From Negaprion brevirostris (taxonomy: Eukaryota), in the NCBI GenBank assembly GCA_030324005.1, contig JARDVH010000099.1, forward strand, positions 11,875,723 to 11,939,722: a DNA stretch of 64,000 nt. The letters run 5' to 3'. The notes below the pieces were generated by a model, which worked only from the letters and a program-made list of their open reading frames with translations, was not told the origin of the DNA and made no database searches. Position numbers and translations under genes: made by a program. Position 1 is the stretch's first letter. Each line of letters starts with the position of its first letter. Shown piece after piece: positions 1 through 64,000 of the stretch.

Positions 1-330
1 ATCTAGATCCCTCTGCAGACTTTCTACACCCTCCGCACAATTTGCTTTTCCTCTTATCTTGGTGTCATCAGCAAATTTCAACACCTTACACCCAGCTCCC
101 TCCTCCAGATCATCTATATAAATGGTAAATAGCTGAGGCCCTAGCACCGATCCCTGGGGGACTCCACTAGTCACCAACCTCCAATCCAAATAGCACCCAT
201 TAACACCTACCCTCTGCCTCCTATTTGACAGCCAATCCTCTATCCACGCTAACACCTTACCCCCAACTCCAGGCACCCTAACCTTCTGTAACAACCTTTT
301 GTGCGGCATAGACACATGCACATCACAACA
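1..330 (-). mobile_element. CR1 LINE reverse-transcriptase fragment
   Basis: Reverse strand encodes [21 protein letters not shown] and KFADDTK motifs. Confidence 0.85.
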
Positions 331-334
331 CCAC

Positions 335-1178
335 TGTGATCTACTTGCAACCCCATTGTTTGAATCAAACTTATGAACTCAGCAACTTGTGCTGTTGAGT
401 TCAGTTTTAATGACACCATGTATTCCTCAATAGATACGCTTGCCATGGGATCCCCTCTAGAACTCTTTATTACTCACATCTTTTGTCTGTTTCCGAGTGA
501 AATGTGTCTTCAATGGAATGACCCCTAACTTCCTACCCTTTGCATATTTCAATGCATTGATGATATGTTTGCTATATTTGAATCTGTAGCTACATTCAAG
601 ACTTTCCTTATATAATGAATGGGTTCCATCCTGTGCTAAAATTAATCCTTGAAATGGAGGAGTCAAACAAGCTTTCTTTTCTCCACACATCAGTTCAGAA
701 ATCTGCCAATGGATTCCCTACTGTCATCTGCAGAAGCCCACCTTTACTGCGATGGGATTTCTATGATTCCACATCCGATAAGATTGGTCTCGTCAGCAGC
801 TAGTAAATAGAACCCAATCTATTTGCTCACAGTGACAGCTTGATGCTGGATTAGGATGAATCAAAGCAATTGTGCAGGATAATGGTTAGTTCATTCATCT
901 CATTGCTCACTGCATATTGCGCTAAGTCACGAAAGGGCTTTAAGATTGCTGCATTTGGTCCCAAAAAGTGTCCAATTGCCTCATTACTCTGGAAGGTAGG
1001 GTAGCTTTTTTGAGCTACTACTATGCAGTAGCACAAGTGGTATTCTCCACAAACATACTGCTGCCAAGTCAAAAGGGCACTGCCCATTGCACAATCAAGT
1101 AATGTGTTGCATGGATTTAAATGCCCATGTGATGCCAGGTCTGTAGGCTGTACATTCCAGTAACTGGTGGATCATATC
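335..1178 (+). mobile_element. Penelope-like element, degenerate RT plus start of GIY-YIG endonuclease
   Basis: Frameshifted remnants: VEFSFNDTMY..AMGSPL, DDMFAIF, NGFHPVLK..EMEESNKLSFL, and SNVLHGFKCPCDARSVGCTFQ (GIY-YIG-like). Confidence 0.75.
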
Positions 1179-1595
1179 ACTTTTAGCATCCCCTGTACAC
1201 TTTGCTCTGCTACTCATTTTAGTATCATCTGCGAACTTTGATACACTACACTTGCTCCCCAACTCCAAATTATCTTTGTAATTCGTAAACAATTTCGGTC
1301 CTAACACTGATCCCTGAGGCTTACCACTAGTCACTGACTGCTAACTAGAAAAACACCCATTTTTACCCCCTACTCTGTGTTTTCTGTTCATTGATCAATC
1401 CTTTACCCACACTAATACATTACCTGTAACATCGTGCACCTTTATCTTTATCACCACATCCCACAGGTCCCCCATTGTCCACCGCGCATGTAATGTTCTC
1501 ATAGAATTCCACCAAATTAGTCAAACATGACCTGCCCTTCATGAACCCATGCTGTGTCTTCCCAATGGGACAATTTATATCCAGATGTCTTGTTA
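1179..1595 (-). mobile_element. CR1 RT fragment
   Basis: ORFs with [27 protein letters not shown] and FADDTK. Confidence 0.88.
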
Positions 1596-2376
1596 TATAA
1601 AGATATCCTGCATTATATTTACTGGGTCTGGTGGCTGTGATACATTGAGAATGTTTTGCATGCATTTATGCTGATGCTGTACAGTAACAGTATATGGTTT
1701 TGTCAAACAACTTTTCTGGAAGAATAGAATCCAAAATTTTCCCAATAAATGTTCAAGTAGACATTGACAATATGGTAGATATTTTCACACTTCCAGTTCT
1801 CAAATATTTTCATTAACTGATTACGGACAGAACCCATAGTGAGTGGGACAGAAAATTTGGTAGACCATTTAAAGGTCCACTGACCTTGGGCAGGAATTTT
1901 TGGACTTAAGATGCATGCAGCCAGAAAATCCCACCAAATGTTACAATGTTAAAAGACAATCATATACCTTTTCATGGTCAAACAAGGAAATATTGCAGAA
2001 TCACAGAATGAAGCCATTCCGCCTGTTGTATTTGTGCTGGTCTCTGAGGAAATATTTCACCCTACTTTCTCTCTGTAGTCCTGCGCGTTCTTCCTTTTCA
2101 AATAATAATCACATTCCTTCCCGAATGCTTCTAACACACTCTCAGGTAGTGTATTCCAGATCCTAACCACCCGCAGAATGAAAAAGCTTAGAACATAGAA
2201 CATAGAACATTACAGCGCAGAACAGGCCCTTCGGCCCACAATGTTGCGCCGACCAATTAAAAANNNNNNNNNNNNNNNNNNNNNNNNNNNNNNNNNNNNN
2301 NNNNNNNNNNNNNNNNNNNNNNNNNNNNNNNNNNNNNNNNNNNNNNNNNNNNNNNNNNNNNNNNNNNNNNNNNNNN

Positions 2377-4775
2377 TCCTCCCTCATCCCATTTGAGTGG
2401 CCTGTTTAGGCCACAAGGCGCTAGTAGTGGATTTTACCTTCTCATGCGTCATTTGTATTTTAAGTTCAACCATACTGTGATCACTTCTTCCAAGTGGATC
2501 TCTAACTGCGAGATCATTAATTATTCCTGTCTCATTACACAGGACGAGATCCAGGATAGCTTGTTCCCTCATAGGTTCCATTACACACTGTTCAAGGAAG
2601 CTATCATGGATACATTTTATGAACTTCCCCTCAAGGCTGCCTTCACCAAGCTGGTTTGATCAACTGACATGTAGATTAAAATCCCCATGATAATTGCTGT
2701 ACCAGTTTTACAAGCATCAGTTATTTGTTTATTTCTTGTTCCACTGTGAAGTTATTATTTGGTGGCCTATAGACTACGCCTATCAGTGACTACTACTTCT
2801 TAGTATTTCTAATTTCCACCCAAATGGATTCAACCTTTTTTTCCATAGAACCTATATCATCTCTCACTACTGCCCTGTTGTCAAAGAACAAAGAAAATTA
2901 CAGCACAGGAACAGGCCCTTAGGCCCCCCCAAGCCTGCATCAATCATGCTGTCCAACTTAACTCAAAGCCCCCTACCCTTCCAGAAAGAACAAAGAAAAT
3001 TACAGCACAGGAACAGGCACTTCTTAAATATCGAGTGGCACCACCTTCCTTATCTCCCTGTCTGTGCCTCTGAATAATCTGATACTCTGGATATTTAACT
3101 CCCAGTTGTGACCATCCTGCAACCATGTCTTTGTAACAGCCTCCAAATCATACTCATTTGCGATGATCTGTGCCATCAATTCATTTACCTTGTTTCGAAT
3201 ACTACAAGCATTCAGATAATGTCCTTGTGCTAGTTTTTGCACTCTCTTTTTGTATTTTAACACCTCCATCAATACCATTGCCTGAATTCTCCTTCCTTTT
3301 ACTTTTTTCCTGAATTGTGATGTAGTCGGAACCTTCTTCCCACATGCTAACCTGCTTTGCTTTCTATTAATCGTTATATTTCCCATAGTTTTACTCTTCC
3401 CTTTCCCCCAACTTGCTAGTTTAAAGTCCTTATGACCACCTTATTTGTCCTTTTCGCTAGAACACTGGTCCCAGATCGTTTCAGGTAAAGACATCCCCAT
3501 GGTACAGATCCCTCCTGTTCCAATACTGATGCCAATGCCCCATGAAATGGAACCACACTTTCCCACACTATTCCTTTAGCCATGTGTTAACTTACCTAAT
3601 TTGCTTAACCCCATTCCAATTTGCATGTGGCTCAGGTAGTAATCCACAGAATATGACCCTTGAGCACAGTTCTTTAATTCGTAGTGNNNNNNNNNNNNNN
3701 NNNNNNNNNNNNNNNNNNNNNNNNNNNNNNNNNNNNNNNNNNNNNNNNNNNNNNNNNNNNNNNNNNNNNNNNNNNNNNNNNNNNNNGTTCTTTAATTCGT
3801 AGTGCTTGATAGTCCCCAAATAGGTCTTCTTTCCTAGTCTTGCCTATGTTGTTTGTCCCAACATGGACTATAACAACTGGATCCTCCCCCTCCCAACATG
3901 GATTACAACAACTGGATCCTCTAATATCCTTTCAAGCCAGTCAGAGATGTCCCTCACCCTGGTACAAGGTAAGTAACATACCACGTGGGACTCACGATCT
4001 GGCTTACAAAGGATGCCATCAATCCCCCTAACTACAGAATCCCCGACAACTACCACTTGTCTTTTTGCTCCCTCCTCTTGAATGGTCTCCTGTACCATGG
4101 TGTAATGGTCGGCTAGCTCATCCTCCCTATAGCCCTTTTCCTCAACCATATGGTGCAAGTACCTCATACCCTATTGGACAAGGTCGAGTGCTAAGGCTGC
4201 TCAGTTCCTGAATTCAGGATCCCGTGACCTGCCTTAAAGTCATACCTTGTTGTCCATGACCACTGACCGAATTAGAGATACTTAATCTACTGGGTGTAAT
4301 CGCCTTCTGAAACAAAGTGTCCAGATAACTCTGCGCCTCCTGGATGTACCACAGCTTCTGAAGCTTGGACTCCAGCTCATCAATTCTGAAGTTCTTCAAG
4401 AAACCAACACTTGATGCAGATGTGGTCATTGCAGCTCGCGATAGGATCTGTCAGCTCCCGCATCACGCAACTACAGCACATCACCTGCCCAGGCATCCCT
4501 ACTTAGTTAATTAATTAGTTTTCTTTAAGTTTTCAAAGTTCTTTTTCAAATTTAGCACAGATTTCCGAATAGCAAAGCAGGTCACAGCATCCTTTTTCAG
4601 GTTGTTTTCCAGGAATTAAGATTTATACTCAGTGCTGTTGTTCCGCCCTGTCCCTGGGAGGCCAAGTCACAGATCCCTGAGGCCATTAGATTTATACTCA
4701 GTGCTGCTTGTGCTCCACCCTCTGACTGGTCCCTGGTGACTTCCTCTTGCTTGTGCTCCTCATCGTGACTTCTTT
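2377..4775 (-). mobile_element. CR1 LINE 5' half: 5' UTR, ORF1 (zinc finger, leucine zipper, SGNH esterase) and ORF2 endonuclease
   Basis: ORF1 ATG at 4496 (MPGQVMCCSC..CIKCW), then RIDELESKLQ and VVVVGDSVVRGID..VVIHVG. ORF2 has YLNACSIRNK, KTWL and LDLVLCN..SDH. The 5' UTR carries the direct repeat ATTTATACTCAGTGCTG at about 4621 and 4690. Confidence 0.9.
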
Positions 4776-4813
4776 ATTTGTTTATATCCAATCCAATCGA
4801 AGTCCAATTCAAA

Positions 4814-4973
4814 GTCTCCGTAAGTGAGACAACCCAGATCCAAGCTGACAGGACAGGCTCACCACTTCCTGTCTTGGGCTTGATCTACATGATCCAAGCT
4901 GATTGGTACAGGCATTGCACCTTCTCCAAGGTTTGATCTCATTTGCATCTTAGCCAAAAGACCAAGATGCCAC
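4814..4973 (-). ncRNA. U2 snRNA-headed structured RNA cassette (putative, not an authentic U2)
   Basis: Minus strand starts GTGGCATCTTGGTCTTTTGGCTAAGAT versus U2 ATCGCTTCTCGGCCTTTTGGCTAAGAT (22/27). It then diverges with no branch-point GTAGTA, into hairpin modules. Confidence 0.6.
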
Positions 4974-5008
4974 TTTAAAAAATTGTTTCAAATGAAGCCT
5001 CAGTGTAA

Positions 5009-5245
5009 CCTCATGACTTCAGCCGTGACTTTTTTTTAGTTACAGCAAGGGAGGGAAACACTTTAGTGTTTGGGATTTAACTGTCCCTTTACAACAGCTC
5101 CTCCACAAACCACTTCTAGAAGCAGTGACTGACTATGCACATTTTCCCCACAACAGCCAATCAGCGACACCCCTTCACTACCTTTGCTGAATGCTTGCCT
5201 TCACATGAACACGTGGGGTGTCTTGTGACGGCTGTGATTGGACGT
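5009..5245 (-). promoter_or_regulatory. snRNA-type promoter candidate (PSE-like motif plus distal CCAAT/SPH-like elements)
   Basis: TCACGGCTGAAGTCATGAGG begins at -55 from the U2-like start. AGCCAATCAGC lies at about 5155-5165 and a reverse CCAAT at about 5236-5242. A ZNF143/octamer-like GACTATGCACATTTTCCCCACAA lies at about 5131-5153. Confidence 0.4.
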
Positions 5246-5258
5246 GCTTGGAAGTGAG

Positions 5259-5640
5259 AGTCATGCTTGCAGTATAGGTCACTTGTGTGTGCTAGAAGAG
5301 TTATATATTCACACACCCTGTCCTTTGTAAACAGAAAATAAAATTTCTACGTATTGCACTTTTTAAAAACTAAAAAAAACGCTTGGGGATAGCCACTCTT
5401 TGGTTCGATGCCCATGGCAATGCTTTGGCCAGAGTCAACATGCCCAGTTTGAATTTGAATAAAAGTCTGGAAGTTTCTTTCAGTACAATTCCCCATGGCG
5501 CCACCTCTACAAATCAGTACCCATTTGCCAACTCTTCTCATGCAATATAAATTGTTGCTCCCTTTGAGATTTGGCATTTTTGCAATTTCATCCTGACGAA
5601 CACAAGGCAAAAAGCTCCAACAGCACGTCTCTTTTGTCAC
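5259..5640 (+). mobile_element. Penelope-like element C-terminus and 3' pseudo-LTR with degenerate hammerhead
   Basis: SHACSIGHLCVLEELYIHT..PVLCKQK (GIY-YIG C-terminus); CTGACGA..AAAAGCT hammerhead-like core at 5593-5616. Confidence 0.7.
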
Positions 5641-5649
5641 GCGTCTGAA

Positions 5650-6020
5650 ATGTTATAGGACAATTTGATCAATGTCTTCAATGCGAACAGAAAGGTAGGT
5701 AGGTAAGAGAGGGCAAAGAGTATTTCCACCAACTGGGGAATTTCAGACTGAGACAGTCTAAAAACAAGAGTCAGACCTTTTAAAGCATGTAACTAGGAAA
5801 TATTTACATAGTGGTAGAAGTTGACAACTCCCTTCTGCAAATGACAATTATTGCTTGATCAATTATTAATTTTAAATCATACATTTGTTATCTATAGATG
5901 TGGAGATATATTAGGCAAAGGCAGAATATGGAGTTAGGTCGCAGATCAATCATGATCTCACTGAATGGTGGAACAGGCTCAAGAGGCGAAATCACAGTCC
6001 TCAGCTCAATGTTCCTAATT
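5650..6020 (+). mobile_element. degenerate CR1 3' end
   Basis: Typical tail: cagatcaatcatgatctcactgaatggtggaacaggctcaagaggc. Confidence 0.65.
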
Positions 6021-7634
6021 AGGCTTGAGGTTGAATACATGTAGTTGTGTTCCAATTTTCATTATTATGAAATTAACTGAAAACTCAGGAGATTCTGGAA
6101 ATTTACATGACTTCTGTGCACACTTTCTTCATAGCAAAACAATAAAGTGGGATCCAGCAGGTTCTATATGTATGGTCTTATTTTCACACCTATTCGTTGT
6201 AGTCAGTTTTTGCCATAAAAATCAAACGAGAAGCGCGTTTGTTCAGGTTATCAATATTTGATATATAAAAACAAAGAAAGCTATATTATTCTACCAAATG
6301 TTTGGAACTAACCAGTGGACTATTGAACAGTGGCAATGTAAAAACTAAAATCTGAAATCAGCAATCCTGCTGCCCAAGTTTGACAAGCATAAGCTAATAA
6401 AGCTGTTCATTGTAGAGCGCATTAATATTCGAAGCCTTTTTCAATGCACAGGACCTTTAACAACATGCTTTTGGAAACAAGCGCTTCATTCTCATTATTG
6501 TAGGCAGCTGATGAATAAATAGATAACCTGTTAGTGGCTTCACTGCTTTTATGCACACATCTATGTGGTACATTTGAAACCCGAATAACTGAACTATTTT
6601 AGCTTATATTAAGGTATCAATAAAGAAGCATTAAAGATTCCCCTTATCTCATGCTGTGGACAGTTTTCTCGAGTTTTTTTCCACTTGAAGATCTTTCCAT
6701 GACAATGCGCTTACCTGACAGGTGAGTAAAGACTGTGTACATCATCTGATATTTTCAATAAACAACTTCAACATGTTTGGGGATTTAATTGGCGGATAGT
6801 AAACCATTTCTCTTATCGTCATATGTTGCCCAAGTGAAAACTTAGAAGAGTACCAAATTTGTTTATTCCCTCCTAATCAGTGTGTAGCGGTGCATACATC
6901 CACTGCTTTCCAGCATTTCACGAAAGTGATCATTACTCACCCATGGGCCCAGAATATATCAGATTGGAGGGTCAGCATCCACATGACATGGGGTCTCATA
7001 TCTACTGGAAGCACGAGTTCTCCCAGTGCTTTTCTCATTTCCTTGTGAGAAATGCCAACACCAACTTGAGCACTCCAACCAAGATCACGAACAATGTACT
7101 AATTTCATTAGGTATGCTCAAATGCCCCACTTTAGTGTAAATGATTTGACAAGCCCATAAACGGAAGCATACAGCTAGCTTTCCGTAGTTAAATAACACA
7201 GCAAGCCAATCAGTTCTTGCAACTACACTGCAATTTGGGAACCAACAATTCAGGATAGCCTTAACAGGATCTGACTTTTCACCTGCTGAATATATCAGCA
7301 AAATAGATATGCTTTTTGAAAAAAACATGTAAGCTCATTTTAATGAGACACCACATTAAAGAAAGCCCTGCTCGAACAAGTATGGTACAATTTGCATACT
7401 GCAACAATTGAAAATTGCGACAACAAAAAAAAATCCCAGCTCAAGTACAAGTTTTTCCACCAGATAGACATTGCTGAATGGAATAATTTCAAATGTGGCA
7501 GGTAACACGACTATCCATATACACATAATTAACTACCATAATGTGTTTATCACAGGTTTACACATGCCCCATCTAAACACAAGATCAAAAATTAAATAAA
7601 GACAATGCAAGACATTAGAAAACAATAAATCGAA

Positions 7635-7810
7635 GAAACCTGCGTTTATAAAATGACTTCCAAGTCTTCAGCACTTGCACTTAGAGAAGTACTTTTTAAG
7701 TACTTCAGGCCAGCACAGCAGCAAATTATACACATCAAGGTTCCATAAACAGCAATAAGAAAAATGATCAGTAATTCTCTGTTGGTGGTGTTTGTCGTGG
7801 GATGTTATAC
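7635..7810 (-). mobile_element. DeuSINE (SacSINE1-like) 3' fragment
   Basis: gaagtactttttaag..cagcaaattatacacatcaaggttccataaacagcaat matches the reverse Deu core/tail as recalled. Confidence 0.55.
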
Positions 7811-7904
7811 AAAAGGATATTACACAAATACGTGCAAACTACATTCATTATGTTGGGTTTCTAGACAAACAAAATGAACAGCCTTAAAATTACTTAGTTC
7901 TTAC

Positions 7905-7968
7905 CTCTGAGGTATAAACTGCTGAAAAAGTGGTTGTGGACCACGCCATGCATCTTGGGGTCTCAAAC
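7905..7968 (-). CDS. xrn2: XRN2 exon 28
   Basis: 64 nt, (S)LRPQDAWRGPQPLFQQFIPQ(R); matches human MRPQDSWRGPPPLFQQ as recalled; cag/gtaag. Confidence 0.93.
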
Positions 7969-8474
7969 CTGTGGATAATACAACTGCATCAGTAGAATTA
8001 CAATGAAGAATTTCTTCACAATCTTTGCATTAGAATACTTCAATATTGGGACTTAGTGGAAAAAAAAACATAAATCTGTTAAATCTTTTTTATATGGAGC
8101 ATTGCAATCAAATTTCATGTTTTACAAAAGGTCAGCCAATGGTAAAGTAAGTTTTCATAAAATCCCACACACTGAATAGAAAATTTATGCTTTTGTACTG
8201 ACGGCAATTACCTTTCCATCACCTGCAAAAACTTGGTTAAAGTGGTATTTCTTCGATAAACTTCTAGATGTGCAAAGGCTTTAAAACATCTGCCTTTGCT
8301 AGGTGTGGTCTGATATGAAATGTTTTGGGATAGTCTTAGTCTACTACCCAGTGCCTAATTCAGCAACGAATGACAGTCAGTCAATCAGCCTGAAAAATAC
8401 TAGAAATGCTACTCCAAACCAGCAAGTAAAAATGAAAAATATCATACTGATACGCAAGTGGATTTTAAAAATTT

Positions 8475-9200
8475 TCATGGGATGTGAGCATCTGTAGCTA
8501 GTCCAGCACTTGTCCATCCCAAAGTGTCCTTGAAAAAGTGGTGAACACATTTCTTGAACCGCTGCAGCTCATCAGGTGCAGACACACGCACTGTGCTGTT
8601 AAGGAGGGAGTCATCCCAGGACTTCGATCCAGCAACAGTGACTGAATGGCAATATATTTCCAAGTCAAGATAATATGTAGCTTGAAGGGGAACTTGCAGG
8701 TAGTGGTGTTCCCATGTGTCTGCTGCCCTTGTACTTCTAGGTGGCAGAGATTGTAGACTTGGAAGATACTGTTGAAGGAGCCTTAGTAAGTTGCTGTAGT
8801 GCATCTTGTAGAGTATGCACTGCTGCCACTGTGGTGCAGCAAGTGATTAAGTTGGAGGGCAGGGTGACAATTAAGTGGGCTGCAGTGTCCTAGATGGTGT
8901 CAAGCTTCAAATGTTGTTAGAGCTGCACTTATTCAGGAAAGTGGGGGACGGTGGGGTGCTGCTAAGATGATGATTATTGGTCTCCAACAGCCACAAGCAT
9001 CATCCTTTGAGCAAGGTATGGTTCCAATCAGTGGAGATTTGTCCCAGCAATTCCCACTGACTTCAGTTTTCCCAAGGATCCTTGAAGCCACACAGTCAAA
9101 AATTCGGTGTCAAGGTCAGTCACTCTCACCTCCCCTTTTGATTTTAGCTCTTCTATCCATGTTTGGACCAAGGCTAAATAAGGATGCTCTTGAAATTGGG
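8475..9200 (-). mobile_element. non-LTR retrotransposon (L2/CR1 group) RT fragment and 3' end
   Basis: ELKSKGEVRVTDLD..WLQGSLGKLKSVGI RT remnant; 3' tail ttcatgggatgtgagcatc. Confidence 0.7.
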
Positions 9201-10159
9201 GATGAATTATATTATTGAAGCTCTCTTTCTCTGTTCTACACCTATCTATGCTATCACAAGTGCTTGGCACTGACCATGGGTTTCCAAATGGCACATGTTA
9301 AACTTCTACCTTAATCTCACTTCGAGCAGAACTTTTGATGAGTTGCTAGTGCATCTTGTAGATGGTACACACTGCTGCCACTACACATTGGTGGCGGAGA
9401 GAGTCAAAGTTGAAGGTGGTTTATCCAAGTTTAGTGTGCTTTGGATTAGTTTGTGATCCTTATGGATTAAGCATGTCCAGCAGATCATTCCTTTTTGTTT
9501 GACCTTGCTGACAATGAAAAGCAGTAAAAGGTTTAACTGAGTGGGATTACACTTAATACAATTGTCTGACATTTGTTCCGTGGTTAAGCAGTCTTGTCAT
9601 TTACAAAATGCACTTACAAGAAGTGAGTTTATAGGGCAAACCTATATTAATTCTAGAGTAGACAAGATCATAACTATAAGTACTTTATTGAACAGATTCT
9701 ATCAGATTCTGGTTTATATCTAGCAACACCGAAGCCACCTCAGGTGTACTTTTAGATACATGTGTGCTACAAAGCTTTCTTGCTTTCACCCATTCTCTTC
9801 TGTTATCTGATCTGACATCTAATCTTGACATCAATTGTCCACTAGAAGGTATATTATGATGTTNNNNNNNNNNNNNNNNNNNNNNNNNNNNNNNNNNNNN
9901 NNNNNNNNNNNNNNNNNNNNNNNNNNNNNNNNNNNNNNNNNNNNNNNNNNNNNNNNNNNNNNNTATGATGTTGACTAACAACTCTTCCTATCATTGCGAG
10001 ATCTGCATTAGCATATCTTATTGACTGAGCATTCATCACTGTAATACTGCAGAAACTCAGCAAAAAGGTATAGGGAATGCCCACCATCCACTCTGTGCCA
10101 CTGCACACTGGTACTCCAATGGCTCACCGTGTTACAAGGCATCTTTTATACAAAAGACG

Positions 10160-10590
10160 ATCAATGCAATTAAAGGCAATGTGTTGGAGCCTCAACTATT
10201 CATTATATTTATTGATGATAGAATAGAAATAAACACACCCAAATTTGATGATACAAAATCACGGCACTGTAAGCAGCGTAGCTGGAAGCAGACGACCAAA
10301 AAGTATTAAGTCAATGGGTAAAATGGTGGCAAATGGGTTTCAATGGATGCATATATGAGCTTGTCCACTTTTGACCTAAGAAATGATGGAGGCCCAAAGA
10401 GACTTGTATATAGGTTAAAATGTTCACACTATATAACAAAAAGGCTATTGGATTATGGGCCTTTATATCTTAAAGAGTAGAATACAAGGAGATAATAGGT
10501 ATGCATCATTTTTACACAGCCCTGGTTAGACCACACTTAGGATTGTTCTGTGTAATTTTGGGCACTACATCTTAGGAAATGAAACACACA
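10160..10590 (+). mobile_element. old CR1 RT fragment
   Basis: Degenerate VLEPQLFIIFIDD, KFDDTK, WVKWWQMGFN and LVRPHL motifs. Confidence 0.65.
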
Positions 10591-13500
10591 TTAATTATAA
10601 TTTGAAAGCTCAATTAATAGGTGCTAACTAGAATGCTTATAATGCATTTTAGCTTTGAGTTGAAAGAGTGGGGCGAGAGAGAAAAAAGGAAAGGAGTGAA
10701 GGAGACTGGTTAAGGACATGGGTGTCTTTGGCCTCTTGCATCTTAACCCTAAATCGATTGAATTGGAACAGGTAGAATATTGAGGAAGAAGTAATTGATA
10801 CCAGAACTGGGAAAAATAAAGTGACCATGCTGCTGGTTCAAAGGTAGTGTTGATGCTGCAGGAAGTGAATTGGTTGTGGAAAGGAGTAGGTGGAATTAAG
10901 ATATGAAAGAAGAATGAATAACTGAGTGAAGGGAGAGGATCTTCCCAACAACCAGCACTCCAAATGCAGTCAGTCTACAGCTGCTGGCAATTCCTTTCCC
11001 TACTAGACTATCCCACAGCAGAAAGGAAAAAAGAAAACGACTGAGACATGTGGATCATGATAGAGGAAGGAACAAAACAAGGGGCAAGAAGCTCAACTGC
11101 AGGTTAAAAAAAGTCTCTTAAAATGACATTATACAATTCTCCAGCTTACCATTTTGCAAAACCGTGGGAGACAAACTAATATACAAATAAGTGTGTCGCA
11201 GCTGCATCTCCAGCTGATTATTTTATTCACTGAATTATCTAAAATCATAACCAAAGCATTAATGAAGCGGTGACAAACAGGAAATAATTTTCTCAAGTTC
11301 AGAAACAGCCAATACCAGCCTCACTAAAGTAGAAGGATGAGCCTTTGTAACACGACCTTGGCTCCCCATTAATCCTCTGCACCGGACCCAAATAGTAAAA
11401 TGAGAAGAATCACCAAAGAAGGATTAGATTTACCTATTTTGTAAAGATATGAAACCATGATACTCATGGCACACCTGCAAAATGCCTGGACCCCGAGTCG
11501 CCTACAAGCTCCCAGAGCCTCTTCTGTTGATACTAACCCTGGCAGCTGCCTACATGGCATGGATCAGTTACAGCTTTCAGAATTTTTAACTGACAAGATC
11601 AAGCATCTATGACACATGCTAGGAATTTAATTTCTAAACCCGCTCATCCAATGGAAAGCTGAAAATATAGACTCAGAACAACTGACAAGTAACTGGAAGC
11701 TGAATTTGGTTTTGCAGAAAGGCAGCACAAACACTCAATTCTGCCCACCCCACCCTCCTGGAGACGTTGCATTCTTGAAAAGAATTTACTTGATCGCATT
11801 CAATACATTATTGAACATTATGTCACATGTAGGAAATTAAACTTTAAGCCACGTCAAATTTCAAAGTGGAATCTTAGAAAAAAATAGTCCCAATCATATG
11901 AAGTGGATTCATTTGTGCTAAGTTAATCTTCCTGTGATGAGGGGCAAAAACTGCCCTAAGTCTTCACTTTTTAAATGTTTTCCAGTTGTCAACAGTAGTA
12001 ACATCTGACCAAAGTCTCCATCTGCTATATGAACAATTAGGACAGCTAGTTATTTACAGTACAAAACAACTGACTGAATCTGCTTGAAATCAGTGAAGCT
12101 TTTAAACAGACAAGTGCTATGCTGAATAAAATAACTGGCTCACTTGATAAGTTTTAAAGTGTCTTTATAACTCACTCCTATGGTGATGACAAATGGTTAA
12201 TAAAGATGACTGTCCATAACAAATATGAATGCAAGTAGTGAGGACTGTACCCTAAACAAATGCAACAACTACCTTTCTATTATGCTGGGAATTCAAACAA
12301 TTGTTTATTTACATGGGTATTGTATATTATCCACTAAGTTTTGACGGGAGTACTTGGATGCTTCCTATCCTCGAGCACCATGCTTCACATGCAATCACCA
12401 ATTTGTTGAGTGAGGTTACTGTCAATCTGTAATTACATTCAGAAGGACATGAATCCATATTTAATATACAGATGCACTACACAGGAATGAGCTTGTCTCA
12501 AGCTTCTAAGGACCAAGCAAATATCACTCCAGGAAAGACCATCCATTGGGATCTTATAAAACGACATTGCATTTCCCCCCAAATACTGCAAAATATTTCC
12601 CAGTAACTTGGTTGATATTGCATTGTCTTGTGGCAAATGAAGGAACCCAACTATATCTGCTCCTAATTCGAAGGCATAAAAATATTTTTTCTGGAAAGGC
12701 ATTAAACTACATGGTTTAAGTATAAGTACAGAATTTAAGTAAACATAAATGTGCTTTTTGACACGTTGATACAATTTTCATNNNNNAGAAATCAAAATTC
12801 CCAAATTGAAAAGGCAAGCAATATTAGGAAATAAGTTTTGAACAGCAATTACTATCTACAGAAGCTTGCTACATGATGTTAATCATTCTGCTCAGGTGCA
12901 AACTTCACTCACTTTCAAATGAGGATTTGAACTCAAACGTTTTTTCCATAACTTAAGATGGAGACTGAATAGGTTTTGGGCTTGTGAAAAATCACTTTAG
13001 AAAATTCTTGGAACAATTATCCACATTTTGAGGGGATGGGGTAGAGAAATCAAGATACCAATTTGTGAAATGAAAATGCTGATTTAACTTGAGCAGCATA
13101 GGGTACATTACAGGAAAATACACTGATTCACTGAGAAGCACTATCAAGTTTTTTTAAAAAATAGCTTTATTTTATACAATTGAGCACTAAATTGCAGAGA
13201 GAAAAGCTCATCACTTTTCAGTGCTATTAGGCCATATTTTTAGACATTTGTTAAAATTTCCACTGTGAACTGAAGTGAGAACTCTCCTAATCAGTGTGAC
13301 AATCAGGAAAAGCCTTCGTGTTTACTGATTGCACTAATCAAAACCAATTTTCAAAATGTAGTTAATTGGCGAGCTTACATTGAAATGAAAGCATGTCATA
13401 AATCAGATTCAATTTTGGATTGCAAAAACCAAATATTCTATTCACATTGAGTGCTTGCAGACTGCACTTGACTCCCACAAGTTATCAGCACTCAGACAAT

Positions 13501-14948
13501 TCATCAGCAGCGCATAGACTGAAATATCCTAGTGAAATCAACGACTGCTGATGGAAACACCCACAACATATATTCCAGGGTGGAGGGGGAAAGAAAATAA
13601 CATTGATTGACCGCACTGTCCTTCCAGTATCTATAACCGATTCTCAGCATCAGTAACCCTTCACATGATTTTCCAGAAGCCGTAAGTGCGGGGTGGGGGC
13701 ACAGATGACAGTAGAAGAATCACTATGATTTTATTGCAGTAACTATTCCGAATTAAATGTAGAAAGCAAATGGAAATGATCTGGTTGTAATGAATATGCA
13801 CCAGCAATGGGGAAAGTACATCAGTTCTGAGAACCGAACAAATCAAGCACAACAAAGGCAACAGACTTTAAAAAAAAAGGGCAATGGCCACCATAGTAAT
13901 GGCAGGATATGTGGGTTCATGTTGTATTTACACTGCTTAACATCCCGCAAGTGCAAGCAAGATTTGTTACACTAACTTCATTGCAGTGTTAATGTAAGCC
14001 TACTTGTGACACTAATAACAAGTGCTGAAATCAGTAAAACCATTCTGAGCACAGGCAAACAACCCTCCAGGTGAAAGAAAAGTATTTGAATGCCACTTTG
14101 CCTGTATCACACTGTGCTGTAGCTACAACATTCTGTGCCGTACACAAAGACAGCACACGTAAGTTTATAAGTGCAGACTATAATGTTCTTGAAAATATAG
14201 CTATCAAATTCAAAATTCAATGACTTCCTTCAATTCAAAATCAACCCACCTACTTTAAATTGACAAATTGTACTGTCGCCATGAAGAATACAAAAAACTC
14301 AAATCAATATTGTTATATCTTCAATAGAATTTATAGGCTTAATTTTAAATACAACAGCACAACATGGTAAATAAATGTTACTAAAAGCATGGAATAACTG
14401 GATTCTTAATTGTAGCAGTTTCAAGTAACTGTGTATGAATCATTTACCAAAAAAGGTACTTCTGACCACAAGTGGGAGAAATGCAATACAAAGTCTAGAA
14501 GTGAACAAAATTTTCTAAATTAAAAATGATACACTTAAATACAGGCATTTCCTTTTAAAAACAAAAGCACTTAATTCTTTCTGTTCCTCATCCTCTTTTT
14601 AATTTTCCAGCTCTCTCATGTCCATTTAGGCTGCACACAATTACTCCTCCCTTGTTTTTCAGTGTAGCAATTCCAAGTAGAGAAAGAAACTGGAAGGTGG
14701 GGAGAGCAGAAATTGTCCTGGGCAGTGAATTCCAGTCACTTATGAACCCAATCAATTATGTTAAGGTACTAATGAGTTATAATCAGTGACAGTTGGGCTC
14801 CCATCCCACTTAACTAATTGAGAGCAGCATACTGAATGTTCTGAATTCTTAGAATCGTGTAAAAATGACTGAATGTTTGAAACTTAATCTCTGGTCCTCA
14901 AATGACTGAAAGCCAGGCCAGTTTTTTCAGTCATCAACATTAGTAAGA

Positions 14949-15239
14949 GTGGCATAGTGGTTACCTCTGCTGCTCACAGCACCAGAGACCTAGGTTTNNN
15001 NNNNNNNCTCAGGTCACTGTCTGCATGGAATTTGCACGTTCTCCCCAGTATTCCGGTTTCCTCCCACGCTCCAAAGATGGTGCAGGTTAGGTAGATTGGC
15101 CATGCTAAATTGCCCCTTAGTGTCAGGCAGACTAGCAGGGTAAATATGTGTGGTTACAGGATAAGGCCTGGGTGGGGCTGTAGTCTGTGCAAGCTCAGTT
15201 GGCCAAATGGCCTCCTTCTGCACTGTAGGGATTCTATGA
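14949..15239 (+). mobile_element. HE1-type tRNA-derived shark SINE
   Basis: A-box-like head, tttgcacgttctcccc core, CR1-like tail ggcctccttctgcactgtagggattctatga. Confidence 0.85.
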
Positions 15240-16002
15240 GCAGTGCTGAAGTACTCCCTGCCACATGGAAGTTTTCAAAACAATGCAGTTAAGGGAAACA
15301 AGATAAGTGTATAAGGGAAAAAGCAACAGAAGGAAATGTCATTAGTGCAAAATGAAATAAGGAGGGAAGAGGCTAGTGGAGTATGAATGCTGACTGAATC
15401 TTCCATTTCTGCGCTGTAAAATTCCATGCAGTATTTTGACGTGCATCCCAGCTATGGCCAGGAGAAAAGGAGAAGCGCTTCAAATTAAACTGGCACAGGC
15501 ACCAGAAAGAATAACAGCAAGCGAGCATTGACAGTCAAAACTCTTCAGGTTTCCAATAATAGCAATTCAAGAATTTGTGTTTTAAAAATATATTCCATCA
15601 CGAAAAGAAGGCATAATCTTATTGAAAGGCAGAGCAGACTTGAGGGGCCAGATGGCCTATTCCTGCTCCTGGTTCTTCTGTTCTTATGTAATAAATATGG
15701 AGCAAGTGCAGAAAAGCTTAAATTTTGTACCTATGGCTTTACATTACAGCTCTGAACTACGCTGCATACTGTCTCTCTCATGAGTGGACCGTGCTGCTAC
15801 AAGGGAACAAGACGACGAAAGACAGCATCTGCACAGCAACATGAGTGACGCCTAATGGAAGCCAGGGGCTGGCTGAATAATTCAGGAGAGCCACTGCACT
15901 TCACGCTCACTTAAGTAGAAGCACCTCCTTTTAACAACAAAAGGAGCACTTAATTTGTCCTTTCCCTTCCTTATCCTGTTTAATTTCCAGCTCTCTCATG
16001 TC

Positions 16003-16262
16003 TGTGTGGAATTTGCACATTCTCCTCGAGTCTAAGTGGGTTCCCTCTGGGTGCTCCGGTTTCCTCCCACGGTCCAAAGAGGTGCGTGTTAGGTTGATTG
16101 GCCATGCTAAAAATTGCCCCTTAGAGTTCTGAGATGCGTAGCTTAGAGTGGTAAGTGGGTAAATAAGTAGGGGTATGGAGGTTGGGTCTAGGTGGGATTG
16201 TGGTCGGTGGAGACTTGATAGGCCAGATGGCCTCCTTCTGCACTGTAGGGTTTCTATGATTT
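16003..16262 (+). mobile_element. 5'-truncated HE1-type SINE with ATGTC target-site duplication
   Basis: Same core and tail as the 14949 copy; flanked by atgtc on both sides. Confidence 0.85.
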
Positions 16263-17129
16263 TATGTCCATTTAGGCTGTATATAATTACCTCTCCCTTG
16301 TTTTTCAGTGTAGCAAATCCAAGTAGAGAAAAAAACTGGAAAGTACGGAGGGCAGAAGTTGCCTTTGGCAGTGAATTCCAGCCTCTCATGCACCCAATTT
16401 TGAAAATCAGACAGGAGACAAACCATTTTCCACCACCACTCAAATAACTTACCCACACAGTATGAAAAAAGCCCAAGCAAAAGTGTCAAGACGGATAGAA
16501 CACTGCTTCAGCTGTTAACGCTACTACAGCAGGTTTAAAAAAAATACAAGACTCCCAAAGGTCTCCAGATCACCAGGCTAACAATCAGAGGTGCGCACTC
16601 CATCTGGGGACAAAAAAGCATAAGGGAAAAGCACTGACCTTGCAGTACATGCAAGGGTGGAAGCATCCAAAACTTTATCAGCTGTCAAGCTGAGCCCCTT
16701 AAAAAAGGGGAGACCCATGAGAAGAACATCTGAAGTATTCGAAGGTGAGATTAAGTGCATTAAAAGCTCAAACTCCCCAACCCAGCCTTTCCACTTTGTA
16801 CGCCTTCTCTGCCTGGGTCCAGCGTCAAATCTATTAATTTTCTTCTTATTGAAAGATACTCAGACATACACCCATACATGGAGACAACCATATAAATGCA
16901 ATTTGCTTTTTTTTAAACTAGCGTTAAGGTGATATTTAAGCCAAAAGGTTTATTTACAACAATTCTTACCGCATTTCTGCTAAACGACTGAGATAGAAAG
17001 ACCTCAAGAGTCCAGTATTCAAAACCATTTTATGCATAGTATCTGATTAAACATAATTAAAAACACAATTTCCATATCAACACATCACAAACATGGGTTT
17101 AGCAGAAAATGCGCCATCTGTGTTAAACA

Positions 17130-17450
17130 ACTTGTGTTGTTACAGGATATTTCACCTAATCACGTGCTCCAAGGCACTTTAAAGGAGTTACCAAATTAAA
17201 TTTGACATTAAGCCACTTAAAGCAGGTATCAGAACAGGTGACCAAAAGTTTGGTCAGTGGAGGTTTTCAAGGAACATCTTAAAAGGAGTAACCGAGGTAG
17301 AGGGGTGGCAAGACTTAGGAAGGGAACTTCTAGAACTTAGAGCGTAGGTAACTGAAGACACTATGTTACAAGTGATTAAAATCAGTGATGTTCAGGAAAC
17401 TAGATCTGGAGGAGTACCAAGACTGCAGAGGGTTGCAGAGATCTAAAGAA
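17130..17450 (-). mobile_element. old L2 LINE 3' end
   Basis: ggtgaccaaaagtttggtcagtggaggttttcaaggaacatcttaaaagg; further remnant at about 18340-18830. Confidence 0.55.
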
Positions 17451-17667
17451 CTGAAAATGCAGATCTCAGTACAGCATAGCACTGTTAACACAGAAAAGCA
17501 GCTAAAGTTACTTGTGGGGTGTTCATACAAATATACAAATGATCAGTAGGCCACTCAGTCCTTCAAGACTGCTCCACCATTCAATAAGGTCATGGCTGAT
17601 CCAATTGTAACCTCACCTCCATATTCCCTCTTACCCCCAATAACATTTCACCACTTGCTCATCAAGA

Positions 17668-18272
17668 GCAAGTATCAATGGTTGCTATTCGGATTGGCAT
17701 AGCCTCAAGATGGGGGGGGGTGGCGGCGGCGGCGGCGCAGTTTAGAACAGAGTTGAGGAGGAACTTCTTCACTCAAAGGGTGGTGACTAGTGGAGTGCCC
17801 CAGGGATCGGTGCTGGGGCCTCAGCTATTTACCATTTATATAGATGATATGGAGGAGGGAACCGAGTGTAAGGTGTCGAAGTTTGCTGATGACACAAAGA
17901 TTGGTGGAACGGCAAATTGTGTGGAGGGTGTGGAAAGTCTGCAGAGGGATCTAGATAGGCTGAGTGAATGGGCGAGGAACTGGCAAATGGAATTTAATGT
18001 TGGCAAGTGTGAGGTTGTCCACTTTGGTAGGAATAATGGTAGGAAGGACTACTACTTACATGGCGAAAAGCTGCAGCATGCTACGGTGCAGAGGNNNNNN
18101 NNNNNNNNNNNNNNNNNNNNNNNNNNNNNNNNNNNNNNNNNNNNNNNNNNNNNNNNNNNNNNNNNNNNNNNNNNNNNNNNNNNNNNNNNNNNNNGCCATG
18201 ATCTTATTGAATGGCTGGGCAGGCTCGAAGGGCTAGATGGCCTACTCCTGCTCCTATCTCTTATGTTCTTAA
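17668..18272 (+). mobile_element. young CR1 RT fragment nested in an older minus-strand CR1 tail (about 17530-18330)
   Basis: Open [41 protein letters not shown]; 3' tail follows the gap. Confidence 0.9.
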
Positions 18273-18973
18273 GAATCTATCCAGCTCTGCTTTAAGAATA
18301 TTCAAAGTCTCTGCCTTCACTGCCTTTTGAGAATATGACTACAGTAGATGCCAAGACAAACGTGGTGGCTTTGGTCAAAGTGGCAGATTTTAACAAAGAT
18401 CATGAACGAGAAGGGATTTCCAGAACTGTGATTTTGACATAATGTGCTATAATTGAAAACAATGTGGTTCAACCCAAGACTGCGGCCAGAGAGGGGGATG
18501 GAGTTCATGAAAAGAGTACAAAATTTGAGGTAGAGCTGGATACAATGGCTTTGTTCTTCCTAAGGCTTAGCGAGAATTGATTGCTGCTCAGTCAAGGCTG
18601 TATGCAATCTAACAACAAAGCAGTGGTGGAAGCTAAGTGTTGGCACAAAGGGAGAGCTGGATGTCACAAGCATTAAAATGAAAGATAACTTTTATGTTTT
18701 CAAATACTGCTTCCAAGAAATTTTATGTAATGAGGAAATAGGAGACAACTATGGACAGACTCTGAGGATTCAAGGTCCATGCTGGGAACCTCAGAGGACT
18801 GTTGGAGTGGGAATAGGAACCACTGGTCTGGTTGGAGTTTGAGGGCAGCATGCCAACAAGCAAGATCAGTTCCACTGCGCAGGATAAGGCAGGAGACTCT
18901 GTCAAAGGCTGCAAAAAGAGGAATAGTGCATCATACTCACCATCCGAGAGGATATTATTTTCACTTTTGCTGT

Positions 18974-19046
18974 GCCCAGCTAGCTTAGCTGGTACAGCGC
19001 ACGAGACTCAACCTCAGGGTCATGGGTTTGAGCCCCACATTGGGTG
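18974..19046 (+). pseudogene. tRNA-Lys(CTT) pseudogene
   Basis: GCCCAGCTAGCTTAGCTGGTACAGCGCACGAGACTCAACCTCAGGGTCATGGGTTTGAGCCCCACATTGGGTG aligns end to end with vertebrate tRNA-Lys-CTT. It shows CpG decay, a deleted anticodon TT and a mutated B box. Confidence 0.85.
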
Positions 19047-19057
19047 ACATTGCTTTG

Positions 19058-19335
19058 GGGCAGCACAATTGACTGCTGCCTCAGTGCCAAGGACCCGAGT
19101 TCAATTCCGAGTTTAGGTCATTGTCTGTGCGGAGTCTACATGTTCTCCCCATGTCTGTGTGGGTTTCCTCTGGGTGTTCCGGTTTCTCCCAGAGTCCTAA
19201 AGATATGCTGCTTAGATGCATTGGCCATGCTAAATTCTCCCTCCGTGTACTCATACAGGCTCTGAAGTATGGCGAGTGGGGGATTTTCACAGTAACTTCA
19301 TTGCAGTGTTAATGCAAGCCTACTTGTGAAACTAA
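19058..19335 (+). mobile_element. HE1-related tRNA SINE (alternative-tail subfamily)
   Basis: B-box gagttcaattcc, HE1 core, tail cacagtaacttcattgcagtgttaatgcaagcctacttgtga. Confidence 0.85.
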
Positions 19336-19862
19336 GAAAACATGGACCTTGAATCCTCTGAGGGTCTGTCCATAATTGTCTCCTATCAATAAACNNNNNN
19401 NNNNNNNNNNNNNNNNNNNNNNNNNNNNNNNNNNNNNNNNNNNNNNNNNNNNNNNNNNNNNNNNNNNNNNNNNNNNNNNNNNNNNNNNNNNNNNNNNNNN
19501 NNNNNNAGCCAGTAACATGTACAAGTATTTTTGGGGGTTTGGTGGGGGAGGGGAAGACAGGAGGAGGAGGAATTGGAAGTTAATATACAAGGACAGTATG
19601 AGCTTGAGAGGAACCATTTGCTATGTCAATTATCATGAAGGTCAGGAAGGACAGTTTAATTGGATTTTTGCAACTAATTTTCAAAATGGCCATTAAATAA
19701 ATGCGCCAATAGGCCAGAGGTTTACTGCTGCTGCCAAGAGTTTTTTGTTTAAAACTCTCACAAATTTTACCTTTCATTTATAAATAGAACCTAACTGTCA
19801 GTTTTAGGCCTTGATAAGTTTACTACTTAATCTGTAAATCACAGGTTCATCAAATAACTTAC

Positions 19863-19999
19863 TTGGCAATGGGATAGTAAGAGATGGTGGTGCTCTCATC
19901 AGTGGGGGCCGAGAATTTTTCCCTTGTTGATAAAGAGGCGGAGGGGTGTAACTGTAAACACCACTTCCTCCTTGAGAGCGATCTTTTGACATAACATGG
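19863..19999 (-). CDS. xrn2: XRN2 exon 27
   Basis: 137 nt, HVMSKDRSQGGSGVYSYTPPPLYQQGKNSRPPLMRAPPSLTIPLP; tag/gtaagt. Confidence 0.92.
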
Positions 20000-20289
20000 C
20001 TAAAATAAAATTAAAGAAACAATATGTATACTTGTGCATTTAATACAAACTAGGTTATTTTTTATGTTAAAACAATTTAATATAAAAATGCTATTTTCTC
20101 TGCGTGATGGGAATTGAAGCCATTATCCATATCCTGCAGCTATGCACAACGTGAAAACCAGATATCAACATTGGAGAGTCCAGGTTCAACATCCAACACA
20201 ACACTATTAATTTCACAGCAATATTTCACAATGAAATTCATCACCATTCTTCTACTGATTTATGTATGGTTGACAGCTGCACCGAGGGG

Positions 20290-20740
20290 TTAAGCCTATC
20301 AGGTAGAACCAAAAATTTGGGGATTTTTCTTCTAGGTAAATGATTTGAAGGATGACCTAATAGAGATCTTTCAAGATTATGAAAGGATTTGATAGGGTAG
20401 ACTTGGTGAAAATATTTCCAACGGCAAGGGAGATCAGAACTAGGGCCACGAATGTCTGAGAGCCACTAAATCCAAGAGAACTATGGTCCAGAAGTATCAA
20501 CAGTCACCAACAAGTCCAAATGAAAAAAAATTCAGAAGAAACTTCTCTACTCACACTAGGACTTGCTATCACAAGGGGTGGTTGAGGCAAAAATGCCTTT
20601 AATGGGAAGCTAAATAACGACAATGCAAAAAGGAATTGTCAACATGTTAGAAGGGCAAGAAGAGGCTCATTGAGAGCATAACCACTGGTATGGACCGAAT
20701 GAGCTACATGGTCTGTTTCTATGCTGTAAATACTGTGTGA
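20290..20740 (+). mobile_element. degenerate CR1 3' region
   Basis: GDLIEIFKIMKGFDRV-like remnant and tggtctgtttctatgctgtaa tail. Confidence 0.6.
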
Positions 20741-21587
20741 CCCAACACTATCTAACTTTTCAGTCTTGCTGTTCCTAAAAAGATACTGACACGTAACTTG
20801 CATGTCACAAAATGTTAAAGTTGCTCAGGAGCCTGCAAGTTGCACGTGCAAAGAAAGAAATGACTTAACACCAAACAGCAGGAGTTCTGTCTCAGGATCG
20901 ACTAAAATCTGTATCAGTATCTGGCTGACTAAGGATTTTACACGCTCTGCTCCCTTGCCCAATACTGCAATAAGACTGATTTGTGTCCAATGCTGGAACA
21001 GATTATTTGGAAATAACTTCACCCTAAAGTCTTTACAGGTTCAATTTTGCACAAGATCCTACTCACGTGTTGGGAGCATCAAATCCCAGATCCCCATGTA
21101 CTGGTACAAAATCATTAAAAACACAAACTGAAACCACTGTTTTCACTCAACAATTCAGCTTAATCACATCAAGCTCGGCGACAGATTTCAACGTTTGAGA
21201 GATTGTGGAATGGAAGTGATGGCATGAACAATGATCTGATTGATGTTGATGGGAGTAGGTTGTGATGTGAATAGGCTATAGAGCATTCCACTCTCCAAGG
21301 AATTTCTTTTTCTCCCGAACTAACATTCTAATTGTGAAATTAGATCAATTCTTAACTGTACGTGTAAGGTAAACAAATGGTGGGAGTGGTGACAGGGGAG
21401 TAAAGTGGTCATTAGTACATGCAATGACAGCATTGAGCCAAGTAATTCCTGCTTTTAGTTTCTAACCTAAATGAACTAGGATACAAACTCAAAGCTAGAG
21501 AAGTGAGTGACATATGCTGAAATATTCTTGCTGATCATAGCCTAATTCATTGAACTCTTCCATTTGATGGCTTGGAATGTCACTTAC

Positions 21588-21719
21588 CCCAGTGTTCTAA
21601 ACGCTGACTGGTCCAAGTGCACTTGTTGCCGATTTGGGTTAAAGCCAAGTCGAGGTCTCCATGGCTGCTTTGAGTTAGACTGTTCCCAATCACTTGGTTT
21701 CAATGTTTTGGGAGGCTTC
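21588..21719 (-). CDS. xrn2: XRN2 exon 26
   Basis: 132 nt, KPPKTLKPSDWEQSNSKQPWRPRLGFNPNRQQVHLDQSAFRTL(G). Confidence 0.96.
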
Positions 21720-22319
21720 CTGAAAGGGTAAAGATGAAACCAAACAATTTAATGGCCATAGTCAAAGTACCTTGCAGCACAACANNNNNNNNNNNNNNNN
21801 NNNNNNNNNNNNNNNNNNNNNNNNNNNNNNNNNNNNNNNNNNNNNNNNNNNNNNNNNNNNNNNNNNNNNNNNNNNNNNNNNNNNNNNNNNNNNNNNNNNN
21901 NNNNNNNNNNNNNNNNNNNNNNNNNNNNNNNNNNNNNNNNNNNNNNNNNNNNNNNNNNNNNNNNNNNNNNTGAAGAAATTTCTCATGTCTCAGTGATTAC
22001 CTTTGCCAATAATTTCAAATCCATGATCTTTGCTTATCAACACACTTGCTGGAGGAAATTATATCTCCCTACATGTTGCAATAAAACTGCTCATGATCTT
22101 GCGAATTCTCGAGTAGGGGAGCTCCCCTTAACTTCCAGTGCTCTGAACTCGTCTCTAAACCAAATAGCACTCATCATCTCAGGGAACCTCCTCTGTATCT
22201 TTCCCTGGGGCTTTGACATCCTATCCTATCCGAAAATTGCACACAATACTCCAGCTGAGGCCTAGCCTGAGATTTGTAAAGTTGGCAAAGTACTAAGCCT
22301 CCCTAACCAGTCCCACCAT

Positions 22320-22745
22320 TTATTTAGCTAACCTTTTGTATGATAAGAGATTTCTGGGATCTTCTATGCTATCCACTAATCTTTTGTCACATCCTCTTTT
22401 CCCTTCTATGTCATTTTCTTTTTGCCCCAATTTTTCCTTGCACATTCTGTATTCTGCTGTTAATGAATCATTTACAACCATGGTGGTTACATTTTTAAGC
22501 AACTACCTTGCAGATACATACCACATATTAACTTCTACTCATACTCCTTCCCGCAGAACTACTTATTTTTGCTCCTTTCTTAAATTACACAGTTAATATT
22601 GCCGCAGAGAGGCTCTGACAAAAGGTCATCTGGGATCAAAACATTGGCTCTACTCTCTCTGTAGAGATGCTGCAAGGCCTGCTGAGACTTTTCCAGCATT
22701 TTTCTGTTTTGTTTCAGATTCCAGCATCTGCCATGTTTTGCGAAT
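22320..22745 (+). mobile_element. Penelope-derived 3' repeat with decayed hammerhead
   Basis: ctgacaaaaggtcatc..caaaacatt followed by agatgctgc..cctgctgag..ttccagcatttttctgttttgtttcagattccagcatctgc. Confidence 0.65.
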
Positions 22746-23743
22746 ATCTTTCTAAGCTGAGCCAGGACAGCAGTGCCTGTGGGAACTGTGGCAACCGTGT
22801 GCGTCCCACACAATAATTCAATGTTCAAACAGCTATGCTTTTAGCAAGCATTGGTGGGCACTGACCAAAGAAAGAACCCAATTGTCTCCTCTCTAGCCAA
22901 GTCAACAGGAGAATCAAATTCGTTAACTTAATGTAGAACTGACAAACCAACAAATTTCTGAATGATTTTGTGTTTTCTCACAAGCAAAGGAGTCCTGAGA
23001 TGTTAAGTTTTCTTAACATGAAAGAAATAAGCATTGTTGGTGAGGTTGTGTTCATGATTCAAAGTTGTTACCTTGAATGTTAAGGCTTTATAACAAAGTT
23101 CAAACCACAAGAAAGACTGTTGAGGTCAGAGAATCCTGGCCTCCATGTCTGCAGCAGCAGCATGAACTGAAGCTCATCCAAATCGCCACTGCCCTTAACA
23201 TAATTCACAGCAAAATCCTGGTCACCCAATGGACCTCTCCCAGGATACATGTATCATCAAGGCAATTTGCTGGAAATATTGGGAGAACCACATTTCAGGA
23301 TGCTGACAGTGTGAAATGAGTTTGGACGACTCCATAATTAAACAATCAAAACCCACTTTATTGGACAGACTTTACTGGACAACCTAGATGAGAATACAAG
23401 TAAGTCCTCTATCACCAGCACAAGGGGCTAGAGCTTCACCAGTCAAGGCTGTTCCTAAATTCACCTGACAAAAGAATTAAGCCTTTCTCCTTATATCTTC
23501 CTTGAAATAAACTGACTTGTAATGTTCTTTTCATTGTCACANNNNNNNNNNNNNNNNNNNNNNNNNNNNNNNNNNNNNNNNNNNNNNNNNNNNNNNNNNN
23601 NNNNNNNNNNNNNNNNNNNNNNNNNNNNNNNNNNNNNNNNNAAATAAGCATTGTTGGTGAGGTTGTGATCATGATTCAAAGTTGTTACCTTGAATGTTAA
23701 GGCTTTACAACAAGAAAGACTGTTTTAAAGAAATGTAACTTAC

Positions 23744-23812
23744 ACCGCTGAAGGTAAGAAGCAAGCTTTGAATATGTAGTCATCATCAAACTGAGGATCC
23801 TTGAAAAGTATA
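23744..23812 (-). CDS. xrn2: XRN2 exon 25
   Basis: 69 nt, ILFKDPQFDDDYIFKACFLPSA(V). Confidence 0.96.
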
Positions 23813-23939
23813 CTGCAGTGAAGGAGGAAAAATTGTGTTTTAAGCAGATTGTTTTTATTATACACAAATAATAAACAAAAGCAGACTAATTCTGTGACCA
23901 GAAACAAGTGTAAGTAGAGTTAATAAATTTTGCACTCAC

Positions 23940-23996
23940 CTGCACGCGTTATTCTGAACAATATCTTCCAATCCTGGTATAGGAGAAGGGACTACT
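23940..23996 (-). CDS. xrn2: XRN2 exon 24
   Basis: 57 nt, VVPSPIPGLEDIVQNNAC(S). Confidence 0.93.
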
Positions 23997-24552
23997 CTAA
24001 AAATAAATACATTAAAAAATTCATACAATTGACCAAGGAGTGCCTTGTTATGTCAGTCTGTCTTTTTAAAATTGATTTCTTCTCCTTGCATTCACATTCA
24101 GGGAAAACTGGAGCTGGTGACCTGTCCAATTAATCAGCAGAAGGTGGGTGAACAAATGGATACATTCTTTCTCCTTACCTCCCAATTAGACATTGAGCCA
24201 AACACACACCCAAGGGCAAATATAAAGTTGTTCAAGCAACAGCTAATACTGGACCCCAATATTCTAGTCCAAAATGAAACACTAAATACTCAGGATGCTT
24301 TTAAAATTGAAAAGGCTCTTCATTTTTTGAATCGGATAGATCCTTCTACAAGCTCTCTATCTTGCAGTAAATTAGTCTTGTATGTATTAAGTGAACCTTA
24401 AAAAAACAACTGAAAACAAATTTCTCTTCACCATTTTAAACTCTCATCTGTCAATACANNNNNNNNNNNNNNNNNCAGTAATTGCAGTAAAACCTTGTGT
24501 ATCAATCCACTTCATTACACAAAAACTATGATTGACAAAAATGTGCACTTAC

Positions 24553-24632
24553 TTTCCTGGTTTTATTACATCACTCTGCAACGTTAGAAGACCTTTTATA
24601 CCATGGCAAAGCTCAGGAGTCATCTCTACACC
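24553..24632 (-). CDS. xrn2: XRN2 exon 23
   Basis: 80 nt, GVEMTPELCHGIKGLLTLQSDVIKPG(K). Confidence 0.95.
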
Positions 24633-24717
24633 CTATAACCACAAGTTTCATTTTCTAAGTACAGTTATTTATCAAAAGGCAGCAAGTAGCAATGAAATTA
24701 CACAACTGCATACTTAC

Positions 24718-24812
24718 TTCAGCACCACTATCTTGCAACTCGACGATGAAGTCAAACAACTTGTGATCTTTTCCAACAAACAGCACATCGCTTCCAAGAC
24801 TATTCCTTCGCA
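24718..24812 (-). CDS. xrn2: XRN2 exon 22
   Basis: 95 nt, (M)RRNSLGSDVLFVGKDHKLFDFIVELQDSGAE. Confidence 0.96.
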
Positions 24813-25164
24813 CTACAGTTAAGATATTAAGTTCAGCTTTATCCAACTATTTCCAGCATCTTTTGTTCAGGATTCAATCTTATCATGTGTGTTTGATTAT
24901 AGATATGGTAACTGGAGGCAAGATCCTCAGATAAAGAGGTTTAAAAGCAATACCAAATTTTTTTCATAGAAGTTGCAGCAATTTTCAAAAAAGGTCATCT
25001 TACACCTTATACAAAATACCATACACAAAATCAGACTTGGGTACAGTGATTGTGCCGAACCAAAAAGTGATCCATTATTGGTATTTTGAGAGTTAGTAAT
25101 GCAACTACAAGTAATAAACCTATTGATTACTCGGTCAACTCAATGCAGTTAGCATAACACTTAC

Positions 25165-25248
25165 TTTCATCAGGAGTGAGATCAGGGTAAACCGCTTTCA
25201 GAGCTGCTCTAAGCCGTCGTTCATCAACAAATGGCAGAAGTGCAACAC
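25165..25248 (-). CDS. xrn2: XRN2 exon 21
   Basis: 84 nt, VALLPFVDERRLRAALKAVYPDLTPDE. Confidence 0.98.
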
Positions 25249-27199
25249 CTAAAGACAGATAAACAGTCAATTAATGTCAGAAATAACTAAACCTCAGTCA
25301 TTGACTGTGCTTGCATAAGCAGTTGAATTTCTAGTTTACCTTTCAATCTATAAGCACAGAGACAATCAAAGCTGGATACAAGTGCAGCCACAATTTTGCC
25401 CCTTAGCACCAGGGCTTTTCATGCTGTAGGTACCATTTTGCTTCCAAAATGGCATCTGTATGTGCAGAAGGGCATCTGCCAGAAGCATGTAGAATAGGCA
25501 GATTGTTACATGTTTATACTGCTGATTTGATGTTAGCACTGTAACTTTGGAGCTCAATATTCAAGGCAATGCTGTCTATTAAACAACTAAACACATTCAA
25601 CAGCAGAATGGACAACCCACCAGTGGTATATAGAGGGATCGTTTAGTTACTGAATGATTTATATGCTGCAATTACACAAGTGTGTGGTGGTTTCTAGAGT
25701 TGATTAAAGTTGAAGTCTACAGGTAAATGTTGTGACACAGTCCTGCAGAATGGGTCCTGACTTTAAGGATTTTGGAAATGATTCTTGCACTCAAACATGC
25801 ATGCAGTAGTTGGCATTCTCACTGGCCTACAGCATGACAAGGAAAATAAGTAAAGGTGAGACTGACATGTCCATTTCACTGGGAAGATCATCACTGAAAT
25901 CTGCCAAATTGCAACCACAGAGTAGGCCAAGAATGGCATTGCCAGTGTCTATGCAGGCAGCCACATNNNNNNNNNNTGGGGATATTTGCAACATCTATCT
26001 GTAAGCTGTTCACTGATTCACAAAAAAGGAGATCACTGAGTCTGTATTCCCAGAAAGCTGAATACTGTTCGTTCTCTCTTGCTACAAGTAAACATGCAAC
26101 TCGAGGAGAACTGCAGGCTTCCCTGTGATGGAGGGTGACATTTATTGCACACATATTGCTGTGGTCTTGTCAGTTCTTAAGATATACCATTTCGCCCAGC
26201 TCCTGTGCCATTAGAAAAGAGCGCATCATGCAGGTATCCTTGCAGCAGTCATGGTGCCCCCACCATTGCATTTAAGTCATCTCAATAAATAAGGAACTAG
26301 CTACTTGGCAAAAGAAAGGACATTCCTTGATAGCGTAGCTTAAAATTCTAGGGTGGGCAGAATGCAGAAAACAAAAGCCATACTGCCACAGGAAATGTGA
26401 CAGAACATATCACTGGCATATAAAAACAGTACATCTGTCCAGATCATTTTGCAGGAACACAAATATTTGTCTGTCAGTGTCAAGATTTATGGTAGCAGGC
26501 TAGAACCTCAACATCATGAGGGCACAATGTCTGCCACCAGCTATGATGAAAGCATCTGCAGAAGGGAGGAAGAAACTAACGCAATCCTTTTCTGGTCAAG
26601 ATGTCTGTGAACCACTGATCCAACTGCAAGACTCATATACGCAATCCCATTGCCCATTACTAACAGCTTGCACACCTTTACCGTTTCTCTACTACTGACC
26701 ATCACAGCATCTGCTTGATCAAAAATAAAAACTGCCACAAAATAAATATTCCAATATTGTAAACCAAACAATGCCAGGTTGTATACAAACTACTCACCAC
26801 CGTGCACTCCTTTAATGCCCACCTTTTGCAGCCTTATTCTGGCCTAATGTTCCAATTAGTACTATCCCAATGTTTGCAGGATCTCTGGTGGGAAGACTGA
26901 AGATGACCTTACAGAACGACTCAACAGCTCTGGGTCTACAAGTCCTAGCTTCGACTGCACCACCAGTTCAGCATGGGTGGCAGCGATCAGGGTTGGCAGG
27001 CAAAAGCAAGTGCATTGGTGGAGTGGCAGAGGACAAATCTGTAACTCTGAGAGAGCACAGCAGGTTCATGCTCCAAAATGCCACAGTGACATTCTTTTGG
27101 CAACAGCTCAGCAATCCTAACAATGAGTTGGAGGACAGATTGCTTTGGCACCTTGTATGTGTGTTTGAACACAGGCGTATACAGCTAAGGTGGCAATAG

Positions 27200-27990
27200 G
27201 AACAGAGTGGGCCATTCAGCCCATTCCATCATTCAGTGAGATCATGGCTGATCTGTGGCCTAACTCCACATACCTGCCTTTGGCCCATATCCGTTAATAC
27301 CTTTGCTTAACAAGAAATCTCGGATTTAATGGTAGCAACTGATCTAGCATCAATTGTTGTCTGTGGAAGAGAGTTCCAAACCTCTACCAATCTAAGGCTG
27401 CATGGCAGCATTTTGGGCGTGCATGAATTTAGGGTGAACTTCTACCACCATTCAGACACTAAGGTGGCATATGAAATACTTGTGTTTATTAGCTGAGGGA
27501 AAGAATACAAGAGCAGAAAGGTAATGATGGAGCTGTACAAAACAGCTGGAGTACTATGTGCAGTTCTAGTGCACTCACATCCTTCCTACAGTGTGGCAAC
27601 TAGAAAGGGTGCAGAGGAGATTCCCCAAGATGTTCCCTGTACTGGAGCAACTCAGTTGTGACAGATAGAAAGGTAGGAAAACTTTTCCCCTTTATACATG
27701 AGTCAATAACAAGGGTGCATAAAATTTAAGGGAGCAATAGATTTAGAGGGGATTTGAGGAAAATTTTGTTTAAACAGAGGGTGGTTGGAATCTGGAACTC
27801 CACGCCTGAATGGATGGTAGAGGTGGGAACCCACAAAATATTTAAGAATTTAGGAGAGTATTTAAAAAGCCATAGCTTGCAAGACTACAGACCAAATGCT
27901 GGAAAATGGGATTAGAATGGATAGGTGCTGAACAGCCAGTGCAAACACAATAGGTCTCTTTTTGTGTTGTAAAACTCCAACTCTATGTGG
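27200..27990. mobile_element. two CR1 3' fragments (minus about 27200-27395, plus about 27460-27990)
   Basis: Typical CR1 ORF2 C-terminus (LEYYVQF, RVQRRF, QRVVGIWN) and tails. Confidence 0.7.
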
Positions 27991-28621
27991 CTGCTGTTTG
28001 CACTGAACTGAAGTTGAGACATCAGCCACCGCATTTGGCGCCATGTTTCTTGATGGGTACAAGGTCTCACTTCTACTACTATTCTAGCAATTCCTTTTTG
28101 CATCTTCTTCTAGTTGTTTGACATCCTTTCTTATAATATGGAAACCAGAAATATTCCCTGTATGTCTCCATGCTGCAAAATTCTGTCAAGTCTAAAGATT
28201 ACAAATAAATAAATCTGCACCTAGGAGTTTAATATTTATTTCTGAACTGATGGCTGAATATCTAGATGCAGAAGATAAAAATATTTTAAAATCCAATTAT
28301 GATATCACTGCCAAGTAAGGAGCAGAAACAGAATTAATCCATTTCATTCTTATTCATCTGTCAATAATGACAGCAAAAATCACCCACTCACTGCTGATCC
28401 TGGTTCAGCTCCTGAATCAGAACAGCCAAATTACTTCCAGTAGTAGACACCTTTTCTCAAAAGCTATTTCTGCTTTTAATTTGATCACTGGGTCTTGCAT
28501 ATCTTACTGCTTTCCCTATAAACATCTGCAAAACACAGCTGTCTTCAATCCACATTAAAACCACAATATTCAGGGAAGTACATTAAGATAATAGACTATA
28601 CATTGAAATCCAAAATCCTAC

Positions 28622-28694
28622 CTTGCCATGCATATTTCTTTCCATTTAAATCGAGCGCAAAATCATCAGGATAGAAATCAATGATTGATGAGTC
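28622..28694 (-). CDS. xrn2: XRN2 exon 20
   Basis: 73 nt, [24 protein letters not shown](G). Confidence 0.98.
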
Positions 28695-29827
28695 CTGTTT
28701 AAAAAAAAATAAATGCTTCATCTGCTGCCTGCCCAATCTCAAATTATACAAACATGCTCATCTACTTCTTCCTTCAAGAAGTCATTTCAATCTGGATCAG
28801 TATTTTACGCAGCTTATTACAATCAAATTCACAGCATACTCATTTTTTTGTGAGGAATCATAGTGTATTCTTGTCAATTTTCAGTCCAGTTATCAAGCAA
28901 TTAATAGCAATATGCATTTAAAATGGCTATTTATACCAATCTTTGTTCTCATTAAAAGGCATTAGCATTTACTCCAGAAGGTGTTTTAATTTCCTATGAA
29001 AATCAAATGACCAAAAATTGCAAATGATCATTAAAATTAAAACCAAGTTCCATGTTTTATCAGCAGTTCAATCCAATGCTTGCTAGGATGGGAAAATCTT
29101 AGTTCTAAATACATTATAGATTGCACTCACAGAAGTGTCCCTGAGTCTTGTCAAACAAGACTCTATTAATTGTCCTACAGTTAGGTAATTTTGAGATTAA
29201 GGATGGAATACGACATATAACTAGGAAAGCTAAAACGATACACAACTTTTATTCAGTAAATGGTCTGGGTTTTCTTACAGTTGCTTTCATTATTGTCCAT
29301 TTTAAATTTTACTTCAAGCTCAATTCAACAGCATTTTATGTTTGATGAGATGCATGTTAGTGAAAATGATGGGTTGGTCACATAACTCATCTTAGAAAAG
29401 TACAATAAGCGTACAATTCACTGCAGACTGTTAATTAGATTAAAAGATTACGAGAACATTTACTACACAGAAAGGCCCATCCTGTTTTGCCACCCAGCCT
29501 TGTATCACATTTCCCAGCATTCTCTTAGTAACCCTGGCAGGTAACTTCAGGTGCCCATTTTACTTAGTCAACCTTTTAAATGAGTTGAAAGTTTGTTATG
29601 CGATTTCTATATGGTTTCACTATCACCACAATTGTTTGAGCACATCATATATTTAACCTAAATGTGGAAGGGGAATGAAAATCTTCATTTGGATGGAAAG
29701 ATCAAGTAATGAAAACAAATGCGTTTTAAAGCATTCGCTGTAAGATGACCAAGTTCCATTTTTGCATTGCCAATTGTACAATTTTTAAATCTAGTTGAAA
29801 ATTTGAAGTATTGATTTACATCAGCAT

Positions 29828-30105
29828 CTTACAATCCCTATAGTACAGGAGGAGGCCATTTGGCCCATTCAATATGTACTGACCACAACCCCACTATTCC
29901 TGTAACCGCACACATTTACTCTGCGAATCTCCCGACACTAGGATCAACCTAACTTGCACATCTTTGGACTGTGGAAAAAACAAGGGCACATGGAGGAAAT
30001 CCATGCAGATACCGGGAGAAAGTGCAAACTCAGACAGTGACAGAGGCTGAAATTGAACTTGAGTCACTGGCACTGTGAAGCAGCAGTGCTAACGACTACG
30101 CACCA
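29828..30105 (-). mobile_element. HE1-type SINE
   Basis: Reverse copy of the 14949 family. Confidence 0.8.
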
Positions 30106-30189
30106 TACATGTATGCATTTACATGGGTAGAACATGCAGAATATTCATTTTGAATAGAGATCATGCCAAATTTTAAGAACAAAACCCAC

Positions 30190-30279
30190 CGGATTCACCA
30201 TCAGATCTCGCCAAGTCTTAGGGAGGAAGTTGCCACTTGCTGCAGGAAACACCCCCATCAACTGTTCCAGTGGCTTGAA
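30190..30279 (-). CDS. xrn2: XRN2 exon 19
   Basis: 90 nt, FKPLEQLMGVFPAASGNFLPKTWRDLMVNP. Confidence 0.98.
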
Positions 30280-32356
30280 CTGCAAACAGAGATTCAAATA
30301 TGTTTACATGTAAGCATTCAGAAACAACACATTTCACACCCACATGACAAAATGTTCTGCTTAATCAAAACATTCAACATTTTGTAAAGGAAGAGAACGA
30401 CCAGGGACAAAAGAAAGGTAAACAATGGATAAAAGGAGTAGAGAACAATGTGAGAGAAGGCAAGTAAGTGCTTAAATCTGGCTCAGTTGTGGGAGTTGGA
30501 GATGCAAGGAGTGTGAAAATGATGGCCCAGGAAGTGAAAGGAAGGAAAAACTTAAATTAGGACCAAAGATTTTGTGACGGTTAACTGCAAATGTCTGTTA
30601 TCAAAACCAAACACCCCAAAGAAGCTTATTCACCAAACAATATGTAAATAGGTAATTCATTTGCAATGCAGTTAAATATCTTCAGCCTCATCATTAATAA
30701 CTTGACAGTTCAAACATAAAGGATAGTTCCAGAGTATCCCTCCTTAGAACAGGGTGCTGAAAGTCAAGCTAGCCTGTCGGTGGTGCCCAAGGAGAAGGCA
30801 GCACTCAGGGCAGAGATTAGGGGGAAGCCTAGGTGTGGTCAAAAGGACAGCAGGGGCGGGGATCAATTTTTTAGTGCTATATTAGCATTTAAAAATTCAT
30901 ATTTGTAGGATCCTCAACAATTTCACAGGTACGACTAGGAAGGAGGACTATGTTGAAAGCAAAAACCAGAGTTTAAGAGATGAAAGGAAAATGGCATTTC
31001 ATTTTAAATTTTGCAAAGAGTGGGGAAGGGGGAGAGAAAGAGAGAGAGATGAGGATTCAGATCTCTACAAAAGCAGGCGTTAACGTTTAAAATCGAGCGC
31101 AGAAAAAAATGAAAAATTATTAATCTAACATGAAAGGAAGGCAAGATGGCCCCTTTATTCAGAAAGGGAAGGTTTAGGCTATCCAGTGGTGAGATTGTTG
31201 TACTGTAATCGCACAAAGTTGCAGGGAGAAAATCCACCGTCCCAGTATTTACTGGAGCGGGTATCTCAAAACTAGACAGTTTTTTCTTCCACATCAATCC
31301 CCAATGTTTTTGTGCGGAAATGGTATGGGAGCAACAAACGATCTGAAATGTTGGCGAACAAAGAGACTAAGTACATTTCCTTAATCAATGAGAAATAAAC
31401 AAGGAATGACAAAGAAGGTGAATTATAGTCATGACTGGCAAATGGGAAAATAAAGTGAAGGAAAGAAAGATAGAGAAAAAATACGAAGGAAAACAATTAC
31501 CGATTATAGGAATGCCATACCAATTTAAATTGTTTTCTTTCTGTGTCAGAGAGGTTGAGTGGTAGTACAGGAACGTAAATCTCAATTACAGCCACAAATT
31601 TTTGGGACAACTTCAACTGGAAATTAATGCAATCTTTTGCAACTTGCTATTTTTGAGAGGCCAACAGCAGGATGGTGCAAAGTGACCAACAACATGAGTC
31701 AATTTTAAATTCACATGGTATTTCTTCTGTATCCCAAGTTGCTTGGCAACTTGTATGTTAATAACAGCACATGCATTAAACAAACTTTGACAGCAAATTC
31801 TGGTCAATAATAAGTGACAGTAAAAGAACTTATAATGGGAAAAGTTAACAGCAACACAGGAATTTAACTATATAGTCAGGAAACCTATACAGAGCCATGA
31901 TGTAGCCACATATATAGAATATACCCACAATCGTGTAAGTGCCCCCAGCTACACCCAAGCAGGCTCCTATCAGAGGACTGCATTCCGATTAATGTCTTTA
32001 AAACATAATACAAACCATTATAACTCAGCAACACGTGCAAGTTCCCATATCAACACCACAGCTTACAAGTGCTCAACACAGGAAACACAAGAACCTGAAA
32101 CCCGCATCGAGTTACACATCAGGCATAACGTGATCTAAAAATCACCATTAAACATGCCAATACTAAGAACTCCTTCAAATTAGACATGGGGACCAACATA
32201 AATCTCAAAGATGTTACCCATGGTGATTGCAGTTTGCTAATTTGCAACTCAAGGCTATAAGCTTCTAGGAATCATTTTACTATTTTAGATTATGCTAAGT
32301 CAGCAGAAAGTATACACTTATTGCTGAGATCTGAAAAACTCCAGTCAAAAGCTTAC

Positions 32357-32464
32357 CGGCTTTGTTCCCTTTTCAAATGTGGAAGGCATATCTTTAATGT
32401 CTGTGAAATCAGAAGCGAATGGTGCATAGTGGAATGGGTAAAACCACTTCCATGAAGCACACCC
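32357..32464 (-). CDS. xrn2: XRN2 exon 18
   Basis: 108 nt, [36 protein letters not shown]. Confidence 0.98.
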
Positions 32465-32823
32465 CTGTGAACAGAATTTAGTTTTTAAAATCAAAACTTG
32501 TCAAAGTAGAGAGAACATAGCACTTAATTTTTAACACCTACTGCCGAGGCCCTCAAAGACGGTGGTAGGAGATGGCGGGTGAAGGTGGGGAGAGATGGTG
32601 GGGGTGGGGGGGAAAACAGGTGACAATGCCTGACCTGACCTTGTTTTGTAAAACAAAAATTGTTTCTGATAGGAGTTATATTGTTCCAAAAAAATAGAAA
32701 AACTCAAACTTATTCCCCCACACAATTCCTTTCCTTTAAGTCTTCCCAACAGCTCTCAATTTGAAATGCACCATGCACTCCAATACAACTCCAACAAAAG
32801 AAGTGAACAAAAAGCTTACGTAC

Positions 32824-32959
32824 CTGGTAATAGTACTGAAGAACCCAACACAAACCTTCAACATATGATTCGACAACTTTTCTGCGGAACTTTTCATCAG
32901 AAGCATCAACGTCAAACTTGTTTTTATAGTAACGCTGTTTCCAGCCTTGTTCCCAAAGC
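32824..32959 (-). CDS. xrn2: XRN2 exon 17
   Basis: 136 nt, [45 protein letters not shown]. Confidence 0.98.
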
Positions 32960-33364
32960 CTGTATCATAAAAACAAGATATGGTACTGTGAAGAAAAAAA
33001 AAATCACACCAATCTTGCAGTACAGCAACTCAGGTGAAAGGCTTCAAGAACCTATCTGGCTGTGACTCAGTTTCCCTTATTCTTTTAATGCAGTTTATCC
33101 TCAATGAGTTAAGGCTGTAGGTATCGAGCTGCATCCTTTAGCAATCCAGCCTCTGAACTCGAGGCAACTCGATCCTACAGTACTTTTACTAATTTCTTAT
33201 TCACTGACCTGTCTTGAGACAATTGCTGGGTATGGAGTTAAAAGCACCCCAATTAACACAATCACCAGTAAGTCACAAGCAGAACATGAAGAGCTAGCAT
33301 CAACAAGTCTATATACTTGAAAACTTCCTACTCTTGTAGCTGTCGAGAGGAATGAACTTTACGA

Positions 33365-33590
33365 TAAGTCCATAAGCTATAGGAGCAGAATTAGGCCATT
33401 CGGCCCATCAAGTCTGCTCTGCCAGTCAATCATGGCTGATATGATTCTCATCCACACTCTCCTGCCTTCTCCCCATAACCCTTGATCCCCTTATTGATCA
33501 AGGATCTATCTATTCCTGTCTTAAAAACACTCAATGACCTGGCTTCTCATCTCAGTTTTAAAAGAACATCCCATCACTGAGGGCAATCTC
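33365..33590 (-). mobile_element. CR1 3' tail
   Basis: cataagctataggagcagaattaggccattcggcccatcaagtctgct. Confidence 0.75.
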
Positions 33591-33934
33591 TCCAGAACAA
33601 CTGAATTTTAAACCAAATTCGAGATTTCAAAATGTCACAGCATCACAGTATGCACAGGCAGACACTTATTCCACACAACTTGTAATATGCAAAAGCTCTT
33701 GAATGTTGAATGCAGCCAGAGCATTAAAGCATTAAAACCAGTCAAGGTTTTAGAGGTGATATTCATGAACACTAAAGTATCGGCAGCATCAGAAACCCTC
33801 ACCGTCAGGTCAGAGACCATGTAGTGTTGTTAATAAAGTGGGTGTCCACACATACAATGTAAATATACTTAAAACCGGTCAAGATTTTAAGAGGTAAAAT
33901 TCATGAATGGCCTTTGAGCATTGGCAACATCAGC

Positions 33935-34192
33935 CCTGGTTCAGGAGATAGGCTTCTCACTTGAATCAGAAGACTGTGGGATCAAATCTCACTCCAGAAC
34001 ACAAAAATCATGGCTTACATTCCAGCCGAGTACTGGGAGAGTGCTGCACTGTATTTTCAGAAGTGACGTTAAACCTGGGCCTCCTCTGTTCACAGGCAAC
34101 AGTAAAAGATCCCATGGCAGTATTTCAAACAGCACCAAGGAAATTCCTGTTGGTACCATGGCTAGGTGCCACATAAATGCAAGTCCTTTTTC
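33935..34192 (+). mobile_element. DeuSINE (SacSINE1-like)
   Basis: tRNA-like head gaatcagaagactgtgggatcaaatctcactccag, core gtactgggagagtgctgcactg..aaagatcccatggca, tail ataaatgcaagtc. Confidence 0.7.
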
Positions 34193-35297
34193 TGTACTCT
34201 CCTTATATGATTGAACATTTGTAGCTGTCTTAAAGTTAAAAAAGTTTATTTATTAGTCACAAGTAGGCTTACATTAACACTGCAATGAAGTTACTGTGAA
34301 AATCGCCTAGTCTTGATATTGTCTTGCGGCATCAAATCACGCCCAGAATTATCTGGAATACAGAACCTATGAAAGGTCACCCCTTGACTGGTATTGGTCG
34401 GAATTTCCATCAATTTAGAGAAACCTCAGACAGTTCGGCTCCTTCAAGAGGTGCAATTTGAGCATTGTACAGTGGAGGGATCAGAAATTGGGGTGGAATC
34501 ACATATCAGGTCCCCTGTTCTTGGTCACTGCCAGATTAAGTTGCAAAGCCAGGGGTAGTAGGGGGAAGCAGAAGTACTGCCCGCCTCCCTCCATCCACAA
34601 AGTCTCATTCATGCGGTCGGCAATACATTCACCAACAAGAAGCAGAGGCTTCTGTAGACCATATTAAGAAAGTTCCGATTTGCAGTCAGGGTCAAAATGC
34701 CACGAGAAAAAGCATATGAAAGAGAAGTACCCAAAGTGGAGAATCCACAATCACACTTGCCCTGCCATACCTCTGGCAGAACAGCAAGAAACATCTCAGA
34801 AACCCTTCCTGTCAGGTAGGAGGCCATACAGTGCTGCTAATAAAGTGGGTGTCCACACCTATTATGCAAATATAATTAATCCCAGGATTTGTGCCAGTTC
34901 TGGCAGCTCAAAAGCTCTTGAAGGATATTATAGCAATTCTCAGAAAACACTCTGAGGAGCCAATCACTGATCTAAACACTGGCATGAAAGAAAGCCAGTC
35001 ACTAGAAACAGCACTTTATACACACTCCAAACACTTACTTCAGGTTGAACTGGTGATCTTTGCATTGACAATGTACTCAGTGGTTCGATTTGGTTTTGTG
35101 TTCTCCCCCCCCCACCGCTGTGCTAAAATAAGCATGCTCAAAGTCTACAACTGCTACTGTGGCAGAATATCAGTGACTTGAACATCTTCTTCAGGAGAGA
35201 GGGAGAACACACAACAATAACAGAAGGCAGGTCAGTCAACGTGAGAAGAGAATGTGAGAAATAGAAAAATTAATAAAGGAGACAGAGAAAGAGCATG

Positions 35298-35660
35298 GAC
35301 TTGCAATTATTTGTATCTTTCACACCCCCAGGAAGTCCCAAGAGTTGACATTAATCATACAGGAAAATGCATTAGCCAATATGCATGATAATCAAACAGA
35401 TGGCGCATATAATCTATTTTTGATGGTGCTGATTCAGGGATATTTGCAAAGCTAGACAAAAGCAAAACACAGCTACTCGAATTGCATCATGGCATATTTT
35501 TCAAACCAATTTAAACAGGTGCTAATTTAGGTGACTCATTTGACAGAGTGCATATTCTCTACTGCACTGAACTGTCAGCCTAGATTACGTGTCCCAGTCT
35601 ACATTGAGGCTTGAGTTCACAACCTTCTGACTCAGAAGCAGGTTAGATACTGGTGAACCA
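35298..35660 (-). mobile_element. DeuSINE (SacSINE1-like), old
   Basis: Reverse head ttgagttcacaaccttctgactcagaag and tail gacttgcaattattt. Confidence 0.6.
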
Positions 35661-37656
35661 ATCTGACATACAAGTGGTAACTTGCTTCAGCCTATAAGCT
35701 TCAGAGTGGCTGGAATCTTCGTCTTAGAATAAAGCCATTTTCTAGATTGAAATTATTTTATCTCTATGCTCCGTTTCTTTACTTCAAGAGTGAAAACATT
35801 CAACACATTTTCGTTGTTTAAGAAAAGGATAAAACAAATGGATAAAAGGATCACTTTGAACTGGACAATCTTCTTTGACCTATTATTAATAACTGTTTCG
35901 ATATGCCAACCCCCCACTTAATACGTTAATTTGTTAGGACAAGGGAGACAGTACCACCCAGGGGCAATATCCCTCCAGCCTCACCCCACTCAGTTTCCCC
36001 ATTTACACAAGGGGAGCCCTTAAGGTTCTTCAACTGTTCTCTTTTTTTAAAAAATCATCCTCACATGTGGGCATTACTAGGAAGGCAGTAGTAGATCTTC
36101 TTCCTGACTCAATCTCAGTAGCTTGCTAGGTCACTTCAGAGATAGTTAACCACATTGGCATGGGATGGGAGTCACACTTGATTCAAACCATTTAGGGAAA
36201 GCAGGCTTTCTAATCATTTTTACAACAATTTGAAAGATTCTTGATCAGCATTGCATGTGGTTCTATTTAAAGTTCCTTTCATAAATAAATTGAACTAAAT
36301 TTTAAACTGCCATGGAGTTTAAACATGTGTTTGATAAAAAAGTATATGACCTCTCAAGTTTGTTCCGCTATTCAGTAAGATACCAGCAGAGCTTCTACAT
36401 CAAGTCCATTGCCCCACCATAACCTCAGACACCACAAGCATCCAAAAATGTATTATTTGAGTTTTGAATGCATTCATTGAACGTTCACAGTCTTTTAGGG
36501 TACAGAATTGCAAAAAGCGCAAGTATATATTTACTGGGAGTCTTAACCTGAGGTAAGAAAATGGTTTATGGTCACAAGCGTATGCAAATTGTTTCCAGCT
36601 CACCCAATATTGAAAAATAATTTTGCCTCTGATCATTTTAAGTGTAAAAATATCAAAAATAAATGAACAAAACGAATTGCAACATTTAAAAGACATCTGG
36701 ACAGGTACGTGGACAGGAAATGTTTAGAAGGGCATGAATAAACGCAGGCAAATGAGACTTGTCCGGTTTACAAAATCTGCTCAACATGTACGAGTTGGGC
36801 TGAAGGACCTGTTTCAGTGCTGTATATCTCTGTGACAGACGCAATGGTTAATGGATTTGCCTCCCCTTACTTTCAATTTCAAAGAAGAATTACAGAAAAA
36901 TAAAACTCCGCTACTTAAACCAACATGTAAATGATGCAACAGCATGTTGCAGAAAGCAGAGCATGAAAAATATCTGGGCACATTTATTCAATAGCAGAGT
37001 GCCATTTATTTTAAGAGATTATCAGGATCATCGGGAGCTATATCGAGCTTGGAATTGTCAGCTCATCAAGAGTCTGTGCATGTCACTGGATTACAACCAC
37101 AGTACTGATGTTAAAATGGCAAAGTATAAAATAAGGCTTCGGTATAAATTATCACTTTTTTTTTAGCCATTACTGCTGTCAGACAATTATTTTAATCGAA
37201 AACCAGTGCTGCTTCCCAAGGGTCAACCTCAATTCATAATATTTAGTCTTAAAGTATTTTCCCACAACCTCCCCCCACTGTATGCATTTTACAGACCCCA
37301 GTGATAACTACATAGTGGAAATGGACAGAACTGGTTAGTGCCTATACAGGCACTCAGGCTGAATATTCACGTGCATAAAATGTCTAATTTACAGTTTGAT
37401 CTCAGATGGAGAAGGGACTTTTAATAGAACAACCTACTTGCATAGTAATTTCACTACTCAATCAACAGCTCCAATGTCTCAAAATGCTTTGCTCAGCATT
37501 CCTGTACCTTCTACGCTAATTACTACTCGATAAATGGTAAAGCAGTTATGGGAGAGATGATGACATTTGTTCTTCAAATTAAGTGGTATTAATTGGAGCA
37601 TCTATTTTAGGAATTTGCTGAACAGCTTAAACAAGGCAATCAGCCAATCACTGTAC

Positions 37657-37769
37657 CTGATGTTATCTGGTGGTTCATCATCGTCGTCATCATTATCCCC
37701 ATTCTTCCGCTTCATTCCTAGAGGCACTGGGCTTCCATCTGAATTCGAACTGTTGTTGTGAGCTGATGT
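37657..37769 (-). CDS. xrn2: XRN2 exon 16
   Basis: 113 nt, TSAHNNSSNSDGSPVPLGMKRKNGDNDDDDDEPPDNI(R). Confidence 0.93.
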
Positions 37770-39615
37770 CTAGGAAATTAAAAAGGGAAAATGAAAAATA
37801 AACTTTTAGCATCGCTTTGTAAATAACACAACTGGCTCAAAAAGGAAATTGCAATTTAAGGTGAAACTTTGCCTGCAACCATGTTGGCATTTGATGTGCT
37901 TTGTTACAGAGCTACGATCTAGCAAGTCACAGAAATTCACGTCAGCATTCTGGAGTTCAAAACTAAAACAAAACAGGCCAATAATCCCACAAACAGTACC
38001 AACAAACGATACAAACATCACTTCAGTCAGCAGGGCATAGTGCTGCCTTCTTAATAATAAACACTAGCCTTGATTTTATGCAAAAACCCATCAATTCTGG
38101 GACATTTCCTTTCATACAATGTTACATAACAATCATCATATTAAGAATGCCATATTGCATCAATTTTACACATCTCAGTTACTACTTTTTAAATACATTA
38201 AACTTCTGATTTCATATCAGTGGAAGGGAACAAATCTTGTCTCCACCCAAAGTCAGCAATACATGTTTGTTGTTTAAGTATATTAAAAGTTGGATGAAAG
38301 GCAATTGCTTCAAGTATATCTCTATTACTGAAGTGCCACAGTTGAATCCTTTTCACTAGTCAAATGTAGTCCAACTCAGAAAATAATTTAAAATAATTGT
38401 GCTATATTTACATTCTGACAATCTGAATTGCTTTGTGTGTGTACGCTACATAATAATGGCTTAGCAACATTGCTGGTTTCCAGGATAAAAACAGGTGAAA
38501 CCTATTCTCGATGACAGAGTTGCTTAATTAACAGTGAACAGTCAGTGAGAATGAGCGGATTGGGAGTTGCAGGTTTGTGGATTAGATTAGCTGATCTCAC
38601 ATGTGGCAGCACAATTAACCTTAGCACCAAGTGTGGAGGAGCAGAACACCACAAATATTCTCAGAGACTGGAATCCCGTAACTGGTTACTATCCCTTAAC
38701 CAGTGCTGGGAATACGTCTGTAATAGACATCAGGTGAACACTATTTATTGTGATGTTCCCACGATGGAAATTTAATGTTTNNNNNNNNNNATGTTTAAAC
38801 TCATGTGAAGAATATTCACTGGCAGAAAGTGCCAGAGGCCATGTTTTGTCTATGGGAATGCAAGCCAGCAAGGAACAACATTTGCAGGAGAAACAAGATG
38901 ACAAAAACTAATGGGAAGAATAATGGAGTTTAAAACTGAAAATATATACCATGGAAAGTGATATTCTAAAGAAATAGTCTGCTCAAAGTTGTTCCCCTAC
39001 CTCCACTACATGCAACTATTCTAATTTTACATCAAAGATAAAAATCAGGTTATGCTATAATGCTACAACACAAAGGCAGTTGCTTGAAATTCCTTTGTCA
39101 AATACTTTAACAAAAACATTGGTGTATTTTAAATGGGATAATACTCCATGAAAATGAGCTTCCTACAAATGATTAGTGCATGTATACGTTTATATAGCTC
39201 AGCTTATGTTTCTTTCAGCAGGTCCAGATACTTTTCATCGTGCNNNNNNNNNNNNNNNNNNNNNNNNNNNNNNNNNNNNNNNNNNNNNNNNNNNNNNNNN
39301 NNNNNNNNNNNNNNNNNNNNNNNNNNNNNNNNNNNNNNNNNNNNNNNNNNNNNNNNNNNNNNNNNNNNNNNNNNNNNNNNNNNNNNNNNNNNNNNNNNNN
39401 NNNNNNNNNNNNNNNNNNNNNNNNNNNNNNNNNNNNNNNNNNNNNNNNNNNNNNNNNNNNNNNNNNNNNNNNNNNNNNNNNNNNNNNNACAAGTAGCACA
39501 ACACTGCTTCTGAATTCTAATTAATTTAGCACTCCATACAACCTCTTTTACAATCCATTTAAATAAGTCAGAGCTAAAACACCACTGCAGCTACAGATAT
39601 CACCATAAAACAGCT

Positions 39616-39887
39616 TGGCGGCACAGTGCTTAACACTGCTCCTCACAGCTCAATCAATCCGGGTTCGATTCCTGGCTTGGGTCACAGTCTGCGTGGAGTT
39701 TGCATGTTCTCCCCATGTCTGTGTGGGTTTCCTTTGGGTGCTCCAGTTTCCTCCCACAATCTGAAAGACATGCTGGTTAGATGCACTGACCCGAACAGGG
39801 ACCGGAGTGTGGCAATTAGGGGAGTTTCACAGTAACTTCATTGCAGTGTTAATGTAAGCTTTACTTGTGATTAATAAATAAACTTTA
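39616..39887 (+). mobile_element. HE1-related SINE
   Basis: ggcggcacagtgcttaacactgct..gggttcgattcc head; alternative tail as at 19058. Confidence 0.88.
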
Positions 39888-40169
39888 ACCTCAAACTTTA
39901 AAATATATTTTACTACATTCTAAGCTCATTTAGCAAGAAAATTTAATTCATCACACTGGAATGCTTATGATGGCAACAGGAAAAGAATGAGGGTTGTACC
40001 ATTTGTCGGAGAAAACATTTGAAACTAAAGCAATAGCTTACTAACTTGAAGGCAATTGTTTATTTAACAAAAATAATACAGTAGCCAAGGATTTAAAAGG
40101 AAATTTTCCAAAACGTAGCAATAATCTTGGTTTCAAATAACAGATTAAATCAGGTCATCATGACAAGGT

Positions 40170-40600
40170 AAGCATTACTCTTTACAAGAGCACAGGAATT
40201 GGGAGTACTGCATATACCCTGTCGAACCTACCGCACCAGATATTACAACCATAGCTTGTCTTGGCCTTCAGCTCAACTTCCTTGCCGGTTCCCCATATCA
40301 CTTTGATTCCCCAAGCCAAAACTGTGAATACATTTAAGGCTGGGATAGATAACTATGGAGCATCCAAAACCCATTGAAGCAGAAAATTCCAAAGATTCAC
40401 AATCTTTTAAGTAATTTCCCTCACCTTAGTTCTAAACAATCAGCCTCTTATCCTGACACTGTGCCCCCGTGTATTAAATTCCCTGACAAGCAGAAATAAT
40501 CTTTCAGTGCCTATCTTGTCAAGCCCCTTCAGAATTCTGTACATTTCAATGAAATCAGCATTCATTCTTCAAAATTCCACAGAAAATATACCACCCTCTT
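40170..40600 (-). mobile_element. old CR1 3' region
   Basis: agcccttcagaattctgtacatttcaatgaaatca and related reverse CR1 motifs. Confidence 0.55.
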
Positions 40601-42317
40601 TCGCCACCCTTCCCCTTTAAAAATAGTGACAATCGTTTGTTAACCTTGCTATCCCTTGCAGCCTTTTTCTACATATTAAGTCTTCCATTATAACTATTTG
40701 TTTTGCAACAAATTTCTCTAATCTCCACTTCCATGGATCCTGCTACTTTATCGCTGCTAACTGAAGGACTACAAATAACTAACTCAGTTTTGAAATAGAA
40801 AAGGATGAAAGACTATCTGTAGTGTTACTTATAAACTTGCTTCCCAATGAAACAATCCTTTGTTCAATATTGCTATTCCTCTTTTTCTGATTTTGTTGAT
40901 TTTCACAAAGTGCTTATAACTCAAGTATTTATTGCCCAGTCATGCCGAGTTTGCATCAGGTCTTACGTGATCATAATTGCTTCATATCTTAAGACAAAGT
41001 TGTATTTTAATTTATTGGTTTAATTTCTTCTGCTACTTGCTTAAGGATACATTAAAGCTGATAGTGGACCCCAACCTGACTTTATGAATTCTTGCCTGTA
41101 AACACATATATCAACTTAAATCCACAGAAAGAAAATCACTTGTTCTTTTTCGTTAAATCAGTTATTTCTTCTTGACCATATATTTTCTTCTGAACCTGCA
41201 GAATGATGATCTCTAACACTACTGATCATCTGGACATCACTCAATCATTTATTATTTTTAGGATATTTTTATTCCTTCCAGAACCAATATTAATTAATAG
41301 ACAAATCATATTGATAGACACCTACAGGGATTATAAACACCTAATGGTGTAATCAGGAAGTTCTCAGAGGACAATAATAATTATAAGCCAAGCAATAATT
41401 TTTTACTTGAAACACTTTCAGAACATATGATTATTAACACTAACTTGACGTCAGTCTTGCAGCCTCTATTGTCTCAGTAGCAGTCATATACCAGTCTGTA
41501 TTCACTTAACATGTGGCTCAAGTTCCACCCAAGTTTAAATGCAGAATAATATTCTAAAGCAGAAACCATTACTTGCATCATGTGTTTTTAGGATGCACCG
41601 CATATACTTGGGTTGGAATGATTCATTGTCCAAAACAACACCCAAAATCATGAATTAATTTCAAGTTCAATCATTAAACCATATCCCTGCTAGTTTCACT
41701 GTCACGTCATAAATCAAAATTTTCAGCATTAATAAAAAGATCAAAACGAATGACACAGCAGTTCTTGATCAGCAATATTGTCTCCAAGGTGTGCCTGTGC
41801 ATGCAATGGCATGGCCATGCAATCTGGAACGTACGCATGTTAAAAAAAACAGGCCACTCACTGCACAGAACACGAGCATGAGGCTGATCATCAAACCCCA
41901 AACTGAAAAGCACAAGTGGTTGAAGGGCATAGGAAAAAGTGCAGTCATAATTGGAGGAGGAGCGGAGAGCACTAGCCAGAGGCAATTGTCCAGAAGTGAG
42001 AATTTGAGTGAGAAGGGCAGGGCTATTTGAGTGACCGAGCTTCAAATTGACAACATTCTTAATTCATTAAGGGTTGCAGGAGGGGGGCAACAGAGTTGGA
42101 AAAATTTCCAGGAAGATGATTACCATAAGGGGAGAACTCATTCGGCCTGGTGCATGTTTGGTTGCTGGTGCTGAATTAGAGCAAGACACAAGTACTCCCA
42201 ATTCCAGAGCTCTCAACTGCTCAGGACTCAGCCTAGAGCCGAATAGTCCAAAAAGTCTCACAGCAACTAAGGGGAATCGTCTCATCATGGCCGGATGAGT
42301 TTAAACTTTTTTAAAAA

Positions 42318-42609
42318 ATGTATTAGTGTCACAAGGCAATTTACATTAACACTGCAATGAAGTTACTGTGAAAATCACCTAGTCACCACATTACAGTGCC
42401 TGTTCTGGTACAGAGAATTTAGCAAGGCCAATGCACCCAACCAGCAGCCTTCTGGACAGTAGGAGGAAACCAGAGCACCCAGAGGAAACCCACGCAGACA
42501 TGGGGAGAATGTGCAAACTCCACACAGCAAGGACCCAAGCCAGGAATCAAACCCAGGTCCTTGGGTGCTGTGAGGCAGCAGTGCTAACCGCAGTGCCACC
42601 GTGCCGCCC
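42318..42609 (-). mobile_element. HE1-related SINE
   Basis: Full reverse copy ending gtgccaccgtgccgccc. Confidence 0.88.
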
Positions 42610-43169
42610 AACGAAGAGGTAAAGCTGATCATAGGACTTAATCTCAATGAACACAATGCTCTTTGATGAGCAGTTTTATGATGCAGACTAGGCTTTTGAT
42701 CAAATATATGGTACACGACAATTAAAGACTTAGGTTTCACTTTGGCTGAGCCACATACCATTAGCCTGGAACCCACAAGTTCATTCAAGTTGTTTACGTT
42801 CATGGATAATGAATGAGAAATCTAATGATGAGAGTTTCATTTCACTGTTTGGCAAGATAAATGAATTTTGAAAGTTGTTTTTATGATCTAAAACCAGACT
42901 TCCAAGCTATCCAAAAGCTCACCTGTCCTTTGCAAATTCATCTCTTCTCCTGGAAGCATGAGCCCTTGCGTCAGAAAAGGGAAGCTAACAAAGTAGGTGT
43001 GCAATGAGAGAACAGGAATGTGCCCATGGAAGGAAACAAATGCTTCCTCCAGAGCATGTAGATAGTCACAGGCCCATGGAATGTACGATGAATTGAATTA
43101 AACAGGTTTCTCAAACTACATGAAAGATCAGTAACTTCCATAATCTAAGTTAAAATTTGTGTGTCAAAA

Positions 43170-43413
43170 CTAGGCTTATGTTAACATTGCAATGAAGTTA
43201 CTGTGAAAATTCCCTGGTCGCCACACTCCGATGCCTGCTCAGGTACACTGAGGGGGAATTTAGCATGGCCAATGCACCTAACCAGAAAGCCTTTCGGACC
43301 GAGGGGGGAAACTGGAGCACCCAGAGGAAATACATACAGTCATCCAAGCCAGAAATCAAACCCAGATCTCTGGCATCATGAGTCAGCAGTGCCAACCACT
43401 GTGCCACCCACCT
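43170..43413 (-). mobile_element. HE1-related SINE (internally deleted)
   Basis: Reverse copy of the same family. Confidence 0.8.
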
Positions 43414-44155
43414 ACCATTCAAGTTTCATCGAGATTTTTTAAGAAGTGGCGTTCAGATGAGCCCGTAGCCCATCCAATACAAATTAAATTTAGATATAAC
43501 ATACTAGTAACTTCACAAAATCAAAGTCTGAATATTTTGACAAAAAATGTCATTTGCTCCATAATTATTAGACTCCAATTTCAATCAGGTTGTTGAGATA
43601 AGTTCACTCTATAGATGGTTGCGGATTATTGAATAATGATTTTCAGTGGAAAGCACAGCAACATCCACGATCTGAAATTGTGCTTCTCTCCTCTTAGTCA
43701 CCAAGCACTGCACCAAGTAGTCACCAAGTACTCACCAAGTACTGCAAGGTCAGTGATTATACTGTAAGATGCAAAGCAAAGCTCCCTCCACTCTGCTCCT
43801 TTTCTCATTGATTGGGCATTTTTTCCCACTTTGGGTTGTTAGTCCAGTCCATTTCACTGTATTGGTCATGAATGAATTCTGAAATCACACTGCTTAACCA
43901 TCCACAGTTTAATGAGAGGCATGGCAAAACTCCCCTACTTTTACATTTTATCCCCCATGCCATAAATGCCAACATTCCATTTGCCTTCCTAGTTACTTGA
44001 TGCACCTGCACAAAAAAGTGATTCATGTACCAGGACACCCAGATCCCTCTACATCATTAAATTTATCCTCTTAAAGGGAACAGACAGGAAAACGCAGTTG
44101 AGAACACAGATCAGGTTGTCATCCAGATGGCTCCCAAAACATGTCGCAGTCTCAC

Positions 44156-44296
44156 CTTATTTTGTTGATCTCTACCCTGTACTCTCATTTCATAAGCTGT
44201 CTGTCTTGCATTCTGCATGGGCTGCGGCCTACCACCCCGTTGACCCAGAGGTTGTGGGGCAAGTTTTCCACCAAGAACAAAAGAGGTTGCCTCGGT
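44156..44296 (-). CDS. xrn2: XRN2 exon 15
   Basis: 141 nt, TEATSFVLGGKLAPQPLGQRGGRPQPMQNARQTAYEMRVQGRDQQNK; the RQxAYEMR motif is conserved; cag/gtgag. Confidence 0.92.
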
Positions 44297-44499
44297 CTGA
44301 TGAAAGAATAAAGTTGACAGTTATAGAAATGGTTAAAAAAATTAAACAGCTGCAGCTAGCAAAGAACATAACTCCAAATTACATCAACAGGATAGAACAG
44401 TAACAAAAAACACAACAAATCTGCAATAAAAATCAGAAGGTGGATGGCTGAGGGTTTCACCAAATATATCACAAAAGTTTATGTTATATAATAACCATT

Positions 44500-47055
44500 A
44501 AGGATCTTAAAGACAGGTCAAATCAAATTGGTAAAGGTTGTCATCACAATAGTTTCTTGGAACAATATACTGTGAAACAACTAGGAATAAAGCGATTTTA
44601 GACCTAGTATTGTGCAATGATGCAGGTCTAATTAGAAATCCAGTAGTAAACAACCTTGCAGGGTTGGGGGGGTGGCAAGAATGCATTATTATAAAGCAAC
44701 ATACTCCAGCCCCAAATATAAATATTAAACTTAAACAAAGGAATTACGCATGTACAATAAAAATTCTCTACAAACTGGAATTTGAGGTTCCCCAATACAA
44801 ATCAATACTTTACCAATTGGAAAAAATAATGAAGCTATCCACGACCTATACCCGTATGCTGTAATGTTTAAATGTACTGTTGAAGACCAGAAGTGGAAAG
44901 TGTACTTTTCATTACTTCTGAGTGTTTGCATATTATTTCATGCCATAAATATTGCGCTGTATTTCACTGGTAAATGGAACTCTCCATTAACTGGCATTTT
45001 TGACAACTGGCACTACCAATTCCCGACACCTGCCAGGTAGTAAAGGTTTTACTGTATAAGCAGAAAGCTGGCCAAGATTGATTGGGCAAATAAACTAAAA
45101 ATGCATGGTGATAAATAAAAAGGTGGGCAATTTAAAGAAACAATTACTAGTGTTCAACAAAGCTATGTTCCATTAAATAAACAAAATCTCAAGCAGAGGA
45201 TTAAAAAAAAAATCGATCTGTGATTTAGCAGGGAAGTTAACAGAATCCAAATAAAATAATATTCCAATGGATGGTAAGCTCAAGGTTCGGGAATGTTTTA
45301 GAAACTGGCAAGAACAACCAAAATATTGATAAAAAGGGAAAAAAGAGAATATAAGAATAAACTGGCATGAAAATGAATTGCAAGAAGTTTTACAATAATA
45401 TAAAAAGGAAGAGAGTAGCTAAAGTAAATGTTATCCCTTAGCAAGAGAAATTATTATGGGAAAGGAGAAATGGCTGAGAAGTTGAACAAATCTGGTCTGC
45501 CTTCAGTGGCAAATGACATCAGAAATTAAGGGCAATCAAAAGGCTAACAAGAACGAGGAACATGAGGTCACTGATATCAACAATGGTGTGGAGAAACCCA
45601 AGGGATTAAATGGCAACAAATCTCCAGGACCTGATGTCCTACAGCCTTGGATTCTAAAGGAGGTAGCTGCAGAACTAGTGGATGTACATTATTATTTTTC
45701 AAAACTGCTCAGACTCTAGAACAGTCCTACCCGTGGAAAATTACAGCACAGGAACAAGCCCTTCGAGCCTCCAAGCATGCACCAACCATGCTGCCTCACT
45801 TAACTAAAACCCCCTACCCTTCCGGGGACTATAACCTCCTATTCCCATCCTATTCATGTATTTGTCCAGACGCCCCTTAAAACTCTATCTTATCTGCTTC
45901 CGCTACCTCCCCCAGCAGAGAGTTCCAGGTACCCACCACCTTCTGTGTAAAAAACTTGCCTCGTTCATCTCTTTTAAACCTTGCCCCTCACACCTTAAAC
46001 CTATGCCTCGTAGTAAATGACTCTTCCACCCTGGGAAGGAAATGGTGCTAGGTTAACTGCTCATTCGGAGAGTTGGTGCAGCCGTGATAGCTCAGTGGCT
46101 TCCTTCTGCACTCAAGCTATTTTGTACATCTGTGGAGGCTGTGCCACCATGGGTCATCAAATTAGTTTCTGGGATAAGGCAGTTGGCTATGATGAGATGC
46201 CTATACTTTGAGTTAAGAAGAAAAATAGGTGAATTAATTGAAACACAGATTTTGAAGGTGCTTCACAGGATACACAGATTGTTTCTGCTGGTTTGAGAAT
46301 CTATAACATGGGGGCAAAATCTTAGAATAAGGGGTCAGTTATTTAAGACTGAGATTAAGAGAAATATTTAGAGGGTTGGGAATTGTTGGACTTGTCCACC
46401 TCAAAGGGTGTGGATGCTCTANNNNNNNNNNNNNNNNNNNNNNNNNNNNNNNNNNNNNNNNNNNNNNNNNNNNNNNNNNNNNNNNNNNNNNNNNNNNNNN
46501 NNNNNNNNNNNNNNNNNNNNNNNNNNNNNNNNNNNNNNNNNNNNNNNNNNNNNNNNNNNNNNNNNNNNNNNNNNNNNNNNNNNNNNNNNNNNNNNNNNNN
46601 NNNNNNNNNNNNNNNNNNNNNNNNNNNNNNNNNNNNNNNNNNNNNNNNNNNNNNNNNNNNNNNNNNNNNNNNNNNNNNNNNNNNNNNNNNNNNNNNNNNN
46701 NNNNNNNNNNNNNNNNNNNNNNNNNNNNNNNNNNNNNNNNNNNNNNNNNNNNNNNNNNNNNNNNNNNNNNNNNNNNNNNNNNNNNNNNNNNNNNNNNNNN
46801 NNNNNNNNNNNNNNNNNNNNNNNNNNNNNNNNNNNNNNNNNNNNNNNNNNNNNNNNNNNNNNNNNNNNNNNNNNNNNNNNNNNNNNNNNNNNNNNNNNNN
46901 NNNNNNNNNNNNNNNNNNNNNNNNNNNNNNNNNNNNNNNNNNNNNNNNNNNNNNNNNNNNNNNNNNNNNNNNNNNNNNNTCATGATCAATTTGAATGGAA
47001 AAGCAGGCTTGATGGAGTTCCTGGTCTGCTCCTGCTCCTCTCTCTCATGTTTGTA
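44500..47055 (+). mobile_element. degenerate CR1 ORF2 with nested inserts
   Basis: AILDLVLCND, NKSPGPDVLQPWILKEVAAE, 3' tail after the gap; a minus-strand CR1 tail is nested at about 45737-46040. Confidence 0.75.
44755..45054. mobile_element. Tigger/pogo-like MITE (300 bp) with TA target duplication
   Basis: TA-caataaaaattctctacaaactgg ... ccaggtagtaaaggttttactg-TA imperfect terminal inverted repeats. Removing it rejoins the CR1 LNLNK..AKIDW remnant. Confidence 0.6.
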
Positions 47056-47885
47056 GATGGGCAAGCCAACCAGACTGAATATGGGTCAGTCAACTTTCAG
47101 GGTGCAAAACTGTCCCAGGGCCTCCACTTAAATAAAACTTATATCGGCTGAAAATTTCCAGATGTTCCAGATTTACACAGCAAACCTACACAAATACTAA
47201 AATATGGACAAATAAATTAAGTGACATCACTAGAGAAATTTCTTAAGATATTTGGAGCAAAGATTTATGAGATAACGGTAATGTTGGGATCTTGCATGGA
47301 GTCAATTTCAGGATCATGCAAAATTCCACCCCTAAAGTCATGATGTAACATGTCACCATGTTTTTCTCTTTCTGCCATAGAAATATATGATTTTCTTTTA
47401 GAAAATTGAAACAGCGGGGGTGTCAAAACTTCTTGGAAACAGACAATGGACTTGCTCGATAGATGTGTATTTAGCAATGACCTTCTGATATGTGCACTCT
47501 CTTTTGTGGATCAATTCAAATACCAACATTTGACAAAAATGAGAGACTTGTACTGGATACCAGCATTACAAAAGGCAGAAATGGAAAATGACTCAACATT
47601 ATAAAGTGCAAGTACGGCTCCAATAAGTGTTGCTCACATTTCCCCTCCTGTATAAAATATCTGTCAAAATTCTACAGACTCAACTGCATGGTTCAGAAGC
47701 TAAGGTGATGGATTTTCACTCATTTGATCAAACAAAAACAAAGCAATTTTCGCATCATCAGTTAGATTGATTTGATTTGAAGTTACTGTCTCTTAAATGC
47801 TCACTTTCAAACAGGATACTGGAGACGACCAGACACTCCTACAACTATTAAGATTCATCTCAAACACAATTAGGAAATTACTTAC

Positions 47886-47930
47886 TTTCATTCTTTTGTT
47901 TTTTTCCTTTTGTCTTTTTCTGAACGACAC
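47886..47930 (-). CDS. xrn2: XRN2 exon 14
   Basis: 45 nt, VSFRKRQKEKNKRMK; tag/gtaagt. Confidence 0.94.
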
Positions 47931-48527
47931 CTATAAAAGAAGGAGATGCCAGTTGTCTTGTTTGTTATGTTTAACAGGTCAATTAAAAAAGTTACTTATT
48001 GTAGCTTCATGGAATACTACTCCATAAGGGCTCATTCACACTATGACTTTTACAATATAGTACATAGCATTGCTTGCAGCTTGATTCCAATATTGTAGTT
48101 ATAGCATAAACACAAGCCTGAATCAAGAATTGGAAGCAAGAGACTCCTTGGCGATAGCAGTCACAACTAAACTTCGCAGTCAATTTCAAGCCATGACAAG
48201 TTTTTTTTAACACTCCACAAGGCTAGTAACATGAAACTAAACAAAGTAAATTTGCACTGTGAAAGCAACAATAAAATAACCTCCCCTTATTAAATGATTG
48301 GATCAACAGCCTTTAAGTATGCTTTTATTTTTGAATTGTAACTATTGAAAAACGGATGCTTATTTGGCAATTTTATACAAAAATGACAATACTAGAATAA
48401 CTTGTCTGAAATAGATGATCATATGCAACTTTGTATTTTACCAATAACAGATGCAACTATTAAAATTAAATATTTAATATTAAATATTTAAAATATACTG
48501 CAAGTTTCAAAACCAGAGACAACCTAC

Positions 48528-48635
48528 ATCATCATCTCTTCTCTTCTTAAAGATGTTATCCTCAGCTTCTCCAACTGCAACCATAATCATTTGCACTCGC
48601 TCTAAGTTGACAAAACCGTTCTCCGTAAGGTAACC
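48528..48635 (-). CDS. xrn2: XRN2 exon 13
   Basis: 108 nt, GYLTENGFVNLERVQMIMVAVGEAEDNIFKKRRDDD. Confidence 0.97.
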
Positions 48636-48726
48636 CTAGAAGAAATAAAAAAGTTGCAATCTTCCAAATTTTACTTTTGCAATGAAATGAAACACATAGG
48701 CTGTCAATACCATTCACTTTACTTAC

Positions 48727-48784
48727 CCCTGTCTTGTGCACGACATTCTTGTAGATCCCAACCAGTCGATCAATTGCACCCTCC
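48727..48784 (-). CDS. xrn2: XRN2 exon 12
   Basis: 58 nt, EGAIDRLVGIYKNVVHKTG. Confidence 0.97.
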
Positions 48785-48984
48785 CTGTAAAACAGACGTA
48801 GTATTCAATTCAGCTTCAAGAACAAAATGCTAAAGATCAATATTTTAATTGACAATTTATTTACTTCAATGGAACACTTGTAGAACAGCTTGCATTGCAC
48901 AATACTGTCAAATCATTCATTTGTAAGACAACTTGGCTCACAAAATACTGAACTGTATGTAGTGTGTGGATACAGTGTTCACTC

Positions 48985-51455
48985 TTTTGATTTGATTTAC
49001 TGTCACAGGTATTAGTATAGTGAAAAGTATTGCTTCTTGTGCACTATACAGACAAAGCATACCATAGAGAAAGGAGAGAGCGCAGAATACAGCGTTTTTC
49101 TAGTCACTGCTAGGGTGTAGAGAAAGATCAACTTAATACGAGGTAGGTACATTCAAAAATCTGATGGCAGCAGGGAAGAAGCTATTTTTGAGTCGGTTGG
49201 TATGTGTCCTCAGACTTTTGTATCTTTTTTACCCAACGGAAGGAGGTGGAACAGAGTATGTCTGGGGTGTGTGGGGTCCTTAATTTTGCTGGTTGCTTTT
49301 GAGGCAGCAGGAATTGTAAACAGTGTCAACTGGTGGGAGGCTGGTTTGTGTGATAGACTGGACTTCATTCACAAGCCTTTGCAGTTTCTAGCAGTCTTGG
49401 ACACAGCAGGAGCCATACCAACCTGTGATACAACCAGAAAGAATGCTTTCTATGATACATCTGTAAAAGTTGGTGAGAGCCGTAGTGGAAATGCCAAACT
49501 TCCTCAGTCTTGAGAACGTAAAGGCGTTGGTGGGCTTTCTTAACTATAATGTCAGCATGGGGAGGAATCAAGACAGGTTGTTAGTGACCTGTACATTTAA
49601 AAACTTCAAACTCTGGACCATTTCTACTTCGTCCCCATTGATGTAGAAAGANNNNNNNNNNNNNNNNNNNNNNNNNNNNNNNNNNNNNNNNNNNNNNNNN
49701 NNNNNNNNNNNNNNNNNNNNNNNNNNNNNNNNNNNNNNNNNNNNNNNNNNNCAAACTCTGGACCATTTCTACTTCGTCCCCATTGATGTAGAAAGAGGCA
49801 CGTCTTCCACTGCCTGCTTCCTGAAGTTGACGAGTATCTTCTTCGTTTTGTTGACACTGAGGGAGATTTCTGACACTGCATCAGTTCACTAAATTCTCTC
49901 TTTCCTGTACTCTGACTCGTCATTGCTTGAGATCTGACCCACTACAGTGGTGTCATCAGCAAACTTGAAAATCGAGTTGGAGGGGATTTGGACACGCAGT
50001 CATGGGTGTATAAAGAGTATAGTAAGAGATTAAGAACATAGCCTTGTGGGGCACTGGTATCGAGGATGATCGTGGAGCTGGTATTGTTCCCTACCCTTAC
50101 TGATCGCAATCTGTGGATTAGGAAGTTCAGGATCCAGTCACAGAGGGAGGAGCAGAGCCCCAAAGCCACAGAGTTTTGAGATGCATTTCATAGAAATAAT
50201 GGTGCCGAAGGCTGTGCTGTAGTTGATAAATAGGAGTCTTTGTTATTTAGGTGTTCCAGGGTTGTGTGGGAGGGCCAGGGAGGCGTCTGCTATGGACCTG
50301 TTGCAGCGGTAAGTGAACTGTAGTGGATCCAGGCAATCTGGGAAGTCAGAAATGATTTGTGCCATGTCTAACCTTTTAAAGCACTTCATAATGATGGACG
50401 TCAGAGCCACTGGACGGTAGTCAATAAGGTACCCTGTCTGGCTTTGCTTTAGTACTGGGATGATCTTCTTGAAGCAGAAGATTGTTGTAAAGAGAGATTG
50501 AAGATGTTTATGAACACCCCTGCCAACTGGTCTGCGCAAGGTCTAAGCGTTCGTTTGGGTACCTCCATCCAGACCAGTTGCTTCCCATGGATTGACCTTT
50601 GAGAAGGCTGCTGTGACATTTGGAATGGTGACACTGGATACAGGTTCATAGAGGCTTCTTGGCTTGAGAGCTCTCACTGACCTCTTGCTCAAAACTGGCA
50701 TTGGGGAGGAGTGCTATGGTGCTGGTGATTTTGCATACAATCATCTTATAGCATGTTACGTCTTGCAGACCTTGCCATAATCGGTTTAAGTCCGTGTGGC
50801 TAGCCTGGGACTCTAGCTTGGTCTGGTATTGTCTTCTGGCATCTTTGATGGAACTCTTTAAACGGCATCTGGCTTTCTTGCATAGGTCAGTGTCGTCTGA
50901 CTTGAACGCCTCAGGCCTGGACTTCAGCAAGCAGTGGATATCCCTGTTCATTCATGGTTTCCTGTTGGGAAACACGCAGATTTGCTTCTTTGGCACACAG
51001 TCTTCTACAGACTTACTAATGAAGTCAGTTATCTTAGCAGCATACTTGTTCAGACTGGTCTCCAAGTTTTTAATTACTGACCAATCTGACTCTAAACAGT
51101 CCCATAGAAGATCATCTGACTCAGACCAGCACTGCATGACTTTCTTTAATGGATTCTCCAGTTCTTGCTCATAAGCCAGGAGCAGGAGTAGAGCCATACG
51201 GTCTGATTTTCCAAAGTGTGGGCGGGCAATAGAGCGGTAGGCATGTTTGATATTTGGGTAGTAACTGTCTAGGGTGTTTGCGCCTCTGATGGAACAAGAG
51301 ATGGGTCGATGGTATCATGGTAGAACACCCCTGAGCTTGGCCTGATTCAAGTCCCCGGCCACGATGAACAAAGCGTTGAGTATTTGCAGCAGTTTATATT
51401 TCATCCAGCACGGTCTTCACATCCGAGTGGGATGGGATGTAAACAGCTGTCAGTT
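48985..51455 (-). mobile_element. Rex1/Babar-like LINE, 5'-truncated
   Basis: AGDLNQA endonuclease remnant, [59 protein letters not shown]; tcaaa tail. Confidence 0.8.
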
Positions 51456-52149
51456 CTTCACATGGAATTTAGTTATGTAAAGTCTAATCTTGTGACTTAC
51501 GTACTATCCACAAATTTCACACATCACAATTAAAAATAAATGAATCACTATGAAATTATTTCATTATTTACCGTTGACAGCACAATAGAAGGCTTTCCTT
51601 AAATTAAGTTATAACAATATTGTTCATGACCCTTCGCTATTAACTTAATCCAGCCACGCCACATCTGTTTGACCACACCACCAAAGATGGACCTCAGTTG
51701 AGTTAAAAATAAGCTCAGAAATATATTCCCAACCCAGCGAGTATGCTTCTAAGGCAATTTGTACAGCTGCACATGGTGAAAGGGACTGACTTCATATCTT
51801 CAAGAGAGGACATTTTGTTAACAGGACTATTTAAAATCAGGTTCCTGCAGTGTGATTGACAGCATATTTAAATTTTACACCTGCCCAACAAATCTTAAGG
51901 CTCTTTGAAACCCAGAAGAGAAATGGAGTGGACTGCAGCCAACTCCAGCAGATTTGTGTTTTTCAAAGCAACTCTTATGGGACAAGAGAAGCAAAAATCC
52001 TTCTCCCAGTCCGGTGAAGCCTTTGGCCTCCTTTCTGAGAACTGGTCTCTCTCTCTCCTCACTGCTGTGATCAGCAACCAATCAGCAAACCGGCCTCCTA
52101 TTCATTGACTCTGTTCAATTGTCTTGGCAAAGCAGCCAGCATAATTAAG

Positions 52150-52458
52150 GACCCCAGGCACCCCAGACATTCTCTCTTCCACCTTCTTCCATCGGGAAAA
52201 AGATACAAAAGTCTGANNNNNNNNNNNNNNNNNNNNNNNNNNNNNNGGCTTCTTCCCTGCTGCTGTCAGACTTTTGAATAGACCTACCTCGCATTAAGTT
52301 AATCTTTCTCTACACCCTAGCTATGACTGTAACACTATACTCTGCACTCTCTCCTTTCCTTCTCTATGAACTTTATGCTTTGTCTGTATAGCACGCAAGA
52401 AACAATACTTTTCACTGTGTACCAATACGTGACGATAATATATCAAATTAAATCAATC
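52150..52458 (+). mobile_element. 3' end of the same Rex1/Babar-like LINE family
   Basis: Reverse-complementary to about 48990-49260 (ctttgtctgtatag..caagaa..caatacttttcact). Confidence 0.8.
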
Positions 52459-52688
52459 CACTAAGCAATGGTGAGCTTCGATTAGAATCCCTGGGCTTTA
52501 GACATCCTATGACAAACCCACCCAAAATCTGAACAAAATAGATCAAGGCTCTTCCACAATTGTTTCATTTTTAAGAAAATAATGAAATTCCAAATTCAAA
52601 TTAAAAGCCATGCAGCCTTCAAACAAACATTGGCAATATTGACAACATATCTTCAAACTCAACAGGGAAAAAAGAGTCATTGGCATAC

Positions 52689-52822
52689 CTAATTTCCAGC
52701 GATGGCAAATGAGGCAGAAAATCATTTCCAACAAAAAAGCACATAAAAACCCAATCATCAATGCTCCTCTCAAAATCAAACGTGAAGGGCAGACTTGCCA
52801 TTGTCAATTCTCTCTCCAGGTA
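52689..52822 (-). CDS. xrn2: XRN2 exon 11
   Basis: 134 nt, [44 protein letters not shown](R). Confidence 0.98.
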
Positions 52823-52918
52823 CTAGTTAAGATGCAACAACAAAAAAAAATCTTTAGTTGAACTTTTCAGTGAACAACCATTTTAAATCAGGAGATAAAT
52901 ACTTTAAGACCAACCTAC

Positions 52919-52996
52919 CTCACGCAAGACAGCCAATCGGATAAATATGAATTCCACTTCTGAGCCAATTGGAGGATTACTTGCCATTTGGTCAAA
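52919..52996 (-). CDS. xrn2: XRN2 exon 10
   Basis: 78 nt, FDQMASNPPIGSEVEFIFIRLAVLRE. Confidence 0.95.
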
Positions 52997-53039
52997 CTGA
53001 AGAAAAAAAAATTAGTTTGATTCCCAATCTTGTGAAACA

Positions 53040-53330
53040 GAAATAGAAACCAATAGTGCAGGAGGAGACCATCTGGCCCATCAAGTCTGCACCAACCACA
53101 ACCTCACCCAGACCCTATCCCTGTAACCCCCATGCATTTACCCTATCAGTCCCCCTGACACTAAGGGTCAATTTAGCATGGCCAATCCACCTAACATACA
53201 TATCTCTGGACTGTGGGAGGAAACCAGAACACCCAGAGGAAATGCACATGGAGAGAACATGCAGACTCCACACAGTCACCCAAGCCAGGAATCAAACCAG
53301 TCCCTGGCACTGGGGCAGTAGTGCTCACCA
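53040..53330 (-). mobile_element. HE1-type SINE
   Basis: Reverse copy with CR1-like tail. Confidence 0.82.
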
Positions 53331-53364
53331 ACTATTTTTTAAACTAAGACCTTACTTCTGGCTG

Positions 53365-53720
53365 TGATTAAATTTATAAAGACTGATAAATGTAACCAAA
53401 CGTTTCCTCTTGTGGGGCAATCTAGATTAAGAAGTCACAGGTATAGGTTGAGAAGCGGTAGATTTAAAACTGAGATGAGAAGGAACTATTACTCACTGAG
53501 GGTGGGGAATTTGTGGAACTCACTGCCCTTTGGTGCAGTGGAGTCTGAATCGTTGAATGGTTTCAAGGAGATAGATATATTTCTGATAAAAGGAGGATCA
53601 AAGGATATGGGCAATAGGTGGGGAGGTGGATTTGAGACCAGGGAGAGATCAGCCATGATCTGATTGAGCCTGCTCTGCCAATCAAGGGCTAATTCTGCTC
53701 TTAATTCCTGTGTTCTGATT
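53365..53720 (+). mobile_element. CR1 3' end
   Basis: RFKTEMRRNYYSLRVGNLWNSLP and tail. Confidence 0.85.
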
Positions 53721-53789
53721 GTATTCGATGGAACACCTCCACTGCATAGCAATAAAATGCTATCATCACATTCACACCCTCTTGCACAT

Positions 53790-54020
53790 TCAAGATTTTT
53801 GTTCCCTCCACCGTGGTTTCTGTGCTTTCAGCTGCTGAAGCCCTAAGTTTTGAAACAGCTCCCTCAACCTCTCCATCTTATTTGAGGCGAATCTTTAAGT
53901 TTAGCTCTTTGGCCTCAGCTTTTGGTTATCAGTCCTAATCTCTCCTTGTAAATATGCTAAGCATTGCAAGATACTTCGATAGCAAAGTTATGCGAAAAAC
54001 AACATAAATGCATTGTTGTT
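53790..54020 (+). mobile_element. old L2 3' end
   Basis: gctttcagctgctgaagccctaag..cagcttttggttatc..ataaatgcattgttgttg. Confidence 0.5.
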
Positions 54021-54885
54021 GATTTGTATTTCTGTGGACTGCAGCAGGAAGTTAATGACGAAAACAACTCCCTTTGGAGAAACAGCAATAGTGTAGTGTT
54101 ACTATAACTGCTGCAGGATTAACAGTTTCGGAAAATGAAACTTAACTGAAGACAAACAGTATAGAACTATCCCATTTTCATTAGCACAACAGTAGTAAAC
54201 AAAAAGTAGCATTTCTTTTTCGTAAATGCCACTGGATTATGGCAGTTAAAACAGTACTAATGTGCCGTGTGCGCAAAACATTTTTGATAGCACTCGATTT
54301 ACAAATAGAGTTTGTACTGAGTCAGCATTTTCTGTAGGTCAAAAGCAAACAAAGTGCAATGAGTAGGAACTGATACCTACAGAGCAGCAGTAGTTTAAGT
54401 GGTAAAATCTGGCATGCTGCAATGAATAATGGTTGACAGTGCTCTGCTTCAAAAATATGGGGATTCAGGCTTAATAACACTGATATACTGAACAACTTTT
54501 TGTCAAGTGCCTCTTAACTGGGTTATTTTTGGGGAATGGACAGGTAACATGGAAGCTGTTTTTAAATTGATAACATTCAAAAATGAAGCCTTTTCAAGGT
54601 ATCAGATATTGCTTTTTTCTGCAGTTGTACAAGTGGGTTATTTTGGGAAGAGGTGTAGGAAGAAGACAAATTGCACAAAGTGTATCATGAGTGTTTTAAT
54701 GTTAAACATTGAAGTCCGTTCTTTATGAAGTCCAAAACTCAGATTAAGATAAAATATCTTAGTTCCAGGCTAAATCTTAAGAGGCCTGTGGCAGATGAGA
54801 ACAATCGAGGCCATTGCCACTGCCTTATTTTCTAGGCATGAACAGAACTACAAGTAACAAAACCTTTGTTCTAAAGGAAGCTTTG

Positions 54886-55145
54886 GGTGGCCCAGCACTG
54901 GGTCCAGGTTCAATTGCAGATTCAGGTGACTATATGGACTTTGCACATTCTCCGCTTGTCTGTGTGGGTTTCCTCCGACAGTCAAAAGATGTGCAGGTTA
55001 GGTTGATTGGCCATGCTCAATTGTTGAACTGTGTTGGGGAGATGCAGGGTAAATACGTGGGGTTACGGAAATTGGGCCTGGGGGTGATGGTTGTCTATGC
55101 AGTCTCGATGGGCTGAATGGCCTCCTTCTGCACGGCAGGGATTCC
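54886..55145 (+). mobile_element. HE1-type SINE
   Basis: ggttcaatt B box, HE1 core, ggcctccttctgcac tail. Confidence 0.8.
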
Positions 55146-55338
55146 TTCAACACGCAAAGCATTAGGTGGCAAGCTGTTCAAATTCTTACTGCAGAGCTGC
55201 TCACGACTCAAATCTTCAACTAAAGAAGTCCCATACTTAAATTTTCTGTAGTAATATTAACTTCCAGTTATTTTCATACTGGTGAATATAACTGACAATG
55301 ACATTGACAGCAATGCTACAGACTTTTGTTAACTGTAC

Positions 55339-55496
55339 CTCTCCTTGTTTTTCTCTTGGCAAACCCTGGCATTCTTTGATTTCATGGCCAAGCTGATTGC
55401 AAAGAGCACATGGCCTAGGCTGGTTGGGCTTGAACTCCTCCCTGATAATAGTGAAGTTTGGTTCATGGGTTGCCAGCCCCAACATGATAAGATCAG
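55339..55496 (-). CDS. xrn2: XRN2 exon 9 (CCHC zinc knuckle)
   Basis: 158 nt, (A)DLIMLGLATHEPNFTIIREEFKPNQPRPCALCNQLGHEIKECQGLPREKQGE; overlaps ORF 55237..55485. Confidence 0.98.
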
Positions 55497-55668
55497 CTGT
55501 TGGAAGAAAACCGGTTTAGTATCAGAAAGTAGGCATTTACATGCCATCATAATTGCAGTTGTGATTCCAAACATACAAATGTGATCCTTAACATGACACA
55601 TGATGACAGCTACTTTTCATTAGAGCTGCACAGTTAACAGCATGAAGACAATTAAGATAACTACTCAC

Positions 55669-55719
55669 CATCAGCCCCGCACAAACAATGATGAGTGTTT
55701 GGATCGTGGTTTGGCTGAG
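55669..55719 (-). CDS. xrn2: XRN2 exon 8
   Basis: 51 nt, (A)QPNHDPNTHHCLCGAD. Confidence 0.97.
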
Positions 55720-55799
55720 CTGCAAAGTGAAAATTAACATTTAATAAAAGACTGCCGCCAATGCTCCCCCTCAGTTCCCCCAAAATATAGTACACGCAC

Positions 55800-55872
55800 C
55801 TCGTTGCCGTCTTATGTAATCCATGATCTTGTGTTCACCCTCACCAGGAACACTTGCATCTGACAATATAAC
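55800..55872 (-). CDS. xrn2: XRN2 exon 7
   Basis: 73 nt, [24 protein letters not shown] (catalytic GEGEH motif). Confidence 0.97.
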
Positions 55873-56599
55873 CTGGCAGATTTTGAAAAAGAAATTTAAT
55901 TATGATGCCTTGATAGGAACTAATTTCCATATTGATGACTAGATAAAGATTACCAATGCACACAAGGTTTTTTTTTAAACTTAGCAGATGCAAATTATTT
56001 ATCTGCTATTCCCTTGTGATATAGTATCTATCCTGTGGCACAGTTTTCAGTCTGACACCACACAGGTCAAACAAATAGCTGCAAAAATGGTTTTAAGTAT
56101 GTTTGAAACTTACAAATTATGTCTGCAAAAAAAAAAACAAAACCTCCTGGTGCCATTATTTTCAAAAAAAGCAACTGGGTCTCAAGCGCCAGTACCAGCC
56201 AACTTTAAAATAATTCTAATTGTATAAAAATGTGTAGGTCAGTAAAGGGACGGTATAAATGTGATTAGCTACTGGAATCATGATTCTGATTCAGGGTCAT
56301 AACTTCTAGGTTGGATGTGGCAACTGTGCAATCTAGCTAGCCTAATGAGAACAATACTCCAACTAAATTGTGAAACTGGTTTCATTAGCAATCACTTGCT
56401 ATTGGAGAATTGTTGTTCTAAAAACACACTGTTTCAGAAAATAAACTGTTCTGGTATATTTCAGGTATTTGATTTGGGCAGTGCGCAGGAGGGTTAACTT
56501 GGGTGCTGGGAACACAGGGTTGAGATGCCTTGATTGAGGTGGGGAGCTAGAGCCTCAAAGTGGAATAAGATGAGTTATAATAAAACCACAGTACCAACT

Positions 56600-56990
56600 G
56601 ATCTGAAACTCCTTAATACTTCTACCAATTACTTTAAATTTACACCCTCTGGTTACTGACTGCTCTTGTAATGGAAATAAGTCCTTTCTATTCAATCGAC
56701 ACTGTCAGTTGAATTTTATACACCCTAATTAAATCCCATTTCCCCCCACTGACTCTTCCAAAGAAAACAATCCCAGCCTATTCGTCATTCCTGGAAATAT
56801 CCTTGTAAATCTCTCCTGTGCCCTCTCGAGTGCAATCACGTCTTTCCTGTAATATGGTGACCACAAATGCACTCTCACTGTAGTCCAACTAGTGTTTTCT
56901 AAAGTTGTAGCACAGTCTCCTGTTCTTATATTTCATTCCTCTGTAAAATACCCTACAGGCCTTCTTAAATACGCTATATATCCCTTCAGN
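56600..56990 (-). mobile_element. old CR1 ORF2 3' fragment
   Basis: tccttgtaaatctctcctgtgccctctc..tcctgtaatatggtgaccacaaatgcac. Confidence 0.6.
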
Positions 56991-57459
56991 NNNNNNNNNN
57001 NNNNNNNNNNNNNNNNNNNNNNNNNNNNNNNNNNNNNNNNNNNNNNNNNNNNNNNNNNNNNNNNNNNNNNNNNNNNNNNNNNNNNNNNNNNNNNNNNNNN
57101 NNNNNNNNNNNNNNNNNNNNNNNNNNNNNNNNNNNNNNNNNNNNNNNNNNNNNNNNNNNNNNNNNNNNNNNNNNNNNNNNNNNNNNNNNNNNNNNNNNNN
57201 NNNNNNNNNNNNNNNNNNNNNNNNNNNNNNNNNNNNNNNNNNNNNNNNNNNNNNNNNNNNNNNNNNNNNNNNNNNNNNNNNNNNNNNNNNNNATTTTAGC
57301 TATCAATACTCAAAAGATCCTTTAAGCCACTGGAAACTAACAGGATACCCCTGATTTTACAAAGTGCACTAGCTGCAACGGTTATGGGTTATAGAAAGGT
57401 CAGCACAAATGACAACATTCACTCCTGCTACTCCCCAAAGCACCGACCTTCCCTGTTGT

Positions 57460-57620
57460 TCTCTGGTTCACTAATGTCCTTTAGAGAAGGAAATCTGCCA
57501 TCCTTAACTGGTCTGACCTACATGTGACTCTAGACCCGTAACAATGTGGCTGGCTCTCAAGGGCCCTTGGGCAACTAGGGATGGTCAATAAATACTGCCC
57601 AGCCAGTGACACCCAAGTAC
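57460..57620 (+). mobile_element. tRNA-SINE fragment (family of 60592)
   Basis: ctggttcactaatgtcctttagagaaggaaatctgccatccttaactggtctgacctacatgtgactc. Confidence 0.75.
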
Positions 57621-57725
57621 AACAATGCAAAATGCAACAGGAATATCACGAAATATGACCAGCATGACAAAACAAATGGGTTTCCCTGTAATGGTATTAA
57701 AATTTTAAAATGAGTCATCACTTAC

Positions 57726-57815
57726 AGTCAAGTTCTTCCATCCGGGGTCATTGTTTAGCCGATCAGCAATATAGTACCTAAGACACCGTGCTAGGTTATC
57801 CATAAATTCTGTTCC
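57726..57815 (-). CDS. xrn2: XRN2 exon 6
   Basis: 90 nt, GTEFMDNLARCLRYYIADRLNNDPGWKNLT; aag acceptor, gtaag donor. Confidence 0.97.
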
Positions 57816-57921
57816 CTTGAATAAATCAAAAGGAGCAACTCAATACTGAAATCATGCAAACGTATGAAACAAAACATAAAGTGGAATTTTGCATGTCCAT
57901 TCAGAAATCATTAACACTTAC

Positions 57922-57980
57922 TGGAGTAATGCAGTTACTGTCAAACCGCTCTTTTGCTTCTTCAGGAGGCAGATATCCAC
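57922..57980 (-). CDS. xrn2: XRN2 exon 5
   Basis: 59 nt, GYLPPEEAKERFDSNCITP. Confidence 0.97.
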
Positions 57981-58228
57981 CTGCAGAACAGGAATGTCGG
58001 TTTCACTTAGAGTGGAGAATAAGTGTAGAAACTGATCAAAGAGAGCCTGTGGTTCATTCCTTTAAATGCAACTGAACTCATTAAACTTAGTTTATATTAT
58101 TTTATGTTCAATTGGATGTTCGTCATGCAAGTTACCAGGTTTGCAGGCGGATCAATTGTTGCTTCCAATGTGAAGAATCAGGAAAAAAAAGGAAGAGAAA
58201 TGAATGCCATGACACAAAAATGCTGTAC

Positions 58229-58340
58229 CTTTGGAAAGCACTTCTTCTCTCATTTGTTTTTTCTCCTCAATTAACTCCACTCCTTCTTTGGATGCACGAA
58301 ACCGTCTAGATCGTTGCTGGTTCATTTTGGCACGAGGAGC
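58229..58340 (-). CDS. xrn2: XRN2 exon 4
   Basis: 112 nt, APRAKMNQQRSRRFRASKEGVELIEEKKQMREEVLSK(G). Confidence 0.97.
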
Positions 58341-60591
58341 CTGGAATAACCAGCATACACGTCACTTATATGCGCATGAATTAACCTCACTTCAACCTTA
58401 TCACTCTCACTATGCAGCAGTGGAGGAATATTAGAATATTTATAGTAATAGTCAATTGGTAGCAAACAACTTGAATGTTGCTGAAGAGAGAGGCATGTTG
58501 ACGAAGCGTTTTGTCTTTTACTCGTCAGGAAAGATGCAGGAATGTCAAATTTTAAGTAATTACAACTAAAATGACAGGTGAAAAGAATGGTGACTGGTTG
58601 GCAAGTAGACTCCAATTCATTAAGTGTTCCATTGGAGAATATGGGGAACCATAGGGTCCCCAAACTCCCAGTTATCGAAAGACAGCAAAAGGCTCAAACA
58701 TACTCCTTTTGTTTGCAGGGAACTGTGCACAAACAAAAGTTGCTTCTCACCATCTAAATGAACTAAATTAGGAGCGCCAACTGATCAACTTAAATGGTTG
58801 TTAGCATTAACTACTGGCACATTCAGGATTGTTCCACGAGTGCTGCACAAATACAGCATCGCATCTAACAGTAGGTACGTCGTTTCGGGCATTGCAAGTG
58901 CTGGCTGGTTGAGTGCANNNNNNNNNNNNNNNNNNNNNNNNNNNNNNNNNNNNNNNNNNNNNNNNNNNNNNNNNNNNNNNNNNNNNNNNNNNNNNNNNNN
59001 NNNNNNNNNNNNNNNNNNNNNNNNNNNNNNNNNNNNNNNNNNNNNNNNNNNNNNNNNNNNNNNNNNNNNNNNNNNNNNNNNNNNNNNNNNNNNNNNNNNN
59101 NNNNNNNNNNNNNNNNNNNNNNNNNNNNNNNNNNNNNNNNNNNNNNNNNNNNNNNNNNNNNNNNNNNNNNNNNNNNNNNNNNNNNNNNNNNNNNNNNNNN
59201 NNNNNNNNNNNNNNNNNNNNNNNNNNNNNNNNNNNNNNNNNNNNNNNNNNNNNNNNNNNNNNNNNNNNNNNNNNNNNNNNNNNNNNNNNNNNNNNNNNNN
59301 NNNNNNNNNGACAAAGTTTTGGCCAAATTCAACTTGTCAAACAACCGACTCTCTTATCTCCTGTAGCATAAATTGTTGTGATTTGTTTTTAAATCTGGGC
59401 GAAATGCTTTGGCAGCAGGTCTCTCTTCTGTGCAATATTCAGACTGTTGTTCTGAATTAGCTTTACCTGTATTTTTTGGACATTAAGAATATTAATGATT
59501 TTGGAAATAAACCATAATCGCTTAACCTCTCCTTTGCAGATTATTTAATGTATATTATAAATTTAATTTCCAGGCGTAGTCAACAGCTCAAAACGGAATT
59601 GAGCTTTCAAAAGAAGTAACAGTAAAAATATTTTTGATACTGTGTGCTAAAAGCATTCAACAATACATCAGTAAACACCTATACCCCAACAAACACAAAC
59701 CTCTACTATTAATGCCTGTGATGGGAGATTACTAACAAAGTAAAACTGAGACTCAGGAGTTTACTGTGCAGTCAAATTTCTCAAATTTATAGCATCAGAG
59801 TTTTTTTTTTTATATGACTGAACATGAAGCCCAGGGAATATTCGCATTTAAAAATTTAATTAATCGATAAATTCAAGTTCTCAAAAGCTACAACACCAGT
59901 TAAAACTTGTGAAAATGTGAGTTTGATATTTATTAGTTTTTCTTGCAATTGATACGTATCCATAGTGGTACATGATCCACTAAAATATATGAATCAAATG
60001 TTCTCTTGTTTTGTATTCCTATTTGATATTGGTGTGCTGTTCTAAACCAAAACCTGAAATTCAGTTGGTCATTTTCCAGACAAGTATACTGATCTGTAAT
60101 TTAACAGAAGGTGCAAATCTACAATACTTCTGTTAAATTACTAAGTACACATTTTAGTTTACAGGGCAATTAAGCTGCTGGAATTCGAAGCAATAAGCAT
60201 TTCATTGGAGTAGGAAACAAGTGCTTGTACAATTTAAAATTCTGCCTCAATCACTTCCACCGCACAATTTAATAATTATATTTTTGCAGCCTCTAAAAAT
60301 ATATTTACTACCAGTTCTACAAGAGATTTTGATATATTTCTTGCAACAGGAAGATAGATTCTTGATAAAAGTAAAAAGGTATTAAATAAGCATTGGGTTG
60401 ATATGCTACAATAATCCTTTCAAACACTGTAATCACTCATAGTAATTTTTAATGTGTATAAAAATATTACACATTAAAAGTAGTCAACACAATACACAAA
60501 ACATCCATTGCAGTAGTTAACAAATAGCAATTTACCATGCTAAAGCTTTGTTCTCAAACGCAAGCCTATCTCAATTCCAAGTTTGATTTTT

Positions 60592-60941
60592 TTGGTTATT
60601 CGTTCACGGGATGCGGGCATCGCTGGCTGGTCAGCCAGCATTTATTGCCCATCCCCAAGGGCATTTAAGAGTCAACCATGTGGATCTGGAATCACATGTA
60701 GGTCAGAGCAGGTAAAGATGGCAGATTTCCTTTCCTAAAGGACATTAGTAAACCTGATGGGTTTTTGCAGCAATTGACAATGGCTTCATGGTCATCAGCA
60801 GACTTTTAAGTCCATTTTTTTAAAAATTGAATTCAAATTTCACTATCTGCCGAGGTGGGATTTGAACTCGGGTCCCCAGAACAGTACCCTTGGTCACTGG
60901 TACTTAGCCAGTGACAAGACCACTATGCCACAATCTCCCCC
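60592..60941 (-). mobile_element. full-length tRNA-derived SINE (possibly MetaSINE-type core)
   Basis: Reverse A box (gtggcatagtgg) and B box (gagttcaaatcc). Core matches 57460, and a degenerate copy lies at about 36050-36400. Tail is shared with the LINE at 8475. Confidence 0.8.
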
Positions 60942-61222
60942 TTAATTCTGTCACTAGGTATAAACAGAGCCTGTAACACATTGCAGAAGGAAAAGAACAT
61001 GGGAATTGTTGCATAAATTAACACTGCAACATGTGGGATTTATAAATCTGCACTTAACAGACACAGATTCATTGAAATAGGCTGGGTGAGCTAACAAACA
61101 TGCAGGAGAGGGATCATTCTGGCGTGACAAATTAAAAAGCACACCAATGTTCCAGACACTGCTATATGACCCCTGAAAACTCATGCAATTAGTATCTTGA
61201 ACCAGGAAAAATAGATACTTAC

Positions 61223-61334
61223 AACTCCATCTATTGCCATATAAAGTAGGCGCCTGGGTCTAACAATGTTAAACAATCGATCAATATATTCAAAAATGGC
61301 CACCATCATTTCATCCTCATTCTTGGGAGCTGGT
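61223..61334 (-). CDS. xrn2: XRN2 exon 3
   Basis: 112 nt, PAPKNEDEMMVAIFEYIDRLFNIVRPRRLLYMAIDGV; cag/gtaag. Confidence 0.97.
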
Positions 61335-61417
61335 CTGCAGGGTATATTCAAAACACAAATCAGAATTTTGTCCCAATCGACACAGGCACAGTAAAGTTAT
61401 TCTGAAAGGCATATTAC

Positions 61418-61545
61418 TTGTTTTCAGGATGTGTGCATGGATGAATAATGCCGTTCATGTCCAAATACAGATTATCAAACTCCACTTCATTTGGATTAGG
61501 CTTGCTGCTGTCCACAGGAGCGGTAACTCCATTGACTTCTTTAGC
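61418..61545 (-). CDS. xrn2: XRN2 exon 2
   Basis: 128 nt, [42 protein letters not shown](K); cag acceptor, gtaa donor. Confidence 0.97.
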
Positions 61546-61944
61546 CTGTACAGGATTGAACATAAAAAAAAGGCACAATGCATAAATAAAGTTCTGCCAA
61601 TGAATCGTCTCAGATATCCCTTAAAATTTAGCACAAGAAAGTAACTGCCGAAAGTTAAGTTTCAATGGCATATGAACATGAGGTAGCATAGCATTGGTGA
61701 AAAGACAACTTAAGTATAACACAGCAAAAGATGACAGGCTATCTCCAAGTATTTGAACACCACTTTGGGCTTGGCAGGTGGAATTTCAGGAAGAATATTG
61801 CGGTCTTGGTGGTGGGGGATGGCATGGGAGGTGGGTGAGGCAGTGATTCACCAAAATGGTACCAACAGAATTGAGCTATGAGGACAAGAATTAAATAGTT
61901 CAGAAGGCTTGTATTCCCTTGAGCCCATCAGTTTAATAAGTGTA

Positions 61945-62170
61945 AAGTTTATTTATTAATCACAAGTAAGGCTCACATTAAAACTGCAAGAAGGCACTGT
62001 GAAAGTCCCCTAGTTGCCACAGTCCACTGCCTGTTTGGATCAATGCCTAAGCAGCATGTCTTTCAAAACGTGGGAGGAAACCTACGCAGACACGGGAAAA
62101 GCTCCACACAGTCAGTGACCCAAGCCGGGAATTGAACCCAGGTCCCTGGCACTGTGAAGCAGCAGTGCTG
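61945..62170 (-). mobile_element. HE1-related SINE inserted in a plus-strand CR1 remnant (about 61740-62520)
   Basis: Reverse SINE copy; the CR1 sequence resumes on both sides. Confidence 0.8.
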
Positions 62171-62549
62171 CCCAATGGGTGATAGAAGTGTGCTGAATGA
62201 TTTGATAGGATGGACAGATGGAAACTATTTCCAAAAGTGANNNNNNNNNNGAGGGAATCCAGAATAGGGAGTGTAACTTTAAAATTCAATCTGAACTATT
62301 CAGGAGCGATACCACAAAGCATTTTTTCACATAAGGGCAGTGAAAATCTGGAACATTTTCCTTCAAAGAACTGTTGCAGCTAAATCAGTTAAAAATTTCA
62401 AAACTGGAATTGTCAAATTCTGTTATGCAAACCTACATGAGGATCAGATTGGTGCAGTTAAGATAGATCGGTCATGATCTAATTTAATGGCAGACTATTC
62501 CGAGAGGGTGAATGGCTAACAAAGTGAAATAAATTCTGAGCCATCGAAA

Positions 62550-62920
62550 TAGGAACAGAGTGGGCCAGTCAGCTCCTCAAACCTAATATCAAGGCTGTGG
62601 CTGATCTTGTACCTCAGTTACAGCTTCAAGTGCTCTCCCCATATCCCATGATTTTCTTAGGATCTAAAAATTTGATATCTAACTTGAATATATTCAATAG
62701 CTGAGCATCCCAAGTTTTCTGAAGTATAGAACTCCAAAGGTTTACAACCCTGTTGGGTGAAAAAAATGTCTGAACGGCCATCTGTTGTTTTGAAACTGTG
62801 ACCATTAGTTCTTGGCGCTCCAACCAGAGGAAATAGTCCCCCAACATCTACTTTGTTAAGCCCATTAATAATTTTATGTTTCAAAAGAGATCATCTCTCG
62901 TTCTTTTAAACTCTAAACGG
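62550..62920 (-). mobile_element. CR1 3' end
   Basis: ORFs KIINGLNKVDVGGLFPLV and NRVVNLWSSI. Confidence 0.7.
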
Positions 62921-62939
62921 GTTAGTACATCCCCCACAC

Positions 62940-63172
62940 AGATGTTCACAAGGCGCAGGATCTATGTTTCAGTAAAGTAAAATGAGAGTGTCCCTGGTGT
63001 CCAGCCCAATATTTATTCCTTAAATCAACATCACTAAAACAGAATTTGGTCATGTTTTTGGGACTGTTGTACAGTAGCTTTCGGCCACATTTCCTGCAAT
63101 GCAGAGGTACAAGAAAACTTCAAAAGCCCCTTGGGATTGTTAAAAGTACTATATAAACGCAAGTTCTTTTGA
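62940..63172 (+). mobile_element. DeuSINE core and tail
   Basis: ccctggtgtccagcccaatatttattccttaaatcaacatcactaaaacaga..ctatataaacgcaagttcttt. Confidence 0.7.
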
Positions 63173-63879
63173 GTCTACCTTGCATTTTATGAATGCAGAG
63201 CAATTAACAGAGTTTAGGTTTAAAAGAGCCCCCACATTTTATGAACGGTGCATTCCCCACTCCAATCATTTCCCATAAGGATTTCTCTCAAGTTCTCTTC
63301 TGTTCATAATCAGGTCTCATCTGCATTAGTAATCAGGTCAAAGTTCAAGTCTAGTTAACTCCACCCAAGTTATACTGAAGTCTGCAATTTACTGTCTATT
63401 TGCTGTGCAGATGCCAATTTCCCTGATGCTGGAATACTTGAATATACTTTTAATAAGAATAAATTTTCCATGATTCTGTAAACCCATGGATCTCGGCAAT
63501 AGAACTGAGGAACAAGAAGAGCACAAATGAGATGGGAGGCAGTGAACTTGCAGCACTACTACTGTCATTCAGATCTGGTGACAAAGCTGGTGTTGCTGTT
63601 TTGGAGAGGCTGAATATCAGCTCTCTACCTTCCTCCAGACTGTGACTAAACACTGCCACCATTTCCAAGGCTGTCACTATCTATTGACAGATGATCTATC
63701 TTCTCTGCCAATCACAAGCTTCTGGAGTTCTGCTTTTTCATCAAGTGAATCCACACAAACTCGTTGGACATTAACCTGGTGATCAGGCTTTTGAATGGAC
63801 CTACCATACATTAATTTGATCTTTATCCACATTCTATGAATGTAACATTGCATTCTCACCTCCTTCTCCCCTACATATA

Positions 63880-64000
63880 GGTGGCATAGTAGCTAGCCTT
63901 GCTGCCATACAGCACCAGGGACCAAGGTCCATTTCCCAGCTTAGGCCCAGAATGTGGAGTCTGCATATTCTCCCCGTGTCTGCATGGGTTTCCTACCACA
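63880..64000 (+). mobile_element. HE1-type SINE 5' part (runs off the window)
   Basis: ggtggcatagtagctagc..ctgcatattctccccgtgtctgcatgggtttcct. Confidence 0.8.

Follow-up and report, generated by a model that had tools for sequence, protein, structure and literature searches.

A candidate snRNA-mosaic retroposon with U2-derived and U4-like pieces in the 5' UTR of a decayed CR1-group LINE

Introduction

At 4814-4973 on the minus strand of the window analyzed here (the whole stretch of 64,000 nt) there is a sequence which begins like U2 snRNA and lies upstream of the ORF1 of a LINE. The question raised by this locus is what such a sequence is and how it came to lie there. A previous sequence-only reading regarded it as a U2-headed RNA starting at 4973, which would serve either as leader or promoter of a CR1 LINE or as a separately expressed small RNA. 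Coordinates are those of the window, and minus-strand features are read from higher to lower numbers.

Several associations between snRNAs and retroelements have been described. The excerpts of the SINEU description on which we draw (Kojima 2015, PMC4494074) present SINEU-1, -2 and -3 as crocodilian elements derived from U1 and U2 only, and leave their mode of transcription open. SINEU elements are mosaics with internal deletion, partial duplication, oligo-T runs and dependence on flanking promoters; the first two, along with template switching, are described there as steps of their assembly, and SINEU-3 is a U2 with an internal deletion (PMC4494074). According to the parts of PMC4476161 used here, 3'-truncated copies make up 65% of human snRNA retrocopies, and no other kind is as common in the human genome as 3'-truncated copies at T/A targets. 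Keno and Utopia are U2-targeting LINEs, which in the sections consulted of PMC4640811 insert before U2 nt 39 and keep the remaining U2 as their 3' flank.

Results

The match to the 5' end of U2 was confirmed, with 4973-4947 (-) sharing 22 of its 27 nt with U2 nt 1-27. The U2 reference was the commonest U2 5' sequence among 52 loci retrieved by a scan of a genome contig collection, 49 of which are U2 genes or fragments. Under an order-2 Markov model 6e-5 such matches are expected per window for this U2 27-mer and 0.03 for any U2 27-mer, and the second-best site in the window reaches 17/27. With one inserted G, U2 nt 4-33 are covered at 26 of 31 columns (4940..4970), and the match stops where the branch-point sequence would begin. 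The claimed absence of this sequence and of the rest of U2 holds as well, since the remainder scores no better than 465-470 of 500 shuffles. The Rfam U2 model (RF00004) gives 14 bits against a cut-off of 46, over model positions 7-26 only. The locus has neither the full-length RF00004 match above 46 bits nor the branch-point sequence of a U2 gene, in agreement with its proposed non-spliceosomal nature. A known ribozyme or other Rfam family was rejected, as the Rfam scan of the window gave no gathering-level match to any family and the weak ones (E 0.67-9.5) were treated as chance. No duplication of at least 5 nt was found around the U2 fragment alone. Judged by its sequence, the descent of this piece from U2 is supported.

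The U2 piece has an extended stem I. The proposed 11-bp hairpin with two G-U pairs, 4970-4945, is the MFE structure (-15.6 kcal/mol, none of 200 shuffles as good) and the dominant fold of the piece. Among 20,000 simulated mutants per setting, carrying the same number of changes as the window's U2 piece, 0.07-0.1% reach this stability; the stabilization therefore exceeds random drift. Not every change in the stem stabilizes it: one turns a C-G pair into U-G, and one that repairs a mismatch falls at a CpG.

A second copy of the sequence was reached through proteins. One of six frames of the cassette, searched with phmmer against 1.84 billion representatives, had a sole match, P0001 (74 aa, E 7.7e-7), a singleton on a contig of 1548 nt. 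The most plausible view of this protein is that a second copy of the element was spuriously translated, which makes at least one other copy. Allowing for one frameshift, P0001 follows 5010-4835 colinearly and is compatible with up to 154 of the 177 nt there. For its residues 16-27 the best-fitting site of the window is 5010-4975, where 32 of 36 nt agree (27 at the next best), so the shared unit reaches at least 37 nt past 4973. The first 15 residues misfit the upstream flank of the window, 35% of random sites fitting as well, and the two copies therefore differ beyond ~5010-5022. P0001 ends at 4835 and covers no terminal stem-loop, no tail and no 5' arm of the first hairpin of the element, all described below.

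P0001 forces 16 base changes in 4972-4835. Two of them mend helix mismatches of the window (4932, 4851) and two break pairs (4968-4947, 4873-4852). Four lie in a hairpin at 4921-4905, where they break two further pairs in the register of the window and fit a 6-bp stem shifted by one base (three pairs certain, three possible). Of the other eight, four would permit pairing and four fall outside stems. As for the three pairs which extend U2 stem I, one is kept in P0001, one is impossible and one is possible either way from the translation. Taken together the changes are suggestive, short of a covariation test. A 29-codon uORF with three in-frame ATGs (4859-4948 (-)) begins at 4948 inside the U2-like stem; its stop is missing from P0001.

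Further searches were made for relatives of the element. A protein word-index search gave nothing with the 42-aa frame and only P0001 with the two-row alignment; the top ESM Atlas score for P0001, 0.77, is uninformative. No further copies were found within the 64-kb window by blastn, motif search and nhmmer, and there was no match to the element in plasmid and phage sequences. In the genome contig collection the loci other than the U2 genes and fragments were three chance matches, and none of the 52 had the window's continuation.

The second copy bears on where the element begins and on the supposed promoter. A start at 4973 does not agree with P0001, which runs colinear from 5010 to 4835, nor with the candidate target-site duplication described below, which sets the 5' edge at 5023. 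The octamer at 4941..4948 (-) is incidental, part of the U2-derived sequence, and corresponds to U2 nt 26-32 altered by the inserted G and a G>A change. There are six octamers in the window against 6.45 expected, and P0001, with forced changes at 4945 and 4942, cannot carry this one, so that its role as an enhancer was rejected on both its chance frequency and its incompatibility with P0001. A promoter or gene of its own was likewise not borne out: there is no exact octamer in the 297 nt upstream and, by eye, no fish-type PSE at the expected distance. A TCACC-type PSE is absent at ~-61 from either 4973 or 5042, and by eye a one-mismatch PSE core lies at -55 from 4973. snRNA genes lack an internal promoter, as stated in the excerpts of PMC4494074. 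A tRNA head was looked for in the element and none was found.

The U2 piece is flanked by pieces that resemble U4. These, together with a 53-nt tandem duplication and a flanking direct repeat, had been missed in the sequence-only reading. Upstream lies a hairpin like the U4 5' stem-loop (U4 nt 21-51) at 4993..5021 (-), with a 7-bp lower stem, a tandem GA/AG internal loop and a 5-nt loop. Its segment 5014-4997 agrees at 14 of 15 fixed positions with the human U4 5' stem-loop strands as printed in PMC2952850, the single mismatch being a CpG transition; the match is unique in the window, with 0.04 expected at up to 2 mismatches. The hairpin has a fold z of -2.07 (7/200 shuffles), and pairing in its lower stem is kept through three double changes relative to U4 (by eye, against RNU4-2 as given in PMC13253345). 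The internal loop in this copy has the tandem G.A/A.G pairs and a bulge of 2 nt instead of the 3 of a canonical K-turn. The hairpin is followed by a junction at 4972..4991 (-), in which 5 nt like U4 62-66 precede 15 nt like U4 116-130, the Sm-site region. Here 4986-4972 matches U4 116-130 at 12 of 15 positions (by eye against RNU4-2), without the G that closes a canonical Sm site. The binomial probability of 10 or more of 13 is 3e-4 to 1.5e-3 per site; the Sm-site-like stretch is of low complexity and carries little weight alone. P0001 forces a G at 4986, which is the U4 base. Downstream, 4813..4830 (-) matches the U4 terminal stem-loop (U4 nt 129-143) at 15/15 with a 3-nt insertion (by eye against RNU4-2), a match reached by none of 100 shuffles and containing a 10-mer expected 0.02 times per window.

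These pieces follow the order of U4 on one strand, that is 5' stem-loop, Sm-like stretch and terminal stem-loop, with the U2 piece and the duplicated 53-nt unit wedged between the latter two. When the 141 nt at 4971-4831 are set aside, the flanks read as U4 116-143 at 25/28 plus a 3-nt insert (by eye). U4 nt 1-20, ~53-61 and 67-115 have, by eye, no counterpart in the element; they include all U6-pairing segments (stems II, I and III, delimited as in the part of PMC13253345 used here) and the 3' stem-loop. The element is no U4 snRNA gene, having neither the U6-pairing stems II and I nor the 3' stem-loop nor a match to the Rfam U4 model (RF00015), which was silent at E up to 10 even on 66 nt. 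Compared with the whole UTR, two divergent U4 genes were equaled by 110 and 176 of 300 shuffles, and compared with 5025-4974 by 14-16/300 at best.

A looser double match, hairpin-type and then 10-mer in order within 250 nt, appeared in 10 of 102,334 decoy trials, for which 208 decoy RNAs and criteria looser than the observed matches were used. A single match alone is not rare, at 0.6% (hairpin-type) and 2.4% (10-mer) per RNA per 250 nt. The idea of a U4 origin preceded the tests, whose criteria were fitted later, and the full U4 sequence was compared by eye, not program-aligned. We nevertheless consider it likely, by sequence resemblance, that the flanking pieces descend from U4; both this ancestry and the 12-nt target-site duplication are supported STATISTICALLY but post hoc. 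An origin of the UTR or the 53-nt units from U1, U3, U5, U6, 5S or SRP was rejected, none being significant (best 10/300 among 88 tests).

Unit 1 of the 53-nt tandem duplication, at 4888..4940 (-) with repeat families D5 and D12, opens with a motif like U2 nt 24-30 and holds the 6-bp hairpin 4921-4905; unit 2 follows at 4835..4887 (-). Their global alignment scores 33.5, which none of 2000 shuffles reached, and against 11 snRNA references the units gave no significant match. They have two alternative pairings, nested (~0.6) and side by side (~0.3), with a fold z of -2.44 (8/300 shuffles). The proposal that all of 4814-4973 is a structured RNA was not confirmed: this region folds modestly better than shuffles (z -2.4, 4/300), but the opposite strand does equally well (z -2.6, 4/300).

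The outer boundaries are suggested by a 12-nt direct repeat, a candidate target-site duplication. The upstream copy (5024..5035 (-), family D7) has its start in an A-run, and two bases separate its end from the U4-like hairpin. The downstream copy (4764..4775 (-)), 11/12 identical to it, follows short repeats and an A-rich run. Between the copies, upstream of the decayed ORF1, lies a unit of 248 nt, 5023-4776 (-). With the same geometry slid along the window, a repeat as good was found in 1 of 1137 null placements when anchored and in 4 of 1137 anywhere, as well as in 8 of 3000 shuffles. The candidate 3' tail, 4776..4812 (-), consists of short imperfect repeats (family D11) and then the A-rich run. 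This run has 11 A among its 15 nt (4787-4773) and shares 3 nt with the repeat copy, and a clean poly(A) tail is lacking. The repeat match extends by 6 nt across a 9-nt gap to 22/25 columns, which makes the 5' edge ambiguous (5023 or ~5010). An edge at ~5010 would show microhomology to U4 nt 30-35; both edges agree with P0001. Since 13 families of short direct repeats occur in the region, the flanking repeat could also be a duplication within the UTR, and the boundaries of the 248-nt unit hold only if the direct repeats mark its ends.

The host of this unit is a LINE with an ORF1 of CR1/L2 type, here called CR1-group. Its decayed ORF1 (3416..4496 (-)), with a Cys-rich N-terminus and an SGNH esterase as in that group, begins with ATG 4496. 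Its entire length can be aligned colinearly with P0002, a protein of 318 aa which carries the PF13472 esterase (E 4e-12). By tblastn the ORF falls into six pieces, spread over three frames and sharing 51-85% identity with that protein. Frameshifts and stops interrupt it, as do an internal duplication and an assembly gap; split in this way, it marks the LINE copy as dead. The match to the ORF1 esterase structure PDB 4C1B is weak (E 0.047), and clusters resembling P0002 are labelled only 'Chordata'. The decayed start of ORF2 (2380..3260 (-), translation read by eye) contains motifs that we take to be those of an APE-type endonuclease and has no Pfam or PDB match; ORF2 is cut by an assembly gap at 2376-2264. 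An RT (PF00078) at 1-378 sits beyond a gap and other repeats and may belong to another LINE copy. The downstream part of the 5' UTR, 4497..4763 (-), has an internal duplication spaced 69 nt (families D1, D4). The upstream part, 5036..5260 (-), probably belongs to the same UTR judging from its sequence; we presume its motifs to be CCAAT, E-box and Ets-like. Its outer limit is an older opposite-strand repeat at ~5260, inferred from the translation and from a related repeat end at 58.5 kb. The direct repeat closes before the LINE ORFs, and the true 3' end of the LINE is lost behind the gap. We found no partner LINE 3' end within the window and no convincing duplication at two candidate LINE 3' ends. 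The earlier placement relative to the LINE is correct as to the strand, shared with ORF1 at ATG 4496, and not as to a U2 'head' at the LINE 5' end, since the second copy runs 37 nt further upstream.

Discussion

The U4-like flanks, the 53-nt duplication and the direct repeat point to an inserted snRNA-mosaic retroposon rather than a LINE leader. We estimate at roughly 55% the probability that 5023-4776 (-) is a 248-nt SINEU-like retroposon of this kind, inserted in the 5' UTR of a CR1-group LINE; the case is built from one decayed DNA copy and one translation. On this explanation a U4 retrocopy would have lost nt 1-20, ~53-61 and 67-115 and would have gained, between the Sm site and the terminal stem-loop, a 3'-truncated U2 and a stem-loop unit, either by template switching of a LINE reverse transcriptase or by tailless insertion. 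The retroposon may have been copied in trans by an APE-endonuclease LINE nicking at A/T runs. Runs of T6 and T4, which would stop Pol III, together with the lack of a visible snRNA promoter, suggest transcription from upstream. LINE 5' UTRs carry Pol II promoters, and a retroposon without a promoter of its own could have relied on read-through Pol II transcription supplied by such a UTR. Its hairpins may have been kept in source copies for RNA stability or for recognition by LINE proteins. The copy in the window is a fossil, neither a spliceosomal RNA nor a LINE promoter.

The likeness to SINEU was judged from the published description, as far as the excerpts of PMC4494074 go, and not from SINEU sequences. 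Like SINEU, the element is a short non-coding unit (<500 nt, here 248 nt) made of Pol II snRNA fragments, with partial duplications, oligo-T runs, no internal promoter and insertion into another transposon; it shares with SINEU-2 the presence of two snRNAs in one unit and with SINEU-3 an internal deletion. In contrast to SINEU, which the excerpts limit to U1 and U2 and to crocodilians, it has a U4-like frame with U2 inside; its host is a CR1-group 5' UTR instead of Mariner-N4, its stems are remodeled and it has no clean poly(A). The 5' head of SINEU derives from U1 or U2, whereas here U2 sequence occurs only inside the unit, its 5' end is taken by a U4-like piece and there is no U1 match. Because this defining head is missing, we do not file the element as a member of SINEU.

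The Tx1 LINEs with U1 or U2 heads named in the excerpts of PMC4494074 (Tx1-2_Crp, Tx1-4_AMi and Tx1-11_Crp) also carry sequence of snRNA origin ahead of their ORFs and in the same orientation, but in the window ORF1 belongs to the esterase (CR1/L2) type, and a direct repeat, with probable UTR beyond each copy, encloses the snRNA pieces. As in the tailless snRNA retrocopies and U6/LINE chimeras described in the consulted parts of PMC4476161, the U2 fragment runs from the 5' end of the snRNA into a single-stranded stretch, where it breaks off, and the target is A/T-rich. Those are single-snRNA events, unlike the multi-part unit found here in at least two copies, with no duplication around the U2 piece alone. 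With Keno and Utopia, as presented in the sections used of PMC4640811, the locus shares a U2 5' fragment upstream of LINE sequence. Identity with them was rejected, since the U2 match ends at nt 33 while they insert before nt 39, and no U2 remainder is present in the window.

The next explanation, which we regard as unlikely and still as the strongest of the rivals, is that an snRNA mosaic entered a CR1 master copy once and now travels only as a structured domain of its 5' UTR, where it would influence in cis the stability of the LINE RNA, ORF1 translation (through the 29-codon uORF at 4948) or RNP assembly. The common strand, the colinearity with the UTR and a complete ORF1 start, the stabilization of the stem beyond drift and the absence of a clean poly(A) tail are all consistent with it. 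LINE copies are often 5'-truncated; such truncation would also give P0001 another flank, and P0001 could be a LINE copy truncated near 5010. However, the homology of P0001 stops at 5010-5022, the edge set independently by the direct repeat, so that truncation needs a coincidence; moreover P0001 ends at 4835, and no retrieved second copy is tied to a CR1 UTR.

It is improbable that the locus is low-copy debris without function or mobility of its own, that is, a 3'-truncated U2 retrocopy in an old repeat, with templated (quasi-palindrome) mutation having perfected its hairpins and chance accounting for the direct repeat and for the U4 matches. The silence of the Rfam U4 model, the frequency of single U4-type matches, the equally good folding of the opposite strand and the single relative in protein searches agree with this. 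Against it, both U4 matches in order have a chance of ~1e-4 per RNA-region, or ~1e-3 over ten candidate RNAs, and the anchored direct repeat one of ~1e-3 to 3e-3. It would also be surprising, we infer, for a short contig to match exactly this locus were the sequence single-copy.

A slimmer chance is left for a variant of the retroposon reading, in which retroposons of a non-crocodilian family came to mimic an snRNP. Such an RNA would have dropped the U6-pairing segments of U4 and kept the 15.5K/Snu13 K-turn, the Sm site and the terminal stem-loop together with a locked U2 stem I; it would be stabilized and returned to the nucleus by the Sm/SMN pathway and would borrow the promoters of the CR1 5' UTR. 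The U2-headed leader or small RNA starting at 4973 is the least probable of all, for while 4973 does align ungapped with U2 nt 1 after a T/A run, and some crocodilian Tx1 LINEs carry U1 or U2 heads (in the excerpts of PMC4494074), the second copy shares 37 nt upstream of 4973 (32/36 nt), the octamer is at chance level and not conserved, no PSE lies at the fish distance, and snRNA genes have, by the same excerpts, no promoter inside them.

In the literature searched, whose coverage lies outside Repbase, Dfam and subscription journals, there was no description of such an element. If the retroposon reading is true, a U4/U2 mosaic in another chordate lineage would mean an independent origin and would be the first with U4 in that literature, and its location in a LINE 5' UTR offers a concrete test of the borrowed-promoter idea. 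Should a consensus keep a true K-turn and Sm site, this would be a mobile element using snRNP biogenesis; if the locus is low-copy debris or already in Repbase or Dfam, it is a minor matter of annotation.

Other repeats and U2 loci

Several further repeats were observed around the LINE. An 18-nt sequence is present on either side of a 100-N gap in ORF1 (3669-3804) and is probably an assembly overlap, and a short internal duplication lies in ORF1 near 3925-3860. The ORF2 endonuclease is split at 2883-3022 (-) by a 38-nt duplicated 3' tail of LINE/SINE type, which we take to resemble the HE1/HER1 tail; similar tails are at 2194-2237 and 45,736-45,823. The whole LINE region is bracketed by two decayed pieces of an older opposite-strand retroelement, 380-1180 (+) and ~5260-5640 (+), with a related 3' end at ~58,900-58,480 (-). 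Their translations had no Pfam match and presumably resemble Penelope RT and GIY-YIG parts. RT fragments (PF00078) at 1-378 (-) and 17,600-18,094 (+) share 90% identity along 180 nt. One family of dispersed repeats, up to ~275 nt long and with 70-90% identity (13,961-19,400, 34,236-34,312, 39,617-39,887, 42,311-43,343, 53,043-55,144 and 61,943-62,169), in which no tRNA gene was called, is probably a SINE or LINE tail.

The 49 U2 loci among the 52 (L001-L052) come from eukaryotes, as U2 genes or pieces of them, but stand in records of bacterial genomes and reflect contamination of those assemblies; some loci stand in arrays with 5S, U1, U4, U5, U6, SRP or tRNA genes. A U2 variant with an altered branch-point recognition sequence was seen in L042 (1491-1680, 150.8 bits), L004, L027 and L030, in L027 and L030 alongside tandem truncated U2 5' fragments. 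Other U2 copies are truncated at nt 33 (L018, near 1500 (-), the same point as in the window), ~nt 41 and ~nt 36 (L006, L026), some of this group within U2/5S arrays, and these truncated copies are possibly insertions of U2-targeting elements.
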